Shown: positions 1 through 64,000 of the stretch, piece by piece
Layout: each line of letters opens with the position of its first letter
Position numbering within the stretch: position 1 is the first letter of the stretch
Source of the DNA: an uncultured Methanosarcinales archaeon
Lineage (GTDB): Archaea > Nanobdellota > Nanobdellia > Woesearchaeales > JAGLXL01
Assembly: GCA_964364045.1 (NCBI GenBank)
Contig: CAYIKL010000001.1
Coordinates: forward strand, 24,633-88,632
Direction: 5' to 3'
Length of the DNA: 64,000 nt
Notes under the pieces: generated by a model
The model's input: only the letters and a program-made list of their open reading frames with translations
The model's database searches: none
What the model was told of the DNA's origin: nothing
Position numbers and translations under genes: made by a program

Positions 1-968
1 ACATATGGCGCATGCTGGCCCGCTTTTACTACATTCATTATTTTGCACTTCTTCTTCTCTTTCCCGCAAATCTCTTTTATCCTTTTTTTATAATTCTCAA
101 CTTCTTCATCCTTCAAAAAAGCATAGTAATGAACAACACCATTCTTTTTCACATACTTCAATGCCAGCGGCAAGAACTCTTCTCCAGTCTTGGGCAGTGG
201 CATCACAATCCGGTCGAATTTCTTCTTCAACGTAGGCACAATCTTCCACACATCTCCCTCGTACAGTTTCACTTTGTCCCACAGCTTGTTCATCTGCACA
301 TTCCCGGCGCCATACTCATGCGCAAGTGGATTGATTTCAACTCCATACACCACTTTCGCTGGACTGTGTTTGGCAATAACACAACAATAGGGTGCACACC
401 CAGAAAACATCACTAACACTTCCTCACCCTTCCTCACTTGTTGTGCAATCCTCAACCGTTCATGCGCCAAACGCGAGCTAAAGTACATCTTTTCCAAATG
501 AACTTTAAATCGTAATCCATTCTCTTTATACACTGTCGCTTTTTTATTTTCCCCTGCAAGCACTTTCAGCTTTCTCGTCCTGAACACGCCAGAATGAATC
601 GCGCTTTTCTTAACGACCGTTTTAACGTTTTTGTAACACTTCAAATATGCTTCCGCGATCTTCTTTTCCTTTCTCTCCAACTCTTTCTGCACTTCCAAGA
701 TAAGGATATCTCCAATCACATCATGCGCTCGAGGAAACATCTCCAATTCATTTTTCGTTAATATGTTCCTCAGTAGACCATCAATCGTTATCTTTTCTTT
801 TTTACCCACACTAAACGTCACAATATCAAATCCTTTTACTTTTTTCGTAACAGGAATGTAAAGAAAGTCTCCTTTTCTTTCAACACCGCGCAGAAAAACT
901 CTTTTTCGTATCAACTGCTTCCTCACCCGTTCCGCATCTTTCAGCGCTACTTTAACCGCTAAGCCCAC
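1..968 (-). CDS. tRNA methyltransferase, Trm5/Taw2 (Met-10+) family. The 3' end may run off the window start, and a GTG start is inferred.
   Basis: Minus-strand translation is a continuous ~320 aa ORF: ...RAHDVIGDILILEV...VLVMFSGCAPYCCVIAKHS...VYGVEINPLAHEYGAGNVQMNKL...YEGDVWKIVP...IVMPLP. This is the class-I SAM MTase with the Trm5 D1/D2 architecture. It is absent from the ORF track because it reaches the window edge. Confidence 0.6.
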   Translation of the reverse strand, partial: MGLAVKVALKDAERVRKQLIRKRVFLRGVERKGDFLYIPVTKKVKGFDIVTFSVGKKEKITIDGLLRNILTKNELEMFPRAHDVIGDILILEVQKELERKEKKIAEAYLKCYKNVKTVVKKSAIHSGVFRTRKLKVLAGENKKATVYKENGLRFKVHLEKMYFSSRLAHERLRIAQQVRKGEEVLVMFSGCAPYCCVIAKHSPAKVVYGVEINPLAHEYGAGNVQMNKLWDKVKLYEGDVWKIVPTLKKKFDRIVMPLPKTGEEFLPLALKYVKKNGVVHYYAFLKDEEVENYKKRIKEICGKEKKKCKIMNVVKAGQHAPY

Positions 969-1984
969 CTTCCCAACCCCGTCTGCTCCCGCACTTCTTT
1001 CTCCTGGACAAACTTCTCCAGTTTCTGCTCAACTCTTTCAGCAGAAAAATTATTATCAACAAGCATTTCCTTTATCCCCTCAATATCAGGCATACTCCAT
1101 TGTAATACATAATCTTTCACGACCGGCATGTCTTTAATTGTATAAAAAATCTCTTTCCAATCAACATCAGTATGCTTTTTCCATTCAGCCTTCTCAAATA
1201 TTTTGTCAAAATCTTTCTGCCCTTTCACTAATTTCAGCGCCTTCTGTGGCCCGATGCCTGGAATGCCTTTTGGATTGTAATCGGTCCCTATCAACATCGC
1301 AATCACGATCAACTGCTCCCGATCGATGCCCAGCGTATTTAACATCTCACTCAACAAAATAAGCTCCGGCTTCACAATCTCATACGCCAACTTCCCAGCC
1401 TTCTTTCTTTTCCCTTCAACTGATAAATTTCGAACCAATCGCTCGCTTCCTGACAACAAGCTGTCATAATCCTGGCTCACGGCCGCAAACACATCCTTCT
1501 GTGTCATATAGGCTGCCTGTGCTTCCCCTTCACTCGGTGCCTGTACGATCGGTATGCCCAATAACCGAAGCAACTTCTTGCTCTCTTCAATCATTTCCTT
1601 TGTCAAAACCGTTGTCCGTGAGCTGTACTTTCTCATCGCTTCAACATCACCTTCTTTCTCTGCTTTCTCAAAGCGAATCCTGGCCTCTTCCTTTATTCCC
1701 CTCCGCCGCTCAATTTCTTTCCGCTTCAGCACAGGTGGTTTCCCATCAAAAACAAACACCAATTTCATTCCCTTCTCCATAAACGACGTGCAGCGGTAAA
1801 ACAGGCCATTTAAATGAGAAGTTACCTCTCCCTTGCTGTTGACCAACAAGCTTCCATCGCGCTGCCTGATGGTTGTCAAAAACTGGTACAGCATGTTATG
1901 TGCATCGACGGCAATCACTTTTCCATTCAGCTCCTCAAACGTAATGGTCTTTGCATGGACAAAATCCTTGAGTTTAACGCCCAT
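959..1984 (-). CDS. fen: Flap endonuclease FEN-1
   Basis: The N-terminus MGVKLKDFV...ELNGKVIAVDAHNMLYQFL is the classic FEN-1/XPG N-domain, followed by the I-domain and a C-terminal PIP-like tail. The length is 341 aa. Confidence 0.9.
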   Translation of the reverse strand: MGVKLKDFVHAKTITFEELNGKVIAVDAHNMLYQFLTTIRQRDGSLLVNSKGEVTSHLNGLFYRCTSFMEKGMKLVFVFDGKPPVLKRKEIERRRGIKEEARIRFEKAEKEGDVEAMRKYSSRTTVLTKEMIEESKKLLRLLGIPIVQAPSEGEAQAAYMTQKDVFAAVSQDYDSLLSGSERLVRNLSVEGKRKKAGKLAYEIVKPELILLSEMLNTLGIDREQLIVIAMLIGTDYNPKGIPGIGPQKALKLVKGQKDFDKIFEKAEWKKHTDVDWKEIFYTIKDMPVVKDYVLQWSMPDIEGIKEMLVDNNFSAERVEQKLEKFVQEKEVREQTGLGRWA

Positions 1985-3044
1985 AACTCAGCTTAAAGAA
2001 TGTCATTGTTTTAAATGGTTCGGTTTTTATCATCTGCTGTGCCTTTGGGCTAAGGCTTCCTGAATGCAGATAGACAACGGGCACGCGTTTCAGTTGCCCC
2101 TCGACCAAAGCGCTGCTGATGTCTTTGTCGGTGCTCTTTTTTTTGTTCGTCACTTTGCATAAATACTGCAATTCGCCCACGGGCGAGGGTATCTTAACGA
2201 CATAACTCATTTCTGCATTTTTTTTAACAACTTCTTCACTCAAAATCGTTATTTCTTTTTGCTTGAAGAAATTCTGCACAGCCGTGATAAAACCATTCTC
2301 AGTCTCTTGAACCAGTTTCGATTTAGTTTCAGGTTTCTCCCGCTTTAACTCTTCCACTTTCGTCTCAATTTTTGGCTTTAATTCTTTTGTTTCTATCCTT
2401 GATTTTTCAATCTTTGGTTTCGATTCGATTTTCGGCTCTTCAATCGTTTCTGTTTTCTTTAACCGTTCCTGTCTTGTTTCCAGTCTCTCAACTTCTTTTC
2501 TGGGCCTTCCTCTCCGCTTTGACGCTATCTCTTCTTTAACGGCTTCTTTCACTTTTTCAATTGCTTCAGAAACTGTTGGCACCACTTCTTCCTTCTTCTC
2601 CTCAATGCCCAACTCTTTACGAATAATGGGTGTTACCTCTTCATCATTTAACATATACCATTTCCAGAACAATTCCTGCTTGCCTTCAAATGTTACATTT
2701 AAAGGTGCAGCAAAATCATTGATCTGCCGCAACGCAACTCTCATCAGCGGTGTCAGCTGCTCATCCCGCAGCACTTTCTTTTCCTTCAACACTTCATATG
2801 CTCTCAATTCTTTTTCGTTTAAATTATCTGCAAAGTGCTCAAGCTTTGCCTCCTGCCCGGACATGTAATAAAGCGGACTGCCGCCTATTTTTACCTTAGT
2901 TATCTTTATTTTCTTTCGTGCAACAAGCTCAGAGAGATACGCAGAGGCGAGAAGAATGTTTGTTTTAAGCCCTTTTGCAATATCAACAGGAAGCACAGGC
3001 CCAGTTGCCCGCATAATTGCAAGAATTTTCTCATCATCAGCCAT
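1974..3044 (-). CDS. Hypothetical tandem winged-helix protein with a K/E-rich linker, possibly TFE or RNAP-associated
   Basis: Two WH-like modules are visible (ILAIMRATGPVLPVDIAKGL...; ...FEGKQELFWKWYM), followed by a long Lys/Glu-rich low-complexity segment. The start is set at the internal Met MADDEK to avoid overlap with endA. Confidence 0.3.
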   Translation of the reverse strand: MADDEKILAIMRATGPVLPVDIAKGLKTNILLASAYLSELVARKKIKITKVKIGGSPLYYMSGQEAKLEHFADNLNEKELRAYEVLKEKKVLRDEQLTPLMRVALRQINDFAAPLNVTFEGKQELFWKWYMLNDEEVTPIIRKELGIEEKKEEVVPTVSEAIEKVKEAVKEEIASKRRGRPRKEVERLETRQERLKKTETIEEPKIESKPKIEKSRIETKELKPKIETKVEELKREKPETKSKLVQETENGFITAVQNFFKQKEITILSEEVVKKNAEMSYVVKIPSPVGELQYLCKVTNKKKSTDKDISSALVEGQLKRVPVVYLHSGSLSPKAQQMIKTEPFKTMTFFKLSYGR

Positions 3045-3113
3045 GAAGCTGTGTGGTGGTGGTAGGTTTAAATAGATTTCGAGAAAGGAGTTCAATATGT
3101 CTTGAACCAACCG

Positions 3114-3815
3114 TTACGGTCTTTTCCACGCAATCTCATAATAAGTCACATCATTCTCTTCGTCAACAACCCCCATCAGCAGCCGTTTCTTCGTGCTGTG
3201 CGCAACCCTGTTTTTCGCGCTAAAATCATGCCATGTAAGCATTTCACCTTCATGTACCGGATACACAACCCATCGTGCATGATCCTCGCCCGGCTTCACT
3301 CCGCGATCATACACCCTGAAATCAGCGCCAAACTTGAGCGCAGTCTTCACGATATAGCCTCTGTTTCTTAAATCTTTGAAAACAACATATTTAACCCATA
3401 CTTTAGGTTCAATTTTGGAAGCTTTCTTCACAAAAGCGTCAAAATCCACTTTCTTCCCTTTTGCATCCTTGACTAAAAGCTTTCCTGCTTCCATTAAATA
3501 CAAGCCTTCAAGCAGCGAGAGCTGCACTCTGCCATTGTCAAGGAGAGAGCCAAACCTGCTTTGATTGAAGAGCTCCCGTGCTTCACCACTGTTTTCGGTG
3601 AGCACCCGCTCTCTTCCCAAGACAGCTTTGACTTTCTTTTTTACCACCTTTCCAACACAAATGAGGAGATTTAATAAGCTTTTCTCTTGCCTCCCATTTC
3701 TCTTCGAAAACTTTATATACTCCCATTCACCACCATCACCAAGAGGGTCAATAATGGTTGAAGACAAAGAAAAGAAATTCTCACGCGATTTGATTGGTAA
3801 GACTGTTGTCAGCAA
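3114..3815 (-). CDS. endA: tRNA-splicing endonuclease EndA
   Basis: The C-terminal catalytic domain reads ...RGYIVKTALKFGADFRVYDRG...HARWVVYPVHE..., matching the conserved GxKFGxDFxxY block, His and Lys of archaeal EndA. The N-terminal boundary is uncertain because it overlaps the convergent PRC gene. Confidence 0.75.
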   Translation of the reverse strand: MLTTVLPIKSRENFFSLSSTIIDPLGDGGEWEYIKFSKRNGRQEKSLLNLLICVGKVVKKKVKAVLGRERVLTENSGEARELFNQSRFGSLLDNGRVQLSLLEGLYLMEAGKLLVKDAKGKKVDFDAFVKKASKIEPKVWVKYVVFKDLRNRGYIVKTALKFGADFRVYDRGVKPGEDHARWVVYPVHEGEMLTWHDFSAKNRVAHSTKKRLLMGVVDEENDVTYYEIAWKRP

Positions 3816-4020
3816 AACAGGAAAGCGCTTTGGCGAAGTGGGTGATATTATTTTTGAAGTCCGCTCAGGCGAGCTTATTCATTTAGTTCTCAGAAATCCA
3901 ACACAGTATACGGCCAAGCTTGAGCTTGAGAAGGACAAGGATGGCAATATTCTCATTCCATTTTCTGCGGTGATTGCAACCGGAGATTATATGGTTGTGA
4001 GTGAAGAAGATATTATTTAA
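3754..4020 (+). CDS. PRC-barrel domain protein
   Basis: LIGKTVVSKTGKRFGEVGDIIFEVRSGELIHLVL is a typical PRC-barrel motif. The start is taken at the internal ATG at 3754, since the upstream part of the ORF is antisense to endA. Confidence 0.6.
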   Translation: MVEDKEKKFSRDLIGKTVVSKTGKRFGEVGDIIFEVRSGELIHLVLRNPTQYTAKLELEKDKDGNILIPFSAVIATGDYMVVSEEDII

Positions 4021-4033
4021 TCACCTCACATAA

Positions 4034-4044
4034 CTATTTAAACC
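4034..4044 (+). promoter_or_regulatory. BRE/TATA-like element (CTATTTAAACC) about 26 nt upstream of the rfcS ATG; leaderless
   Basis: TATA-like motif and its spacing to the start codon. Confidence 0.4.
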
Positions 4045-4064
4045 CCTTTTCTCCCCGCTTTTCT

Positions 4065-5024
4065 ATGACCGAAAACCACGCCATGTGGACTGAAAAATAC
4101 CGCCCACAAACATTCTCTGACATCAAAGGCCATGAAGAAATAGTCAAGCGCATCCAAGCATTCGTTGAGCAGAAAAATATGCCTCACTTGCTCTTTTCAG
4201 GCCCTGCTGGTGTAGGGAAAACCTCTTTATCGTTAGTCATTGCACGTGCCTTATATGGCGACCAGTATAAGCAAAACTTTCTCGAGTTAAATGCATCGGA
4301 TGAACGCGGAATAGATGTGGTAAGAATCAAAGTAAAAGACTTCGCGCGAACGCGTTCCTTAGGCAACATCCCCTTCAAAATAATCTACCTCGATGAAAGT
4401 GACGCATTAACGCGAGATGCACAGCAAGCATTGAGAAGAACAATGGAACTCTACACGAAAACTGCACGCTTTATCCTCAGCTGCAATTACAGCAGTAAAA
4501 TTATTGATCCTATCCAGAGCCGATGCGCAGTCTTCCATTTCAAGCCATTAAAAAAAGAGGATATTTTTTCAATTATAACCAGTATCTCAACGAAAGAAAA
4601 TCTCACGATAACCGACGAAGCAAAAGAAGCGCTCCACCAAATCTCCGGCGGCGACTGCCGTCGTGTTGAAAACATCTTCCAAAGCTCAGCGGTAATACAC
4701 AAGCACATCACACCTGAAGTTATCTACACCACTGCCTCATTTGCCCATCCAAAAGAAGTGCGCGAATCAATGGAGCTTGCGCTCAAAAATGATTTCATAG
4801 CCGCACGCGATAAGCTATTCCAGACCATGCTCGAGCACGGCCTAAGCGGCTTAGACCTCATCAAACAGATTCAGCATGAAATCTGGAATCTGCACATTCC
4901 CGACCGTCAGAAAGTCGAACTGGTGGAAAAATGTGGTGAGATTGAGTTTCGGATGACCGAAGGAAGTGATGAGTTCATCCAGTTGGAGGCGTTGCTTGCT
5001 GCGATGGTGAAATTAAACGTTTAG
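4065..5024 (+). CDS. rfcS: Replication factor C small subunit
   Basis: The protein has Walker A FSGPAGVGKTS, Walker B IIYLDESDALT, the SRC motif (ILSCNYSSKIIDPIQSRC) and sensor 2. Confidence 0.9.
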   Translation: MTENHAMWTEKYRPQTFSDIKGHEEIVKRIQAFVEQKNMPHLLFSGPAGVGKTSLSLVIARALYGDQYKQNFLELNASDERGIDVVRIKVKDFARTRSLGNIPFKIIYLDESDALTRDAQQALRRTMELYTKTARFILSCNYSSKIIDPIQSRCAVFHFKPLKKEDIFSIITSISTKENLTITDEAKEALHQISGGDCRRVENIFQSSAVIHKHITPEVIYTTASFAHPKEVRESMELALKNDFIAARDKLFQTMLEHGLSGLDLIKQIQHEIWNLHIPDRQKVELVEKCGEIEFRMTEGSDEFIQLEALLAAMVKLNV

Positions 5025-5026
5025 AA

Positions 5027-5944
5027 CTAATCCGTACTCTCCTTTATCTTTATCGTCTGCTGAATGATTGTTCGATACTTGTACGTCAGCGTCAATTCAA
5101 CCTGCTTTGTAAATAACGTATCCTCAGCCAGTGGCGCTTTCAGCTTGCAAATAATTGTTGTCTTTCCTCCAACCAAGCGTGCTTCATTCTCTCTCCCGCC
5201 TGCTCTACATTCCCAGTCCGCAGTGTCAGTTTCAACGCTGTACGCAAGCTGTTCATATCGCGCATCAAAATCAGCATTTCTCAGCGTCACTTTCCCGCCG
5301 CCAACATTCTCAACATCAAGCGTCAGCACGATAATTCCTCTGCCTGCAATATCCTGCAACACGCTCTTTACCGTAACTGGTGCTCCTGACACAAAGAATG
5401 TTTTTGCTTCCTGCAGCTCGCATATGCTCTCATCACGCACATCTTCCTTATAACAAACTTTTGGAATTATAACATGCGTTTTATAGTTATAATCAACAAA
5501 TGCAAAGATGTCCGGCTGGAAAAAGCCAGTTACCCTATGCTTGTATTTTGCATCTTCATTTGGCGTGAAATCAATAACCTCTTCTTCCCCCTCCTTGTTA
5601 AACTCAGAAATCTTCTCGATGGTCTCTTTATTAACAATTTCCCCAGAAGCAATCCCGGTAAAATCACCAAGGTTTATCCCTCTGAGGCTGACGTGCACAT
5701 CGCCCGGCGCCATATCTTCTTCTCCTTTATTTCTCAGCACAACCTCGATGGGAAAATTTTCTGTGTCAAATATGGTAAAAACGCCGCTTTCTTCGATGCC
5801 GAACGGCTCAAAACGAGCAGCAATCCCCTGCGTTCCGCCGTCAAAGACCGATTCGACCTTAACAGTATCATTTTCACCTTTACAACCGACTAAAAACAGA
5901 AAGACAACCAACCCCAACAATAACACTCTTTTCATTTTAGGCAA
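5027..5944 (-). CDS. Secreted/lipobox-like surface protein, paralog 1 of 3
   Basis: The signal peptide ends in LVGC. It shares blocks with the two upstream paralogs (VCYxE, C-E-x...SGAPVTV, IICKL, LTYKY). Confidence 0.6.
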   Translation of the reverse strand: MPKMKRVLLLGLVVFLFLVGCKGENDTVKVESVFDGGTQGIAARFEPFGIEESGVFTIFDTENFPIEVVLRNKGEEDMAPGDVHVSLRGINLGDFTGIASGEIVNKETIEKISEFNKEGEEEVIDFTPNEDAKYKHRVTGFFQPDIFAFVDYNYKTHVIIPKVCYKEDVRDESICELQEAKTFFVSGAPVTVKSVLQDIAGRGIIVLTLDVENVGGGKVTLRNADFDARYEQLAYSVETDTADWECRAGGRENEARLVGGKTTIICKLKAPLAEDTLFTKQVELTLTYKYRTIIQQTIKIKESTD

Positions 5945-5978
5945 TAATTCTATTACTCTTTTTAAACGCTTCGAATTT

Positions 5979-6905
5979 TCAACCCGGCGTCCTTATTATT
6001 TCCACCGGCGTCCGCACTGACTGCATATAATTATAATTCAACTCAATGCGCAACGGCGTCTCATACGCTCTCGTGTTGCCTACATCAAACGTGCAGGTAA
6101 TCCTTCCTCTTCCTTCCTTTCCCATCCGCACTAAGAAATCCTGCGGCGAGCACGATACCATCGTCCCTGACGCCAATTTAATATTATATCTCACCTGGTC
6201 AAACTCATCGTACTTTACCCCGCCCAGACATTGTGTTAAACTGGTTCGCGGCGACACCACCCTCCCAGTTCCAACATTCTGGATGTCTATCTTGAATATC
6301 GCCCTGTTGCGCACCATATCAACATCAACAAATGTTACTGCAACCGGCGCTCCCTGCCCGCCGCCAACCGAAAAATCACGTACTTCACATGCACGCTGCT
6401 CGCGTGATACTTCAAAAAATGCCGGATCAATGCATACTTGAGGGCTGGCAACCGTCTGGTATTCATAACACACCGTCGCAACAACGCTTGGATTATAAAG
6501 ATCCACATCGCCGGGCAATAAAATATTGCTCGACTTGATTTCAACCGTGCCATACCCGCCGTCGATAAGGAACTCGCTTTTGCCCGGCAGTTCTCCGCAA
6601 AGCTGCCGCGCGTTCGCGCCGACACCGCGTATAATATTCTGGTCAAACCCGCCAAACTGGACAAAGCACTTATTTGCATTAATATCATAATTGCCAAGGT
6701 TATACATCTCCAGCACAGCAACTAAATCTGCATTATCATATATTTGCCGTGGCGGGAGATTCTCGACAAAATTCATTTCCACACCCTGCACTCCGGAGCG
6801 GACATATTTTGACACCGCAGAAACCTGATTGATATCTTCCGGTCGTTGCTGTGCGCATGCAAGAACAAAAAGCAGTCCAATAACCAGAAGCCTCTTCATT
6901 TTCAT
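5979..6905 (-). CDS. Secreted/lipobox-like surface protein, paralog 2 of 3
   Basis: The signal peptide ends in LACAQQ. It carries the conserved VCYEYQT, VCIDPA, CEV...GGGQGAPVAVT, ITCTF and LNYNY blocks. Confidence 0.6.
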   Translation of the reverse strand: MKMKRLLVIGLLFVLACAQQRPEDINQVSAVSKYVRSGVQGVEMNFVENLPPRQIYDNADLVAVLEMYNLGNYDINANKCFVQFGGFDQNIIRGVGANARQLCGELPGKSEFLIDGGYGTVEIKSSNILLPGDVDLYNPSVVATVCYEYQTVASPQVCIDPAFFEVSREQRACEVRDFSVGGGQGAPVAVTFVDVDMVRNRAIFKIDIQNVGTGRVVSPRTSLTQCLGGVKYDEFDQVRYNIKLASGTMVSCSPQDFLVRMGKEGRGRITCTFDVGNTRAYETPLRIELNYNYMQSVRTPVEIIRTPG

Positions 6906-6936
6906 AATTAATCTCCCTTGATTTTTAAAGTTTGTG

Positions 6937-7788
6937 TCATCCCAGTCGCCGTATCAGTATTTCTCCTTCCTCAATCGTCCTGTAGGTATAATACAGCGAT
7001 GCAGACAGCACTGTCGTGTATGGCCCTCGGCTGGGTTCGATGAATGTGCATACTAACAACGCATCACCCCTCTCAACCAGCTCAGCATCAAACTCTCGGC
7101 GTTCGCAGCGCAGGCGCCTGTTTGCAATCCTCACACTGTCGACAATCACTGGAGAGATAAGCTCTCCATCACCATTATTCTCAATTTTCAGCGTAAACTG
7201 TGCGCGTATGTTGTCTCCTTCACTGCTCACCAGCTCTTTCACTTCTGTAATTGCAATTGGAGCTCCTTGCCCACTGAAGCTCATCTCTTCTTCAACAACA
7301 CAACTGTCCTGTTCCGCTTCCAACCTCAGCATTGCGGGATTGATGCATACATCTGCGTTCAACACCGTCCGATAATCATACTCTGCCTGCACCCAAAATT
7401 TCTTTGTATATTCATCGCTTCCCAGAGGGATGAAGTTATTTTTCCCATGGAACTCCTCAATGTAGAACTCGCCGCTGGGCATGTTTGCATTTCTTCCCTG
7501 AATGACCTTCAGCACCTCATGCTCTTTGTCCAGTGTGCTGAGCGCTTTGCTGTAGCCCCATACTGCAACTTCCCCTTGTGTTGTGTCATAGGCGCCATTA
7601 TTGCTGATCTGCACCGCGATGGTGTATGTTCCGCCTTCTAAAATCTCTTTTGGTGGATAATTAGGCAGTAATTCCAGTTCCAATCCGTCATAGCCTTGCT
7701 TGTAATCAACTTCAATCGGCCGGTTTCCTCCTTGCGGCGTACACGCTATCAAAATCAGTACAACTCCGATAATGACAGCGTATTTCAT
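6937..7788 (-). CDS. Secreted/lipobox-like surface protein, paralog 3 of 3
   Basis: The signal peptide ends in LIACTPQG. It carries VCINPA, CVV...SGQGAPIAIT, LVCTF and LYYTY, the same Cys pattern as paralogs 1 and 2. Confidence 0.6.
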   Translation of the reverse strand: MKYAVIIGVVLILIACTPQGGNRPIEVDYKQGYDGLELELLPNYPPKEILEGGTYTIAVQISNNGAYDTTQGEVAVWGYSKALSTLDKEHEVLKVIQGRNANMPSGEFYIEEFHGKNNFIPLGSDEYTKKFWVQAEYDYRTVLNADVCINPAMLRLEAEQDSCVVEEEMSFSGQGAPIAITEVKELVSSEGDNIRAQFTLKIENNGDGELISPVIVDSVRIANRRLRCERREFDAELVERGDALLVCTFIEPSRGPYTTVLSASLYYTYRTIEEGEILIRRLG

Positions 7789-9509
7789 GTGACCGTGACT
7801 GAAAATTCTTCCTTTATTTTATAATCATATTTTATATAAGAGAGGTAAAAAGCAGTGAGAGGTACTTTCGGGTTCTTCAGCTCTTCGCTGAGTGTTGTTT
7901 TGCATGAGGCATACTGATATTCTTTCTCTTCCTTTTCTATCCCCAAATCTGGATTAACGAGTACTTCACCATCCTTAACCAACTTGCATGATGGTGTTTC
8001 TACTAGCGTAATGTCTTCAGGATAATCTACTAACAAAATACCTCCTTCTACCTGCTCAATTTTCCCATCCATTCTGTTTACAACATATGCCGATATCCGC
8101 GGGTCATCGCGTATTAACACCTCATCACCTATTTTAAAATCAAGCCAAACAGGATCATTTGAGCCGAGCGCTTCGCTTGCCCATTGGCTTTTCAAGTTTT
8201 CATCTCTTTTTTTGTTTTCTTCTTTTTGTTCACCAACATATACCCGATGTAAGCCCATACTTGTCTCCAACCCTTCAACAACAAAACTTACTGCAACACT
8301 CACTCTTCCTTTTGGCCATTCACCGGACGGCTCGCACGCAAACTCTTTTTGCTCCAGCTCTTTTTTGAAGTCATATACACCAACACTCCCAGCAATCACA
8401 TTTCCCGCACTCTTTACTTCACAATAAGATCTTCCGCGCACTTCCTGCCTCCGAGGATTTTTAAAAATGAGTTTAAAATCCATCGCCTGATTTTGCGCAA
8501 TGCTTGATGGAAATCTATCCGCCTTTTCTATTTTAAGTTCAGTAGGCTCTCTTTCTTTCGGGTCAACGCCTCCCGTAGGTTTTGAATCCTCTTTCAGTCC
8601 CATCACCTTGTTCATGCAATCTTTGTACGAAAGAGGATTGTTCTTGAACTCTTCACATTGCTCTTCAGCCCGATGCCGATCGATGCATTCTTTCAAGTTT
8701 GCTGCTTGCCCGCTCGTGGCACATTCCACTTTCCATTGAATTTCTTTCCACGCACTGGTCTTTTTCTGCAATTGGTTACTGGTATCTGCGCCCAATTCGT
8801 CGACATCTATCAAGTTATATCCTCCTGTTCCAGCTAGGGCAATGAGTGCATTTCCAAATGCAAAAAAAATGATAGCGATGAACGCCGCCACAAGCGAAAA
8901 CGTTTCAAACCACGTGAGCCCCTTGCCTTCCCGTTCCCTTCTCTTTTTGATTGAGCCCGATTCAATTATCCATAGTACTGCGCCTAACAATCCCCACAGA
9001 GGAAGACCACCTAAGATTGTCAAAATGGGGTTGTTTCTGGAGAGATTGAAGACATTCCATATAGCAACAAGATCAAAGAAGAAAATACCCAACGGAATCA
9101 GACTTAGTAACTCGTCGCTGACCGCTTTTCCAATATCACCATGATATTTGTATATGCCTCTAAAACCAATGTACCCAGCAATGATGATTGATGCACTTAC
9201 GATAAACAAGACATTGATATTCCTAATCGCCAAAAACAAAATAACAAGAGCAACATTTGTAACCACCCCTTTCCCTTTGAAAACAAGGAGAGAAACAAAT
9301 AGCAGGAAGAAAACACTATCCCACGGCTGAACACTAAATGGCAGATACTCCAATGGCAAAAAATCTCTCAAGTAAAACCAAGCTATACCCGCGATAAAAA
9401 GCAGTAAGCTGAACTGAAATCCTTCTTTATCGTCTTTTTTCTCTCTCTCTATAATTTTTATAGACCCACGATCTATTTCCACTTCTCTTTCGTCATCATC
9501 TTCCGCCAT
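7785..9509 (-). CDS. Polytopic membrane protein with a large C-terminal extracytoplasmic domain
   Basis: The 574-aa protein has an acidic N-terminus, then at least six hydrophobic helices, then a ~330 aa Cys-containing soluble domain. It overlaps paralog 3 by 4 nt, which suggests an operon. Confidence 0.5.
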   Translation of the reverse strand: MAEDDDEREVEIDRGSIKIIEREKKDDKEGFQFSLLLFIAGIAWFYLRDFLPLEYLPFSVQPWDSVFFLLFVSLLVFKGKGVVTNVALVILFLAIRNINVLFIVSASIIIAGYIGFRGIYKYHGDIGKAVSDELLSLIPLGIFFFDLVAIWNVFNLSRNNPILTILGGLPLWGLLGAVLWIIESGSIKKRREREGKGLTWFETFSLVAAFIAIIFFAFGNALIALAGTGGYNLIDVDELGADTSNQLQKKTSAWKEIQWKVECATSGQAANLKECIDRHRAEEQCEEFKNNPLSYKDCMNKVMGLKEDSKPTGGVDPKEREPTELKIEKADRFPSSIAQNQAMDFKLIFKNPRRQEVRGRSYCEVKSAGNVIAGSVGVYDFKKELEQKEFACEPSGEWPKGRVSVAVSFVVEGLETSMGLHRVYVGEQKEENKKRDENLKSQWASEALGSNDPVWLDFKIGDEVLIRDDPRISAYVVNRMDGKIEQVEGGILLVDYPEDITLVETPSCKLVKDGEVLVNPDLGIEKEEKEYQYASCKTTLSEELKNPKVPLTAFYLSYIKYDYKIKEEFSVTVT

Positions 9510-9624
9510 TATCTCCTCTTTTTAATATCAAACTAAACGTAATCCAGAACTAAACAACCAGCCTATAAAAACATTTCCGAGGAACGTGCTCAAAACCAAT
9601 TGCTTTTAACATATTTCCAACGAC

Positions 9625-10806
9625 TTACCTTTTCACCAGCTTCACGCTTAACTTCCTTACATCAATCGTCCGTTCCGGTTTTATCTTCACTGAATTATCT
9701 CCGCGCTCAACGTCATCGGTAATCTCTTTCTCAACATAAAGCTCTTTGGTGTCAAATCCTGTCACATGCCCGTTTACGATAATCTGCCCCTGTTTTCTGT
9801 CAATCGTATCAACAAAATCCAACCGCACAACAACCTCTCGTGACCTGTTCTGCACTGACTCAAACTCTTCTTCGCTTAATTCAAAGAAATAGAGCGGGAA
9901 ATCAATTTGTTTGAGCTGTGATTTTACTTTGATGTGTGAGATTGCATAATCCCCTTCCTCAATGCCAAAGATGAGCTCATTCTCTCCCAACTTCAGATGG
10001 GACGGCGGAACCTCGAGGCTCAACTTACGCACGCCGCAATCCGGTACTGCGGAATAAATATTGTATTCATTTATCCATATATCTAATGGACCAGTTCGTG
10101 CGGCATCACAATCCGGCTGAAACTCAAAATACACGCGGTCAATATTATTGTATTCAACCGCCGACACTAAAAATACGCTCTTGCTCCGCTGCGCATCTGT
10201 TCTCGTCACATCAGCCGTTACCTGAACATTCTCAAGCGCATACTCATTTGTTCTCCAGAACGCAGCGCCCGGCGAGCTCACACCAAACGTCAACACATTC
10301 TGCGATTTTAACAGTCGCGTGGGAAGCTCAACCGGCTGTACATTTGCCGTCGTGATTTCCTTATTCAACACCTCTTCGCCGTTCAACGACACGACGAGCC
10401 TGCCTTTTGCTCTGATGAGGGCAAAGCTCAACAATACGTTTTCTGTATTTGCCAGATCGCTGAATGAAAATTCCATGCTCTTTTCAACCGCTGAAAAAAC
10501 GGTTCTTTTCACGTACAGTGAATCAGCTTCTTCAATGACCATGCCTGCGGTGCGGGTAAAAATATACGTTGCCGGAATCGTGTGCTCCACCACGCGCTGG
10601 CTGAGATAGTCTATCCTTCCCGGCGTCTCGTTGAGCAGCGTGACATTTTTTGTCCTTGACGTGCTTCTCGAACCTGACTCACGAAAATCCTCGCCTAAAA
10701 TATCCGCACGATCCTCTGGCTGCAGAAAGATAATATAGCCAAGGATAAGAAATGCAATGACTGCGATTAACGCCGCTGCAGCGCCCGCCTGACCTTTTCT
10801 CACCAT
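9625..10806 (-). CDS. Type-II membrane-anchored secreted protein
   Basis: It has a single N-terminal TM (AAAALIAVIAFLILGYIIFL) and a ~360 aa ectodomain. No recognisable enzymatic motif is present. Confidence 0.5.
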   Translation of the reverse strand: MVRKGQAGAAAALIAVIAFLILGYIIFLQPEDRADILGEDFRESGSRSTSRTKNVTLLNETPGRIDYLSQRVVEHTIPATYIFTRTAGMVIEEADSLYVKRTVFSAVEKSMEFSFSDLANTENVLLSFALIRAKGRLVVSLNGEEVLNKEITTANVQPVELPTRLLKSQNVLTFGVSSPGAAFWRTNEYALENVQVTADVTRTDAQRSKSVFLVSAVEYNNIDRVYFEFQPDCDAARTGPLDIWINEYNIYSAVPDCGVRKLSLEVPPSHLKLGENELIFGIEEGDYAISHIKVKSQLKQIDFPLYFFELSEEEFESVQNRSREVVVRLDFVDTIDRKQGQIIVNGHVTGFDTKELYVEKEITDDVERGDNSVKIKPERTIDVRKLSVKLVKR

Positions 10807-10842
10807 TCCTCATCCAAAATCTTTATTAGTATATAAAATTTT

Positions 10843-11895
10843 TTGAATGCGATGAAGCTCCTCCTTACTGATTTTAAAAAAGGGCTGGTGAAGCTGCGCT
10901 TGACAAACCCTGAAGATTACTGGCATTTAAGCCAGATTATTAACGCAGGCGACATCATCAGCGGAAAAACAGTGCGCAAAGTCACGGTTGGCACCGAACG
11001 AACAACGCACGTCCAAAAGCCCGTCTTTCTTAAGATAGCAGTCGAGCGCACAGAGCTTGCAAATGGCGCACTGCGCGTGAGCGGGAAAATCCTAGAGGGC
11101 CCGGAAGATATCTCTCGTGGCAGTTATCATACATTTACGCTCGAACAGGACACCGAAATCTCCGTCGAGAAGGAATGGCTTTCGATCCACAAAGCGCAGC
11201 TGAAAGAGGCCGAACATGACCAAGCCCCCATCATTGTCTGTGTCTTTGATCGTGACGATGCGACGATTGCGCGCACTTCTCAGAAAGGCATGGTCATTCT
11301 TGCGCAGCTGCGCGGCGATCCGGAGCGAAAAGAGAAGCGTGCAAACACACGCACAGACCTGTATACTGAGATTATCGCTCTTCTTCAGCAGTATGATACG
11401 CGGTTTGCTCCGCAACATATCATTCTTGCAAGCCCGGCTTTTTACAAAGAAGATTTATTTGACCGAATCAGTGATAAAAAACTTAGGGAGAAAATAACGC
11501 TTGCAACCTGCTCTTCGTCGGGTGAAAATGCAATTCACGAAGTGCTTCGTCGACCAGAAACTCAGCATGCATTACGGCAGGTTCGCGCAGCTCATGAGAC
11601 TGAGATTGTTGACAAGCTGCTGACAGCGCTCGCCAAACAAAGCGCTGCCACATACGGGTTTGAGCACGTCAAAGCCGCATCTGAAGCAGGCGCAATTTCC
11701 GACATCCTCGTTACTTTTTCTTATATGAAAAAACTTCAGGAAAGCGGCAAGTTTCAGGAGCTCAATCTTATCCTGAAGCACATCGAGAGGCTGAACGGCA
11801 CGATCCACCTCATCAGTGCGGAGCACGATGCAGGAAAGAAGTTGGATGGGCTAGGCGGCATAGCTGCCTTGCTTCGCTATAAGTTGGAATGGTAA
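10843..11895 (+). CDS. pelA: Pelota/Dom34 mRNA surveillance factor
   Basis: The N-terminus MKLLLTDFKKGLVKLRLTNPEDYWHLSQIINAGDIISG is Pelota-like. There is an eRF1-like central and C-terminal domain without a GGQ motif. The length is 350 aa. Confidence 0.8.
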   Translation: MNAMKLLLTDFKKGLVKLRLTNPEDYWHLSQIINAGDIISGKTVRKVTVGTERTTHVQKPVFLKIAVERTELANGALRVSGKILEGPEDISRGSYHTFTLEQDTEISVEKEWLSIHKAQLKEAEHDQAPIIVCVFDRDDATIARTSQKGMVILAQLRGDPERKEKRANTRTDLYTEIIALLQQYDTRFAPQHIILASPAFYKEDLFDRISDKKLREKITLATCSSSGENAIHEVLRRPETQHALRQVRAAHETEIVDKLLTALAKQSAATYGFEHVKAASEAGAISDILVTFSYMKKLQESGKFQELNLILKHIERLNGTIHLISAEHDAGKKLDGLGGIAALLRYKLEW

Positions 11896-12029
11896 CATTT
11901 AATGTCACCGTTTGTAAAAGTAACATCCCATTTCGCACCAAACCTAAAACCGTAACATATTAATAGTAGTAGTGTTTATTCCCAAGCAAGTAATAAATTG
12001 AATTCACAACAAAAAAGGGGGGGTTGTTC

Positions 12030-12842
12030 ATGATAGTCAAAGAAGAATCTTTAAGCAACATCCGTCGATACTTCGATCTCAATCTGTACGAAGGAAAGCT
12101 CTGGTCTGCATTGCTTTCCCGTGGTGTCTCGACTGCGGGCGAACTTTCTGATATTGCAGACGTCCCCCGATCCCGTTCCTATGATGTTCTCGAAAGCCTT
12201 GAGAAGAAAGGATTTGTCATCATGAAACTCGGGAAGCCGATTAAGTATTTGGCAGTCCCTCCATCGGAAGTGGTTGAGCGCGTCAAGAAAAACATGATGG
12301 AGGATGCAAGGGATAAAGTCGCGCGCCTGGCCACGCTCAAGGACTCAGAGCTGCTCAAGGAGCTTGAAACGCTGCACAATCAGGGTATTGAGCTGGTCGA
12401 GCCGTCTGAACTGAGTGGTTCAATCCGCGGACGGCATAATCTCTACAATCATCTTGAATTATCCATCCGCGAGGCCAAAAAGCGTGTTACCATCATGACA
12501 ACTTCCCAAGGCTTGCTGCGGAAAGTTGAAGGGTTAAAAGCAGCGCTCGAAGCCGCAAGGAAGAAGGGCGTTGAAATCAAGATCGCCGCTCCGTTATCAA
12601 AAGAAACAAACCCCGCGCTCGATGAGCTGCGTGGCATTGCGGAAGTACGCCATGCAAACAATATAAGGGCACGCTTTTGCGTTATTGACGGCAAGAACCT
12701 TATCTTTACCGTTCTTGATGACAAGGATGTCCATCCTACTTATGATGTTGGAATCTGGGTAAATACCCCCTTTTTTGCCTCAGCGATGGAGAACATGTTT
12801 AATCTGGCTTGGAAAGATATGAAGCCCGGGCTGAAGAAATAA
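12030..12842 (+). CDS. TrmB-family transcriptional regulator
   Basis: The N-terminal wHTH reads LNLYEGKLWSALLSRGVSTAGELSDIADVPRSRSYDVLESLEKKGFV, and a TrmB C-terminal domain follows. An ATG at 12030 is preferred over the TTG at 12024. Confidence 0.75.
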   Translation: MIVKEESLSNIRRYFDLNLYEGKLWSALLSRGVSTAGELSDIADVPRSRSYDVLESLEKKGFVIMKLGKPIKYLAVPPSEVVERVKKNMMEDARDKVARLATLKDSELLKELETLHNQGIELVEPSELSGSIRGRHNLYNHLELSIREAKKRVTIMTTSQGLLRKVEGLKAALEAARKKGVEIKIAAPLSKETNPALDELRGIAEVRHANNIRARFCVIDGKNLIFTVLDDKDVHPTYDVGIWVNTPFFASAMENMFNLAWKDMKPGLKK

Positions 12843-12852
12843 GCCCAAAAGA

Positions 12853-12869
12853 AAATAAATTTATAAACC
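12853..12869 (+). promoter_or_regulatory. BRE/TATA element AAATTTATAAACC about 26 nt upstream of the pheS ATG; leaderless
   Basis: Shares a motif with the other promoters in the window. Confidence 0.45.
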
Positions 12870-12889
12870 TCTTCTTTTTTATTCCCCTC

Positions 12890-14416
12890 ATGTCCGTTGA
12901 GAAGAGTATAAAGATGCTTCACCCATTTGAACGTAAAGTACTTCCTCTGCTTTCAGATTCCACATTCTCAGATGTTGTCGTCAAATCAAGTCTGAAAGAC
13001 GTTGAAGTCATGCGTGCCCTTGAATGGCTTGAGAATAAGAGGCTCATCACGACAAAAAAGATAGAAAAGAAAGAGATTGTCTTGGGAAAGAATGGAAAGC
13101 TCTATGCTGAAAAAGGGCTGCCTGAACATCGCCTCCTTGATGCAGTTTGTGACCATGCTGTACCTCTTGCTGAGCTTTCACATCGCGCTCACCTTTCAAA
13201 AGAAGAGGTAGATGTTGCACTGGGCATCCTTCGCCGCTCTTATCTCATTCATATCAAAAAGGAGAAAGAAGTGGTTGTTGAAGCAACCACCGCTGGCAGG
13301 AAAGCTGCGAAAGAACATAAAACCCATAAATCTGCTGAGGAAAAATTTCTTGCTCGCTCTTTTCCTATACCTGTCAGCGCAGAAGATGAAGCACTGATAA
13401 AACAACTATTGTCACGCCGCGATATCATTACAATCAAAGAAACAAAAAATCGTGCCATAGCATTAACAACCGAAGGGCGTGCAGTGCTGAAGAAAGGCCT
13501 GGGCAAGGAGCTTCTTGGCTCTGTGACGCAATCGATGCTTCTCAATGCAGCATGGAAAAACAAGGAGTTTCGCGCATACGACGTGACAATCAACGTTCCC
13601 GCGCTTTATCCGGGTAAAAAGCATATGGTGACACAGGCAGTCGATTACATAAAGCAGATATGGCTTGAGCTCGGCTTTAAAGAGATGACAGGGCGAATGG
13701 TCGAAACCGCATTTTGGGATCTCGACGCATTATTTGTGCCTCAGGATCATCCTGCCCGTGATATGCAGGACACTTTTTACATTGCCGATCCTGATAAAGC
13801 AGAATTGCCTGAACGCGCAAAGCTCATCAAATCTGTTCATGAGCACGGGGGCAAAACGGGGAGCAAAGGCTGGGGCTCTTCTTGGAGTGAAGCAGAAGCA
13901 AAAAAACTGCTCCTTCGCACCCACATGACCGTGCTGAGCGCGCAAACATTAGCGCGGCTCAAAAAATCAGAGCTTCCTGCGAAATTCTTTGCCGTGGGAA
14001 AAGTGTTTCGTAATGAAGCACTTGACTGGAAGCATTTGTTTGAATTCTACCAGGTCGATGGCATTGTCGTTGATCCAAACGCAAACCTGAAGCATCTCAA
14101 AGGCTATCTCAAAGAGTTTTACCGCAAGATGGGTTATGAAAAGGTAAGAATTCGTCCTGCACATTTTCCTTATACCGAGCCGAGCTGTGAGGTTGAGGTA
14201 TTTCATCCGACAAAAAAGGAATGGGTTGAGCTTGGTGGAGCAGGAATTTTCCGTCCTGAGGTTGTTATTCCGTTGCTTGGCGCAGACATACCAGTGCTTG
14301 CCTGGGGCCTTGGTCTCGATCGTATCATCACTTCATACTATGGAATAACTGATCTGCGCGATCTCTATAAAAATGATATAAAAATGCTTCGTGAAGCAAA
14401 ACTATGGGTGAGATAA
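12890..14416 (+). CDS. pheS: Phenylalanyl-tRNA synthetase alpha subunit (archaeal type)
   Basis: The class II motifs are present (…FRNEALDWKHLFEFYQVDG…, GAGIFRPEV, AWGLGLDRI). The start is taken at the ATG 26 nt downstream of a TATA box. Confidence 0.9.
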   Translation: MSVEKSIKMLHPFERKVLPLLSDSTFSDVVVKSSLKDVEVMRALEWLENKRLITTKKIEKKEIVLGKNGKLYAEKGLPEHRLLDAVCDHAVPLAELSHRAHLSKEEVDVALGILRRSYLIHIKKEKEVVVEATTAGRKAAKEHKTHKSAEEKFLARSFPIPVSAEDEALIKQLLSRRDIITIKETKNRAIALTTEGRAVLKKGLGKELLGSVTQSMLLNAAWKNKEFRAYDVTINVPALYPGKKHMVTQAVDYIKQIWLELGFKEMTGRMVETAFWDLDALFVPQDHPARDMQDTFYIADPDKAELPERAKLIKSVHEHGGKTGSKGWGSSWSEAEAKKLLLRTHMTVLSAQTLARLKKSELPAKFFAVGKVFRNEALDWKHLFEFYQVDGIVVDPNANLKHLKGYLKEFYRKMGYEKVRIRPAHFPYTEPSCEVEVFHPTKKEWVELGGAGIFRPEVVIPLLGADIPVLAWGLGLDRIITSYYGITDLRDLYKNDIKMLREAKLWVR

Positions 14417-15189
14417 TGCCAAAAAATGAGACAGAAGAAATAAACCAAAAGATAAGTGCAATAAAAGAGAATAGGGGGGTCAATGATAACGTGCTCGACA
14501 CGAAAATTTCTTTGAGTGTCAAGGGAATACTTTCCGTGGTGCTTGCTGTGGTTGTGATAAGCGGTGCATTTCTCGCGGGAAGATATGTGTTTCCTTCCGG
14601 TACATCGTTGGCTGATTTTGCAAGTGCGGCCGCCGTCGTTGGAGTGTCTAAGGACGACTCTGTTTCAACAACTACAGAGCTAGAAGACAGTTCTAAGGAA
14701 GACACGAGTACTGATACACCAGTTGCAGAACCAGAAACAACAGAGGAAACTGCTGACGAAACAACAGAAGAAACAACAGACGAAGCAGCAGAAACTGATA
14801 CAGCAGATGAAGTGGTCATCACCAAAGATTACGCAAATGTTGTCCTTGAGTTCACGCGCACGCCTGCGTTTGAGTGGAAAGGCACGTGGGGAAAAATCAC
14901 GACGATATATTATACCCTCACTAACAACGAGGCAGGAACAATTAAGCCAGCTACTTTCAGGCTAACGGCAGAAGGCTATGACACAGCAGATTTTATCAAG
15001 ACTGCAGATGTTCCTAAAATTGATGGGGTGCTCTCCGCTGGCGAAGTCGCAAAGCATGGCGTTGACATAAAGTTGCAGTACAGTGAGTCAATAACCAATC
15101 CAACAAATCTGCGGCTCACGTTCCAGCTGTTTGATAAGGATGGCAATCTCATCGATGCAGTTACCGAAGAGTTTAATCTGAAAGAGTAA
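14404..15189 (+). CDS. Membrane-anchored protein with an acidic T/E-rich linker, inserted between pheS and pheT
   Basis: An N-terminal TM (SVVLAVVVISGAFLAGRYVF) is followed by a low-complexity TEETADETTEETTDEAAETDTADE stretch and a C-terminal ~130 aa beta-rich domain. Confidence 0.5.
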   Translation: MGEIMPKNETEEINQKISAIKENRGVNDNVLDTKISLSVKGILSVVLAVVVISGAFLAGRYVFPSGTSLADFASAAAVVGVSKDDSVSTTTELEDSSKEDTSTDTPVAEPETTEETADETTEETTDEAAETDTADEVVITKDYANVVLEFTRTPAFEWKGTWGKITTIYYTLTNNEAGTIKPATFRLTAEGYDTADFIKTADVPKIDGVLSAGEVAKHGVDIKLQYSESITNPTNLRLTFQLFDKDGNLIDAVTEEFNLKE

Positions 15190-15193
15190 GTAC

Positions 15194-16846
15194 ATGCCAA
15201 CTGTAACCTTAAACAGAAAGGTAGTCGAGTCCATCATAGGGAAACGATTGTCGGTTGAAGAATTAAAAGACCGCATCTCGATGCTTGGCACTGATTTGGA
15301 GCACATCGATGACAATGAAATTGTCGTTGAGGTCTTCCCCAACCGTCCCGATATGCTGAGCGAGCAGGGCTTTGCACGCGCATTAAGTTCTTTTTTGGGT
15401 GTGAAGACCGGTTTGAGAAAGTATTCTATAAAGAAAGGTGGTTGTCGGATCATTGTAGATAAGTCTGTTACAATGCGTCCACATACAGTCTGTGCAATTG
15501 TAAAAGATCTTGTGTTTACGGACGAGCGCATCCGTGAAGTGATGCAGGTGCAGGAGAAGCTTTCGACAACCCATGGACGTAATAGAAAAAAGTCAGAGTA
15601 CGGGATTTATCCCTTAGAAAAGATTAAGTTTCCCGTCATCTACGTTGCAAAAGACCCAAAAACCGTAACCTTTCAGCCGCTGGGCTTTGATAAGGCGGTT
15701 CTCGCGTCGATGGTGCCTGAACATCACCCAAAGGGCAAAGCCTATCGGCATCTTACAGAAGGCTGGACAAAATATCCTTTCTTCATTGATGCGGATGGCA
15801 ATGTACTTTCGATGCTACCATTTACGAATTCACACGATACCGGCAAAATTGATCTGTCTACCACAGAAGTTTTTATAGAATGCACGGGTATTGATCTGCA
15901 TAACGTCTCGATTGCTCTCAACATTATCACCTCAATGCTTGCTGATATGGGAGGCACGATTTACAGCCTCGAAGTTACATCCCCTGGAAAGAAGCTGATC
16001 ACACCAGATTTCACTCCCTCTAAAATGAAGCTCAATCTTCCCTACATCAACAAGCTTCTTGGACTTAACCTGAAGCATGCTGAAGCGAAAAAGCTTCTCG
16101 AGCGGATGGGATATGGTGTTGACGGGAACACAGTGTTGATTCCCGCCTACCGTGCTGATATCCTGCACCAGTATGATCTCATTGAAGATATTGCCATTGC
16201 ATATGGATATGAAAACATTGTAGAGGAAATTCCGCGCGTTGCCACGATTGCGGAAGAGGCTCCTCTCACCCGGCTTACTGCGCATTTGACAGGGCTGCTG
16301 ACCGGCTTTGGTTTGCAGGAAACATGTAGTTATCATTTGCTCTCACACGACGAGCTGAGTGGGATGATTAATTCAAACACACCTATAATCCATCTGAAAA
16401 ACGCGCTCGTTGACTATGGATGTGTGCGCAATAGTATTATTCCGAGCATGCTGAAAGTGCTTGCACAAAACCAGCACAACGATTATCCCCAGAATATTTT
16501 TGAGATAGGGACAACATTTCATCCGGACAAAAAAGACGCATATGGCATCGCTGAGCACAGCATGTGCGCGATTGCAATCTGTCATGAAAGAGCTGATTTC
16601 ACTTCCATCCGGCAGATTATCGATGCGATCGGAATGACATTTGGCGTGAAATGGAGCATAGAAGAAGCATCAGTACCCAGTCTGATCGAAGGCCGCGCAG
16701 CCAAAGCAGTGGTAAATAAGAACCAGGTGGCCTCATTCGGCGAAATTCACCCACAGGTTCTTGCCAATTTCAACATCTCAATGCCGATAGCAGTAGCTGA
16801 AATCAATCTGCATACACTTTTTGAGTTAGTGAAGAAAGATATATAA
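15194..16846 (+). CDS. pheT: Phenylalanyl-tRNA synthetase beta subunit (archaeal type)
   Basis: The N-terminus MPTVTLNRKVVESIIGKRLSVEEL...EVFPNRPDMLS matches archaeal PheT B3/4 and B5 domains. The length is 550 aa. Confidence 0.9.
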   Translation: MPTVTLNRKVVESIIGKRLSVEELKDRISMLGTDLEHIDDNEIVVEVFPNRPDMLSEQGFARALSSFLGVKTGLRKYSIKKGGCRIIVDKSVTMRPHTVCAIVKDLVFTDERIREVMQVQEKLSTTHGRNRKKSEYGIYPLEKIKFPVIYVAKDPKTVTFQPLGFDKAVLASMVPEHHPKGKAYRHLTEGWTKYPFFIDADGNVLSMLPFTNSHDTGKIDLSTTEVFIECTGIDLHNVSIALNIITSMLADMGGTIYSLEVTSPGKKLITPDFTPSKMKLNLPYINKLLGLNLKHAEAKKLLERMGYGVDGNTVLIPAYRADILHQYDLIEDIAIAYGYENIVEEIPRVATIAEEAPLTRLTAHLTGLLTGFGLQETCSYHLLSHDELSGMINSNTPIIHLKNALVDYGCVRNSIIPSMLKVLAQNQHNDYPQNIFEIGTTFHPDKKDAYGIAEHSMCAIAICHERADFTSIRQIIDAIGMTFGVKWSIEEASVPSLIEGRAAKAVVNKNQVASFGEIHPQVLANFNISMPIAVAEINLHTLFELVKKDI

Positions 16847-16871
16847 AGCGTTTTCTTCCTGTGCATTTTAT

Positions 16872-16959
16872 GGGCCGGTAGCTCAGCCTGGTAGAGCACA
16901 ACGTTCGCATGATTATCCGAGAGACGTTGGGGCCTCGGGTTCAAATCCCGACCGGTCCA
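16872..16959 (+). tRNA. tRNA-Ala(CGC) with a 14-nt intron at the canonical 37/38 site
   Basis: Hand fold: acceptor GGGCCGG/CCGGTCC with G3:U70, D-arm GCTC-AGCCTGGTA-GAGC, anticodon stem CAACG, loop TTCGCAT, then the intron gattatccgagaga, then 3' stem CGTTG. The T-arm is TCGGG-TTCAAAT-CCCGA and the discriminator is A. No CCA is encoded. Confidence 0.8.
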
Positions 16960-16990
16960 TTTTTAGAAAAATTTTGAATAATACCACCAA

Positions 16991-17380
16991 TTATTTCTCG
17001 TCTGCCTTTTCCGCCTTCTCCTCTTCAGCTTTCTCCGTGTTCTGAACTTTCTTTACTTCAGCTTTCTTCACTGGTGCTTTCTTTTTCTCCGTCGGTTTCT
17101 TCCCCTTCCTTACCTTCCTCGGCTTCTCTTTCTTCTCTTTCTTCTTCGTCTCTAAGACTTTCATCCCAAGCTTTTCAAATGCTACTTTCACATCTGCATG
17201 TGACGTGCCGCCTAACTCAACCATCTTGCCCAGCGGCTCAAGGTGCTTTACATTTACTTTTCTGCGCCGCGTTTCTCCATCAACCAGAACAAAGTTCTCA
17301 TCTACAACTTCAACAACAACACAATGCTTTCCTGCATCTCTCCCTGCAGTCTTCACACACAACCGTCCAACATCAAACAT
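16991..17380 (-). CDS. rpl14e: Ribosomal protein L14e with a K/E-rich C-terminal tail
   Basis: MFDVGRLCVKTAGRDAGKHCVVVEVVDENFVLVDGETRRRKVNVKHLEP is a KOW/L14e fold. Confidence 0.85.
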   Translation of the reverse strand: MFDVGRLCVKTAGRDAGKHCVVVEVVDENFVLVDGETRRRKVNVKHLEPLGKMVELGGTSHADVKVAFEKLGMKVLETKKKEKKEKPRKVRKGKKPTEKKKAPVKKAEVKKVQNTEKAEEEKAEKADEK

Positions 17381-17420
17381 TTTTATCCTCCAGTCTCCTC
17401 AGATTACCTGCTGTCGCCAG

Positions 17421-17696
17421 TTAGGCTTGAGACTTCCGCGCTTTTGCAATAAATTCTCTTCGTGAACAGGATGAACATAACATGCCGCCATACGGCCGTT
17501 CAGGTCTCTTCTGCGTTTTGGACAGCTTGCTGATATCTATTACTCTCCCGCGTGCAACCCCGTGCAAAGCCATTCTGCATAACGCGCAGTGTGCCTTTCC
17601 CGGCTTTCTTCTGCTGTAATGCACAATCGTTCTTCCGCCCGGCGTCTTTACTTTGACACGCCGCAATGTCCGCGATTTTTTATATCCCTGAACCAT
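17421..17696 (-). CDS. rpl34e: Ribosomal protein L34e
   Basis: MVQGYKKSRTLRRVKVKTPGGRTIVHYSRRKPGKAHCALC..., with a zinc-ribbon Cys pattern. Confidence 0.85.
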   Translation of the reverse strand: MVQGYKKSRTLRRVKVKTPGGRTIVHYSRRKPGKAHCALCRMALHGVARGRVIDISKLSKTQKRPERPYGGMLCSSCSRREFIAKARKSQA

Positions 17697-17706
17697 GCCT
17701 GCACAT

Positions 17707-18864
17707 TTAAGCGGCTGGTATATAAAGTTTCCTGCTTTCTGCTTCAGTCAGAATCTCAAGCCTGTTTGCCGTCGGCAGCACTTCAACCATTTTCTTCAGC
17801 GAATCTTTCGCATACGCAACTTTTGCCTGTGTCTCTCCAAACGGCTTGCCTGCATTCTCGTATAGATCCATAAATGCCTTTCTCCCACAACGCCCCTCCA
17901 AAAATCCTAACGTTTTTCTGATCTTTGATAGGGGAACAAGAACTCCATCTTCCGGTCTTCCAAGAATCGCATGAACAGCAGCATATATGGCATCATCAGA
18001 CACCTGCGTGCTATTCGTCTGTCTTTTAGGGGTCATAAGCCGGTTAAGTTTTTTAAGCGCTTCTCCTTCGATTTGTCTTACTCGTTCCCGTGAAAGATCT
18101 ATTTTATCTCCTATTTCCTGGAGCGTCATAGGAGAATAACCATTCAAGCCATATCTCATTTGAAGTATGTCAGCATCGCGTTCGCTCAACCATTCCAGCA
18201 TCTTGTTCATGAGTTCTACTTCATTCCCATATTCCAATGCGTCACCCGGACGCTCTGTATATGAACTCTCCAACGCATCCACAAGCTGCCCCTTATCTCC
18301 AACATGTGTTTCAAGTGACACTGTTGTCCCAAGAGTTAATGCCTTATAAAAAAGCTCATACCTTTCTTCAGGAATGTCCAACTTTGCAGCAAGTTCATGC
18401 ATCGTCGGCTCTCTGCCATTTTCAGAAACCATCTCTCTCGCGACTCTTTTCCAGTGCGCGATTTTCGGTACCAAATATGATGGAACACGTACCGTCTTTA
18501 CCTGATCTACCAGTGCACGTTTGATACTTTGGTGTATCCACCATGTTGCATAGGTTGAGAATCTGCACCCTTCCTCCAAATCAAATTTGCCCGTTGCTTT
18601 CATCAATCCAAGATTCCCTTCTTCAATAAGATCAAGAAGTCCCAACCCTCTGCTGACATACTTTTTTGCAATGCTGACCACAAGACGCAGATTTGAGTTA
18701 ATCAGCGCTTCTCGCGCTTCTTCATCCCCTTCATGTACACGTTCCGCAAGATTCCTTTCTTCTTCTCGTGAAAGAAGCTCAAATCTGTTCATTTCTATAA
18801 AATATTGTTCCAGAACATCTCGTTCATCCATATGTGTGCTAGAATATACACGATTAATAAGCAT
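17707..18864 (-). CDS. Bacterial-type sigma-70 family factor homolog (regions 1.2-2-3-4) with a novel ~100 aa C-terminal extension
   Basis: The sequence [74 protein letters not shown] aligns almost residue-for-residue with region 2.1-2.4 of RpoD ([52 protein letters not shown]...DQARTIRIP). [13 protein letters not shown] corresponds to region 3. ILQMRYGL...[28 protein letters not shown] is region 4.2. Confidence 0.85.
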
Positions 18865-18903
18865 TCCGACGTATAAAAGTCACATCAACTCTATTTGACA
18901 CAT

Positions 18904-19662
18904 TTAATGCAGCTTCAAAACCTTCCGCAATCCCATGCTGAACACCAGAGAAAAGATGATATACAATCCCAACCATCCCGGCTTCCATCCAAACAGCGCA
19001 AACTCGCCCAATGGCTTTAACTTCTCATACCTTATCGTTACAGACTTCACCGGCCCCTGAAATGTCTTCGTTTGCTCTGCATACTCCTGTTTTTTTGTCA
19101 TAACAACCTCTTTTGAATATATCTTTCCTTCATGCTCAATGTCAATGAAATATTCCCCTTCCTGAACGCCCTTCAGCACGAACTCAACCCCTGAATTTAC
19201 ATCCTTCACCTTTTCACCGACAACCCCGATCCCAGGAGGAACAACCACCTGTACTTTTCCCTCCACGCCTTCATCAAACAACACATCAACCGTAAACTCC
19301 TCTCCCGGCATGATAGGCATGAACGCCAAATGTGCATTCAGCCATCCAAAAATCAATATGATGGGGATAAACGTTATCAGTGTTGGCTTGAAGCTGTGCT
19401 TCATGTACTGCATGTTGACGCCCATTGCTTTCTTCTGCAGCTCAACAAGCTTCTCAGGACTATCTCGTGACTCTTTCATCTGCTTTTGATAATCTTTCAG
19501 CTCAGTTTTCAGCCGCTTCATCTCCTCCTGATCAGTAACCCACTTATAGATGAGTGTCACAAGCAGAGAAACAAGAAGTGACACGATCACCAGTGCCCAG
19601 AATGACCCGAGTCGTAACAGAGGATTCAGCACCGGATTTGTAAGTGTTTCAACAATTCCCAT
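18904..19662 (-). CDS. DUF106-family membrane protein (archaeal Oxa1/YidC/EMC3-like insertase) with an extra C-terminal domain
   Basis: The three-TM layout with a coiled-coil loop (KRLKTELKDYQKQMKESRDSPEKLVELQKKAMGVNMQYMK) is typical of archaeal DUF106 proteins encoded next to secY. Confidence 0.6.
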   Translation of the reverse strand: MGIVETLTNPVLNPLLRLGSFWALVIVSLLVSLLVTLIYKWVTDQEEMKRLKTELKDYQKQMKESRDSPEKLVELQKKAMGVNMQYMKHSFKPTLITFIPIILIFGWLNAHLAFMPIMPGEEFTVDVLFDEGVEGKVQVVVPPGIGVVGEKVKDVNSGVEFVLKGVQEGEYFIDIEHEGKIYSKEVVMTKKQEYAEQTKTFQGPVKSVTIRYEKLKPLGEFALFGWKPGWLGLYIIFSLVFSMGLRKVLKLH

Positions 19663-19673
19663 TTTTTCCCCAT

Positions 19674-21020
19674 CTATTCTATAAATTTTCTCATCATCGG
19701 ATGCATGTCCATCATATGCTGTTTTGCAATTTCTTCATAAAGATTGTACACGATCATGACTGCCAGCAAGATGCCTGTTCCCCGTGATAATGCTCCCGTT
19801 AAGTCCGCAAGCGCTGCAACCAATCCTACTGCCGCTCCACCCAGCACCGTCAACGGCCAGATGTATCTTCCTAAGATGCTTTCCAAAACACGTGGATCTC
19901 TTCTGAATCCGGGAATCTGTAACCCACTTGCCATGATGTTCTCCGCCTGGCTGCGCGCATCCATGTTTGCCGTTTGCATCCAAAAGACTGAAAAAATAAC
20001 TGACCCAACTATCATGATCAACATATATAACAGTATGCTCGGCAGTGCCGCAATCAAACCAGACAATCCTGTTGTCAAAAGCACGCTCACCACATCCTGT
20101 GGATTGACAAACGCCGGTGTCCCCCATCCTGCCAGCTGGGTCCAGAGTTGAATGTTTGCCAGCAACGCTGCAACAAGAATGACAGGTATGTTTGATGTGT
20201 AAAAGAACTTCAATGGCCACCGTATCCCATGCCCTCTGACGCGGCCAAAACTTAACGGTATTTCAACCTTCATTGACTGCGTATACACCACAATTAAAAA
20301 CACTGCCACTGTGCTGATGATCTTTGCAAGCTGTAATCCCGCAGTTTGAGGATCACCTAAAGTTAAACTCTGCACCAGTGCAGGTATCGCTCCCGCTGCA
20401 ATGTCGGGATTTGTCGGGCTTGGCAATGGATTCAGTGCTGTAACAAATATCTGCTGCGCAACCCCAGCGACGATAAAAAGGCTTAGTCCGGATCCAAATC
20501 CCCACTTCGATATCACTTCGTCCATAAACATTACAAGGATACCCCCTAACATCAGCTGAAAGACGAGGAGCAGCTGCAGCTGGAAAAACAATGGCGTGCC
20601 TACAAACTCCTGCGACGGCGCCAAGCCGCCCATAAAAACATAGATCGCAGCCTCAAAGACGACAAAAAATAGCCCTAACACTTTCTGGAGTGCCTGGAAC
20701 TTTGAACGCCCTTCCGGTGATCGTAAGTTAAATTTCATGATCTGCGCGCCATTCAACAGCTGCAACACGATCGATGCAGTGACTAATGGACCAATCCCAA
20801 GGCTCATGATGCTTCCAAAGCTCGCACCCAAAATAATAGACAAGAACTCAAATTGCTGTAGCTCGTTTGCCCCAAGGCCGAACAATGGGATGAGGCTGAG
20901 CACCAAAAAAAGGATAAGGGTGATAAGCGTCCACTTCAATTTCTCCTTGAATGACAGGCGCCGTTGCTGTGGCCCTCTCACCCCGGGAAGATTCTGAATA
21001 AATTTTTCCCACAACGCCAT
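19674..21020 (-). CDS. secY: Preprotein translocase SecY (archaeal Sec61alpha type)
   Basis: Ten TM segments; the GIGPLVTASIVLQLL plug/TM2 region is of archaeal type. Confidence 0.9.
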   Translation of the reverse strand: MALWEKFIQNLPGVRGPQQRRLSFKEKLKWTLITLILFLVLSLIPLFGLGANELQQFEFLSIILGASFGSIMSLGIGPLVTASIVLQLLNGAQIMKFNLRSPEGRSKFQALQKVLGLFFVVFEAAIYVFMGGLAPSQEFVGTPLFFQLQLLLVFQLMLGGILVMFMDEVISKWGFGSGLSLFIVAGVAQQIFVTALNPLPSPTNPDIAAGAIPALVQSLTLGDPQTAGLQLAKIISTVAVFLIVVYTQSMKVEIPLSFGRVRGHGIRWPLKFFYTSNIPVILVAALLANIQLWTQLAGWGTPAFVNPQDVVSVLLTTGLSGLIAALPSILLYMLIMIVGSVIFSVFWMQTANMDARSQAENIMASGLQIPGFRRDPRVLESILGRYIWPLTVLGGAAVGLVAALADLTGALSRGTGILLAVMIVYNLYEEIAKQHMMDMHPMMRKFIE

Positions 21021-21021
21021 T

Positions 21022-21471
21022 TTATTGCTCTTGATTGATTATAGTTCCTTTCGCACGTTCAATCTTTTCCTTTGCCTTTTCGGAAAATTTCTGCACAGTG
21101 ATATGAAGCTTCTCCCTTACATGCCCGCTTCCGAGAATTTTCTGCCACCCAAGCTTTCCTGCATCGATAATATATACATCCCCTTTTTTTTCTATCTTGC
21201 CTTCGCGAAGCAGTGCACCCATATGCTCCTGGATGAAATCAAGGTTAACAACAGTGCTCCTTACTTTTCTGCCATGAAATGTAAAGCCGGTCCGCCCGAT
21301 AGGATCGTTCCTCTTCATAAAACTTGGCTTCTTATGATCTGACCGCTTTCCTCGCCCTGCATTACCTCTCCCACCTCGGTTGCCTGCTCCACGGTGTTTC
21401 TTCTTGCTTCCCCAGCCATACCATGCACGTCCTCGCATGCGTTTGCTTTTTTTCTGTTTTCGTACAACCAT
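21022..21471 (-). CDS. rpl15: Ribosomal protein L15 (uL15)
   Basis: A Gly/Arg-rich N-terminus (HRGAGNRGGRGNAGRGKR), positioned upstream of secY. Confidence 0.85.
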   Translation of the reverse strand: MVVRKQKKSKRMRGRAWYGWGSKKKHRGAGNRGGRGNAGRGKRSDHKKPSFMKRNDPIGRTGFTFHGRKVRSTVVNLDFIQEHMGALLREGKIEKKGDVYIIDAGKLGWQKILGSGHVREKLHITVQKFSEKAKEKIERAKGTIINQEQ

Positions 21472-21472
21472 A

Positions 21473-21844
21473 TCACATCATCCTTTTGATAAGATCATCC
21501 ATTTTTTCACCGCGATAGCCCAGCGCCCCACCAGAACTGAACGCTTTTTTTACTCCTTTTCTCCCAAATCCTTTTCGCGGGGGACTCATATGTGCAACGC
21601 CTTCTCTCGCCCTGCTCGCAACTGCACCAGCGACCTCATCACTGACCTCTCCCCACGTCACATAATCTTTGACTTTGGTTATCATGCCAAGCGTTGATGC
21701 ACTGTTTTCAAGCATAACACACGCGTTCTTTTTCCTCAGCCTGAGCATGTGCAGTGTATCGAGTATTGCTTTACTCGCTCTGATTGTTCCCCGCACTAAA
21801 ACAACAGCAACTTTAGGCATTGCGTTCTCCCTCACAGAATCCAA
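21473..21844 (-). CDS. rpl30: Ribosomal protein L30 (uL30)
   Basis: KVAVVLVRGTIRASKAILDTLHMLRLRKKNACVM...GMITKVKDYVTWGE. Confidence 0.8.
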   Translation of the reverse strand: MDSVRENAMPKVAVVLVRGTIRASKAILDTLHMLRLRKKNACVMLENSASTLGMITKVKDYVTWGEVSDEVAGAVASRAREGVAHMSPPRKGFGRKGVKKAFSSGGALGYRGEKMDDLIKRMM

Positions 21845-22574
21845 GCTTTTCTTTTACCTCTTCTTGGACTTTCATCTCAACCAGCTTGTTGAGCGCATCA
21901 ACGCATGCGTACGCGACGTTGAGCGTCTTTCGTGCATTGCCGAACACCTTGCTCCATACATCCTGGATTCCCGCAAGCCGCAATATCTTTTGAACTTCTC
22001 TTTGCGCGACCAGCCCTTTTCCTTTTGGTGCCGGGATGAGTCTCAAACGGATAGAGCCGCACTTCCCTTCAACGGCATAGGGCAGCGAGTGCGGTTCTTT
22101 GCAGCCGCATTCCCAGCTTCCGCATCCCCGCCTAATTCTTTTAATGTTCAGTTTCGCTCTTCTGCTTGCCTTGTCGCGCGCCGGCACGGTTTCTTTGCTC
22201 TTTCCATAGCCAACGCCAACATAACCATTCTTGTTTCCAATAACAGCACATGTGGCAAAATTCGGCTTGTTCCCTTCAGCGGTTTTCTTTTGTGTCTGCC
22301 TAAATACCCTCCTCTGCCCGCCGCCAAACTTCCCTTTTGCCTGCCCGATGAGAAGCAGGTCGCTTTCACAGTTAGGAAGAAGCATCTCAATGATTTCAGG
22401 CTCAAGGATGGGGATGTTCCTGTCGAGTATGGAATCAATGTCTGTGATCTTTCCTTCTTTCACACTTCGTCCAAGCGCAGTTCTTGGCTGCCATGCAATT
22501 GTCTTGTCCTCACTCTCTGGCACCGCACCTACTTCTTTCCCGATCTCCGCTTTCACTACTTCTCCTTCTTTCAT
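21813..22574 (-). CDS. rps5: Ribosomal protein S5 (uS5)
   Basis: GKFGGGQRRVFRQT...CAVIGNKNGYVGVGYGKSKE...GSIRLRLIPAPKGKGLVA. Confidence 0.85.
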   Translation of the reverse strand: MKEGEVVKAEIGKEVGAVPESEDKTIAWQPRTALGRSVKEGKITDIDSILDRNIPILEPEIIEMLLPNCESDLLLIGQAKGKFGGGQRRVFRQTQKKTAEGNKPNFATCAVIGNKNGYVGVGYGKSKETVPARDKASRRAKLNIKRIRRGCGSWECGCKEPHSLPYAVEGKCGSIRLRLIPAPKGKGLVAQREVQKILRLAGIQDVWSKVFGNARKTLNVAYACVDALNKLVEMKVQEEVKEKLGFCEGERNA

Positions 22575-23131
22575 GTGCTCCCCTCTATCTTTTTCTTGAC
22601 ATTATCAAACAGCTGGGCAATTGCAACGGGGTTAACCCCCTGTCGTGCGTATCCTGTAAATCGCTCTTTGTTCTGTTGTGCATATGCGGCAATGTGCCCG
22701 CCTTTAATTCTTTCTTCACTGGGCAAAATTGATTCATCGACAGGAACATGAACTCCCGCATCCTTTAGTCCTTTCACGCATGCATATATTCTTCCACCCT
22801 TCACCGGGCTCCGCAATCCTGTATCGAGTACCGCTTCGCGTACATTTTTCTTGAGCGCAAGCCTGCCGAGCAGATAGCCCACAAGGTATGCAGCTGGCAC
22901 ATTTCCTTTATGCGCTTTCCAGCCAAACCGTTCAAGTGCCTTTCCTGTCGCGCCAACAACGATCTTATCACCTTTATCTTCGTATGTTGCAATTTGCGCT
23001 GTGATGTTGCTCAGTGCCGGCCGGACGATAATCCGCGCCATTCGTGTCCGAAGGAGGCGCAGCCGCTTGTAGTAATTTGTTTTCCCTTCCATCTTTCGCC
23101 TGAACGGCACCGTCTTCAGTTTCGTTCTCAT
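22571..23131 (-). CDS. rpl18: Ribosomal protein L18 (uL18)
   Basis: VPFRRKMEGKTNYYKRLRLL...RIIVRPALSNITAQI. Confidence 0.85.
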   Translation of the reverse strand: MRTKLKTVPFRRKMEGKTNYYKRLRLLRTRMARIIVRPALSNITAQIATYEDKGDKIVVGATGKALERFGWKAHKGNVPAAYLVGYLLGRLALKKNVREAVLDTGLRSPVKGGRIYACVKGLKDAGVHVPVDESILPSEERIKGGHIAAYAQQNKERFTGYARQGVNPVAIAQLFDNVKKKIEGST

Positions 23132-23574
23132 TTCATCAGTTTATTTTCTTCGATATACAATTTGATATGTCTCCTGTTACGGAAAAACCCTCCTTTTGAT
23201 TTTAGGTAGAGCATTCGATAAGTCTTTCTTTCTATTTTTTGCTGCTCCCGCAATTTCCCAAGCAGCCTTCGCTGGCTTCTCACCTTGTTGATCCAGCTCT
23301 TTTTGCGCGGCAAACGCGCAGTTTTTGTTCCCTTCCTGCTTCCTTGCCCTTTCCGTTGCCCACGCCTTTTTCGTGCTGCAAGCTTTCGTATTCTTCCATA
23401 TGAAATTCCCTGCATGGGCACTTCGGTGATTGCTCCTTCCCTGATTAAGCCTCGTAAGTCTAATTTTGTGATTGCTTCTTTGATATCTGCAAGCCGTTCC
23501 GTATCAAACTTTACCCTGTAGGGTGAACATTTCATAAGTTCTGCCGCGATCCGTCGTTGGTTTTTGAGGTCCAT
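23128..23574 (-). CDS. rpl19e: Ribosomal protein L19e
   Basis: MDLKNQRRIAAELMKCSPYRVKFDTERLADIKEAITKLDLRGLIREGAI. Confidence 0.85.
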   Translation of the reverse strand: MDLKNQRRIAAELMKCSPYRVKFDTERLADIKEAITKLDLRGLIREGAITEVPMQGISYGRIRKLAARKRRGQRKGQGSRKGTKTARLPRKKSWINKVRSQRRLLGKLREQQKIERKTYRMLYLKSKGGFFRNRRHIKLYIEENKLMK

Positions 23575-23575
23575 T

Positions 23576-24169
23576 TTATGCTCCTTTTAACATTGCCTTT
23601 TCTGCCTCTCGCCGCTGAGCTTCTTTATCTTGAGCTTTATCTCCACTCTTCTCTTCAGTGCTTCTCTCATCGAGCGTCTTTTCAGGCACGCGTTCTACTT
23701 TCTCTTTTCTTTTTTTCTCTAACAAACTTTTCTCTTTCTTTCGTTCTGTCATCTCTTTCTCAACACGTTCCCGAAACCTCTCCGCATCCCTAACATTGAG
23801 GACCATGACTCCTCTTTTCTGTGCCTCTGCAATGATCTGGATCTTTTTCTTCTTTCCAACCGTCGCGCTGATCAGTGCAACATGCTGCGAATCCACCCGT
23901 GCTACATCACGGACATTATGCACGATGAGCGGCAAATACCCTTCTCTCGTCATTCCTCTCACTTCTACCGGGCTCCTGTACCCCGGGCGTACCATTGGTG
24001 CCTTTCCTTTCCTGCTCAGGCGCATCTTTGAATGATGCCCACGCGGTTTTCTCCATACCGCTCCCATTTTTTTGACAAAGCGATGAGCGTCCTGTCTGAC
24101 AAAACGCTTCCGTGTCCTCATCTTCAGTTTCTCCTTCAGTTTCTCGTTCATTGCATTGGCTTCCCGCAT
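23576..24169 (-). CDS. rpl32e: Ribosomal protein L32e with a K/E-rich C-terminal extension
   Basis: RFVRQDAHRFVKKMGAVWRKPRGHHSKMRLSRKGKAPMVRPGYRSP. Confidence 0.8.
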   Translation of the reverse strand: MREANAMNEKLKEKLKMRTRKRFVRQDAHRFVKKMGAVWRKPRGHHSKMRLSRKGKAPMVRPGYRSPVEVRGMTREGYLPLIVHNVRDVARVDSQHVALISATVGKKKKIQIIAEAQKRGVMVLNVRDAERFRERVEKEMTERKKEKSLLEKKRKEKVERVPEKTLDERSTEEKSGDKAQDKEAQRREAEKAMLKGA

Positions 24170-24690
24170 TTATTGGTGATGAATATGCCGTCCTGAAATA
24201 TTCGTCTGTCCCGATGCCGCACACGGGTGAGGAGCTCGATCTGTGAAGCTGTTCTTCCCGCGCTTTCTTTGCTTGCGCTTTCTATGATGAGCTTGTCCCC
24301 TTCTACTTTGACTTTGACATCCTGTGGAATCGTCAGTTTTCTCGGCGCGCTTTCGCCAAGGAAATTTTTGATCACTAATTCACTGCCCGCAACAGCAACA
24401 TTCATGGGAAAATGTGCAGCGCATATCTTGAGTTCATAATGATGTCCGTCGATAACTCCCCGCAGCATATTCTTGATGTGTGCGGCAAATGTGTAGAGCC
24501 TTTTCTTGTCCCGTTTGGTTGCCTCTGCGCATTTCAGCAGTATCTTGCCCTCTTTTATGGAAACTTTAATGCGCGCATCTCTGACGCTGAGCGAGACTTC
24601 CCCCTTCTTTCCTTTAATGATAATGCCTCCCTCTGACTTTGCCTCGACATTTTCCGGAATTTCAATTTCCTCCTGTAGGTCTGTTTTCAT
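24148..24690 (-). CDS. rpl6: Ribosomal protein L6 (uL6)
   Basis: Two-domain L6 pattern, with its position between S8 and L32e. Confidence 0.8.
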   Translation of the reverse strand: MKTDLQEEIEIPENVEAKSEGGIIIKGKKGEVSLSVRDARIKVSIKEGKILLKCAEATKRDKKRLYTFAAHIKNMLRGVIDGHHYELKICAAHFPMNVAVAGSELVIKNFLGESAPRKLTIPQDVKVKVEGDKLIIESASKESAGRTASQIELLTRVRHRDRRIFQDGIFITNKCGKPMQ

Positions 24691-25079
24691 TAGTAGCAGT
24701 ATGCGATCAGTCTTCCTCCTATTCCATGTTTTTTTGCTTCTTCATGCGTCATGATACCTTTGGGTGTTGAGATGATTAGGATGCCAAATCCCTGCGCGGG
24801 CAGGTAGCGCTTCTCCCATTTTTCAAATTCGTTCAGCGTCGTGCTGAAGCGCGGTTTGACTGTTCCGCATTTATTGACGCTGCCGATCAGCTGAAGGTTG
24901 AGCATCCCGCCCCTTCCGTCTGCAACTTCTTCGTACGTGCCAATATATTTATGTTCGTTCATGATTTGTAGCACTCGTTTGATCACTTTTGACTGTGGTT
25001 TTATCGTGCAGCTTCTCTTTCCAACTTTCTCTGCATTCCCTATTTTCGATAGTGCGATTGATAGTGTGTCGTTTTGCAT
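24690..25079 (-). CDS. rps8: Ribosomal protein S8 (uS8)
   Basis: MQNDTLSIALSKIGNAEKVGKRSCTIKPQSKVIKRVLQIMNEHKYIG. Confidence 0.85.
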   Translation of the reverse strand: MQNDTLSIALSKIGNAEKVGKRSCTIKPQSKVIKRVLQIMNEHKYIGTYEEVADGRGGMLNLQLIGSVNKCGTVKPRFSTTLNEFEKWEKRYLPAQGFGILIISTPKGIMTHEEAKKHGIGGRLIAYCY

Positions 25080-25081
25080 GG

Positions 25082-25312
25082 TTAGCTATACTTTTTGAAT
25101 CCGAGCTGCACTGCAATCTCCCTAAAACATTGCCTGCACAATCCCACTCCGTATTTTCGTATATGTCCTCCAACTCTGTTGCAGCGCCTGCAGTGCCTTC
25201 GTGCAAGGCCGCAGCTTCTTTCCTTTGGTTTGTTGAATTTGTTGTATTTCTTCCATTTTACAGGCTTCGCCCGCAACTGTGTCTGTGCTTTTTTCCAGTC
25301 GCTCGTTGTCAT
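25082..25312 (-). CDS. rps14: Ribosomal protein S14 (uS14, zinc type)
   Basis: [25 protein letters not shown], a C4 zinc ribbon. Confidence 0.85.
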
Positions 25313-25358
25313 CTCAAAATCGCCTCGTTTTTGACGATGCTGAAAATGTCATTTTTCA

Positions 25359-25883
25359 TCATTGTGTTTCCTCTATTTTGACACCAAACTGCTCTCTCAT
25401 AAACTCTTGTGCCTCATGTGGGCTGATGCGATGCCGTATCGGTATACATCTCTTTTGCATTTTCCGCCTGCTGATGTGGAAGCCAGGCCGCTCGAGCGTC
25501 ACCGCAACCTCAAGCCCCATAACCTTTATTTCAGGGTCATAATCCACCTGAGGAATATCAACATATTCTGGGATGCCAAATGAAAAGTTGCCCTGCCCAT
25601 CAAACTGTTTTGCGCTCAGCATCTTCTCGCGTGCTTCCAACAGGTTTTTGAGCAGCGCTTCAGCTTTTTTTCCACGTAATGTGACTTTGCATCCTATGGC
25701 AAGCCCAGGTCGCAACGCCCATGTCGGGATCCGTTTATGAGTGATTGTTTTCAATGGCTCGATGCCAGTGATATTCTTGAGCAATTTCAGCCCCTTCTTG
25801 AGTTTATCTTCATCCTTTCCTGCCCCTACATTGAGCGTAATCTTCTCAATTCTTATTTTTCTCATCGGATTTGCTTTATTCAT
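25359..25883 (-). CDS. rpl5: Ribosomal protein L5 (uL5)
   Basis: NPMRKIRIEKITLNVGAGKDEDKL, with its position between S14 and S4e. Confidence 0.85.
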   Translation of the reverse strand: MNKANPMRKIRIEKITLNVGAGKDEDKLKKGLKLLKNITGIEPLKTITHKRIPTWALRPGLAIGCKVTLRGKKAEALLKNLLEAREKMLSAKQFDGQGNFSFGIPEYVDIPQVDYDPEIKVMGLEVAVTLERPGFHISRRKMQKRCIPIRHRISPHEAQEFMREQFGVKIEETQ

Positions 25884-26556
25884 TGAGTTTCAGCAGTGGC
25901 TTCCCTTCCCCCACGACCGTAACATATTTTTTAAGTGTTTCAAGCCTGTTTTTAGCATGCTCAAAGACCACGTTCTGCTTGCTGATGTCCTGCAGCACTC
26001 CATGGCTTCCGCTGTGCTTGCCGCCGGTTAAATACACGTATGCTCCTTTTTTCAGTTTTACAATGCTCATCTTCTTGTCCTTCAGGTGAAGCACAACCGC
26101 ATCACCGACATGAACCTCTTCATCAACATTGAAGTTTCTCCCATCATGAAGTGTAATCTGTGTTTTGCCGCCTTTTGTTTTACGCTTGCCGGTGACTTTG
26201 CATATCTTCATCTCACTTTCTTTTGCATCAATCGAGCTGAGCTGTAGCTTTCCATTACTGCCCAGCATGACCCTGTACTGCTCTTTTGCCTGCGGCAGGC
26301 TTAAGACATCAAACAGACCGATGCTTGAGCGAATCTCTTTCAGCTCTTTGCCATCGACAAGCACTCCTTTCTGCCGGAGCACATGGCGCAGCTCCCGTGC
26401 ACTTTGCACATGATGGAGCATGTCGCGCATCACGACAAGGATAGGCAGTGACAGCTCGAGTTTATGGCCTGAGGGAAATGGTCGTACAACGTACTTTTTC
26501 TCTTTCCGCAGTATGCCCCACTGCCGGGGCGCATTGAGTTTTTTGAGGTGAGTCAT
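25876..26556 (-). CDS. rps4e: Ribosomal protein S4e
   Basis: MTHLKKLNAPRQWGILRKEKKYVVRPFPSGHKLELSLPILVVMRDML. Confidence 0.85.
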   Translation of the reverse strand: MTHLKKLNAPRQWGILRKEKKYVVRPFPSGHKLELSLPILVVMRDMLHHVQSARELRHVLRQKGVLVDGKELKEIRSSIGLFDVLSLPQAKEQYRVMLGSNGKLQLSSIDAKESEMKICKVTGKRKTKGGKTQITLHDGRNFNVDEEVHVGDAVVLHLKDKKMSIVKLKKGAYVYLTGGKHSGSHGVLQDISKQNVVFEHAKNRLETLKKYVTVVGEGKPLLKLNE

Positions 26557-26963
26557 TTTTCCAATCCTTCCTTTCTTTTCTTATCCGTCATATCGAGTTC
26601 GATGAGCATGACGTTTGAGGGATGTATTGGGAGCATCACTTTCGTTCCTTCTTTTTTTACTGCCTCTATGCCGGTAATATAAAGCTTTTCTCCCTTCCTG
26701 TCAACACGCTCAACCTTTCCCTCTCTTTTCCTGAATAGTCCTCGTAATATCTTCACTTTATCACCTGCTCTCACCGGCACGTTTCTCTTCTTGTATTTAC
26801 TGCGAAGCTCCTTCGAAAGGTGCACATTCACTAGCTTTTTCCGTAAATGCAGCGGCAGGTGCACGCGGTACTTACGCTGCTTCCGTGCCTTGATGCTCCC
26901 TTTCCACTTTGTTGAAAATTTTTTCATACGATAATGCTTGCAAGCCGTGCTACAGCCGGCCAC
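26553..26963 (-). CDS. rpl24: Ribosomal protein L24 (uL24)
   Basis: KOW motif VRAGDKVKILRGLFRKREGKVERV. Confidence 0.85.
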   Translation of the reverse strand: MAGCSTACKHYRMKKFSTKWKGSIKARKQRKYRVHLPLHLRKKLVNVHLSKELRSKYKKRNVPVRAGDKVKILRGLFRKREGKVERVDRKGEKLYITGIEAVKKEGTKVMLPIHPSNVMLIELDMTDKKRKEGLEK

Positions 26964-27325
26964 CGGTCTGCTGCCTCCTTTGCAACAGGCCCCTTAATAA
27001 GCGTCCCTTTTGGGTTTCCATCCTCGTCTTTAAGGACAACGATCGCGTTATCTTCGAACTTTACCCGTGTTCCATCAATGCGCCTGAATTCTTTCTTCTG
27101 TCGTACGATGATGCCGAACACAACCTGCTTTCTCATCTCCGGCTTTCCGCGCTTGACGCTTGCAAGCACCATATCTCCGATGCCTGCAGCCTGTATCCTG
27201 CCTTTCGTCGTATTATGTCCCTTGACGCTAAACACTCGAACAGTCTTCGCGCCAGAGTTATCACACGTAGCCAAGACTGCTCCAAACGGTATTCCCCGTG
27301 TAATACGTGACTTTACTGCTTTCAT
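26924..27325 (-). CDS. rpl14: Ribosomal protein L14 (uL14)
   Basis: GIPFGAVLATCDNSGAKTVRVFSVKG. Confidence 0.85.
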   Translation of the reverse strand: MKAVKSRITRGIPFGAVLATCDNSGAKTVRVFSVKGHNTTKGRIQAAGIGDMVLASVKRGKPEMRKQVVFGIIVRQKKEFRRIDGTRVKFEDNAIVVLKDEDGNPKGTLIKGPVAKEAADRWPAVARLASIIV

Positions 27326-27633
27326 TTCCCTACCTTTTCTACAATGACAAAATGTTTTGTCTTGCTCAATGGCCTTGTTTTCATGACTTTAACTGTATCC
27401 CCTATCTGCGCTCCGATGCAGTCTGGATTGTGCACACGAAGGCGCGAACGCCGCTGCTCATATCGCTCATACTTCGGCACATAATGCTGCCGGCTCCATT
27501 CGATGGTGGCGCTCCTGCTTGCGTCTTTTCGTATGACTTTCCCTGTATAATTCTCACTCTTTATCCGCAGCGCTCCATGAAACGGACATTTTTTGTCTGT
27601 GCAGCCTGCTGTCTTTTTTCGTTTCTCAGCCAT
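27322..27633 (-). CDS. rps17: Ribosomal protein S17 (uS17)
   Basis: KKCPFHGALRIKSENYTGKVIRK...GDTVKVMKTRPLSKTKHFVIVEKV. Confidence 0.85.
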   Translation of the reverse strand: MAEKRKKTAGCTDKKCPFHGALRIKSENYTGKVIRKDASRSATIEWSRQHYVPKYERYEQRRSRLRVHNPDCIGAQIGDTVKVMKTRPLSKTKHFVIVEKVGK

Positions 27634-27937
27634 TCTTAACCTCGATCATTTCTTCAGGAAAGCCAAACTCCATGAGTACCCGCTTTGCGCGCGGCTTGTG
27701 ATCTCCCTGTAGTTCGATTCGGTTGTCCTTTGATGTTCCTCCGCATGCGAATTTCGCCTTGAGTTTCCATGCCAGTTCATCGAGATCAACGCCCTTGCTG
27801 AATCCTCTGAAGACCGTATACTTCTTTCCAAATTTTCTTTTTTCCATCGTTACCTCGATCTTTTGGCTTTCTTTTGCGATTGTTTCGCAGACGCACAGGT
27901 CTTTCGGCAATCCGCAGTTTGAGCAAATCTCTGACAT
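27626..27937 (-). CDS. sui1: Translation initiation factor SUI1 (aIF1)
   Basis: KRKFGKKYTVFRGF...KLKAKFACGGTSKDNRIELQGDHKPRAKRVLMEFGF. Confidence 0.8.
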   Translation of the reverse strand: MSEICSNCGLPKDLCVCETIAKESQKIEVTMEKRKFGKKYTVFRGFSKGVDLDELAWKLKAKFACGGTSKDNRIELQGDHKPRAKRVLMEFGFPEEMIEVKNG

Positions 27938-28161
27938 TATCCTGTCGCGACCCCCTGTAGAGCGCTTATCCGCGCAATGTTCCTTCGCACTGCACGCACT
28001 TTTCCTGGATTCTTCGGCGTTGCGCCGATTGCTATCTGCGCTCGTTCTTTCATAAGCTCTCTCTTGAGTTCAGTGAGCTTTTCCTGAAGCTCGTTCTTAT
28101 TCAGTGCCTTCAGTTCCTTCGCTTTCATTTTTTTCCTCAGCTGTTTCCGTTTTTGTCTCAA
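27937..28161 (-). CDS. rpl29: Ribosomal protein L29 (uL29)
   Basis: ELKALNKNELQEKLTELKRELMKERAQIAIGATPKNPGKVRAVRRNIARI. Confidence 0.8.
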   Translation of the reverse strand: MRQKRKQLRKKMKAKELKALNKNELQEKLTELKRELMKERAQIAIGATPKNPGKVRAVRRNIARISALQGVATG

Positions 28162-28858
28162 TGATATCGGTTTTACTCTCCTTTACCTCTGCTTTCACCT
28201 TTCGCGCCCTTTTTCGTTTCTCCTTTTTGACTTCCTCAACCTTGGGCGCCTCTGTAACCACTTTTTCTTTGAGCTTGATGTCATCCGGCAGCTTTATCCC
28301 CGGCGGCATGATGCTGATGCGTATCCCGATTGTTCCTGGCTTGAGCTGCGCAGATCGTGTTGACTTTCGTACTGCCTCTTGCGCTGCATCACCACATTTC
28401 TTCACATATCCCCGATAAAAGCGCCATGAGCGTGCACGCGCTCCGGGAACTTTTCCCGAGATAATGACTTCTACTCCGCGTGCTCCAGCCTCCATGACTT
28501 TCTCCATCATCTTATGGCCTATCCCCTTGAATCGCGTTGTTCCGAAGCGCTCCAGTGAGGCAACAATCTTTTCTGCAACGATACTTGGATCGAGAAACAC
28601 ATTCTCGACTTCACTGATTTCGATCTGCGGATTTTCAAGGTTGAACTGTTTCTTCAGCTGCTTTGTAAGTTCTTTGATATTGGCGCCCCTTCTTCCGACA
28701 ACTAATCCCGGCCTGCTTGCATATATTATTATTTTTTCTCCCAACGGCGTCTTCCTCATTACCGTGTGGCTGTGCCCAACATTGCCGAGCGACTTATCTA
28801 CAAATTCCTGAATCTGGTACTCTTTGATCTTCTGTGTGATAAACTCTCTTTCCATCAT
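28097..28858 (-). CDS. rps3: Ribosomal protein S3 (uS3) with an acidic/K-rich C-terminal tail
   Basis: KH domain: KIIIYASRPGLVVGRRGANIKELTKQLKKQF...RFKGIGHKMMEKVMEAGARGVEVIISGK. The start is at MMEREF, 17 nt after the L22 stop. Confidence 0.85.
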   Translation of the reverse strand: MMEREFITQKIKEYQIQEFVDKSLGNVGHSHTVMRKTPLGEKIIIYASRPGLVVGRRGANIKELTKQLKKQFNLENPQIEISEVENVFLDPSIVAEKIVASLERFGTTRFKGIGHKMMEKVMEAGARGVEVIISGKVPGARARSWRFYRGYVKKCGDAAQEAVRKSTRSAQLKPGTIGIRISIMPPGIKLPDDIKLKEKVVTEAPKVEEVKKEKRKRARKVKAEVKESKTDIIETKTETAEEKNESEGTEGTE

Positions 28859-28874
28859 AAAAATCTCACCCAGA

Positions 28875-29354
28875 TCATTTTCTCTCCCCGCTTTTTGCGC
28901 TGTCTTTCTTAACTTTCTTTTCGGCTTCAACTTTTTCCTGTAACACTACTTCAATGTGCGTCCTTTTCGTGCTCTGCCCGCGCTTCCTTCCGCCGTGCAT
29001 CGGCGTTGATGCTTTTTGTGCCGCAATATGTGTCACATACAACCGCGCTGTGTTCATTCCTTTGAATTGTGCGTTGAACTCTGCCGATTCGAGCACCTGA
29101 AGTATCCCTCTGCTTGTTTTCTTTGGATATCTTCCTGATGCCATGCCGCTTTTGTGCCCGACATCCATCGTGTATCGTTTGTACGGCACTGCACGCTTGA
29201 GAGTGATAACATCCAACAGCATGCTTTTTGCCACTTGTACATTCCTTCCTTTGATAAACCGGCATACCTCAACACTGTTTTTCGTGCTGATAGGCAAGTC
29301 CCTTCCGACTGCCTTTGCTCCTTCCATTGGTGTGGTGTATCTGTATTTTGCCAT
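28875..29354 (-). CDS. rpl22: Ribosomal protein L22 (uL22)
   Basis: AKAVGRDLPISTKNSVEVCRFIKGRNVQVAKSMLLDVI. Confidence 0.85.
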   Translation of the reverse strand: MAKYRYTTPMEGAKAVGRDLPISTKNSVEVCRFIKGRNVQVAKSMLLDVITLKRAVPYKRYTMDVGHKSGMASGRYPKKTSRGILQVLESAEFNAQFKGMNTARLYVTHIAAQKASTPMHGGRKRGQSTKRTHIEVVLQEKVEAEKKVKKDSAKSGERK

Positions 29355-29356
29355 GG

Positions 29357-29740
29357 TTACTTCACGGATATTGCGGCGCTGCTTCTCGTAGCTCCGACTC
29401 CAGGCGCACTGTGCTTTACGCTTTTTCGTGTCAGCGCAAACTCGCCCAGCCGGTGCCCCAACATCTCATAGTTGATCTGCACCTGAGTGAATTCCTTGCC
29501 ATTAAACACCTGAATCATTTTCCCCAGCATTTTCGGTATGATGACCATATCTCTGCAATGTGTCCTGATGCGTGGTGCATCACGCTCAACGGTTGCTATC
29601 AGCGCTTTTTCCATCGCTGTAAATCCACGCGTGAGTTTTCTCCTGTCTCGTGCAGGAACAAGCTGCGCAAACTCTTTCAGGTCCATATTCTTAAGCTCTT
29701 CCGGAGTTTTCCCTCGCCAGAGCTGTTCTTTCTTAGCCAT
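29357..29740 (-). CDS. rps19: Ribosomal protein S19 (uS19)
   Basis: RGFTAMEKALIATVERDAPRIRTHCRDMVIIPKMLGKMIQVFNGKEF. Confidence 0.85.
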   Translation of the reverse strand: MAKKEQLWRGKTPEELKNMDLKEFAQLVPARDRRKLTRGFTAMEKALIATVERDAPRIRTHCRDMVIIPKMLGKMIQVFNGKEFTQVQINYEMLGHRLGEFALTRKSVKHSAPGVGATRSSAAISVK

Positions 29741-30152
29741 ATCGCGCTCCCATTTTTGTGCATATCTCGCCGATGGTCACATATTTTAAATTCGGCAGCT
29801 TCTGGACATCAGCGGACTTTATTGTCTCCCTCTTTCCTTTTACCTGTTCAGGCGATGCGATATAACATCTCACCTTTTTCAGTGCGGCTTTCCCTCTGCT
29901 GTTTTTGGGCAGCATGCGCCGCACGACCCTATCGACAAAAAAGTCAGGGCGTCTCTCGAAGAACACTCCTTTTGTCGGCTTGCCGCGCCGTTCCGACATC
30001 GACCGCTGTTTCTCGAATATCGATTGTTTGTTTCCGGTAATCACTATTTTCTCGCAGTTGACAAGTGAGATTTCTTCCCCTAAAAGCGCAGCCTTCGCTA
30101 CATACGACGCAACCCTTCCTAAAATCATGTCTTCTCCGTTAATGACTCTCAT
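29733..30152 (-). CDS. rpl13: Ribosomal protein L13 (uL13)
   Basis: VINGEDMILGRVASYVAKAALLGEEISLVNCEKIVITGNK...VVRRMLPKNSRGKAALKKVRCY. Confidence 0.8.
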   Translation of the reverse strand: MRVINGEDMILGRVASYVAKAALLGEEISLVNCEKIVITGNKQSIFEKQRSMSERRGKPTKGVFFERRPDFFVDRVVRRMLPKNSRGKAALKKVRCYIASPEQVKGKRETIKSADVQKLPNLKYVTIGEICTKMGARYG

Positions 30153-30511
30153 CCTAGTATCCTCACATTTGTTCCTTTTGGATTTTGCTTCAATAAATCA
30201 TGGATGGCAAATACCTGCCCGCCTGCACTTTCGATTTTGTCAATTGCCTGCTGTGAAAATGTAAACGCTGCAACATTCAGCTTGTGGTTTAAGTCGCCCA
30301 TTCCAAGGACTTTTCCCGGCACAACAACAGTTTCCCCCTCTTTTGCGTATTTGTCGAGCTTGTAGATGTTAACGATCCGCCGCTGGCGCGTTGGTCGCTC
30401 TAAGTCATTCGCTATTCTTTTCCAGAGTGCTGAATTCTCTTTCAGTGCAGCCTGCTTCAGCGTACTGATCAGCTGCTGCGTATGTTGGTTGCTTGGTCCT
30501 GTTCGTTTCAT
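30149..30511 (-). CDS. rpl18e: Ribosomal protein L18e
   Basis: RRIVNIYKLDKYAKEGETVVVPGKVLGMGDLNHKLNVAAFTFSQQAIDKIESAGG. Confidence 0.8.
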   Translation of the reverse strand: MKRTGPSNQHTQQLISTLKQAALKENSALWKRIANDLERPTRQRRIVNIYKLDKYAKEGETVVVPGKVLGMGDLNHKLNVAAFTFSQQAIDKIESAGGQVFAIHDLLKQNPKGTNVRILG

Positions 30512-30533
30512 TGTCTGTTAACTTTTATGATAA

Positions 30534-30619
30534 TGCGGGGGACGTGATTCGAACACGCGTACCCACTAAGGGACTAGGCCCTCAACCTAGCGCATTTGAC
30601 CAGGCTCTGCCACCCCCGC
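30534..30619 (-). tRNA. tRNA-Leu(GAG), long variable arm
   Basis: Reverse complement: GCGGGGG-TG-GCA-GAGCCTGGTCAAA-TGC-G-CTAGG-TTGAGGG-CCTAG-(long variable arm)-GCGTG-TTCGAAT-CACGT-CCCCCGC-A. The anticodon is GAG. The gene sits inside the r-protein/RNAP operon between rpoD and rpl18e. Confidence 0.8.
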
Positions 30620-30620
30620 A

Positions 30621-31412
30621 TCATTTTATTTGCTCCTCGAGGGCGTCAACCTTTTGAATAATGATCTCTGCTGCCTGCTCTAATATTTCCTTACAGCTCA
30701 GCTGTCCCCAGCTTTCGACGGTGAGCACGTAATCTTCAGTATCACTGACAGTAGCGCCTGCTTCCTCAAGTGCTTCACAGCATGCATCACATCGTGGACT
30801 AACTGCCAGTTTTTCTTTTTCTACTTTCACTTTTCCCGCAGTGATGCTCACGAGATCGCCGCATGCGCTTTGGATACGCGCTCGCTGCTCCTCACTTACC
30901 TTGTCTTCTGCCTTGACAGAAACATCCTTCCGGTAAAAAACAAGCCCGGTCGCCCACTTTGCATGCGTCTTTCCCTTGCCCAACACTGCAGTCGCCTCAA
31001 ATTCAATCTTCTGCTTTGTCGCAAGTTTCACAATAGGCATGTCTTCATAGACAAATGTGCACTTTGGATCCTGGCTTTTTGCTTCGGATGCAGTAACAAT
31101 GCCCTTCTTTGCCGCTTTCAGTGTGATTTTGAGTTCGCATTTTGCACAGCCAACACCCTTGCACGTGCAGTCTTCCTTTAATACATAACTCTTGGCATCA
31201 GTCTTAATGGGAAGAAGGCCAAGACGGTGTGCAACAATTTCATCATACAGGGCTGAGCTATTGTCTCTCAGTTCCACATCCTCGATAGCAAGCGTTGGTA
31301 CTTCCTCAGCTGAAAATCTGCGGACAAGATTCATAAATGCATCATCTGCCCCGCTCACCATCACCTGCAATTTATTCGTTTTTTTATCCCACTCAATAAG
31401 ATTAAGTTTCAT
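30621..31412 (-). CDS. rpoD: DNA-directed RNA polymerase subunit D (Rpo3)
   Basis: [32 protein letters not shown]...HRLGLLPIK, plus a C-terminal Fe-S/Cys cluster ([20 protein letters not shown]). Confidence 0.85.
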
Positions 31413-31855
31413 ACTCTTCTTCCTCTACGGCCGCCTTTGACACGGCAGCCATCATGCGCAACGGGTGTAACATCCTCAATTTTGCCGATTAAGATCCCTG
31501 CACGCGAAAGCGCGCGGATAGCCGCCTGTGCACCAGGTCCTGTGTTTGCCGGACCCTGATGGCCTCCTGGAGCTCTGACACGGACATGTAGCCCATTGAC
31601 CCCCTTATCTCGGATGATCTCAGCAATCTTTTTTGCTGCAAGCATCGCTGCTGTCGGCGAGCTTTCCAACCTGTCTGATTTGACCACTTGTCCTCCTGAC
31701 GAGCGTGCAAGCGTCTCTGTTCCGGTGATATCGGTGACATGAATGATCGTGTTGTTATAGCTGGAATAAATATGTGCTAAGCCCCAGCGGATGTTCCGTG
31801 GAGCATTATACTCCCTTCGAGGGCGATCCTCATGACTTTCCTTTTTTCGTTCCAT
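31409..31855 (-). CDS. rps11: Ribosomal protein S11 (uS11)
   Basis: [32 protein letters not shown]. Confidence 0.85.
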
Positions 31856-32409
31856 TATTTGATCTCCGCAGGCTCAGCCGTTTTTTCTTTTTTTTCAGCG
31901 TGTGCCCGCTCAGGATGCTCTTGGTTGAATAGAGGCGATCGCGGTGAAAAGTTGATGAGCTCTTCCTCGGCTTTTGTAACAATATAGCTTGGTGCTGACA
32001 CAATCTTGCCCCCGACTGCAAGATGGTTGTGGGTGATCAGCTGCCGTGCTTGTTTCATAGTCCGTGCCAGCCCTCTCCTGAAGACGAAGCTTTGCAGCCT
32101 GCGCTCCATAATTGTTTTTGTTGTTAAGCCAAGCACAGCGTCAAGTTTTGCTCCCGTTGAAAGCAAGCCGATCCTCTGCAGCCTCTGTAGCAGTTGTGTG
32201 CGTTCCTTATCCGCCTGTGCAGTGCGGAGAGCGATAAGCCTCTTTGCCTGGTTCTTAAAACTTCTCAGCAAGGAATCCATTCTCCATATCTCCTGCTTGT
32301 TTTTGAGCGCATATTCTTTTTTCAGCTCCCGCTCTATCTCGATGTTTGCCGCTCTCCAAGGATGCATCGGCGTTTCAAATTTTTTCTTTAATCTGCGTGG
32401 GTCACCCAT
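31855..32409 (-). CDS. rps4: Ribosomal protein S4 (uS4)
   Basis: [17 protein letters not shown]...[34 protein letters not shown]. Confidence 0.85.
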
Positions 32410-32415
32410 AGATCA

Positions 32416-32934
32416 TCACTTTTTCTTTCCCTTTTCATCCTTTCCTTTTTCATCTTTTTTCTCATCTGAAGCAGCTTCAACTTTCTTGCGGTGTACGCCC
32501 AGCGTGACTTTACCCTTGTTCTTTCTGAAATTGCTTCTTGTTCTTTGTCCTCTCACCGGCAGCCCTTTTCCATGCCTGTCCCCTCGGTATGTCTTTATTT
32601 TACGCAGTCGCTTGATATCATTATCATTTGCATAATCTAAATCAGCGCCAATCAGATGCTTGTCTTCGTTTGTTTCAATGTCCCGCCGCCTGTTCACCAT
32701 CCATAAAGGCGCGCCGTTCTCCAGTGGTGCGCGGATAATTTTATCAAGCAGCTTTATTTTTTCTTCATCAAGCAAGCCGATCTGCGCGTTTTTCTCAACA
32801 TGCGCAAGCGAAACTACCATATTTGAAAATGAAACGCTCACTCCTTTGACTTTTAAGAGTGCTTGATGTACTTGCTTCAACCCATCAAGGTCAGTGTTTG
32901 CGATGCGTACGAGATGTTTTATTTGTCCTTCCAT
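32416..32934 (-). CDS. rps13: Ribosomal protein S13 (uS13) with a KE-rich tail
   Basis: HLVRIANTDLDGLKQVHQALLKVKGVSVSFSN...RGDRHGKGLPVRGQRTRSN. Confidence 0.85.
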   Translation of the reverse strand: MEGQIKHLVRIANTDLDGLKQVHQALLKVKGVSVSFSNMVVSLAHVEKNAQIGLLDEEKIKLLDKIIRAPLENGAPLWMVNRRRDIETNEDKHLIGADLDYANDNDIKRLRKIKTYRGDRHGKGLPVRGQRTRSNFRKNKGKVTLGVHRKKVEAASDEKKDEKGKDEKGKKK

Positions 32935-33394
32935 GTGAATAAGCTGAGAAATATTCCTCAGCCCTGTGCGCCGTTTGACTCGGGCTTAATACTGTGTTTG
33001 TTTCAGGAGGAGGTTTATAAATGTTTGTGTATCCTATTATTATCGTGTTTCCTCGTAATCTTGGTTGAACGTTCCACTTGTTCGCGCTAAAGAGATACTC
33101 TTTTGCATACAATAAGCACCAGTGAGTTCGCCACCCTAAAACATTGAAGCAAATAATGCAATAAGCCCTATCCTGAGCATAAAAATCAAAAAAGAATAGG
33201 TTTTGTCTTTTGGGTGCGAATTCAAAATTATTTCACTGATTAACTCCTTCACGAATTCCCCTGAGTGTTCTTATTTTATAAATTTTAAAGAGAGTACTAA
33301 AGTATTTTTATTATAAAGATACCATTTCCCCAGAAAACCATCCCTAAAAAAGAAAAAGGGCATCCAAAATGGCAATTATTTTCAATTCCATCGC

Positions 33395-33727
33395 TCAACA
33401 TAACGCTTCAAGCGCTGTTTTTACCTTGTCTCTCCTCAGCTTGCCAAGTGCATTGTTCTCAATGTGACGGATTTCTATCGTTCCCTTTTCTAACAACGCA
33501 GCGACATCAGTAATGGAATATAGCTGATCGGAAGCATTAAGGCCGAAACGGTGTCCGAGAACGTTCCTCTCTTCTTCGGTAAGACTGGCTGCAGCGAATA
33601 CCTCATTCACCGCCCGATGAAGTTTCGGTGCATTCCCATCAATAGGAGGCAAATCGTGCATTCCCGTGATTTTACCAAGGAACGCTCCAGCATACCACGG
33701 ATCATACGTGGTCCAATATTCAGCCAT
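33395..33727 (-). CDS. Small protein with a sigma-70 region-4-like HTH
   Basis: LTEEERNVLGHRFGLNASDQLYSITDVAALLEKGTIEIRHIENNALGKLRR fits the region 4.2 consensus (L..rER.VL.LRFGL.....tLeEvG..l.vTrERIRQIE.kALrKLR). The N-terminal ~50 aa are unrelated. Confidence 0.5.
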   Translation of the reverse strand: MAEYWTTYDPWYAGAFLGKITGMHDLPPIDGNAPKLHRAVNEVFAAASLTEEERNVLGHRFGLNASDQLYSITDVAALLEKGTIEIRHIENNALGKLRRDKVKTALEALC

Positions 33728-33753
33728 TCAACAACTGTTTTAAGAACTTCTTT

Positions 33754-35211
33754 TTAAGTTTTTCCAACACCAGACTTCTCTCCATACCTCGCCTTCCTCT
33801 TCGCACAATTCACCGGATTCTTGCATTTCGCACAAACATTCTCCGCACACTTCACGCCCAAACTCTGATAATAAGCAATATTTGAGCAATTGGGAGGTAA
33901 AATCGCTTTCTTCATCTTCGCATACCGCAACTGTCCCACAATATAGTTTTCCCGCAACTGCTCTGGATTCCTCTTGTTCCATTCAGCAACATACTTCTCC
34001 ACCTGCTCGTACGACCAGCCCACGCTTCGCAAAAAATTAATTAACACAAACAACCCTCGTTTCTTTCCATCCTCCATTCCTTTGGAAATCTTCTTGATGC
34101 AGTCGGGGAAATATTCTTCAGCAATTGCAGTCGCAGGTACTTCTATCTCTTTCGACAGTTTCTCTTCCTTCTGAGGAATGGTGTAATCAAATGCCTGGAG
34201 GAACAGATGACGCGCTTCATCGGGCTGTGCAGCTCGCGAAAGAAACATGTGATCAAACTTTATCTTCTCTGGCTTTGCATTTTCTTTGTTAAAATCAATT
34301 ACTCTTTCAGGATCGATGGGAACCGAGACCAAGCCAGACTTCTCATGCAGCGAATAGGGCGCACGATAGAGATGCCGTGAGGAGATGAGCAATGTATCTA
34401 TATCAATTATTTTTTTTGCATCAAATCTTTTTATAAACTGTGTTTTTCCGCAATTGCTGCACTTTTTGTATTCTTTTTTAATCATGATCTTTTTGCACTT
34501 GTCACAGCTCTTGTATGCGATCAGTTCATCAGTGACAAAACGGTTGTCGCACGACGGGCAGATGAATTCTATTTTTGCTCCTTCTTTCTCTTTGTCACAA
34601 TACAAACATCTCCTTTCGACAAGGTCCTGAATCGATAAGCCAAAAGCAGCAGCGACCTGCTCCGGTGTTTGTGCAGGAACAAAATCAAAGAATTTCTCCT
34701 CTAGCAAATGAATTAAATACAGCGCAATGCGCCTCGGTCCTTCAGGGAACAATGCCTGTACACTTTTTCCGTGCACCTTTTGAGGAAACGCTTCAAACGG
34801 CACGCCGATGTGGAAGCCCTTGTTGCCGCTGAACTTGATACTGACAGCATCTATCCCAAAACTTTTGATTAATTTGATGGCAACATCTGCAAATATTTTT
34901 GAGTATTCCCAGTTTTTGCAGTCGATGTCAATGACTAGGTCCCATCCGCTGCGCAGTTCAGCCAATTCACGTGGTTTCATGGTCGGCGATAGCTGCAGCG
35001 CATTGCGCCACCGCTCTTCCGAGCAGTGGAAAGAGGTTGCTCCCTGTTGTGCATTCTCAAGAACATCGTTTTCGTACTGAAGAATATCTGGTCGCGAGCC
35101 AAATGCCTCGCCATAGCGCGCCGCAACCTCGCGATCTCGTGAGTGTGCAACAAGTGCTTCCTGCACTTCTTTTCTCTTGTAATGCCGTAAGATTGTTCCG
35201 ATGGTGAGCAT
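33754..35211 (-). CDS. priS: DNA primase: PriS catalytic domain fused to a C-terminal helical Cys-cluster (PriL-CTD/PriX-like) domain
   Basis: PriS motifs are present (...WDLVIDIDCKNWEY... and FSGNKGFHIGVPFEAF), with a zinc knuckle CLYCDK...CPSCD. The C-terminal 150 aa are helical and end in C-x11-C-x4-C-x2-C. The length is 485 aa, longer than a stand-alone PriS. Confidence 0.75.
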   Translation of the reverse strand: MLTIGTILRHYKRKEVQEALVAHSRDREVAARYGEAFGSRPDILQYENDVLENAQQGATSFHCSEERWRNALQLSPTMKPRELAELRSGWDLVIDIDCKNWEYSKIFADVAIKLIKSFGIDAVSIKFSGNKGFHIGVPFEAFPQKVHGKSVQALFPEGPRRIALYLIHLLEEKFFDFVPAQTPEQVAAAFGLSIQDLVERRCLYCDKEKEGAKIEFICPSCDNRFVTDELIAYKSCDKCKKIMIKKEYKKCSNCGKTQFIKRFDAKKIIDIDTLLISSRHLYRAPYSLHEKSGLVSVPIDPERVIDFNKENAKPEKIKFDHMFLSRAAQPDEARHLFLQAFDYTIPQKEEKLSKEIEVPATAIAEEYFPDCIKKISKGMEDGKKRGLFVLINFLRSVGWSYEQVEKYVAEWNKRNPEQLRENYIVGQLRYAKMKKAILPPNCSNIAYYQSLGVKCAENVCAKCKNPVNCAKRKARYGEKSGVGKT

Positions 35212-35261
35212 GAATCGCCAAGAATAGCAAGGTTTAAATGAGTTTATGTTTTCGATTGCTT

Positions 35262-35618
35262 ATGATGAATGAAAGTGACACAATCACCGGGCTTATACAG
35301 CAGATCATCGATTATAATCTCTTGGTTATCGTTGAAGGAAAGAAAGATAAAAGTGCTTTAGAGCAGTTAGGTGTTCAACGCATCATGCAGCTTGAAGCCC
35401 ATCACGCATTAGCCGAAAAGATACATGACAAAGAAGTTGTGCTGCTCGTTGATTTGGATAAGGAAGGAAAGAAGATATACGGCAAGCTGAAAGACATGCT
35501 GAGCAGACGAGGTGTACGAGTGAATGACAAACTACGCCATTATTTGTTTAAAAATACCAAGCTGAGGCAGGTGGAAGGATTGGGAGGATTGGGGCATTAT
35601 TTGGGTAACGCAGACTAA
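35262..35618 (+). CDS. Small Toprim-domain protein
   Basis: LLVIVEGKKDKSALEQLGV...VVLLVDLDKEGKKIYGKL is the Toprim E...DxD signature. The gene is divergent from the primase gene. Confidence 0.55.
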   Translation: MMNESDTITGLIQQIIDYNLLVIVEGKKDKSALEQLGVQRIMQLEAHHALAEKIHDKEVVLLVDLDKEGKKIYGKLKDMLSRRGVRVNDKLRHYLFKNTKLRQVEGLGGLGHYLGNAD

Positions 35619-35655
35619 AATGAAGCATTTAGAAATATTTAAATAGTCAGAGTGA

Positions 35656-36315
35656 ATGAAAACACCTCATGAAATTATTTTATCTCTCTCTCTCTCTCTC
35701 CTGTTATTTCTAGCCAGTTGTGCACCTGAACCGTCTCCAGAAACAGAACTTTATGCGAGCGCGGAAGGAATATCAATCGAAGAGGCACAGGACCTTATTG
35801 GTGAAGCTATTCGCGCAGGTAATTGGCGTGTTACGAGTTGTGCTGACTCCGATGGAGGAAAATCGTACGGCACGTTTGGATCTTTGACTGTAACATATCG
35901 ACATCAACGGCTGAGTAGGACGGGAGTATTGGCAGATGAATGTAAGTCCAGAACCCGTTTGAAAGAATATTTCTGTGATGGAGGTCAGCCAGAATCAACA
36001 ATGTACGCCTGCACAACAAGTTGCGCTTCTGGTGCGTGTGTTAACCCTAGAATCAATGCGACGAATGTTACTAATCAAACGATGCAGAGTAATGTGACGA
36101 ACTTTACGAATGTTAGTATGCAGACAAATAGTTCAAACCTGAGTTATAATAGAACAAATAACCCGATAAACGTTTCTAATGCCACTTTCACTAACGGAAC
36201 CAACACTGCCGCTCCAAATGGGACAAACATCACAAACACAACTCTGCCGTTCAATATGACGAACACGACTAATCCGACAAGCTCCACCAATTCTACAGGT
36301 AATTCCACAATTTGA
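35656..36315 (+). CDS. Secreted Cys-containing protein with an extreme N-glycosylation-sequon-rich C-terminal tail
   Basis: A signal peptide (LSLSLSLLLFLASCAP) is followed by a ~110 aa Cys-containing domain, then NATNVTNQT..NVTNFTNVS..NSSNLSYNRTN..NVSNATFTNGTNT..NGTNITNTT..NMTNTTNPTSSTNSTGNST. Confidence 0.6.
   Translation: MKTPHEIILSLSLSLLLFLASCAPEPSPETELYASAEGISIEEAQDLIGEAIRAGNWRVTSCADSDGGKSYGTFGSLTVTYRHQRLSRTGVLADECKSRTRLKEYFCDGGQPESTMYACTTSCASGACVNPRINATNVTNQTMQSNVTNFTNVSMQTNSSNLSYNRTNNPINVSNATFTNGTNTAAPNGTNITNTTLPFNMTNTTNPTSSTNSTGNSTI
35690..35707 (+). repeat. (TC)9 dinucleotide microsatellite inside the signal-peptide coding region of the sequon-rich glycoprotein gene
   Basis: tctctctctctctctctc encodes LSLSLS. 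Confidence 0.8.
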
Positions 36316-36385
36316 ACAGTGCAGTACTCCTATGCAAGCTAGACTAGAGAAACCTTTTTATATCCCGAACTTCTCAAAATTCACC

Positions 36386-37240
36386 ATGCTCAAAAATCAA
36401 CTCAAAACCGTAGCCTTGCTTGGACTCTTAAGCGGCCTCTTGTTAGGCGTTGGCTATCTCATCGGCGGCTATCAGGGGCTTACCATCGGTTTAATCATCG
36501 CATTAGCTTTCAACTTCATCAGCTACTGGTTTTCAGACAAAATTGTGCTTGCATTATATCGCGCAAAGCCCGCAGGAAAAGAGTACGACTATCTCCATAC
36601 CATGGTAAAAGAGCTTGCAACGAAAGCAAACATTCCAAAACCAAAAGTATACATCATCAACACGCCACAGGCAAACGCATTTGCAACCGGGAGAAATCCA
36701 AAAAAAGCAGTCGTTGCATGCACAACAGGCATACTTCAACTGTTAACAAAAGACGAACTCAAAGCAGTGCTCGCACATGAGTTAAGCCATGTAAAAAACC
36801 GCGATATCCTCGTAAGCTCAATTGCCGCAGGCATAGCTGCAGTCATATCCTATGTTGCCTTTATGGCGCGCTGGGCTGCAATATTCGGCGGGTTTGGAGG
36901 ACGAGACAGGGAGGGAAGTAACATCTTTGAACTATTAGTGCTCGGAATTATCACTCCATTGATGGCCACGCTCATTCAGCTTGCAATTTCACGAAGCCGT
37001 GAATATTTGGCTGATGCAAGCGGCGCAAAATTAACCGGACAACCACTCCATCTGGCAAGTGCGCTCGAAAAAATTGCAGGTAGCATCCAGCATTATCCGT
37101 TTGCAGCGCATGCCAGCACAACCTCAACGGCGCATTTATTTATCTCCAATCCATTTCGTAATGCTGGACTGATGCACTTCTTCTCAACCCATCCGCCGAC
37201 TGAAGAAAGGGTAAAACGGCTCAAAGAGATGAAGTTATGA
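36386..37240 (+). CDS. htpX: Zn-dependent protease HtpX (M48)
   Basis: HELSHVKNRD is an HExxH motif within a four-TM M48 topology. Confidence 0.85.
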   Translation: MLKNQLKTVALLGLLSGLLLGVGYLIGGYQGLTIGLIIALAFNFISYWFSDKIVLALYRAKPAGKEYDYLHTMVKELATKANIPKPKVYIINTPQANAFATGRNPKKAVVACTTGILQLLTKDELKAVLAHELSHVKNRDILVSSIAAGIAAVISYVAFMARWAAIFGGFGGRDREGSNIFELLVLGIITPLMATLIQLAISRSREYLADASGAKLTGQPLHLASALEKIAGSIQHYPFAAHASTTSTAHLFISNPFRNAGLMHFFSTHPPTEERVKRLKEMKL

Positions 37241-37833
37241 ATCTCTCCAACGAAATCACCAAGCACCGCAAACCAACCCACCCTATCCATCCTCTCCTCT
37301 TATCTCGCTGGTCACCTCGTGCCATGACGGATGAAGAGATCTCAGACGAAGAATTAATGTCTTTGTTTGAAGCAGCTCGCTGGGCGCCAAGCTCATACAA
37401 CGGCCAGCCTTGGCGTTTTATTTATGCAAAAAGAAACACTCCTCATTGGAAGAATTTGTTCGAGCTCATGGGAGAATTCAACCAAACCTGGACGAAGCAT
37501 GCAGCCGTTCTTGTGGTGGTGATATCAAAAAAGACATTTGATTTCAATGGCAAGCCAGCGCGTACGCACAGCCTTGACACAGGCTCAGCGTTGGAAAATC
37601 TTGCTCTCGAAGCAACAAGCAGAGGATTAGTTACACATGGTATGGAGGGGTTTGATTATGATAAGGCGAAACGGGAATTAGGAATTCCAGATGACTACAC
37701 TGTAGAAGCAATGATCGCCATTGGAAAGCGTGGGAAAAAAGAAATTCTGCCAAAAGAAATGCAGGAGCGCGAACAGCCTTCTGATCGAAGACCTTTAAAA
37801 GAATTTGTGATGGAAGGAAAGTTCAGAAACTAG
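37237..37833 (+). CDS. Nitroreductase-family protein
   Basis: RWSPRAMTDEEISDEELMSLFEAARWAPSSYNGQPWRFIY. Confidence 0.75.
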   Translation: MNLSNEITKHRKPTHPIHPLLLSRWSPRAMTDEEISDEELMSLFEAARWAPSSYNGQPWRFIYAKRNTPHWKNLFELMGEFNQTWTKHAAVLVVVISKKTFDFNGKPARTHSLDTGSALENLALEATSRGLVTHGMEGFDYDKAKRELGIPDDYTVEAMIAIGKRGKKEILPKEMQEREQPSDRRPLKEFVMEGKFRN

Positions 37834-37839
37834 ATTTTT

Positions 37840-38667
37840 TTGTCACCGATACCTTTAAATAACCAGAAAACGTTCTATTGTTTAATGAACATAGAGGTGA
37901 GTGATGTGCATGAAAAGTGGTCGTTAACATTTAAAGTTTTTCTTCTTGTTGTCGTTCCCGGTCTGATAATCCAATACTATATTCGTCTGAATAACTGGAA
38001 CATTCTTGACATGAACATCATCATTGCGAGTCTGCTGACGGGTGCTGTGTTCCTTATAGGATTTATGCTCGCAGGCATCCTGCAGGACTTTAAGGAAAGC
38101 GAACAGTTGCTGAACAATGTCGCAAATGGGATTTTATCTGTCCAGGATCATAACCGAACGGAGCCAAACAAGGTAAAAAGAAAAGCAGTGCTTATGCATT
38201 TGATTAAGCTGACGACATCAACTCGTGATTGGTTGGAAGAGCAAATTAAAGTCGACAAAATATATCTTATGCTCAATGAGTTAAGTCTTTATTCTGCAAA
38301 GTTTGATAATCAAAATTGTACGTCCTGGCTTGAGGAAAACCAAAAGACATTAAGGCAGACGATTATGCGCATTGATGTCATAAAGAACACCATGTTTATT
38401 AAGGCTGGGTATACAATTATGGAAATCATCTCCATCGCAGTAATTGTGTTAATATTGTTTTCAAAGACCGATACGTTCATCCTTGGAGCAGCGACGTATG
38501 CCGCATCAAGCTTCACATTGGTCTACATGATCCTCTTGATCAAAGATATGGATGACCCATTCGAGTTCACGAAAGAAGGACAGAAGGCGGGAGCAGCAGA
38601 AGTCTCGATGATTCCTATAGACACAACACTAAGACTCCTCGACGATGAAATGAAAGCATTAAAGTAG
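37840..38667 (+). CDS. Hypothetical membrane protein
   Basis: Four predicted TM helices and no recognisable motif. Confidence 0.4.
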   Translation: MSPIPLNNQKTFYCLMNIEVSDVHEKWSLTFKVFLLVVVPGLIIQYYIRLNNWNILDMNIIIASLLTGAVFLIGFMLAGILQDFKESEQLLNNVANGILSVQDHNRTEPNKVKRKAVLMHLIKLTTSTRDWLEEQIKVDKIYLMLNELSLYSAKFDNQNCTSWLEENQKTLRQTIMRIDVIKNTMFIKAGYTIMEIISIAVIVLILFSKTDTFILGAATYAASSFTLVYMILLIKDMDDPFEFTKEGQKAGAAEVSMIPIDTTLRLLDDEMKALK

Positions 38668-40854
38668 CTATTCCTTCTTATAAGGAAAACTGGCAACGTT
38701 CCTTATCCTTTCCGCCAGCACATTCCCAATGCCTTCAACTTCCTTCAGCTCATCAACAGTCGCATTCACCATCTTCTCAACCGACCCAAAGTGCTTGAGC
38801 AGCTGCTGTGCCATCTTCAATCCAACACTCGGCAGCGCAGAAACCAAGTATTCCTGCTGTTCTGCAACGCTCAACGGTTTTTTTGCATGCATGCTGAAAT
38901 CGCGCGCCGTATCTTGCTCCCTGCGTGCAATAATCGCCAGCAGCGCAGCACTTTCCGCAGCATTTTTCGTCTGAATAATAGGAATGCCAAAACTCACCGT
39001 AATCGTCGCCAGCATGCCGCGGATGGCATTTGGGTGGATCTTTCTCACCGAATAGATATCCTGCTCGCCCTGCACGATGACGAGCGGCTTTGAAAAATTC
39101 TTCTTCAGCCCTTTCAACTGTTCAACAAAACGCCCGTCGATGATCGAATTCACAAAATCCTCAACTGTTTTGAATTCAACCGCACAGTTTGGTGAGCATA
39201 AATAATCTGCCGACTGCAGTTTCTCCAGTCGCAAAGAAATTCCTTGCTCAATGAGTTGTTTCATCACGTCCGATCCTTTTTCACGATAATCCGTCACGAT
39301 CTGCACTTTTTGCTCGTTTATAGATGAAGTCAATGGTTGCTCCATCTTCTGTAATGTGAACTCTTTCTTTATTTTTTCAAGCGTGCTGTACATCCTTTTC
39401 TCCTTGTGGTGTGCAACCCAGCGATATGCCACATCACGCGTCTCCTTCGCCATGAGGATAATTACACGCCCGATTTCCTGCCTGCCGGTCCTTCCCCGCC
39501 GTTGGATATGCCGAATTGCTGATGGTATCGGTTCGTAAAAAATAACCAAATCAACTGCAGGAATGTCAAGCCCTTCTTCCCCAACAGATGTGCACACAAG
39601 CACATTAAATTCTTCATTCCTGAACGAGTCAAGCATTTCTTTCTGCTGCTTTTGCGTCAAGCCGGTTTCGCCTTTCTTCATCTGTCCGACAAACAATTTT
39701 GCGCTGGTATTTGGGATGTTCTGCAATGAATTGATAATGTCTGATGCAGAATCACGGTACTGTGTAAAAACAATAAGTCTCTTCTTTCCCTCCGTAAGCT
39801 CTTCTTCAACAACATCCATCAGCTTGACCAATTTCGGATGCTTAATTTCATCTTCATACAGCTTTGCCGTCATGACAAACGCAGATTTAAAATCCAAGTC
39901 CGCAGCAAGGTTCTTCACTGCCTTGCTTTTTGCGTTGCGCGCTTCAACTTCTATCTTCTGAAAATATTTATACAACGGTGGGATGCCTTGCGTCTCCAAT
40001 AACTCCAATGCATGTTGTACCTTTATCGCCTCTGCAAGCAGTGATATTGAACGCAACAGCATCATATCCTTATTGCCTGCTACCTGAGCATGTAGCTGTC
40101 CCTGGAGCTCAAGCAATTCTCTTTTTCTCAGCTGCAGATTGTTGAGATAGCCGAATTCTTTTATTTTTTTTAGTTTTGAAAGATAACACTCAGAAAGAAA
40201 TCGCTGAATCCGCCGAAACGACTCCGGCAGTTCAACCTCTATCCACTCCGTTTTTATCTCTTTAATATATTCTTTGACATCTGGGTCATCGAGCGTTCTG
40301 ACTTCAACCGCTTCGATAAACGTATTTTTGCATATCTCTTTTATCTTTTCCACATCCGAGCCAGGTGATGCAGTCAATCCAAGAATGCGCGGAAACTTTG
40401 CTTTCTTCATATACTGCTTTGCGATGAATGTGTACGCATAATTTCCCGTTGCATGATGAACCTCGTCAAGAATGACCAGACTCACATTCTCTATGCCCAA
40501 CCTATCGCCAAGAATATCGTTTTCAAACCCTTGCGGCGTGCCGATGATGATCTGCGTCTTGTCCCACAGCTCTGCGCGCTTGCTTGGTGCGACAGCGCCC
40601 GTAAACAGTGTAAACTTTTCTTCAGAAATATCTAGATGTTTCCTGAATGTAGCAAGATGCTGCTCTGCCAGCGGTTTTGTCGGTGCAAGAAAGAGGATTT
40701 TTGACAGCGGATACTGCTTCAAGCGCTGTGCAGCAAGCATGAACGCGATTGCAGTCTTTCCTAATCCGGTAGGAAGCACAACGAGTGTATTCTTTCGTGA
40801 TGCAGTTGCAAGGATTGTTTCTTGGTATAAACGTGGAGTGAAGTCACGGAGCAT
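38668..40854 (-). CDS. hef: Hef-type helicase-nuclease (DEAH helicase, ERCC4 nuclease and HhH2)
   Basis: Motif I LPTGLGKT, DEVH, helicase C and QRRGRTGR are present, followed by an ERCC4 block (...VEFKTVEDFVNSIIDGRFVEQL...) and a C-terminal HhH2 (LPSVGLKMAQQLLKHFGSVEK...VEGIG). Confidence 0.8.
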   Translation of the reverse strand: MLRDFTPRLYQETILATASRKNTLVVLPTGLGKTAIAFMLAAQRLKQYPLSKILFLAPTKPLAEQHLATFRKHLDISEEKFTLFTGAVAPSKRAELWDKTQIIIGTPQGFENDILGDRLGIENVSLVILDEVHHATGNYAYTFIAKQYMKKAKFPRILGLTASPGSDVEKIKEICKNTFIEAVEVRTLDDPDVKEYIKEIKTEWIEVELPESFRRIQRFLSECYLSKLKKIKEFGYLNNLQLRKRELLELQGQLHAQVAGNKDMMLLRSISLLAEAIKVQHALELLETQGIPPLYKYFQKIEVEARNAKSKAVKNLAADLDFKSAFVMTAKLYEDEIKHPKLVKLMDVVEEELTEGKKRLIVFTQYRDSASDIINSLQNIPNTSAKLFVGQMKKGETGLTQKQQKEMLDSFRNEEFNVLVCTSVGEEGLDIPAVDLVIFYEPIPSAIRHIQRRGRTGRQEIGRVIILMAKETRDVAYRWVAHHKEKRMYSTLEKIKKEFTLQKMEQPLTSSINEQKVQIVTDYREKGSDVMKQLIEQGISLRLEKLQSADYLCSPNCAVEFKTVEDFVNSIIDGRFVEQLKGLKKNFSKPLVIVQGEQDIYSVRKIHPNAIRGMLATITVSFGIPIIQTKNAAESAALLAIIARREQDTARDFSMHAKKPLSVAEQQEYLVSALPSVGLKMAQQLLKHFGSVEKMVNATVDELKEVEGIGNVLAERIRNVASFPYKKE

Positions 40855-40889
40855 TCCTCATCCAGGGATATGGGTGTATAAAAGGGTAT

Positions 40890-41048
40890 CTATCTGCTCT
40901 TTTCCTCTTCAAGAAGATGTTTTATATCTTTAATATCTTCCCTCATATTCTCAATATCTTCCCGCAGCTTTGTTATCTCATCGAGAATAGTGTCGCGAAA
41001 GCCTTCATACTCTGCAATCAATGAGCCAAACTCTTCATTTGAAACCAT
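40890..41048 (-). CDS. Possible small coiled-coil protein (52 aa) upstream of hef
   Basis: Hand translation gives MVSNEEFGSLIAEYEGFRDTILDEITKLREDIENMREDIKDIKHLLEEEKSR. It is below the ORF-track size cut-off. Confidence 0.25.
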   Translation of the reverse strand: MVSNEEFGSLIAEYEGFRDTILDEITKLREDIENMREDIKDIKHLLEEEKSR

Positions 41049-41081
41049 TTATCAGCAAAAATCCCGGTGATTTATATAAAT

Positions 41082-41432
41082 TTACTTAATCCATCCTTCA
41101 GTTTTAAAGAATCCCATATACCCCTTCTGATGTGCCCAGAGTGCAACGAAAAAGCCCACCAAGAAGAACAGCATAATAATCTTCTTGTTCGCTGATATCG
41201 CGCCAAGCATAAATCCAAGTAAAAACCCTATCAGCATTAATATAAACGGAAAGATAGGCTGGTAACGGTGCCGTTCGTAAATCACTCTGCCTCCTAGAAA
41301 TCCCGCAAGAAGAATCACAATGTAATGCATGGCGGGGCTTTGGATGACAATAGCAAAAAAGAATCCGAGCAGGAGGATAAGCACAGCAAGAATTTCTGCC
41401 CAATGTTCCATTATTAACATATCTGTCTTCAT
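41082..41432 (-). CDS. Small membrane protein
   Basis: Three hydrophobic helices, with a 4-nt overlap with the upstream M50 protease gene. Confidence 0.4.
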   Translation of the reverse strand: MKTDMLIMEHWAEILAVLILLLGFFFAIVIQSPAMHYIVILLAGFLGGRVIYERHRYQPIFPFILMLIGFLLGFMLGAISANKKIIMLFFLVGFFVALWAHQKGYMGFFKTEGWIK

Positions 41433-42181
41433 TGTGGTTGGTGTTCGATGGTGAAATAATAAACTGCAAGGATGAGTGCGGTAATCACTAGTCCGACAAT
41501 CAGTGCCATGAAGACGCTCAACACCTTTGGCAGCAGGAGCAGCACGCTTGCAACGATGACTCCTGCTAATATCAGCACATACAGTAATCTGCCTCCAAAG
41601 AATGTGTTGATTCCGTCAAGGTGAGGGATGGGGAGCATGGTGCATATGCCAAAAATGATATTGATCAAAAAAAGCTTCTGGAAAAAATAGCTTGACGGAA
41701 ACGCGTCAACGAAGAGTTTTGCCACAAACGCAAGTGCGATGTTTGCTAATGGCCCCCATATGGCAACAATCCCCATGTCCCAATAGCTCCAGCCATAACG
41801 GAAAATACCTAAACGATGGCGTGCAAGGAGCGCAACAACAATTCCGCCTGGCAGCACGAGCTGTATCCTGCCGTTTGATGCGAACGCAAGCATTAAGCTT
41901 GCGATTAGCCCTCCCCACCATATCTTAAATTCCGCCTTAAAACCATCACGCAATGCCATGATTCGGTGTGCCGATTCATGCACAAAAAATGAGATTGCCG
42001 ATGCAAAAATTGCCAAAAGCAGGTTTTTTGCGCCGATAAGCGCGTCAAATACGGTATTCCCCCAGTCACGGAACGAGAAAATAAAGCCGACGATGAGCAC
42101 TGCCGCTGCAAGATCTCGTACCTCTTTTTTGCTGAACGCAAAATACCTGTCCAGCCGGTCACGCAGCTCAAAAAGGACCAT
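41429..42181 (-). CDS. Site-2 protease family (M50) intramembrane metalloprotease
   Basis: FFVHESAHRIMAL is an HExxH within a TM helix, and the protein is polytopic. Confidence 0.7.
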   Translation of the reverse strand: MVLFELRDRLDRYFAFSKKEVRDLAAAVLIVGFIFSFRDWGNTVFDALIGAKNLLLAIFASAISFFVHESAHRIMALRDGFKAEFKIWWGGLIASLMLAFASNGRIQLVLPGGIVVALLARHRLGIFRYGWSYWDMGIVAIWGPLANIALAFVAKLFVDAFPSSYFFQKLFLINIIFGICTMLPIPHLDGINTFFGGRLLYVLILAGVIVASVLLLLPKVLSVFMALIVGLVITALILAVYYFTIEHQPQ

Positions 42182-42220
42182 AGCGAGAATGATTGTTTTA
42201 GGGTTTAAAAAGGTTGAGGG

Positions 42221-42889
42221 CTAAACATCCTTCATCGCCTTCTCAATCGCTTCCTTATGCCCAGCCCCTACCACCGCAACAATCGTTACACCCTTCTCAG
42301 CAATCTTTTTCAGCTGCTGTATCATAAAACTGTTCCTTTCAGTAATAAGCACTTTATACACATTGGGATAGCGCTTCTTCAACTGCAACGTCATCTTTTT
42401 TATCAACTGCTCCGGCGGGACTTTTGTTAAATCAAATTTATCGAGCCCATATCGCCGTAATTCTGCTTTTTGGAAGACCATTCCTTTGATGATATCACCT
42501 GCAAACCTGAACCTTTCCTTCCAGCTCAGCGTCTGTGAAAAACGGCGCAGTGTTATTTCAATGTCCTGATCGATCAGCGCAAGCTTGATGTTGTGCTTCT
42601 TAGCCAATTTAACTGCTTCTAACATATCTGAACCCGGAGCTGTACCGACAAGCTTGCCTAGCTTCTTCTGGATATACGATCCAAGCAGCGCAAACAGAAA
42701 GCCTTTCAAGCCCACACGAAACACATCACGAAACGAAACGCTTGGTTTTTGTCTGCTCACCAACGCATGCAAACGTTTTATATCAAGCTCAACCGCAACA
42801 TAATCAGGCTGATGCTTCTCAATTGCGCGCTTTATTTCCTCAATGCTCTGCCGAGAGATATGGGAAGTTCCAATAACGATGATGGCCAT
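42221..42889 (-). CDS. TraB/PrgY/GumN-family protein
   Basis: MAIIVIGTSHISRQSIEEIKRAIEKHQPDYVAVELD...AVVGAGHK matches the TraB-family signature. Confidence 0.7.
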   Translation of the reverse strand: MAIIVIGTSHISRQSIEEIKRAIEKHQPDYVAVELDIKRLHALVSRQKPSVSFRDVFRVGLKGFLFALLGSYIQKKLGKLVGTAPGSDMLEAVKLAKKHNIKLALIDQDIEITLRRFSQTLSWKERFRFAGDIIKGMVFQKAELRRYGLDKFDLTKVPPEQLIKKMTLQLKKRYPNVYKVLITERNSFMIQQLKKIAEKGVTIVAVVGAGHKEAIEKAMKDV

Positions 42890-42980
42890 GCAACTTCAAT
42901 ATGAAGTTTGTTTAAAAAGCTTTGGAGTGCAGAAAATTTTATATACTGCTGAACAAGTTTGAGCTGCGAGGTGCTTTATA

Positions 42981-43259
42981 ATGCTGAAGATGAAAAAGAT
43001 GACCGAAACGTACGATATGAGAGTATACACCGATGGTGGCGATTATTTTGGAGATATTGAGGATGGGATTCTGGCAACAAACAAAGCGTTTGGCTGGAAG
43101 ATCAAGGCGACAAAAAACTCATTTTTAAGCAAAGTGTTGGGCAGCGCAAAAGGCGTCATTGTGCCCCATCAGCTGGTGAAGTCGGTAGGTGATATCTTTA
43201 TTATATCAAAAACCGCTGTTCCAAACTATCCTTCTGAAGAGGAAGGGAAAGAAGAGTAA
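42981..43259 (+). CDS. PRC-barrel-like small protein
   Basis: VYTDGGDYFGDIEDGILATNKAFGWKIKAT...GVIVPHQLVKSVGDIFII. Confidence 0.45.
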   Translation: MLKMKKMTETYDMRVYTDGGDYFGDIEDGILATNKAFGWKIKATKNSFLSKVLGSAKGVIVPHQLVKSVGDIFIISKTAVPNYPSEEEGKEE

Positions 43260-43312
43260 CCTTCTTTCTTTTCTCCACAATCTTTATAAGCGCTCATTTT
43301 CAAAATCCATGT

Positions 43313-43858
43313 ATGGATAAAAAAGAGCTCAGAGCGCATATGCTGAGGAAGCGCACATCATTGTCTTTTTGGGAAATCAAACAAAAAAGTCAACGTATTT
43401 GTGCTGTTCTCACACAGCTTCCAGAGTTTAAACGCGCAAAAAGTATTGCTTTCTACATCTCGACGAAATCCGAAGTCCATACACATGATCTTATTAAGAC
43501 TCTTTTAGAAAAAAAAGAAAAGAAAGTTTCTGTCCCAGTTTATAGCGCAAACGTCCTCTCCGAAATAAGCAGCTGGAGCGAGCTTTCAGAAGGGGCATTT
43601 GGCATTCTCGAGCCAAAAAACCTTTCTGTTGTCAACGACGCTGATCTTATCATAGTTCCAGGCGTTGCATTTGACCGTCAATGTAACCGGTTGGGTCATG
43701 GCAAGGGATTTTACGATAAACTCTTGAAAAATTACAAAGGAAAATCAATTGCGCTTGCCTATGAGCAGCAGATCGTGGATAAAATCCCAACAGAAGATCA
43801 TGATGTCAAAGTCAACAAAATAATCACTGAAAAATGGATCATTTATGGCAATCATTGA
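43313..43858 (+). CDS. 5-formyltetrahydrofolate cyclo-ligase
   Basis: ELRAHMLRKR...IIVPGVAFDRQCNRLGHGKGFYDKLL is the MTHFS signature. Confidence 0.8.
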   Translation: MDKKELRAHMLRKRTSLSFWEIKQKSQRICAVLTQLPEFKRAKSIAFYISTKSEVHTHDLIKTLLEKKEKKVSVPVYSANVLSEISSWSELSEGAFGILEPKNLSVVNDADLIIVPGVAFDRQCNRLGHGKGFYDKLLKNYKGKSIALAYEQQIVDKIPTEDHDVKVNKIITEKWIIYGNH

Positions 43859-44606
43859 TGGGAAAGCTATTGCGCAGCGCATGATAGAAAAGATGAAACC
43901 GGAAACGCAAGCACAAACACTAACTCTTGCAGTCCTCGCTGGCGATGCAGCTTCAAAAGCCTATACCAACGGCATACGTGCTGCATGCTATGAGCTTGGT
44001 GTTTCCTTAAAAATATACAAACTCAGTGAAGATATAAAAACGTTAAACGATGACCAAAATATCCAGGGCATACTCATTCAGATGCCATTGCCCGGGCACA
44101 TTGATAAATCAATAGTTACGAGCATCGCTCCTGAAAAAGATGTCGGCGGATTACGTTCGAGTCCATTTGTAGCACCCACCGCTCGAGCGATTATCGCTCT
44201 GCTTAAAGAACAAACAAAAATTACCGGAAAGCATGCAGTAATAGTTGGAAGAAGCAGTATCGTGGGCAAGCCGACTGCACACCTGCTTTTAGACGAGCAT
44301 GCGGCGGTGACTGTATGCCATTCGAAGACGAGGAATCTGTCGCACTACACGAAACAGGCAGATATTTTAGTTGTCGCTGCCGGCAAGCCAAGACTCATTA
44401 CAGCGGACATGGTTAAAGACGGTGCAGTTGTCATCGACGTTGGTATCAATTATATCGATGGTAAAATGTGCGGTGACGTCGATTTTGAGAATGTAAAGAA
44501 CAAAGCGTCAGCCATAACACCTGTTCCCGGCGGCGTTGGGCCGATGACCATTGCAATGCTCATGGATAATGTTTTGATAGCCGCAAAGAGAGCAGAAATG
44601 TCATGA
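43845..44606 (+). CDS. folD: Methylenetetrahydrofolate dehydrogenase/cyclohydrolase FolD
   Basis: IDGKAIAQ..., GILIQMPLP, VIVGRSSIVGKP, TPVPGGVGPMTIAML. Confidence 0.85.
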   Translation: MAIIDGKAIAQRMIEKMKPETQAQTLTLAVLAGDAASKAYTNGIRAACYELGVSLKIYKLSEDIKTLNDDQNIQGILIQMPLPGHIDKSIVTSIAPEKDVGGLRSSPFVAPTARAIIALLKEQTKITGKHAVIVGRSSIVGKPTAHLLLDEHAAVTVCHSKTRNLSHYTKQADILVVAAGKPRLITADMVKDGAVVIDVGINYIDGKMCGDVDFENVKNKASAITPVPGGVGPMTIAMLMDNVLIAAKRAEMS

Positions 44607-44616
44607 ATCAGCGCGC

Positions 44617-45357
44617 CTAATCATTCTCTACTCTCGGCGCTAAAATAAAACTCAATGCAACCTTGTCAATCTGCTTGTAATCCAGCCGCAGCGGATAATC
44701 ATTGCTGAACTTGATGGTGACGCGATCAGATATTTTTCCCCCTTCAATCATCTTCTTCAAGTATTCAATGCTGTATTTCGCTTTGACACTGTCATTTTTT
44801 GAATCAATTTTCGTGTTATCGCTCTGCTTAATCTCGATGCTTGCTTTGCTCAAATCTCCTTCAGCCGCTATTGTCAGCTTTGATTTGTCTGCAAGAAATG
44901 TGACCGATTCAGCAACAACATCAACATCCCCAATAGCTTCAGTTAATATTGAAGAATTTGTATCCACGGAGAGGGGAAACTGCAGTTCAGGAACGCGCTG
45001 CTCTTTCTCATCAAGTTCAATGATGGGAAGCGCAAATGTCCTGACGGTGTCTGACCTAAACTGAACTTTTAATTTTCCTTCTTCCAGCTCTAATGTAACT
45101 GTATCATTTGATTTTGCTCTTCTCAATATCTGCTTGAGCTGCGCTAGATTAATAGCAAGCTCCTCATCTTTCTTCACATCATATTCTGTAAAGCATGTTG
45201 AAAGAAGCTTGAATATCACCATAGCCACATTTGCAGGGTCCATCGCAACCAGCTCAAGCGCATCTTTTTTAACGATGAATTTTGCCTCATTTACCAAATC
45301 AGAAATGACGCTGACACTGTCTTTTAAGTATCGTGGCTCTGCTAATGTTAAACGCAT
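44617..45357 (-). CDS. pcn: DNA polymerase sliding clamp PCNA
   Basis: MRLTLAEPRYLKDSVSVISDLVNEAKFIVKKDALELVAMDPANVAMV... has the two-domain PCNA fold. The start is at the internal MRL. Confidence 0.85.
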   Translation of the reverse strand: MRLTLAEPRYLKDSVSVISDLVNEAKFIVKKDALELVAMDPANVAMVIFKLLSTCFTEYDVKKDEELAINLAQLKQILRRAKSNDTVTLELEEGKLKVQFRSDTVRTFALPIIELDEKEQRVPELQFPLSVDTNSSILTEAIGDVDVVAESVTFLADKSKLTIAAEGDLSKASIEIKQSDNTKIDSKNDSVKAKYSIEYLKKMIEGGKISDRVTIKFSNDYPLRLDYKQIDKVALSFILAPRVEND

Positions 45358-45463
45358 GGTACACCCCAAGCCCTGCGGAGAAAGGGGGTATTTATAGCTT
45401 TTGTTGTGGTGTGGTTATAGTAATTAGAAAATACAGTTTTTTGTTGTTAAGTGGTGGTGGAAC

Positions 45464-46801
45464 TTAATCCACCTTCACTTTCTGTCCATTAAATAACAAA
45501 TGCACCTTCTCCTGCTCATATCCAAGCTGATGCGCAAGCTCAGCAAACAGCGCCAGCCTTCCCGGCTCAGCATGTGTTGGAATGATGTGCTTGGGCTGAA
45601 CCATCAAGATAAAATCCCGCAGATCTTCCCGTGCCGAATGTCCTGACACATGAATGTCGGTAAAAATCCGAACTCCTTTATCCTGCAGCCGTGTCTCGAG
45701 CACTTTCCTGTTTGCAATCGTTGGTGGTGTTGGGATGGTTAATGCAGAAAAAATGACAAAATCTCCGTTTGTCAGCGGAAAATGGTAATCATCATTGGCA
45801 ATGCGCGACAATGTTGCTTTTGGCTCGCCTTGATGACCGGTCATGACTAACAAATATTTGTCTTTCTGCTTCGCGCATGTGGTCAGCATCTTTCGCGCAC
45901 GCTGACCATAATAGACCATGCCGATCTGCTTTGTAAAGTTTACCAGATTGATGCTTTCCGCAGCAGTCACATATTTGTTGAGCGACCGTCCGAGAAATAC
46001 AATTTTCCGGTTCAACTTTTTTCCAAAATCAATGATGCTTTTCAGCCGCGCAATATGCGAAGAAAATGTCGTCACAACAATTGCTTTTCCTTCCGTCTTT
46101 GTCTCGAGCATCACTTCCTTCAGCAGTTGCCGCGCAACCGCCTCAGACGGCATCTTTCCAGGCCTATCAACATATAAACATTCCATAATAAGCAGCACAA
46201 CCTTCTCACGCAGCTGCTTAAGCCGTTTATAGTTGGGCTTGTTGCCCAACACAGGAGTGTTGTCCAACTTGAAATCATTTGCATACAAAATCGTTCCATA
46301 TTGTGTGTGTAGTGCAACAATCGCTGTTTGTGGCGTGCTATGTGTCACATGAATAAATTCAACAGTGATCTTATCATTAAGCTGAAACGTTGAGTTTGGG
46401 TTGATGCGGATTAATTTGTTCTTTAGCTTTCCGTGCCCATGCTTGTCCTTGCTGAGCGCTTTAATGACTTCAATGGTGTAGGGCGTGGCAATGATGGGTG
46501 CATCGAACTTGTTTGCAAGAAACGGGATTGCGCCTACATGATCAAGATGCGCATGGCTCGGGATAATTGCACGCACCTGATGCTTCCATTCTTCGATATG
46601 CGCAAGGTCAGGAACAGCTGAAACTTCAGTGAGCTGCTTTCCCGTGATATCGTGAATATCCTCTTCCTCCTCGGTGTATTTGACATAGTTCTCCATATGG
46701 AGCCCCATGTCAAGAATGATCACATCCTCATCAATTTTAACTGCAGTACAGTTCCTTCCCACTTCGTTGAAACCGCCAACTGCACAGACTTCAATAGGCA
46801 T
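45464..46801 (-). CDS. Beta-CASP metallo-beta-lactamase ribonuclease (aRNase J/aCPSF2-like)
   Basis: HAHLDHVGAIP with downstream beta-CASP motifs. The protein is 445 aa and has no KH domains. Confidence 0.75.
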   Translation of the reverse strand: MPIEVCAVGGFNEVGRNCTAVKIDEDVIILDMGLHMENYVKYTEEEEDIHDITGKQLTEVSAVPDLAHIEEWKHQVRAIIPSHAHLDHVGAIPFLANKFDAPIIATPYTIEVIKALSKDKHGHGKLKNKLIRINPNSTFQLNDKITVEFIHVTHSTPQTAIVALHTQYGTILYANDFKLDNTPVLGNKPNYKRLKQLREKVVLLIMECLYVDRPGKMPSEAVARQLLKEVMLETKTEGKAIVVTTFSSHIARLKSIIDFGKKLNRKIVFLGRSLNKYVTAAESINLVNFTKQIGMVYYGQRARKMLTTCAKQKDKYLLVMTGHQGEPKATLSRIANDDYHFPLTNGDFVIFSALTIPTPPTIANRKVLETRLQDKGVRIFTDIHVSGHSAREDLRDFILMVQPKHIIPTHAEPGRLALFAELAHQLGYEQEKVHLLFNGQKVKVD

Positions 46802-46877
46802 ATGTTTGAGAATGTTCTTTTATTTAAAAATGTGATGGGCGAAAGCTTTTTATACCATTGATCAGTCTTGATGCGGC

Positions 46878-47165
46878 ATGAGTTGGACAGCAGCTGAGGT
46901 GGCGGCGTATAAGCCAAGGAAAGACGCATTTTTGGAAAGCCTCTATGAAATTGCAGGAGCGGCATCTACAGATCCAGAAAGCAGGGCAAACTACCTCAGG
47001 AAATCCGGTGTAACTCTCACGAAAGCCGAACGTATACTCGTGAGGCGCGAGGCTACAAAAGCCGGAAACAACGCAGAGTTGGCTCTTCTCGAGGATTTAG
47101 CTATTGCTGCTCATGAAGCACAACCACTTCGCAAAGTGAGTCCAACTCCACCCAAAAACATTTAA
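46878..47165 (+). CDS. Hypothetical protein
   Basis: ORF with no recognisable motif. Confidence 0.3.
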   Translation: MSWTAAEVAAYKPRKDAFLESLYEIAGAASTDPESRANYLRKSGVTLTKAERILVRREATKAGNNAELALLEDLAIAAHEAQPLRKVSPTPPKNI

Positions 47166-47167
47166 AC
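47156..47167 (+). promoter_or_regulatory. BRE/TATA element ACATTTAAACCC about 26 nt upstream of the fbp ATG
   Basis: Motif and spacing. Confidence 0.4.
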
Positions 47168-47189
47168 CCCCTTTTTTCTGCCGTGAATA

Positions 47190-48272
47190 ATGACAAAAAT
47201 AACCTTATCTGCGATAAAAGCTGATATCGGCAGCATTGGCGGCCATACAAAGCCAAGCGATGAGCTGTTCAACACCCTAAAAAATTTCATTCTCGAAAAA
47301 GGAAAAAATATGCTTGTTGATTTTTATGTTGGCTATACAGGCGATGATATTCATCTTCTCTTGTCCCATAGAAAAGGAATAAACAATGAAGAGATACACA
47401 AACTTGCATGGGACGCCTTCAAGGCCGGAACTGAGATAGCAAAAAAACAAGGTCTCTACGGTGCAGGGCAAGACTTGCTGAAAGATTCTTTCGCCGGCAA
47501 CGTCCGCGGCTTGGGCCCAGGCGTTGCTGAAATGGAGTTCGAAGAGAGGCCGAGTGAAGCATTTGCGCTCGTTACAGCGGACAAAACCGAACCAGGCGCG
47601 TTTAACTTCCCATTCTATCGGCTTTTTTGCGAGCCTTCTGCAAATACCGGTCTGCTCCTCAATAAGTCATTAGCATCAGTTGTTATCACGGTGATGGATG
47701 TCATGACAGGGAAAAAAGCTGAGCTCACAACACCGCACGATATATTCCTGATTGCTGCGGTGCTGATGTATCCAGGCAGGTATGTGGTTGACTCGGTGAA
47801 AAATAAGGAACACGAGCCAATACTCGTCGCAACAACAGATCGGCTGCATAATATTGCAGGGACATATGTTGGAAAGGATGATCCTGCTGCGATCATCCGG
47901 TTGCAAAAAAATTTTCCAGCTACAGAGGAAGCATGTTCAGTGTTCAAAACCGCACATTATGTCGCAGGCAATACGCGTGGGAGTCACCATCTGCCGCTGA
48001 TGCCGGTAAAGAAATGCACTGCAGCCAGTGCAAATTTCTGTATACCCATCGTCAGCTGCATGTTGTTCAGCATGCACGATGGAAAATTAACTGCATACAC
48101 CGATGCGTTTGATACCCCCGATTGGGATTATTACAGAAACAAAGCAGTACAAAAAGCTGAGTATATGCGCGAGCAAGGTTTTGTTCATCCTGCAACGCTT
48201 GTTCCTGAGGAACTCGAATACAGTCCTGCCTATAAAGCAATGATGAGTGAAGTCGAGAAAAGATTTAAATAA
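47190..48272 (+). CDS. fbp: Bifunctional fructose-1,6-bisphosphate aldolase/phosphatase (class V FBPase)
   Basis: MTKITLSAIKADIGSIGGHTKPSDELF matches the conserved N-terminus of archaeal FBPA/P. The length is 360 aa. Confidence 0.85.
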   Translation: MTKITLSAIKADIGSIGGHTKPSDELFNTLKNFILEKGKNMLVDFYVGYTGDDIHLLLSHRKGINNEEIHKLAWDAFKAGTEIAKKQGLYGAGQDLLKDSFAGNVRGLGPGVAEMEFEERPSEAFALVTADKTEPGAFNFPFYRLFCEPSANTGLLLNKSLASVVITVMDVMTGKKAELTTPHDIFLIAAVLMYPGRYVVDSVKNKEHEPILVATTDRLHNIAGTYVGKDDPAAIIRLQKNFPATEEACSVFKTAHYVAGNTRGSHHLPLMPVKKCTAASANFCIPIVSCMLFSMHDGKLTAYTDAFDTPDWDYYRNKAVQKAEYMREQGFVHPATLVPEELEYSPAYKAMMSEVEKRFK

Positions 48273-48283
48273 TTCTAAAAACA

Positions 48284-48397
48284 TGTGGGCGGCAGGGCTT
48301 TCGTTTTCAATTCGAACCTGCGTAGGCACTAAGCCAGTGGATCTTGAGTCCACCCCGTATAGTCCGCATAAGCGTTTGACCACTCCGGCACGCCCAC
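48284..48397 (-). tRNA. Candidate tRNA-Leu(CAA) with two non-canonical introns, in the D-loop and the T-arm
   Basis: The reverse complement folds as acceptor GTGGGCG/CGCCCAC, D-stem CCG..CGG, anticodon arm GTGGA-CTCAAGA-TCCAC (anticodon CAA), variable arm GGC-TTAGT-GCC and T-arm GCAGG-TTCGAAT...CCTGC. About 16 extra nt lie in the D-loop and about 13 nt (TGAAAACGAAAGC) lie between the T-loop and the T-stem 3' strand. Confidence 0.5.
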
Positions 48398-48435
48398 ATA
48401 ATCTCAAAACAGAAGTAATGGATATATAAATGTCA

Positions 48436-48891
48436 CTACATCTCTCCCAGCTTCCCTTCAATGTCGTTCAGTTCACTCTCTAACTTCTCTAAGTCATTGA
48501 GGGCGCGCGGCTTTACCTCTTTAATTTTCGAAACCTTCTCTTCTTTTTGCTGATGTATCCTCACGTGCTTCAAAAAGCCTGCAGTATCACTAAACTCCTT
48601 CCTGCACAGTTCACAAAAAGGCTTGTGCTTCGGCAGGCTCACATGCGGCCGGGCGTTTGGAAAAGATTTTTTTAACTTTCCAACAAGCGATCGCAAATCC
48701 TTCACTTCCGCATCAAGCTGGAGCATCGCCTGGAACTTTTGCTCTCTTATTTCCTTAAGCTTTTCATATCGTTGAAGAAAGCGCACTGCCTCCCTGGCGC
48801 TCTCAAGCAAATTACGCCTGACTTCAGTCGGATCGCGGACGCCAACATAGAAGACCTCTTCAGATCGTTTGCGCTTTTTCTTCTGTTTCAT
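48436..48891 (-). CDS. C2H2 zinc-finger coiled-coil protein
   Basis: CELCRKEFSDTAGFLKHVRIH is a C2H2 finger, and the protein has a K/E-rich N-terminus. Confidence 0.45.
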   Translation of the reverse strand: MKQKKKRKRSEEVFYVGVRDPTEVRRNLLESAREAVRFLQRYEKLKEIREQKFQAMLQLDAEVKDLRSLVGKLKKSFPNARPHVSLPKHKPFCELCRKEFSDTAGFLKHVRIHQQKEEKVSKIKEVKPRALNDLEKLESELNDIEGKLGEM

Positions 48892-49115
48892 AATGCGTTG
48901 GGATCAGAAAGTGTTTTATCAATAAACTCTATTTTCCGCTCAGCCTCATCAATAGTCTCTTGCCATAGCTCTAATTCAGCAGCTTCCTCTCCCCTGAGCT
49001 GGTTGATTTTCTCAAGTGTATGCTTTGCGTTTTCAATTTTCGCACGAATCATGTTCATCAGGTCAAGCGCCTCTTTGAAATCCTCTACTTTTACGAATAC
49101 CGGCATCTCATTCAT
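48888..49115 (-). CDS. Small coiled-coil protein (paralog of 49121..49507)
   Basis: Shares the motif VFVKVEDFKEALDLMNMIRAKIE with TFVKMETFQAVLADVVSVRSRLD in the neighbouring gene. Confidence 0.4.
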   Translation of the reverse strand: MNEMPVFVKVEDFKEALDLMNMIRAKIENAKHTLEKINQLRGEEAAELELWQETIDEAERKIEFIDKTLSDPNAL

Positions 49116-49120
49116 TCATA

Positions 49121-49507
49121 TCACCCTCTTTTGAACAGAACATTATCAATATAGTTCAGCTTCTCATGAATCACTTTAATGTCAGACTGCCACGATTTCA
49201 GCAGATTATTCTGCTCTTCATGAACCTCTTCCAATCGCATAACCACTCTTCCAGATTTATCGAGCCGTGAGCGCACACTGACAACGTCGGCCAGCACAGC
49301 TTGAAACGTCTCCATTTTCACGAAGGTTGACATTTGATTGGACTCAGAAAATTCAGGCTCTGAAGATGGAAGCTCCAAATCATCGATGAAATGCTCCGGC
49401 TCCTCAAGTTTATCTTCTATCTCCGGCAGGCTTGGAAACGTCGGCATTTCGTGTGGTGCTGGCGGAACCACCAGTGGCCTTTTTTTTCTTGTAAACAGTC
49501 CTGACAT
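49121..49507 (-). CDS. Coiled-coil protein (paralog of 48888..49115)
   Basis: Acidic N-terminus followed by a shared helical core. Confidence 0.4.
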   Translation of the reverse strand: MSGLFTRKKRPLVVPPAPHEMPTFPSLPEIEDKLEEPEHFIDDLELPSSEPEFSESNQMSTFVKMETFQAVLADVVSVRSRLDKSGRVVMRLEEVHEEQNNLLKSWQSDIKVIHEKLNYIDNVLFKRG

Positions 49508-49610
49508 ATAACCCCTCTTGAGTTAACACGCAAGAGTATTATTAAACGTTTTGTGAGTATTTGTAAGTGGTATTAGTAATAAGGGAACATTTTTATGTTT
49601 TTTACCTATT

Positions 49611-51725
49611 ATGCTGCAAATGAAGCTTGCTCTTCTTTCCCTCATCCTTATTCTTGTTCCGATGGCTGATGGCCTTGTCATCAACGAACTAATGTATAAC
49701 CCTGCGCAATGTGGTGATTCAGATTGCGAGTGGATTGAATTATATAACAGCAACAACCAAACAATCAACTTGACGGGCTGGACACTCGACGGCAGCTCTT
49801 TAAACGGTATTGAGATTGGCGCACACTCGTACATCATCTTAGCAACCGAGCTGATTGACGGCGATGACGCTGATAACGAAAGCTTTGAAGCGCACTGGGG
49901 GAACAACGACGGCGTTTTTAACGAGTCCGATGGAAATTTCAGCGCCTACCACATTTCCTTCTCTCTCAAAAATTCCAACGACGTTATTCTTCTGACTAAT
50001 GGCTCGCATGGTGATATACTTGAATACAGCTCGAGCTGGGGTGCCAATGGCAACAATTACACGCTTGAAAGAATAAATGCAACAGCAGATAACGATAAAG
50101 ACAACTGGGGCACTAGTCTCATCATAGGCGGCACGCCGGGACGACAAAACAGCTTGCATGGAACGAGCAATACGTACAACATTCACATCAGCGAATTTCT
50201 TCCAAATCCTCATGGCGATGATAACGCACCCATGCCTCAGGGTGAATGGCTCGAGCTCTCCAACGCTGGTGAAGCCACCGACCTGAAATGGGCTTTTTTC
50301 AAAGACAAAGAAGGGCACACTCTGTACATCACCGACACAACCGGCGGCACAACCCTCTCCCTAAATGGGTTCCTGACCGTTTATGTCAACGGACTTTCTG
50401 GTTTTCTCAACAATGGAGTAGAAGAGATTTTTTTTTATTCAAAAGAAGGAAAACTTATTGACAGCGTGAGTTATGCTATAGCCGACGAAGGCAGCTCCTG
50501 GGCAAAAGTTGATGGAAACTGGCAGCAGACAATGCCGACGCCAGGAAAAGAAAACGCAGATTTCAGTGGTGTAAAGAATTCAAAATTTACGATTGACGCT
50601 GTTCAGGATTTAGGCTCAAACAAGGCCGCAGAGTTTGGACAGACCATACGTGTCAATGTTATTGGCTATAAGGGCGATGATACCAAAAGCGTCCTGCGGA
50701 TGTTTGTCTCCGACGGAAATGACAAGATCAGTAAAGAGTCAAAGATCACCATTTCAACCAAGTATACACCATTTGAGCTTGCGGTTCCCATCCAGCTTGT
50801 CCCAAATTGTAATGGGAATTTTGAAGATAAAGAATACATGATTCACATCGGCTGGGCAAGCGAAGACACATTTTTCGACACGCATCCTGTAAAAGTCAGC
50901 GGAATGACTCAGAGTTTATGTGAGAAAGTAGGTAGTGCAAAATCCACCTCGAAAGGCACTTTGAGTTATGATTTGCTGCTCGCCGGCGAGACCGTTCACT
51001 CGGGAGAGCAATTCACGGTCACTGCTGATGTTCGTGGCGATGAAACCAAACACGACATTGCTGTCTGGGCGTATGTCTACCGCGGCTCAAAGACCTATTC
51101 GGGCGAGCAGGAAGCAAACAAGGTAAAATTCCTGCTCCAGCCGCATGAATCAAAAAAAGTTTACCTTCCAATAAGTTTAGGCAACGAAATCGATGACGGT
51201 ACATACAAGCTCAAGCTGAAGCTGAACAAGGATAACCAAAAGACCGACAAGGAGATTACCCGAGACATCACCATCATCAAAGGCCATGGAGAGATTCTGC
51301 GATTTGAGTATGAAACAGATCAAATTACGGTGGAGGCAAAGAATGCACACGCAGTTGACCTAGTCTCCTTTTTTGGCGAGCAGCGGAAGACTATCAACAA
51401 CACAGCGCTGTTCAATGTCTCGCTCATCGAGGGAAAAAACATATTCTTTGCGAAACTTGTTGATGAACAAGAAGACATCACTGATGTCGCACAGCTTAAT
51501 TTGCTGAAAGAAGGCAGCACCATCCGCGAAGTAGCCAATGTAGAACTCAGCGATGAAGGGGAAGAGCTGCTGCGGCAGAAGCTGCGTTCTTTGCGTGATG
51601 TCCAGCAGAAGCGCGGAAGGGTGGTGTATGAGTCCAGCTCAATGAAAGTCCGTGAGTTTCTGCCATGGATGTTTATTGGTGCGCTGCTGCTTCTTATTGT
51701 TGCGCTGGTTTTGAAGAGGGTATAG
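49611..51725 (+). CDS. Surface protein with two lamin-tail (LTD) domains and a C-terminal TM anchor
   Basis: Signal peptide; LTD signature VINELMYNP...DCEWIELYN...INLTGWTL, repeated as IHISEFLPNPHGDD...GEWLELSN. The C-terminal anchor is FLPWMFIGALLLLIVALVLKRV. Confidence 0.65.
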   Translation: MLQMKLALLSLILILVPMADGLVINELMYNPAQCGDSDCEWIELYNSNNQTINLTGWTLDGSSLNGIEIGAHSYIILATELIDGDDADNESFEAHWGNNDGVFNESDGNFSAYHISFSLKNSNDVILLTNGSHGDILEYSSSWGANGNNYTLERINATADNDKDNWGTSLIIGGTPGRQNSLHGTSNTYNIHISEFLPNPHGDDNAPMPQGEWLELSNAGEATDLKWAFFKDKEGHTLYITDTTGGTTLSLNGFLTVYVNGLSGFLNNGVEEIFFYSKEGKLIDSVSYAIADEGSSWAKVDGNWQQTMPTPGKENADFSGVKNSKFTIDAVQDLGSNKAAEFGQTIRVNVIGYKGDDTKSVLRMFVSDGNDKISKESKITISTKYTPFELAVPIQLVPNCNGNFEDKEYMIHIGWASEDTFFDTHPVKVSGMTQSLCEKVGSAKSTSKGTLSYDLLLAGETVHSGEQFTVTADVRGDETKHDIAVWAYVYRGSKTYSGEQEANKVKFLLQPHESKKVYLPISLGNEIDDGTYKLKLKLNKDNQKTDKEITRDITIIKGHGEILRFEYETDQITVEAKNAHAVDLVSFFGEQRKTINNTALFNVSLIEGKNIFFAKLVDEQEDITDVAQLNLLKEGSTIREVANVELSDEGEELLRQKLRSLRDVQQKRGRVVYESSSMKVREFLPWMFIGALLLLIVALVLKRV

Positions 51726-51751
51726 GTGTGTATAACAACATTTAAAAACCC

Positions 51752-52408
51752 ATGAAACCGCCCAAGCTCATGGAAGGCACGATGGTCAACGAAAAGCAGC
51801 TGCTTGCCGACGGCTGGCTGAAATGCGGCGTTATGATCGAGCTGGCAGGCAAGCCGAAAGAGCACATAGAGAAGACAATACAAGAATATGTCGAACATAT
51901 ACGGGCAGAAAACCATCTGCATCTGGTCAGTGAAGAGGTTGCGGAAACCAAAAAAAAAGAGATCGGCGCTGAGGATGAAGACATGATGAAAGACCTCTGG
52001 ACTACATTTGCCGAGCTTGAGTTCTGGGTGAAAGAGCCTATCCAGCTCACCCATTTCTGCCTGAATTATATGCCTTCATCGGTAGAAATTATCGAGCCCG
52101 AAGAGCTGCGTTTGAGAAGCCGCGATATCACCAAATTTTTCAATGACTTGCAGGGCAGATTGCACCAAATCGATATGGTCGCAAAACAAAGCAAGAGCGA
52201 GATCCTGTTCCTGCGGAAAGCAGTCAATACATTGTTGAAAAACTACGTGATGCTGTTATTGAGAAAACAGGAATTGACAGCTGAACAGTTGAGCAAGTTC
52301 ACCGGCGTTGACCGGGCACGAATTGAAGATTTTTTGGACACATTAATCGATAAAGGCGAGATCGAGATGAACGACGAGTTGTATCGGGTGAACAAAAATG
52401 AGGTCTGA
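51752..52408 (+). CDS. Hypothetical protein, possible kleisin-like partner of ScpB
   Basis: It overlaps scpB by 11 nt. It has a C-terminal helical/WH-like segment but lacks the canonical ScpA N-motif. Confidence 0.3.
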   Translation: MKPPKLMEGTMVNEKQLLADGWLKCGVMIELAGKPKEHIEKTIQEYVEHIRAENHLHLVSEEVAETKKKEIGAEDEDMMKDLWTTFAELEFWVKEPIQLTHFCLNYMPSSVEIIEPEELRLRSRDITKFFNDLQGRLHQIDMVAKQSKSEILFLRKAVNTLLKNYVMLLLRKQELTAEQLSKFTGVDRARIEDFLDTLIDKGEIEMNDELYRVNKNEV

Positions 52409-53057
52409 AGAGCATCGGAAAGTGGAAGCAGTGTTGTTTGCGGTGGGGAGGGATATCGCGGTTGAAGAAGTTGCACATCACTGCTCATTGGAGCATCAGC
52501 GCGTTCAGGATGTTTTACAAGAGCTGAAGAAAGAATATCAGCACAATGAAAGCTCCCTGGTGCTGCATGAGAAAGGCAAGTTCTGGAAATTCTCCGTCAA
52601 AGATGCCTATCTGCCGCTGGTGACCAGTCTCGTCGAACGCACTGATTTGGACAAAAGCGTGATGGAAACGCTTGCAGTCATCGCCTGGAAATATCCTATC
52701 GTGCAATCCGACCTGATAAAGATACGGCACAACAAGGCGTATGACCATCTGAAGATGCTGCAGGATCGTGAGTTTATTACAAAAGAAAAGTTCGGGCGCA
52801 CCTACAAAATCAGAATGACACCAAAGTTCTTTGATTACTTTGACCTGCCGACACAGGACGCAAAAGCTGCTTTTAGAAAAGTGTTCTCGCCAGAGGTTCA
52901 GGAGCAGGTAGAGCGCGCTGAGCAGGAGATCGAGTTGAAGGAGAAGGAGATTGAGAAGAAAGACCAAGAGAAGCAAGAACCAAAAGTGGAGAAGAGCGAA
53001 GAGCAGCTTGCAAAAGAAACAGCCGATATGATTGATGACGAAGATATGCCGCTCTAG
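52398..53057 (+). CDS. scpB: Segregation and condensation protein B-like (tandem WH)
   Basis: VEAVLFAVGRDIAVEEVA...GRTYKIRMTPKFFDYFDL resembles the ScpB signature IEAILF...GRPxLYxTTxxFLxxFGL. It has an acidic C-terminal tail. Confidence 0.6.
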   Translation: MRSEEHRKVEAVLFAVGRDIAVEEVAHHCSLEHQRVQDVLQELKKEYQHNESSLVLHEKGKFWKFSVKDAYLPLVTSLVERTDLDKSVMETLAVIAWKYPIVQSDLIKIRHNKAYDHLKMLQDREFITKEKFGRTYKIRMTPKFFDYFDLPTQDAKAAFRKVFSPEVQEQVERAEQEIELKEKEIEKKDQEKQEPKVEKSEEQLAKETADMIDDEDMPL

Positions 53058-53160
53058 GGCTCTTTCACCACAACGCTTATATACCCTCAAAGATTCAACT
53101 TTCTCGTCGATAAAGTCCTCTTTTTGAGGCTCAAAAATAAGCCTGAAAATAAGTCCGACT

Positions 53161-55596
53161 ATGGAACAAAACCCGAGGATAATCCCTCGCATCATTGAGC
53201 AGGAAATGAAGCAGGCATATGTAGACTATGCCATGTCTGTCATTGTCGGCAGAGCATTACCAGATGCGAGAGATGGCCTCAAGCCTGTCCATCGAAGAAT
53301 TCTCTTTGCCATGAATGAGATGGGCATGACCCATGACAAGCCCTTCAAAAAGTGCGCTCGTATTGTGGGAGAAGTGTTGGGTAAATTTCACCCCCACGGC
53401 GACACCGCGGTATATGAAACACTAGTAAGAATGGCACAGGATTTTAGTATGCGCCATGTGCTGATTCAAGGACAGGGCAATTTTGGCAGCGTTGATGGCG
53501 ATGCAGCCGCAGCGATGCGATATACAGAGGCAAGATTGCACGAGTTTGCAGAGTACATGCTTGCCGACATTGACAAAGAAACCGTTGATTTCAAGCCCAA
53601 TTTCGATGAGAGCTTGAATGAGCCTGTAGTACTGCCCAGCAAAATACCAAACTTACTCATCAATGGAAGTACGGGCATTGCTGTCGGCATGGCCACCAAT
53701 ATTCCCCCACACAATCTTCGTGAAGTCTGTGACGCAGTAACTCTAGTTATCAACAATCCCGAAGTTGATGCAAATGAGCTCATCGAAGTTGTGCCTGGCC
53801 CGGACTTTCCCACCGGTGCGACGATTGTGGGCAAAAAAGGGATTGAATATGCCTATAAGACAGGAAAAGGAAAAGTAACCATACGCTCCGTTGCTGAAGT
53901 GCAGGAGGGCAGAATTATAGTCACCGAGATTCCATATATGGTGAACAAGTCACAGATGATTGAGGAGATCGCAGACAGCGTGCGCGCAAAGCGTATTGAG
54001 GGGATAAGGAACATCCGCGATGAAAGTGACAGGGACGGCATAAGAATTGTGTTTGAGCTGAAAAGCGGCGCAGACGGACAAGTCGTGCTCAATCAATTGT
54101 ATCAATATTCTCGATTAAAGACAACCTTTGGCATTATCTTTCTTGCATTGGTCGATAATCAGCCAAAACTATTGACATTAAAAGATGCGCTGCAGGAATT
54201 TGTCAATCACCGGCGTGAAGTGGTGCGCAGAAGAACCCAGTTTGATTTAACAACAGCGCAGGAGCGTGCCCATGTGCTTGAAGGGATGATTGTCGCGCTC
54301 AACAATGTCGATGATGTTGTCGCTGGCATCAGGCGCAGCAGGACAGTAGATGATGCACGCCAGTTCTTGCTTGCAACCTATCAATTGACTGAGCTGCAGG
54401 CAAAAGCAATCCTCGAGATGCGCTTGCAGAAGTTAGCCAGCTTAGAGCAGCAGCAGATTCGTGACGAGCACAAAGGGCTTCTTGAGACCATTTCTGAGCT
54501 GCAGAGTATTCTTGCATCTGAGCAGAAAATTTTAGAGGTCATCAAAAAAGAGATACAGGAAATAAAAGAAAAGTTTGGCGATGAGAGGAAGACAAAGATT
54601 GTTGAGGGCGAGGAGGATGATGTTGAGATAGAAGAGCTGATCGAGGAAAAAGATATGGTTGTCACGGTAACCCACTCGGGCTATATCAAACGCATTCCTC
54701 TGGACACCTATCGGCAGCAGCGTCGGGGTGGGCGAGGTGTTACCGCAGCCGGCACGAAAGAAGAAGACTGGGTTGAAGATTTGTTTATTGCAAGCACGCA
54801 TAACTATATCCTGTTCTTCACCAATGAAGGGCAGTTGCACTGGCTCAAGGTGTATGAAGTTCCTGAAGGCGGCAGGACAGCAAAAGGCCGCCCACTCGTC
54901 AATATGCTTTCCCTGTTGCCCGGAGAGAAGGTGAGCGCGTTTGTTCCAGTGCGCGATTTTGAGACGGGAAAATACATCTTCATGGCGACAAAAAACGGAA
55001 CCGTGAAAAAAACGCCGCTTGAATACTTCAGCAGGCCGCGGCGGGGTGGCATCAGAGCTATAACACTAGCCATTGGCGACGAGCTGATTGGCGTGAAGCG
55101 CACCAATGGCAGCAAGCAGATTATGCTGGCAACACGCTATGGCCGGGCAGTGCGGTTTGATGAGAACGATGTGCGCGCGATGGGCAGGACAGCTGGTGGT
55201 GTGAGAGGCATCCGGTTGCGGAAAGATGATGCCGTTGTCGGAATGGAAGTTGCCGATGAAAGTAAAGCATTGCTCACCGTAACCAATAAAGGTTATGGCA
55301 AGCGCACTGCAGTAAATGAATATCGGCTGATCTCGCGCGGTGGAAAAGGAGTGACCAACATTAATCTGACTGAGAAGAATGGTCTGGTTGTTGGCGTGAA
55401 AGCGGTGAAAGACGAGGATGAAGTGATGTTCATTTCTAAGAATGGCATTGCGATACGGACACCGATAAGCGGCATTTCTGTTATCGGTCGTGCAACCCAA
55501 GGTGTTCGTGTGATGCGCTTGGAAGAAGGCGATGAGCTCGTTGCGGTTGAGACGATTGTTTCAGAGGAGTTAAGCACTGTGAATGGCAACGCATAA
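53161..55596 (+). CDS. gyrA: DNA gyrase subunit A
   Basis: AMSVIVGRALPDARDGLKPVHRRILFAMNE...HPHGDTAVYETLVRMAQDFSMR includes the active-site Tyr region, and C-terminal beta-pinwheel repeats follow. No gyrB is adjacent. Confidence 0.9.
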   Translation: MEQNPRIIPRIIEQEMKQAYVDYAMSVIVGRALPDARDGLKPVHRRILFAMNEMGMTHDKPFKKCARIVGEVLGKFHPHGDTAVYETLVRMAQDFSMRHVLIQGQGNFGSVDGDAAAAMRYTEARLHEFAEYMLADIDKETVDFKPNFDESLNEPVVLPSKIPNLLINGSTGIAVGMATNIPPHNLREVCDAVTLVINNPEVDANELIEVVPGPDFPTGATIVGKKGIEYAYKTGKGKVTIRSVAEVQEGRIIVTEIPYMVNKSQMIEEIADSVRAKRIEGIRNIRDESDRDGIRIVFELKSGADGQVVLNQLYQYSRLKTTFGIIFLALVDNQPKLLTLKDALQEFVNHRREVVRRRTQFDLTTAQERAHVLEGMIVALNNVDDVVAGIRRSRTVDDARQFLLATYQLTELQAKAILEMRLQKLASLEQQQIRDEHKGLLETISELQSILASEQKILEVIKKEIQEIKEKFGDERKTKIVEGEEDDVEIEELIEEKDMVVTVTHSGYIKRIPLDTYRQQRRGGRGVTAAGTKEEDWVEDLFIASTHNYILFFTNEGQLHWLKVYEVPEGGRTAKGRPLVNMLSLLPGEKVSAFVPVRDFETGKYIFMATKNGTVKKTPLEYFSRPRRGGIRAITLAIGDELIGVKRTNGSKQIMLATRYGRAVRFDENDVRAMGRTAGGVRGIRLRKDDAVVGMEVADESKALLTVTNKGYGKRTAVNEYRLISRGGKGVTNINLTEKNGLVVGVKAVKDEDEVMFISKNGIAIRTPISGISVIGRATQGVRVMRLEEGDELVAVETIVSEELSTVNGNA

Positions 55597-56656
55597 AGGG
55601 TTTGTTGTAAGCGAGCATGGTCTGGAAGACATTTCTCTGCGTGAAATTAATGAACTGATTGGTGTGAAAGGAAAAAAAGTGGAAGGCGGCGTTGTGTTTG
55701 ACGCTTCTCATGATGATTTAGCGTTGTTGTGCTACAAAGCGCAGAGCATAAAAAGAGTCTTGTTGTTATTGACTGACTTTATGTTTACTGATTTTTTTAA
55801 AGACAGCACAATCGATAAAAATCAACTCTTAAAACTCATCAAAGATAAAAAAATAGGCATTGAAGGAGCACGGATTGGCCAGCATTCATTTAACCGGATA
55901 GATGCTGCACAGCATATTGCAAAATTGCTCGGAAAAAAGATTGACTACGACGCTCCCGATGTGATGTTTTTTGTGTATATTGTCCACAATCACTGTTACA
56001 TTGGCATTGACCTTGCCGGGTTTGACTTAAGCAAGCGTGAATATAAAGTATTCAGCCATGCGGCCAGTTTGAAAGGCACGGTTGCGTATACCGCATTGCA
56101 ATTAGCAGGATATGATGCAAAGAAAAAGATGTTGAGCTGTTTCAGCAAAAGCGGCGTGTTTGAGATTGAGGCTGCACTATCCTCCTCAGGTAAAGCGGTT
56201 AATTTTTATCGGAAAGAGAAGTTCGCATTTCTGAAGCTTGAAGAGTTTAATAACAAATCACTTGAGAAATTAGATAAAAAAATCAAAGAAAAGCTCGACA
56301 TCACCGGTGTAAATAACGACTTGCGGCATGTAACCTCAGGACAGAAAAACGCCAAGATCGCTGGCGTAGAAAAGCTGATTCATTTCTCTCGCATGGATGT
56401 TGACTGGCTCGATGTGAAATACAAGGAGGGCGAGATCGATCTTCTTGTCGCCCAGCCCGTGGCGAGCGAAATTGCAAAGATGAAAGAGTTCTTCCATCAG
56501 GCGCAATACATCCTCAAAGGGAAAGTGCTTGTGGTTTCGTTTGGCAATGGATTCAAGGAGCTGGCCGAGAAGCACGGGTTTAAGTCAATAGAAGAGCGCG
56601 TGCTGAAGCGCGGCGAGAGTACTGCAAGGATTGAAGTGTTTGTGAAGAAAGCATAA
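55583..56656 (+). CDS. THUMP-domain RNA methyltransferase-like protein (Trm14/RlmL-like) with degenerate SAM and catalytic motifs
   Basis: The THUMP-linker-MTase arrangement reads ...FSHAASLKGTVAYTALQLAGYDAKKKMLSCFSKSGVFEIEAAL. Motif I DPxCGSGT is replaced by SCFSKSGV, and motif IV NPPY is replaced by AQPV. Confidence 0.5.
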   Translation: MATHKGFVVSEHGLEDISLREINELIGVKGKKVEGGVVFDASHDDLALLCYKAQSIKRVLLLLTDFMFTDFFKDSTIDKNQLLKLIKDKKIGIEGARIGQHSFNRIDAAQHIAKLLGKKIDYDAPDVMFFVYIVHNHCYIGIDLAGFDLSKREYKVFSHAASLKGTVAYTALQLAGYDAKKKMLSCFSKSGVFEIEAALSSSGKAVNFYRKEKFAFLKLEEFNNKSLEKLDKKIKEKLDITGVNNDLRHVTSGQKNAKIAGVEKLIHFSRMDVDWLDVKYKEGEIDLLVAQPVASEIAKMKEFFHQAQYILKGKVLVVSFGNGFKELAEKHGFKSIEERVLKRGESTARIEVFVKKA

Positions 56657-56689
56657 CATTTTTATATTGAGCATTAAAAACAACCTGTT

Positions 56690-57235
56690 ATGGTCCACTC
56701 GATGTATGACCTGAGGAATGCACCAAAAATAGCCATCTTCGGTTCTGATGGGGATCACTGCACCTCAAGTGCTGAGAATGTCGCATATGCAACTGGGCTG
56801 CTTCTTGCACAGCAGGGCGCCATAGTTTACACGGGCGGTGGTAATGGTGTCATGGCCGCCGCTTGTCAAGGTGTTCGTGATGGTGAAGGTATAACAATAA
56901 GTATCACGCCATGGGATGGCAAAGAATCAGAACGAAGAGGTAATCCTCATTCAACGATTGTGATACCAACGGGCATGGGCTATGCACGCTGCCAGATATT
57001 AGTCAATTCTGTTGAGGGAGCAATTGCCATTGGTGGTGTGGGAACACTACAGGAAGTTGCTTCGATGTATCTGGATCAAAAGCCAGTTGTTTCAATTGTA
57101 CCCAGTGGTGGTATAGCTGCGGAAGTCGCAGGGAAAGTGCTTGACGGTCGAAACCTTGATCAAATTCTTAGTGCAGAAACTCCAGAAGAGGCGGTGAGGC
57201 TTGTCCTTGAGAAAGTACGCGCAAAAAGGTCGTAG
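56690..57235 (+). CDS. LOG/TIGR00725-family Rossmann-fold protein
   Basis: IAIFGSDGD...VYTGGGNGVMAAACQGVRDGEG...VIPTGMGYARCQILVNSVEGAIAIGGVGTLQE is the LOG-family pattern. Confidence 0.6.
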   Translation: MVHSMYDLRNAPKIAIFGSDGDHCTSSAENVAYATGLLLAQQGAIVYTGGGNGVMAAACQGVRDGEGITISITPWDGKESERRGNPHSTIVIPTGMGYARCQILVNSVEGAIAIGGVGTLQEVASMYLDQKPVVSIVPSGGIAAEVAGKVLDGRNLDQILSAETPEEAVRLVLEKVRAKRS

Positions 57236-57261
57236 TAAAACAATTATAGAGCATTCCACCA

Positions 57262-57278
57262 ACAAAACCTTTATAAAC
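57262..57278 (+). promoter_or_regulatory. BRE/TATA element AAAACCTTTATAAACTC about 25 nt upstream of the RNase P RNA 5' end
   Basis: The spacing matches archaeal -26 TATA placement. Confidence 0.5.
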
Positions 57279-57297
57279 TCCCTTCTCAAAACAGACA

Positions 57298-57623
57298 GAG
57301 GATGGTGCGGGACTACGGCGTAAGCCGAGGAAAGTCCGCCCACTCGATGCACGCGATGCCTTCAACGGCAGAACGTGCGGGAAAGAGCCACTTTCGGAAG
57401 AAAGCTTGGGAAACCGAGGTCAATGGATCAGAAACGACACGGCCTGGTCAGAGGATGACGCGCGCGAAGTTTCCGGCGACGGAAATGAGCTAACCCGCTG
57501 ACGTTTTTCCAGGAAACGATGAAACGGCGAACACTGGCTTGTGCAAGCCAATATGGCGCTCAGTAGAATGTCCCGAAACGCTGTTCGAAAGAAGCGTAAC
57601 AGAAGGCGGCTTACACCATCCTC
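57298..57623 (+). ncRNA. rnpB: RNase P RNA (archaeal type A-like)
   Basis: A P4 5' strand CGAGGAAAGTCCGCC, the CR-IV/V-like ACAGAAGGCGGCTTAC and GTGCGGGAAAGAGCCAC are present. The terminal P1 pairing is GAGGATGGTG...CACCATCCTC. A TATA box (TTTATAAA, 57270-57277) lies about 25 nt upstream. Confidence 0.8.
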
Positions 57624-57631
57624 ATTTTAAC

Positions 57632-57808
57632 ATGGCACGAGACGATAGGATACGGATGCCTTCGGGCATGGGCGGTTTGACGCGGTATTTTGAAGATTAT
57701 AAGAGCAAAATACAAATTTCTCCAGGCCATGTCATTGTGTTAACCATCATTATCACAATCATCATTATTCTTCTCCATATCTTTGGTGATTCTTTTCTAG
57801 GAGTGTAA
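57632..57808 (+). CDS. secG: Preprotein translocase subunit Sec61beta (SecG)
   Basis: MARDDRIRMPSGMGGLTRYFEDYKSKIQISPGHVIVLTIIITIIIILL matches archaeal Sec-beta. The longer ORF-track start overlaps rnpB and is rejected. Confidence 0.75.
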   Translation: MARDDRIRMPSGMGGLTRYFEDYKSKIQISPGHVIVLTIIITIIIILLHIFGDSFLGV

Positions 57809-57809
57809 G

Positions 57810-58136
57810 ATGTTTCCAGGAATGAATCCACGCGCAATGAAGCAGGCCATGAAGAAGCTCGGCATGCAGCAAGTTGACATAGAAGCTTCTGAAGTGATTA
57901 TAAAGACCGCAGACAAAGAAATCATCTTCTCAAACCCACAGGTGAGCAAGATCAACATGATGGGCCAGGAAACATGGCAGATAACCGGTGAAGCGCATGA
58001 ACGAACAAAAGAGATGTTCACTGCAGATGATGTAAAGACCGTTATGGAACAGGCGAATGTTACCGAAGAAAGGGCAAAAGAGGCATTGGAAGAAACAAAT
58101 GGGGATTTAGCGGAAGCAATTTTAAAGTTGAAATGA
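57810..58136 (+). CDS. nac: Nascent polypeptide-associated complex protein (NAC alpha, UBA)
   Basis: NPRAMKQAMKKLGMQQVDIEASEVIIKT..., with a C-terminal UBA (EERAKEALEETNGDLAEAI). Confidence 0.8.
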   Translation: MFPGMNPRAMKQAMKKLGMQQVDIEASEVIIKTADKEIIFSNPQVSKINMMGQETWQITGEAHERTKEMFTADDVKTVMEQANVTEERAKEALEETNGDLAEAILKLK

Positions 58137-58507
58137 GAATACTTCTTGTTGATGATAGTAGAGCTGATCGTTTTCGTATAAGGAAACTATTGGAGAAATT
58201 GGATGATTCCGACGTTGAAGAAGCCTGCGATGGAACAGAAGCAGTAACAAAAGCTTCTGGTCTGCCTCATCTTGTTCTTATGGATACATATATGCCCGGT
58301 ATGAAAGGCTACGAAGCCTGCGCGCAAATACGAAGCAAACCATACGGCAAATTCATGGCCATCATAGGAATGTCTTCAATGCCTCGTGCAAAAGAATGGA
58401 AAGCTGCCGGAGCAGATGATTTTATCGATAAGACTAATCTTCTTGAGGGAGATGGTGCAGAATTTGAGGGAAGAATTATGGCGGCAGTAGGTAAATACAA
58501 AAAGTAG
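58133..58507 (+). CDS. Stand-alone response-regulator receiver (CheY-like)
   Basis: MRILLVDDS...LVLMDTYMPGMKGYE, with the conserved D and K of REC domains. Confidence 0.75.
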   Translation: MRILLVDDSRADRFRIRKLLEKLDDSDVEEACDGTEAVTKASGLPHLVLMDTYMPGMKGYEACAQIRSKPYGKFMAIIGMSSMPRAKEWKAAGADDFIDKTNLLEGDGAEFEGRIMAAVGKYKK

Positions 58508-58544
58508 AGCAAGTTATTTATACTCCCCTTCATTCACCACTCCC

Positions 58545-59051
58545 ATGGAAAGATTTCAGGAAGCGCGGCAGAAAGCGCTTGCAAATCTCAAGGCAGCCGA
58601 CCACATCCTGAACGTCACGTATCCATTGCTCAAAGACACGCGATTGCTTCTTGGCGTTTTAGATAGCATTTTTCTCTCCGTAACAAATTCGATGTCAGCG
58701 ATCTTACGGTATGAGCTATTTTTCAAGGAAATCCCGCCATTCCACGACAACTTCGAGAGCAAACTCACCGTGTTCCAGCAATGCGCTCAAAAATACAGTA
58801 TCAACACAGAGTACATCAAGCTGATGCGTGAGATAAAAGATATCATCGTCCTTCACCGGAAAAGCAAGATCGAGTTCAGAAAACAAGACCGATTCATCAT
58901 CTGCAGTGATGATTACGCCGTCACCACCGTCACCGCAAACCAGCTGAAAGATTACATAAAAAAAGCAAAAGAGCTTTTCATGCTTATGGATAACATTGTC
59001 GAACATGAACGAATACTTAGAGGAAGCGAAGGAAGAATTGAAGCGCGTTGA
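58545..59051 (+). CDS. Hypothetical helical protein, paralog A
   Basis: The N-terminal motif ALANLKAADHILNVTYPLLKDTRLL is shared with paralog B (LKRVDHIIYVSLKYTRTVDII). Confidence 0.4.
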   Translation: MERFQEARQKALANLKAADHILNVTYPLLKDTRLLLGVLDSIFLSVTNSMSAILRYELFFKEIPPFHDNFESKLTVFQQCAQKYSINTEYIKLMREIKDIIVLHRKSKIEFRKQDRFIICSDDYAVTTVTANQLKDYIKKAKELFMLMDNIVEHERILRGSEGRIEAR

Positions 59052-59475
59052 CCACATCATTTATGTGAGCCTGAAATACACGCGAACGGTTGACATAATC
59101 AGGAACGCATTGCACAGAATAATTAGTGCATTTGATTACACCATTGAAGGGATTTTATGGCACGATAAAGAAACAAAGAGAATAGCTCACGTTCCAAAGA
59201 CGCCCAGAGATAAGATCGACACGCTGGCAAAGCTGTACAAGGAAGACAAGCTTCTTAATCATTTCATTAAGTTTTATGTTTTTCTCCGCGAGCTGATCAA
59301 AGCGCCATACGCCAGGCGCGAGGAATATCGCCGCCATGTTACCATGATATCACAATTAAAGAACCAGACTGCAGAGATTGATATTGATGTGTTAGAGGAT
59401 AATTTTGACGAGATAGCCAAAAGCTTTCTCGAATATGCCGAAGTGCTTACTGGAGAGAGGAAGCCTGATGAGTAA
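58996..59475 (+). CDS. Hypothetical helical protein, paralog B
   Basis: Tandem, overlapping paralog of the preceding gene. Confidence 0.4.
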   Translation: MSNMNEYLEEAKEELKRVDHIIYVSLKYTRTVDIIRNALHRIISAFDYTIEGILWHDKETKRIAHVPKTPRDKIDTLAKLYKEDKLLNHFIKFYVFLRELIKAPYARREEYRRHVTMISQLKNQTAEIDIDVLEDNFDEIAKSFLEYAEVLTGERKPDE

Positions 59476-59923
59476 GATCCCTCCGGAAAAATGGTTAGAT
59501 AACGTGTTAAGGCGTGCAGAACGCTCAGTAAAACAATCACCGTTCCATCACAAAGTAGTATTCTGGCTGAGCATTATTGTCGTCGTCAAAGCAAATCTTG
59601 CTCTCTCTGCAGTGCTCGTTCCTTTTTTAGCCGCACTCAACCATCCATTTTTCGATTTTACCATCCTGCTTACTGCACTTCTGGTGGGTTTTTCGTATAA
59701 CTATCTGTTATCAAACGTCGCTCATCTGGAAAAAGGGCACTATTTTCTTGCTTTAGTGATCGTCCCGCTCATTGCCATCGCCAATGTCTTTCTGATAGGC
59801 AGTGTTGTTGAACAGTTCTTCCGCCCGCGTGCAGATTTGTGGCTTATCGCTGCATTATATGGGATAGTGTTTGTCTTGCCCTACGGAATTTCCTCAAGAA
59901 GATTTATAAAGAATTGGGCGTAA
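59435..59923 (+). CDS. Hypothetical membrane protein
   Basis: Four TM helices. Confidence 0.4.
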   Translation: MPKCLLERGSLMSKIPPEKWLDNVLRRAERSVKQSPFHHKVVFWLSIIVVVKANLALSAVLVPFLAALNHPFFDFTILLTALLVGFSYNYLLSNVAHLEKGHYFLALVIVPLIAIANVFLIGSVVEQFFRPRADLWLIAALYGIVFVLPYGISSRRFIKNWA

Positions 59924-59935
59924 TTCTGTGCTTAT

Positions 59936-60010
59936 GGCGGCCATAGTATATGGGTATTATCTCTGGCTGTGGCCCGGAGGAACTGGGTTCGAGTCCCAGT
60001 GGCCGCCCCA
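59936..60010 (+). tRNA. tRNA-His(GTG) with genome-encoded G-1 and 3' CCA
   Basis: G-1 precedes acceptor GCGGCCA/TGGCCGC. The anticodon arm is TCTGG-CTGTGGC-CCGGA (anticodon GTG) and the T-arm is CTGGG-TTCGAGT-CCCAG. The discriminator C pairs with G-1 and is followed by CCA. Confidence 0.75.
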
Positions 60011-60078
60011 TTCATTATTATTTATATAAACTATATAATTTCGTAACATTTAAAAAGAGACTCCTTTTTTCTTCTGGT

Positions 60079-60450
60079 ATGACTCATGCACTGGTTGTTG
60101 ATGATAATCGCAAGAGCGCAAGGCTCGTAGGTGAAATACTTAGTTATCATGGTCTTGAAGTGAGAACGGCACACTCCGTGCCGGAAGCGCTCGCGCAGGC
60201 GCAACATGAGCCTCCGAATCTTGTTGTAACTGATCTTCATATAGGGAGCGGCTGTGGCTACGAGTTAACTTCTGCTATAACAACACAATATCCGGGCGTT
60301 CCGGTCGTGATGATGAGTGGATGTGCTGCCCCGGACTGGCCGTCGCGGGCACGACAGAGCGGCGCATCTGAAACTTTGCAGAAGCCTTTTGAGATGAATG
60401 AACTCTTATCAGCTGTAGAAAGAGCTATGGCCGAAAAAAAATACTCATGA
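60079..60450 (+). CDS. Stand-alone response-regulator receiver
   Basis: ALVVDDNRKSARLVGEILSYHGLEVRTAHS...LVVTDLHIGSGCGYE. The start is moved downstream of the tRNA. Confidence 0.7.
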   Translation: MTHALVVDDNRKSARLVGEILSYHGLEVRTAHSVPEALAQAQHEPPNLVVTDLHIGSGCGYELTSAITTQYPGVPVVMMSGCAAPDWPSRARQSGASETLQKPFEMNELLSAVERAMAEKKYS

Positions 60451-60806
60451 CTATATTCTACGACTTAAAAGGAAGTTACCGAGTACATAACCAATCAACG
60501 CCAATAGAAGGCATGGTGGGTATAGCGGATGGTTCACTTACCGGCATTATTGAAGATGGAAATCTTCCTGGAGATATCTTCCTCATTGGTGAACTTCAGG
60601 AAAGAGAAAGTGGATCCCAAATTGCATGCGCACTTCCTTTAAATGGGGAGGCATATGGCGCTATCGCACAAAGAACTGGTGCAGAACCGGGATTTGAAGG
60701 GAAATACGAAGGGCTTTTTTTCCGTGTGGATGCTGCATCGGAGAAGACTCGCGAGTTCAAAGTTGCAGGAAAAATCCAATTCTCTCTCAAAGCAACCGAT
60801 AACTAG
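60447..60806 (+). CDS. Hypothetical protein
   Basis: ORF translationally coupled to the REC gene. Confidence 0.35.
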   Translation: MTIFYDLKGSYRVHNQSTPIEGMVGIADGSLTGIIEDGNLPGDIFLIGELQERESGSQIACALPLNGEAYGAIAQRTGAEPGFEGKYEGLFFRVDAASEKTREFKVAGKIQFSLKATDN

Positions 60807-60822
60807 AAACCTTTATAAAAAC
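60806..60822 (+). promoter_or_regulatory. BRE/TATA element GAAACCTTTATAAAAAC upstream of the pLGIC gene
   Basis: Same 13-mer core (AACCTTTATAAA) as at 57264 and 61812. Confidence 0.45.
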
Positions 60823-60853
60823 CCTTCAACACAAACAAGCCTGAGCAAAAGAG

Positions 60854-61765
60854 ATGATAAAGACGCGCAGGTTGTTTTTGGCAGTGTGCATGTTCTTTTT
60901 AATTGGAGTTGGAGCTGTCTCTGCTGAGAGCGAAACAGTTGGCGTGGGGTTGTACCTGATCAATATAGGCAATTACGATATTTCAAAAGGCACATATACA
61001 GCAGATTTCTACATTTATTTTAATTGCACGCAAAACTGTTCAGCATCCACTAATTTTGAATTTATAAACGGCCGGGCGGATTCCATTGATCCAAATGACA
61101 TCCTTGCCAATGAGCACTATTATCGTGTCTATGCAAGTCTCCTGAGCCCCGTTGATTTGAGAAAATTTCCATTTGACATCCAAAAATTTAACATTCTGAT
61201 TGAGGATAAACGGCGTACGACTGACGAACTCGTGTATGTTCCTCTGATTGATAAAAGCAGTGTTGACGAAGGGATTACAGCAACGGGATGGAAAGTTGTT
61301 AATTGGAGTGTAACAGCGAAAGACCATTATTATGCCGTCTACGATGAAACCTATTCCCAATACGTCTTTACGATGACGATGTCCCGCACAATCCTCAGTT
61401 CAGTCCTTAAAACCTTCCTTCCAGTGGTCTTTATTATTCTTATCGTCCTGTTTAGCTATATTCTCGGCCTTGATCAGCTGCCGAATCAGCTGACGCTGAT
61501 TGGTTCAGGCTTAGTTGCAGCTGTCATGTTCCACGTGTCCATTTCAAATGATTTGCCGCCACTGGGTTATCTGACATTTGCAGATAAATTCATGATACTT
61601 ACATATTTCGTCCTTCTCTCGACGATGATTATCAGCATCATTCTGCTCGTCCTTCTTGAGCATAAGAAGCGAAAGCTCGCATCCCGCATCCATAAGATAA
61701 CTGAACTGGCAGTATGGATTATTGTGCCTGCCATTTATTATATTCTATTCAATTTCTTTTTGTAG
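60854..61765 (+). CDS. Pentameric ligand-gated ion channel (pLGIC/Cys-loop receptor) homolog
   Basis: A signal peptide and a ~190 aa beta-rich ectodomain carry the loop signature LRKFPFDIQKFNILIED (the FPFD motif of pLGICs). Four TM segments follow, with an M2-like pore helix (LIGSGLVAAVMFHVSISNDLPP). The length is 303 aa, as in GLIC/ELIC. Confidence 0.65.
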   Translation: MIKTRRLFLAVCMFFLIGVGAVSAESETVGVGLYLINIGNYDISKGTYTADFYIYFNCTQNCSASTNFEFINGRADSIDPNDILANEHYYRVYASLLSPVDLRKFPFDIQKFNILIEDKRRTTDELVYVPLIDKSSVDEGITATGWKVVNWSVTAKDHYYAVYDETYSQYVFTMTMSRTILSSVLKTFLPVVFIILIVLFSYILGLDQLPNQLTLIGSGLVAAVMFHVSISNDLPPLGYLTFADKFMILTYFVLLSTMIISIILLVLLEHKKRKLASRIHKITELAVWIIVPAIYYILFNFFL

Positions 61766-61807
61766 GTTACCCCAGACGAACGGCGTCAATTGATTATATC
61801 TCCAATA

Positions 61808-61826
61808 ATAAGAAACCTTTATAAAC
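61808..61826 (+). promoter_or_regulatory. BRE/TATA element AAGAAACCTTTATAAACAA about 100 nt upstream of rpl3, leaving a leader for the L3 operon
   Basis: Same core motif; a longer 5' UTR is typical of r-protein operons. Confidence 0.4.
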
Positions 61827-61926
61827 AACCCCCTTACCAACACGGATAAGCCTGAAAAGGAGCCTCAATGGATCCATCAATAGGCTTTTACGACAGTAAA
61901 AGCGTATTTCTTTCAGGGGAATAAAA

Positions 61927-62877
61927 ATGCCAAGCCCATGTGCACCACGACGCGGAAGTTTGCAATTCTGGCCGCGCGTCCGAGCAAAACGTGAAGTTGC
62001 CCGCGTGAGACGATGGGCACCGCTCAAAGACACAAAGCCATTGGGCTTTCTGGGATATAAAGCAGGCATGTGTCATGTGATTGCTATTGATAATCGCCCA
62101 AAATCATTGAGCAAAGGCGAAGAGATCGCACTTCCTGTTACAATAGTTGAATGCCCCGCGATGAAAGTCGCTGGCGTTAATTTTTACCGGCACCATGCTG
62201 GTTATGCTCATCTGGTTTCTACCGTTTTATCCGACCTCAAAGACCTTTCATCCCTTCTTCAACCCTCAAAAAAGCCTGCAAGAAAAATAGAAGATGTCAA
62301 AGAGTTTGACGACCTCAGGCTTCTTGTCCATACACAGCCAAAGCAGACCGGAATTGGCACGAAAAAGCCAAAGTTCGTCGAGATGGCGATTGGCGGAACA
62401 AAAGACGAGAAGCTCAAGTATGCGGCCGAAAAATTAGGAAAAGAAATTGCTATTGAGGAAGTGTTTAAGGAAGGAAACCAAGTTGATGTGCACGCAGTCA
62501 CCAAAGGCAAAGGCTTCCAGGGGCCAGTAAAACGACATGGTGTCATGCTCCGCCACCATAAGTCGGAAAAAGCGCGAAGAGCAAACGTTCGTGGTTCATG
62601 GACGGGGCCAAGCATGTGGGCTGCCCCTCACAGCGGTCGTATGGGCTACAGCCAGCGTGTCGACCGCAACAAGCTGATTCTTAAAATCGGAAAAGAATTG
62701 TCCGAGATAAATCCTGCAGGCGGATTAATCAAGTATGGGGTAATCCGAACAAAATTCTTGCTGGTCAAAGGCTCATTGCCGGGAGCACGAAAAAGAGTCG
62801 TGACATTGACACAGTCAACGCGCGCGGACAAGAATGTACCGAAAGAAGCGCCCAACATAAAATCAATTATCATATGA
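61927..62877 (+). CDS. rpl3: Ribosomal protein L3 (uL3)
   Basis: PRRGSLQFWPRVRAKR...GYKAGMCHV...WTGPSMWAAPHSGRMG. Confidence 0.85.
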   Translation: MPSPCAPRRGSLQFWPRVRAKREVARVRRWAPLKDTKPLGFLGYKAGMCHVIAIDNRPKSLSKGEEIALPVTIVECPAMKVAGVNFYRHHAGYAHLVSTVLSDLKDLSSLLQPSKKPARKIEDVKEFDDLRLLVHTQPKQTGIGTKKPKFVEMAIGGTKDEKLKYAAEKLGKEIAIEEVFKEGNQVDVHAVTKGKGFQGPVKRHGVMLRHHKSEKARRANVRGSWTGPSMWAAPHSGRMGYSQRVDRNKLILKIGKELSEINPAGGLIKYGVIRTKFLLVKGSLPGARKRVVTLTQSTRADKNVPKEAPNIKSIII

Positions 62878-63680
62878 AACTGAAAAAATTGAGTGCGGAT
62901 GGAGAACAGAAAGGGCAGGTAGAGCTTCCCTCTCAGTTTGCTGAACCCATACGCACCGACTTGATCCTGCGTGCGGTCATTGCACTGCGCAGCAGGCATC
63001 GGCACCGCTATGGTGCACATCCAACCGCAGGAAAGCGTGCAAGCGCAAAGTTAAGCAGAAGGCGAAGAGACTACAAAGGCGCGTATGGACATGGCATTAG
63101 CCGTGTGCCGAGAAAAATATTAAGTCATCGTGGTTCGCGATTTAACTGGGTCGGCGCATTTGCTCCCGGCATGGTCAAAGGCCGCCGCTCACATCCTCCC
63201 AAGTCAAGTAAGTTATGGGGCGAGAAGATAAACAAAAAAGAAAATAGAAAAGCCATACGAAGCGCAATATCCGCAACCGTTGCAAAAGATGTGGTGAAGC
63301 AGCGCGGTCATCTCATTCCTGAGCATTACCCGTTTGTCGTTGACCATTCCATTGAACAGGCGTCAAAGGCCAAAGATGTTGTGGCCATCTTGAATAAGTT
63401 TGGATTTGGGAAAGAATTAGAGCGCGGTGCAGTGAAGAAAATCCGCGCCGGCAGAGGAAAGAGCCGTGGCAGGCCCTACAAGAAGAAAAAGAGCCTGCTG
63501 ATTGTCGTTGGAAATGACTGCCAGCTGGTCAGAGCTGCGCCAAACATCCCGGGTGTGGATGTCGTCAAAGTTAATGAGCTCAATGCAGAGACGCTCGCTC
63601 CTGGAGCGATGCCAGGCAGAGTAACGTTATGGAGCGAAAGCGCGCTTGACCGCTTAACAAAGGAAAAACTATTTACTTGA
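62874..63680 (+). CDS. rpl4: Ribosomal protein L4 (uL4)
   Basis: HRHRYGAHPTAGKRASAKLSRRRRDYKGAYGHGISRVPR. Confidence 0.85.
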   Translation: MKLKKLSADGEQKGQVELPSQFAEPIRTDLILRAVIALRSRHRHRYGAHPTAGKRASAKLSRRRRDYKGAYGHGISRVPRKILSHRGSRFNWVGAFAPGMVKGRRSHPPKSSKLWGEKINKKENRKAIRSAISATVAKDVVKQRGHLIPEHYPFVVDHSIEQASKAKDVVAILNKFGFGKELERGAVKKIRAGRGKSRGRPYKKKKSLLIVVGNDCQLVRAAPNIPGVDVVKVNELNAETLAPGAMPGRVTLWSESALDRLTKEKLFT

Positions 63681-63943
63681 ACATGGAACCCTACGAAATT
63701 ATCAAACACCCGCTGTCGACGGAAAAGAGCATAAGGATGCTTGAGGCAGAAAACAAGCTCGTCTTTTCTGTTCATCTAAAAGCAAAGAAGAAAGACGTGA
63801 AAGAAGCATTGGAAAAAATGTTTAACGTCAAGATTTTGAACGTCAATACGTTTATCACTCCAGGTGGCGAGAAACGTGCATACGTGAAGCTTGCTCCCGA
63901 ATTTCCGGCAATTGATATTGCAACTGATTTAGGGTTGATGTGA
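63677..63943 (+). CDS. rpl23: Ribosomal protein L23 (uL23)
   Basis: IIKHPLSTEKSIRMLEAENKLVFSV...NVNTFITPGGEKRAYVKL. Confidence 0.85.
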   Translation: MNMEPYEIIKHPLSTEKSIRMLEAENKLVFSVHLKAKKKDVKEALEKMFNVKILNVNTFITPGGEKRAYVKLAPEFPAIDIATDLGLM

Positions 63944-63957
63944 TACAATGGGTAAAT

Positions 63958-64000
63958 CACTTATTCAGCAAAAACGGGGAAAAGGATCATCGACCTACAT
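63958..64000 (+). CDS. rpl2: Ribosomal protein L2 (uL2), 5' fragment continuing beyond the window
   Basis: MGKSLIQQKRGKGSSTY, positioned after L23. Confidence 0.6.

Follow-up and report, generated by a model that had tools for sequence, protein, structure and literature searches.

This locus raises two questions. Does an open reading frame of 303 codons in archaeal DNA encode a subunit of a pLGIC (Cys-loop receptor superfamily), and does this protein act through the stand-alone response-regulator receiver (REC) domains encoded upstream of it? The window, that is the whole 64,000-nucleotide stretch of DNA that we analysed, had been described before in an earlier note made from the sequence and its open reading frames. 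That note proposed a channel subunit of the GLIC/ELIC type, hinted at a chemosensory input that differs from classical two-component systems, and named a Pfam scan and a structure prediction as checks. We find that the pLGIC assignment of the channel is correct and robust, and we give a probability of about 0.8 to the reading that the gene encodes a prokaryotic-type pLGIC subunit that works alone under its own promoter, where assembly, gating, ligand dependence and conduction are deduced by homology. The RECs beside the gene are a coincidence.

Sequence and fold of the channel subunit

The coordinates of the gene given in the earlier note recur on the forward strand in the ORF list (Table 1). 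In the AlphaFold2 single-chain model (pLDDT 90, pTM 0.78), strands at residues 27-42, 47-58, 73-83, 87-97, 109-117, 126-130, 146-160 and 165-178 form a beta-sandwich, which is followed by four helices (180-201, 206-233, 242-269 and 273-302). This topology is compatible with a pLGIC subunit, and it bears out the beta-rich ectodomain with an FPFD loop (within KFPFDIQKF, residues 104-112) and the four transmembrane helices with an M2-like pore helix that had been read from the sequence. In the N-terminus, MIKTRRLFLAVCMFFLIGVGAVSA/ESE, a basic n-region is joined by a hydrophobic core whose Kyte-Doolittle peak is 2.19 and by an AxA-like site; residues 3-19 are modelled as a helix. In the family alignment this region is variable in sequence, yet it is always basic and then hydrophobic. 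The N-terminus is thus a predicted Sec-type signal peptide, as had been proposed, and would probably be cleaved. The M3-M4 linker has the length of GLIC's and a net charge of +5, the model and the alignment both lack an intracellular domain, and the positive-inside charge pattern agrees with an N-out, C-out topology.

Table 1. Features of the channel gene and its surroundings, with positions in the window
Feature	Position	Strand	Basis or remark
REC1	58133-58507		Pfam Response_reg 63.3 bits
REC2	60079-60450		Pfam Response_reg 79.9 bits
BRE/TATA-like promoter element AAACCTTTATAAA	60807..60819	+	TATA box begins 42 nt before ATG
pLGIC (Pro-loop receptor) subunit CDS	60854..61765	+	ORF list; 303 aa + stop; ATG start
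Predicted signal peptide, residues 1-24 (MIKTRR, hydrophobic core, AVSA/E)	60854..60925	+	hydropathy, model
Compact extracellular beta-sandwich, residues 25-178	60926..61387	+	AlphaFold2 strands, MAFFT alignment
CxxxC motif C58-T-Q-N-C62, turn in place of beta2-beta3 region	61025..61039	+	alignment
Pro-loop signature F105-P106-F107-D108, beta6-beta7 loop tip	61166..61177	+	alignment to GLIC
M1 helix, residues 180-201, kink proline P190; pre-M1 R178 before it	61391..61456	+	model, alignment
M2 pore-lining helix, residues 206-233	61469..61552	+	model; prime numbers via GLIC alignment
M3 helix, residues 242-269; M2-M3 loop with conserved P235, Y239 before it	61577..61660	+	model, alignment
M4 helix, residues 273-302	61670..61759	+	model, alignment

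Searches by sequence and by fold led to the same protein, GLIC, the proton-gated pLGIC of Gloeobacter violaceus (PDB 3EAM). With phmmer against all PDB sequences, GLIC variants matched channel residues 87-296 at E-values of 2.6e-18 to 1e-16, and a family profile built from 36 sequences matched GLIC at 1e-24 to 1e-26. The single best sequence E-value belongs to a GLIC-GABA-A alpha1 chimera, because its transmembrane domain aligns well. Foldseek against the PDB returned 1107 matches at E<=0.001, and the best 50 of them were all pLGIC chains (50/50); the channel model aligned with GLIC over its full length (~308 aligned columns, TM 0.82, E 1e-21) and with GABA-A and glycine receptors at a TM of ~0.77.

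The residues that define the superfamily are in place. Its most conserved positions are given in Table 1 of Jaiteh et al. (PMC4795631), and all seven signature residues (F105, P106, D108, W146, R178, P190 and P235) are present in the channel. One criterion of the superfamily (PMC4795631) is an absolutely conserved proline within an [F/Y]PxD motif, located where the beta6-beta7 loop has its tip; here F105-P106-F107-D108 aligns to GLIC Y119-P120-F121-D122, with P and D in 120/120 homologs and F in 119/120. The buried beta9 Trp W146, P190 and P235 align to GLIC W160, P204 and P247, each being found in all 120 homologs, and R178, the presumed salt-bridge partner of the Pro-loop Asp, aligns to GLIC R192 and is Arg in 111 and Lys in the other 9. 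The GLIC sequence behind these alignments agrees with segments in the PDB search output and reproduces the literature numbering.

The curated models scored low. On the window copy, Pfam Neur_chan_LBD reached 19.9 bits, under its gathering score of 26 (E 5.5e-4), and a scan with Neur_chan_memb gave no match, which left the Pfam check borderline, with a weak match on the ligand-binding side and none on the membrane side. NCBIfam LGIC_1 scored 64.5 against a cutoff of 500 (E 1.1e-17) and TIGR00860 (LIC) 49 against 280 (E 3.6e-13). Across the family, Neur_chan_LBD matched 36/36 members and Neur_chan_memb 29/36 (E<=0.01). The sub-threshold scores reflect the divergence of these models, not missing homology, and every named database copy is called a "hypothetical protein" because the family scores under the Pfam and NCBIfam cutoffs. 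Altogether, sequence, fold and signature residues fully support a GLIC/ELIC-type pLGIC subunit in an archaeon. In the sequence and in the alignment, the loop L96-LSPVDLRKFPFDIQKF-N113 is free of cysteine and thus lacks the disulfide-forming pair of metazoan-type Cys-loop receptors, so that the channel is a Cys-less, prokaryotic-type Pro-loop receptor. Its only conserved cysteines, C58 and C62, are located after beta2.

Ectodomain, pore and ligand-site residues

In a MAFFT alignment of 120 homologs with GLIC, three gaps (18, 3 and 3 residues) fall between beta2 and beta6, making the channel ectodomain ~24 residues shorter there than GLIC's. From the end of beta2 to loop A, a segment that holds beta3 in GLIC, the channel has 25 residues against 47, and apart from a two-residue bridge its model is free of strands between residues 58 and 73. 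Nearly all of the 128 full-length representatives of the wider clade have a short segment of this kind (22-27 aa). Since one distant member with a compact ectodomain sits in a clearly bacterial, Planctomycete-like context, we rejected the idea that the compact ectodomain is specific to DPANN; it is a clade trait of bacteria and DPANN, not an archaeal invention. The CxxxC turn has a narrower distribution: C58 and C62 are invariant columns in the close DPANN family, and about one third of the wider-clade representatives have a cysteine pair, so that CxxxC was rejected as a clade-wide hallmark. The deletion between beta2 and loop A takes away some of the canonical loop-A region, so that the site of ligand binding may be unlike those already known.

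Other parts of the putative ligand site are strictly kept. The family alignment has 48 invariant columns, all retained by the window copy, and these include G145-W146 in loop B and H158, Y160, Y163, Y167, S168 and Q169 in loop C / beta9-beta10. Such a pattern of conservation would fit a specific small-molecule site kept under selection.

We numbered M2 by carrying the prime positions over from GLIC through the alignment, which reproduced I233 as 9', H235 as 11' and A237 as 13'. In the window copy, the lower part of M2 then reads P210 (-2'), Q212 (0'), T214 (2'), S218 (6') and V221 (9'), and the upper part M225 (13'), H227 (15'), V228 (16'), S229 (17'), N232 (20') and D233 (21'). The pore is lined by P210, T214, S218, V221, M225, V228, S229 and N232, and H227 is invariant in the family. 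Ahead of M2 the family consensus is D-P-D-K-I-T-T-R. Among the residues tabulated at -1' and -2' for the 120 homologs there is no Glu, and a cation filter of the GLIC or nAChR type is therefore absent.

At the pore mouth the window copy departs from its family. It is alone among the 120 homologs in carrying K208Q (-4'), R212Q (0') and Q233D (21'), and it shares D205G with two of them; these substitutions are real, because three assemblies agree on them. The 0' residue is thus Q212 in the window copy vs Arg in 118/120 family members, and the 9' residue, V221, is Val in 105/120. In the superfamily as a whole, the 0' position is cationic in 79% and the 9' position is Leu in 75% (PMC4795631); the window copy has neither. 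Both features have exceptions in the superfamily; GLIC has N and I there. Loss of the near-universal basic residues at 0' and -4' could alter or impair conduction, and the ion selectivity of the channel cannot be read from its sequence.

Genomic setting and competing readings

A word-indexed search found 352 relatives of the channel. The best 120 of the 352 are ~290-330 aa long and 46-55% identical and, where named, come from Woesearchaeota, Pacearchaeota, Nanoarchaeota/Nanoarchaeia or an "archaeon"; even the closest relatives of the window copy are only ~55% identical to it. When 1.84 billion representatives were searched exhaustively with a profile, 8110 matched at E<=1e-3, of which 2976 reached E<=1e-10 and 317 reached E<=1e-30. 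With one genome per GTDB species, 168 loci contain a relative, and 80 of these were fetched: 78/80 have archaeal labels, mostly DPANN, 2/80 have bacterial bin labels, and nine carry the label "uncultured Methanosarcinales", as given. One MAG among these fetched loci holds two channel copies; a second 303-aa ORF downstream in locus L001 was rejected as a channel paralog, being unrelated (E = 2.7). The channel family runs to hundreds of proteins of ~300 aa, encoded by Woese-, Pace-, Nano- and Aenigmatarchaeota.

Three contigs, assembled independently from the 0.1 µm fraction of Hainich groundwater well H51, encode the identical channel protein, and the gene arrangement is the same in these three samples. 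By its content the window is archaeal: it has an archaeal RNase P RNA (57298-57623, 114 bits) 3.2 kb from the channel gene, a NAC gene, and the rpl3-rpl4-rpl23 operon directly downstream of the channel. The host of the channel gene is a Woesearchaeota-like DPANN archaeon. The window also contains a bacterial-type sigma-70 gene; such genes are prevalent in Woesearchaeota (PMC8204110), and its presence fits the taxonomic labels of the channel homologs.

A conserved promoter near the channel had also been described. The 13-mer AAACCTTTATAAA does exist, with exact copies at 57265 (before the RNase P RNA), 60807 and 61813 (before the rpl3 operon) and a one-mismatch copy on the - strand (33014-33026), next to a group of ORFs on that strand, which makes 4 matches in the window vs 0.09 expected. 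It is not specific to the channel region, standing also before the RNase P RNA and rpl3, and on its sequence and placement we read it as the genome's strong, generic BRE/TATA promoter and not as the mark of a regulon, so that its activity is presumed. A TTTAWA box starting 25-60 nt upstream of the start codon was found at 46/76 homolog loci vs 9.7±2.7 in shuffles. Having its own BRE/TATA box, the channel gene would be a transcription unit separate from REC2-orf119.

Both RECs match Response_reg, as had been claimed, and both are canonical; their sequences show an acidic pair, a Ser, a Lys and, as phospho-acceptor, an Asp (D51 and D53). REC2 aligns to NtrC-, CheY- and Spo0F-type receivers. The absence of a histidine kinase from the window also held: none of 40 scanned window ORFs (10 at 55.5-61.8 kb and 30 larger ones elsewhere) contains HisKA or HATPase_c, and no histidine kinase is found in the annotated flanks beyond either window end. 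A kinase that serves REC1 and REC2, if any, is encoded elsewhere, and this is a matter separate from the channel.

The neighbours were compared across homolog loci by phmmer searches of REC1, REC2, orf119 and other neighbours against six-frame ORFs from 82 loci (810 kb), with a cutoff of E<=1e-4 that was afterwards relaxed to E<=1. At none of the 82 loci did even the relaxed search detect a REC, or a protein related to orf119, TM162, orf168 or orf159, beside the channel; the only match to a window neighbour was rpl3/rpl4 at one locus. Those homolog loci whose contexts were read individually have unrelated housekeeping genes around the channel. A conserved operon partner was also sought by clustering all ORFs <=3 kb from the channel in these loci, and was rejected: the clusters consisted of antisense shadow ORFs and scattered housekeeping genes (NrdR at 6 loci, LeuRS at 5). 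The product of orf119 has no match in Pfam or NCBIfam and 2 relatives among 5.8 billion proteins, and we dropped it as a REC2 effector or channel accessory; it is a lineage-specific orphan. The only recurrent non-housekeeping neighbour is a P2A-type cation ATPase (PMR1/SERCA-like, under equivalog cutoffs), which lies near the channel in 7/82 loci and, in at least three, immediately upstream of it on the same strand. The channels of these seven loci are 52-79% identical to each other. This neighbourhood is a weak hint of cation handling, one that does not apply to the window, because the window has no such pump.

These observations bear on four other readings of the gene. That the channel could be the sensory input of a non-classical pathway running through the two RECs was suggested by the position of two canonical receivers <=2.8 kb upstream and by the lack of a histidine kinase in the scanned window ORFs and annotated flanks. 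Yet no REC accompanies the channel in the 82 loci, and the contexts read individually consist of unrelated housekeeping genes; ATGA overlaps couple REC1 to the NAC gene and REC2 to orf119, an orphan, and neither REC to the channel, which has a separate promoter. Moreover, with an M3-M4 linker as short as GLIC's, the channel offers a receiver no cytoplasmic domain with which to make contact. The chemosensory part of the earlier note thus did not survive, and we regard such a pathway as highly improbable. The chance that the channel gene is a bacterial contaminant or a product of chimeric assembly is practically negligible. The bacterial contexts of distant compact-ectodomain members and the two bacterial bin labels would agree with it, but the gene lies between a tRNA-His/REC2 unit and an archaeal ribosomal protein operon, close to the archaeal RNase P RNA, and has the exact 13-mer in common with both this RNA and the rpl3 operon. 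GC content is uniform across the region, the arrangement recurs in three independent assemblies, and 78 of the 80 fetched loci are labelled archaeal.

The other two readings accept the channel and concern what it does. GLIC being its closest solved relative by sequence and by fold, the channel might be opened by extracellular acidification and not by a small molecule, the more so as the invariant residues H227 (15') and, in the ectodomain, H158, D42, D51 and E69 could titrate. However, all of the eleven GLIC proton-sensor candidates that we checked (E26>N, E35>G, E75>D/N, E82>gap, D86>A, D88>S, H127>Q, E181>Y, H235>S/A, E243>S and H277>L) are replaced or deleted in the window copy, and in the family ten of these sites are non-titratable or deleted, E75 being Asp in 47/120. 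GLIC-like proton gating has no specific support, because no probed proton-sensor residue is conserved, and the strongly conserved aromatic and charged residues of loops B and C suit a ligand pocket better; we consider proton gating unlikely. Somewhat less probable still is that the window copy is an altered or decaying paralog, in which the rewritten M1-M2 loop shifts selectivity or ends conduction. Its private K208Q, R212Q and Q233D, together with D205G and the Pro at -2', point in that direction, as do its Pfam score, the weakest of the family, and its distance from its nearest relatives (~55% identity). Against this, the frame is intact, the identical protein was assembled three times independently, the consensus strong promoter is retained, and all 48 invariant columns are kept along with the seven superfamily signatures; a cationic 0' is itself only 79% conserved in the superfamily, and GLIC has Asn there (PMC4795631 for the former).

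We therefore keep to a pLGIC subunit that works alone. Such a protein would be exported by Sec and, with probable removal of the signal peptide, give a mature chain of ~279 residues, five copies of which may assemble around a central pore lined by M2. By homology, an extracellular small molecule would bind at the subunit interfaces and cause M2 to open the pore, the signal likely passing from the FPFD Pro-loop and its presumed salt-bridge partner R178 to the M2-M3 loop (P235). The gene would be transcribed from its own strong BRE/TATA promoter, and the channel would function without the neighbouring RECs.

Meaning and comparison with known systems

What is new here is an unannotated pLGIC family in DPANN, which is unreported in the searchable literature; the superfamily itself is known. 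Descriptions of archaeal pLGICs go back to 2005 and 2016, and no new mechanism is implied by our results; nor do these point to a novel type of signalling system, the apparent link to the RECs being coincidental. The published archaeal inventory covers Methanosarcina, other Euryarchaeota and Thaumarchaeota and names no DPANN lineage (PMC4795631), and among the searchable open-access papers none connects pLGICs to DPANN, Woesearchaeota, Pacearchaeota or Nanoarchaeota. A name can now be given to several hundred "hypothetical proteins".

GLIC and ELIC are workhorses of Cys-loop receptor structural biology. To our knowledge, the native ligands and physiological roles of prokaryotic pLGICs are still to be found, and archaeal members have never been characterised. 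A well-conserved pLGIC family is nevertheless widespread in the otherwise stripped-down genomes of DPANN. For channel biologists it offers a compact new scaffold with a shortened ectodomain and a distinctive pore lining, and for DPANN biologists a candidate sensor of the environment or of a host. It is conceivable, if doubtful, that in the reduced genomes of Woese-, Pace- and Aenigmatarchaeota, which are probable episymbionts, the channel senses a metabolite of the host or community and turns it directly into an ion flux, the P2A pump of some genomes resetting the gradient, and that it is a minimal pLGIC, without beta3/loop A, whose ligand site is unlike that of any characterised receptor. If true, either metabolite sensing or the minimal receptor would give prokaryotic pLGICs their missing physiological role, and the compact scaffold and the retention of the gene in reduced genomes could add value if borne out experimentally.

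Three sets of known channels are instructive for comparison. The anion-selective Cys-loop receptors (GABA-A, glycine receptor and GluCl) are a good fold match (TM ~0.77), and the Pro at -2' of the window copy, with no acidic residue at -1'/-2', recalls their 'PAR' motif, the anionic motif of Cys-loop receptors. The channel differs from them in lacking a Cys-loop disulfide, an N-terminal helix and a large intracellular loop between M3 and M4, and the window copy has Gln at 0' where they have Arg. The archaeal pLGICs catalogued so far (Methanosarcina, Tasneem et al. 2005; Euryarchaeota and Thaumarchaeota, PMC4795631) are, like the channel, Cys-less Pro-loop receptors. They are sparse and uncharacterised and are thought to reflect lateral transfer and loss (PMC4795631); with an inventory that lacks DPANN, the channel is set apart from them by published descriptions only.

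GLIC is the best match of the channel in both sequence and fold, at an identity of only ~20%. The two differ in the ectodomain, where the channel has a CxxxC turn in place of the beta3-bearing region of GLIC, and in M2, at 9' (Val vs I), 11' (Ala/Ser vs H), 13' (Met vs A) and 15' (His vs N); at -2' the channel has P and its family T, and neither has a Glu, unlike GLIC. Common to both are a beta-sandwich followed by M1-M4, the lack of Cys-loop cysteines and of an intracellular domain, the length of the M3-M4 linker, and the Pro-loop, pre-M1 Arg, M1 Pro, M2-M3 Pro and loop-B TGW.

Intracellular pore mouth and relatives of the channel

At the intracellular pore mouth, the channel family carries a very conserved consensus, DPDKITTR. 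Judging from the alignment, this mouth is rewritten in the window's channel relative to that consensus: K208Q (-4'), R212Q (0') and Q233D (21', M2 pore numbering transferred from GLIC) were, among 120 homologs, found solely in this protein, in which D205G is also present. The wider compact-ectodomain clade to which the channel belongs includes bacterial members, and one of them, P0150, is encoded next to a Planctomycete-type cytochrome, a Lon protease and a GAD-domain AspRS (locus L088). In some clade members, the channel module is preceded by long N-terminal extensions (up to ~410 residues), the representatives listed with these being P0231 (704 aa), P0260 (459 aa) and P0269 (455 aa).

Genes beside the channel and its homologs

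A P2A-type (PMR1/SERCA-like) cation P-type ATPase adjoins the channel gene in 7 of the 82 homolog loci, and in at least three of these (L027, L047 and L066) it lies on the same strand and immediately upstream. Since pairwise identity among the channels of the seven loci is just 52-79%, this association arose or persisted in divergent lineages.

Upstream of the window's channel, the gene for NAC (nascent polypeptide-associated complex) and the stand-alone receiver REC1 share an ATGA overlap (58133-58136), which suggests that translation of the receiver is coupled to that of a gene for a ribosome-associated chaperone. Three ORFs follow before tRNA-His: orf168 and orf159, whose reading frames share 56 nt and which, at E = 0.003 across 114 residues, appear to be weak paralogs, and a 162-aa multi-pass membrane protein; none of the three recurs near the channel homologs. 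The BRE/TATA 13-mer of the channel gene is also present in the rpl3 leader. Beyond it lie an upstream ORF of 18 codons (61868-61924) and a hairpin that carries a T-run (61884-61903); the segment could be a regulatory leader of the ribosomal-protein operon.

Features in the window and in the homolog loci
Feature	Location	Strand	Remark
NAC gene and REC1	window 57810-58507	+	
orf168, orf159 and 162-aa membrane protein	window 58545-59475 and 59435-59923	+	three, no family assignment
M1-M2 loop and M2 of channel	window 61205-61552		residues 205-233
rpl3 leader	window 61813-61926	+	
90-nt tRNA	window 16871-16960	+	ARAGORN, anticodon unassignable; tRNA confirmed by Rfam, 55 bits
tRNA-splicing endonuclease gene	window 3114-3815	-	
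Sigma-70, bacterial-type, full-length	window 17707-18864	-	regions 1.2, 2, 3, 4; RpoD-like, 267 bits
704-aa protein	window 49611-51725	+	N-terminal Lamin Tail Domain, rest unannotated
DNA gyrase A subunit	window 53161-55596	+	
P0150	L088 4041-5087		
P2A-type ATPase	L027 3181-5841		
P2A-type ATPase	L047 3216-5828		
P2A-type ATPase	L066 2971-5625		
P2A-type ATPase	L073 1478-4132		
P2A-type ATPase	L038 921-3596		
P2A-type ATPase	L048 7965-10544		
P2A-type ATPase	L070 1845-4037		

Other unusual genes of the window

The 90-nt tRNA is probably an archaeal tRNA with an intron, and the window likewise holds a tRNA-splicing endonuclease gene. The Lamin Tail Domain protein and DNA gyrase A are bacterial-flavoured or unusual for an archaeon. 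On this archaeal contig, the sigma-70 gene neighbours those of an EMC3/TMCO1-like insertase and SecY; Castelle et al. 2021 (PMC8204110) had earlier described such genes as prevalent in Woesearchaeota.
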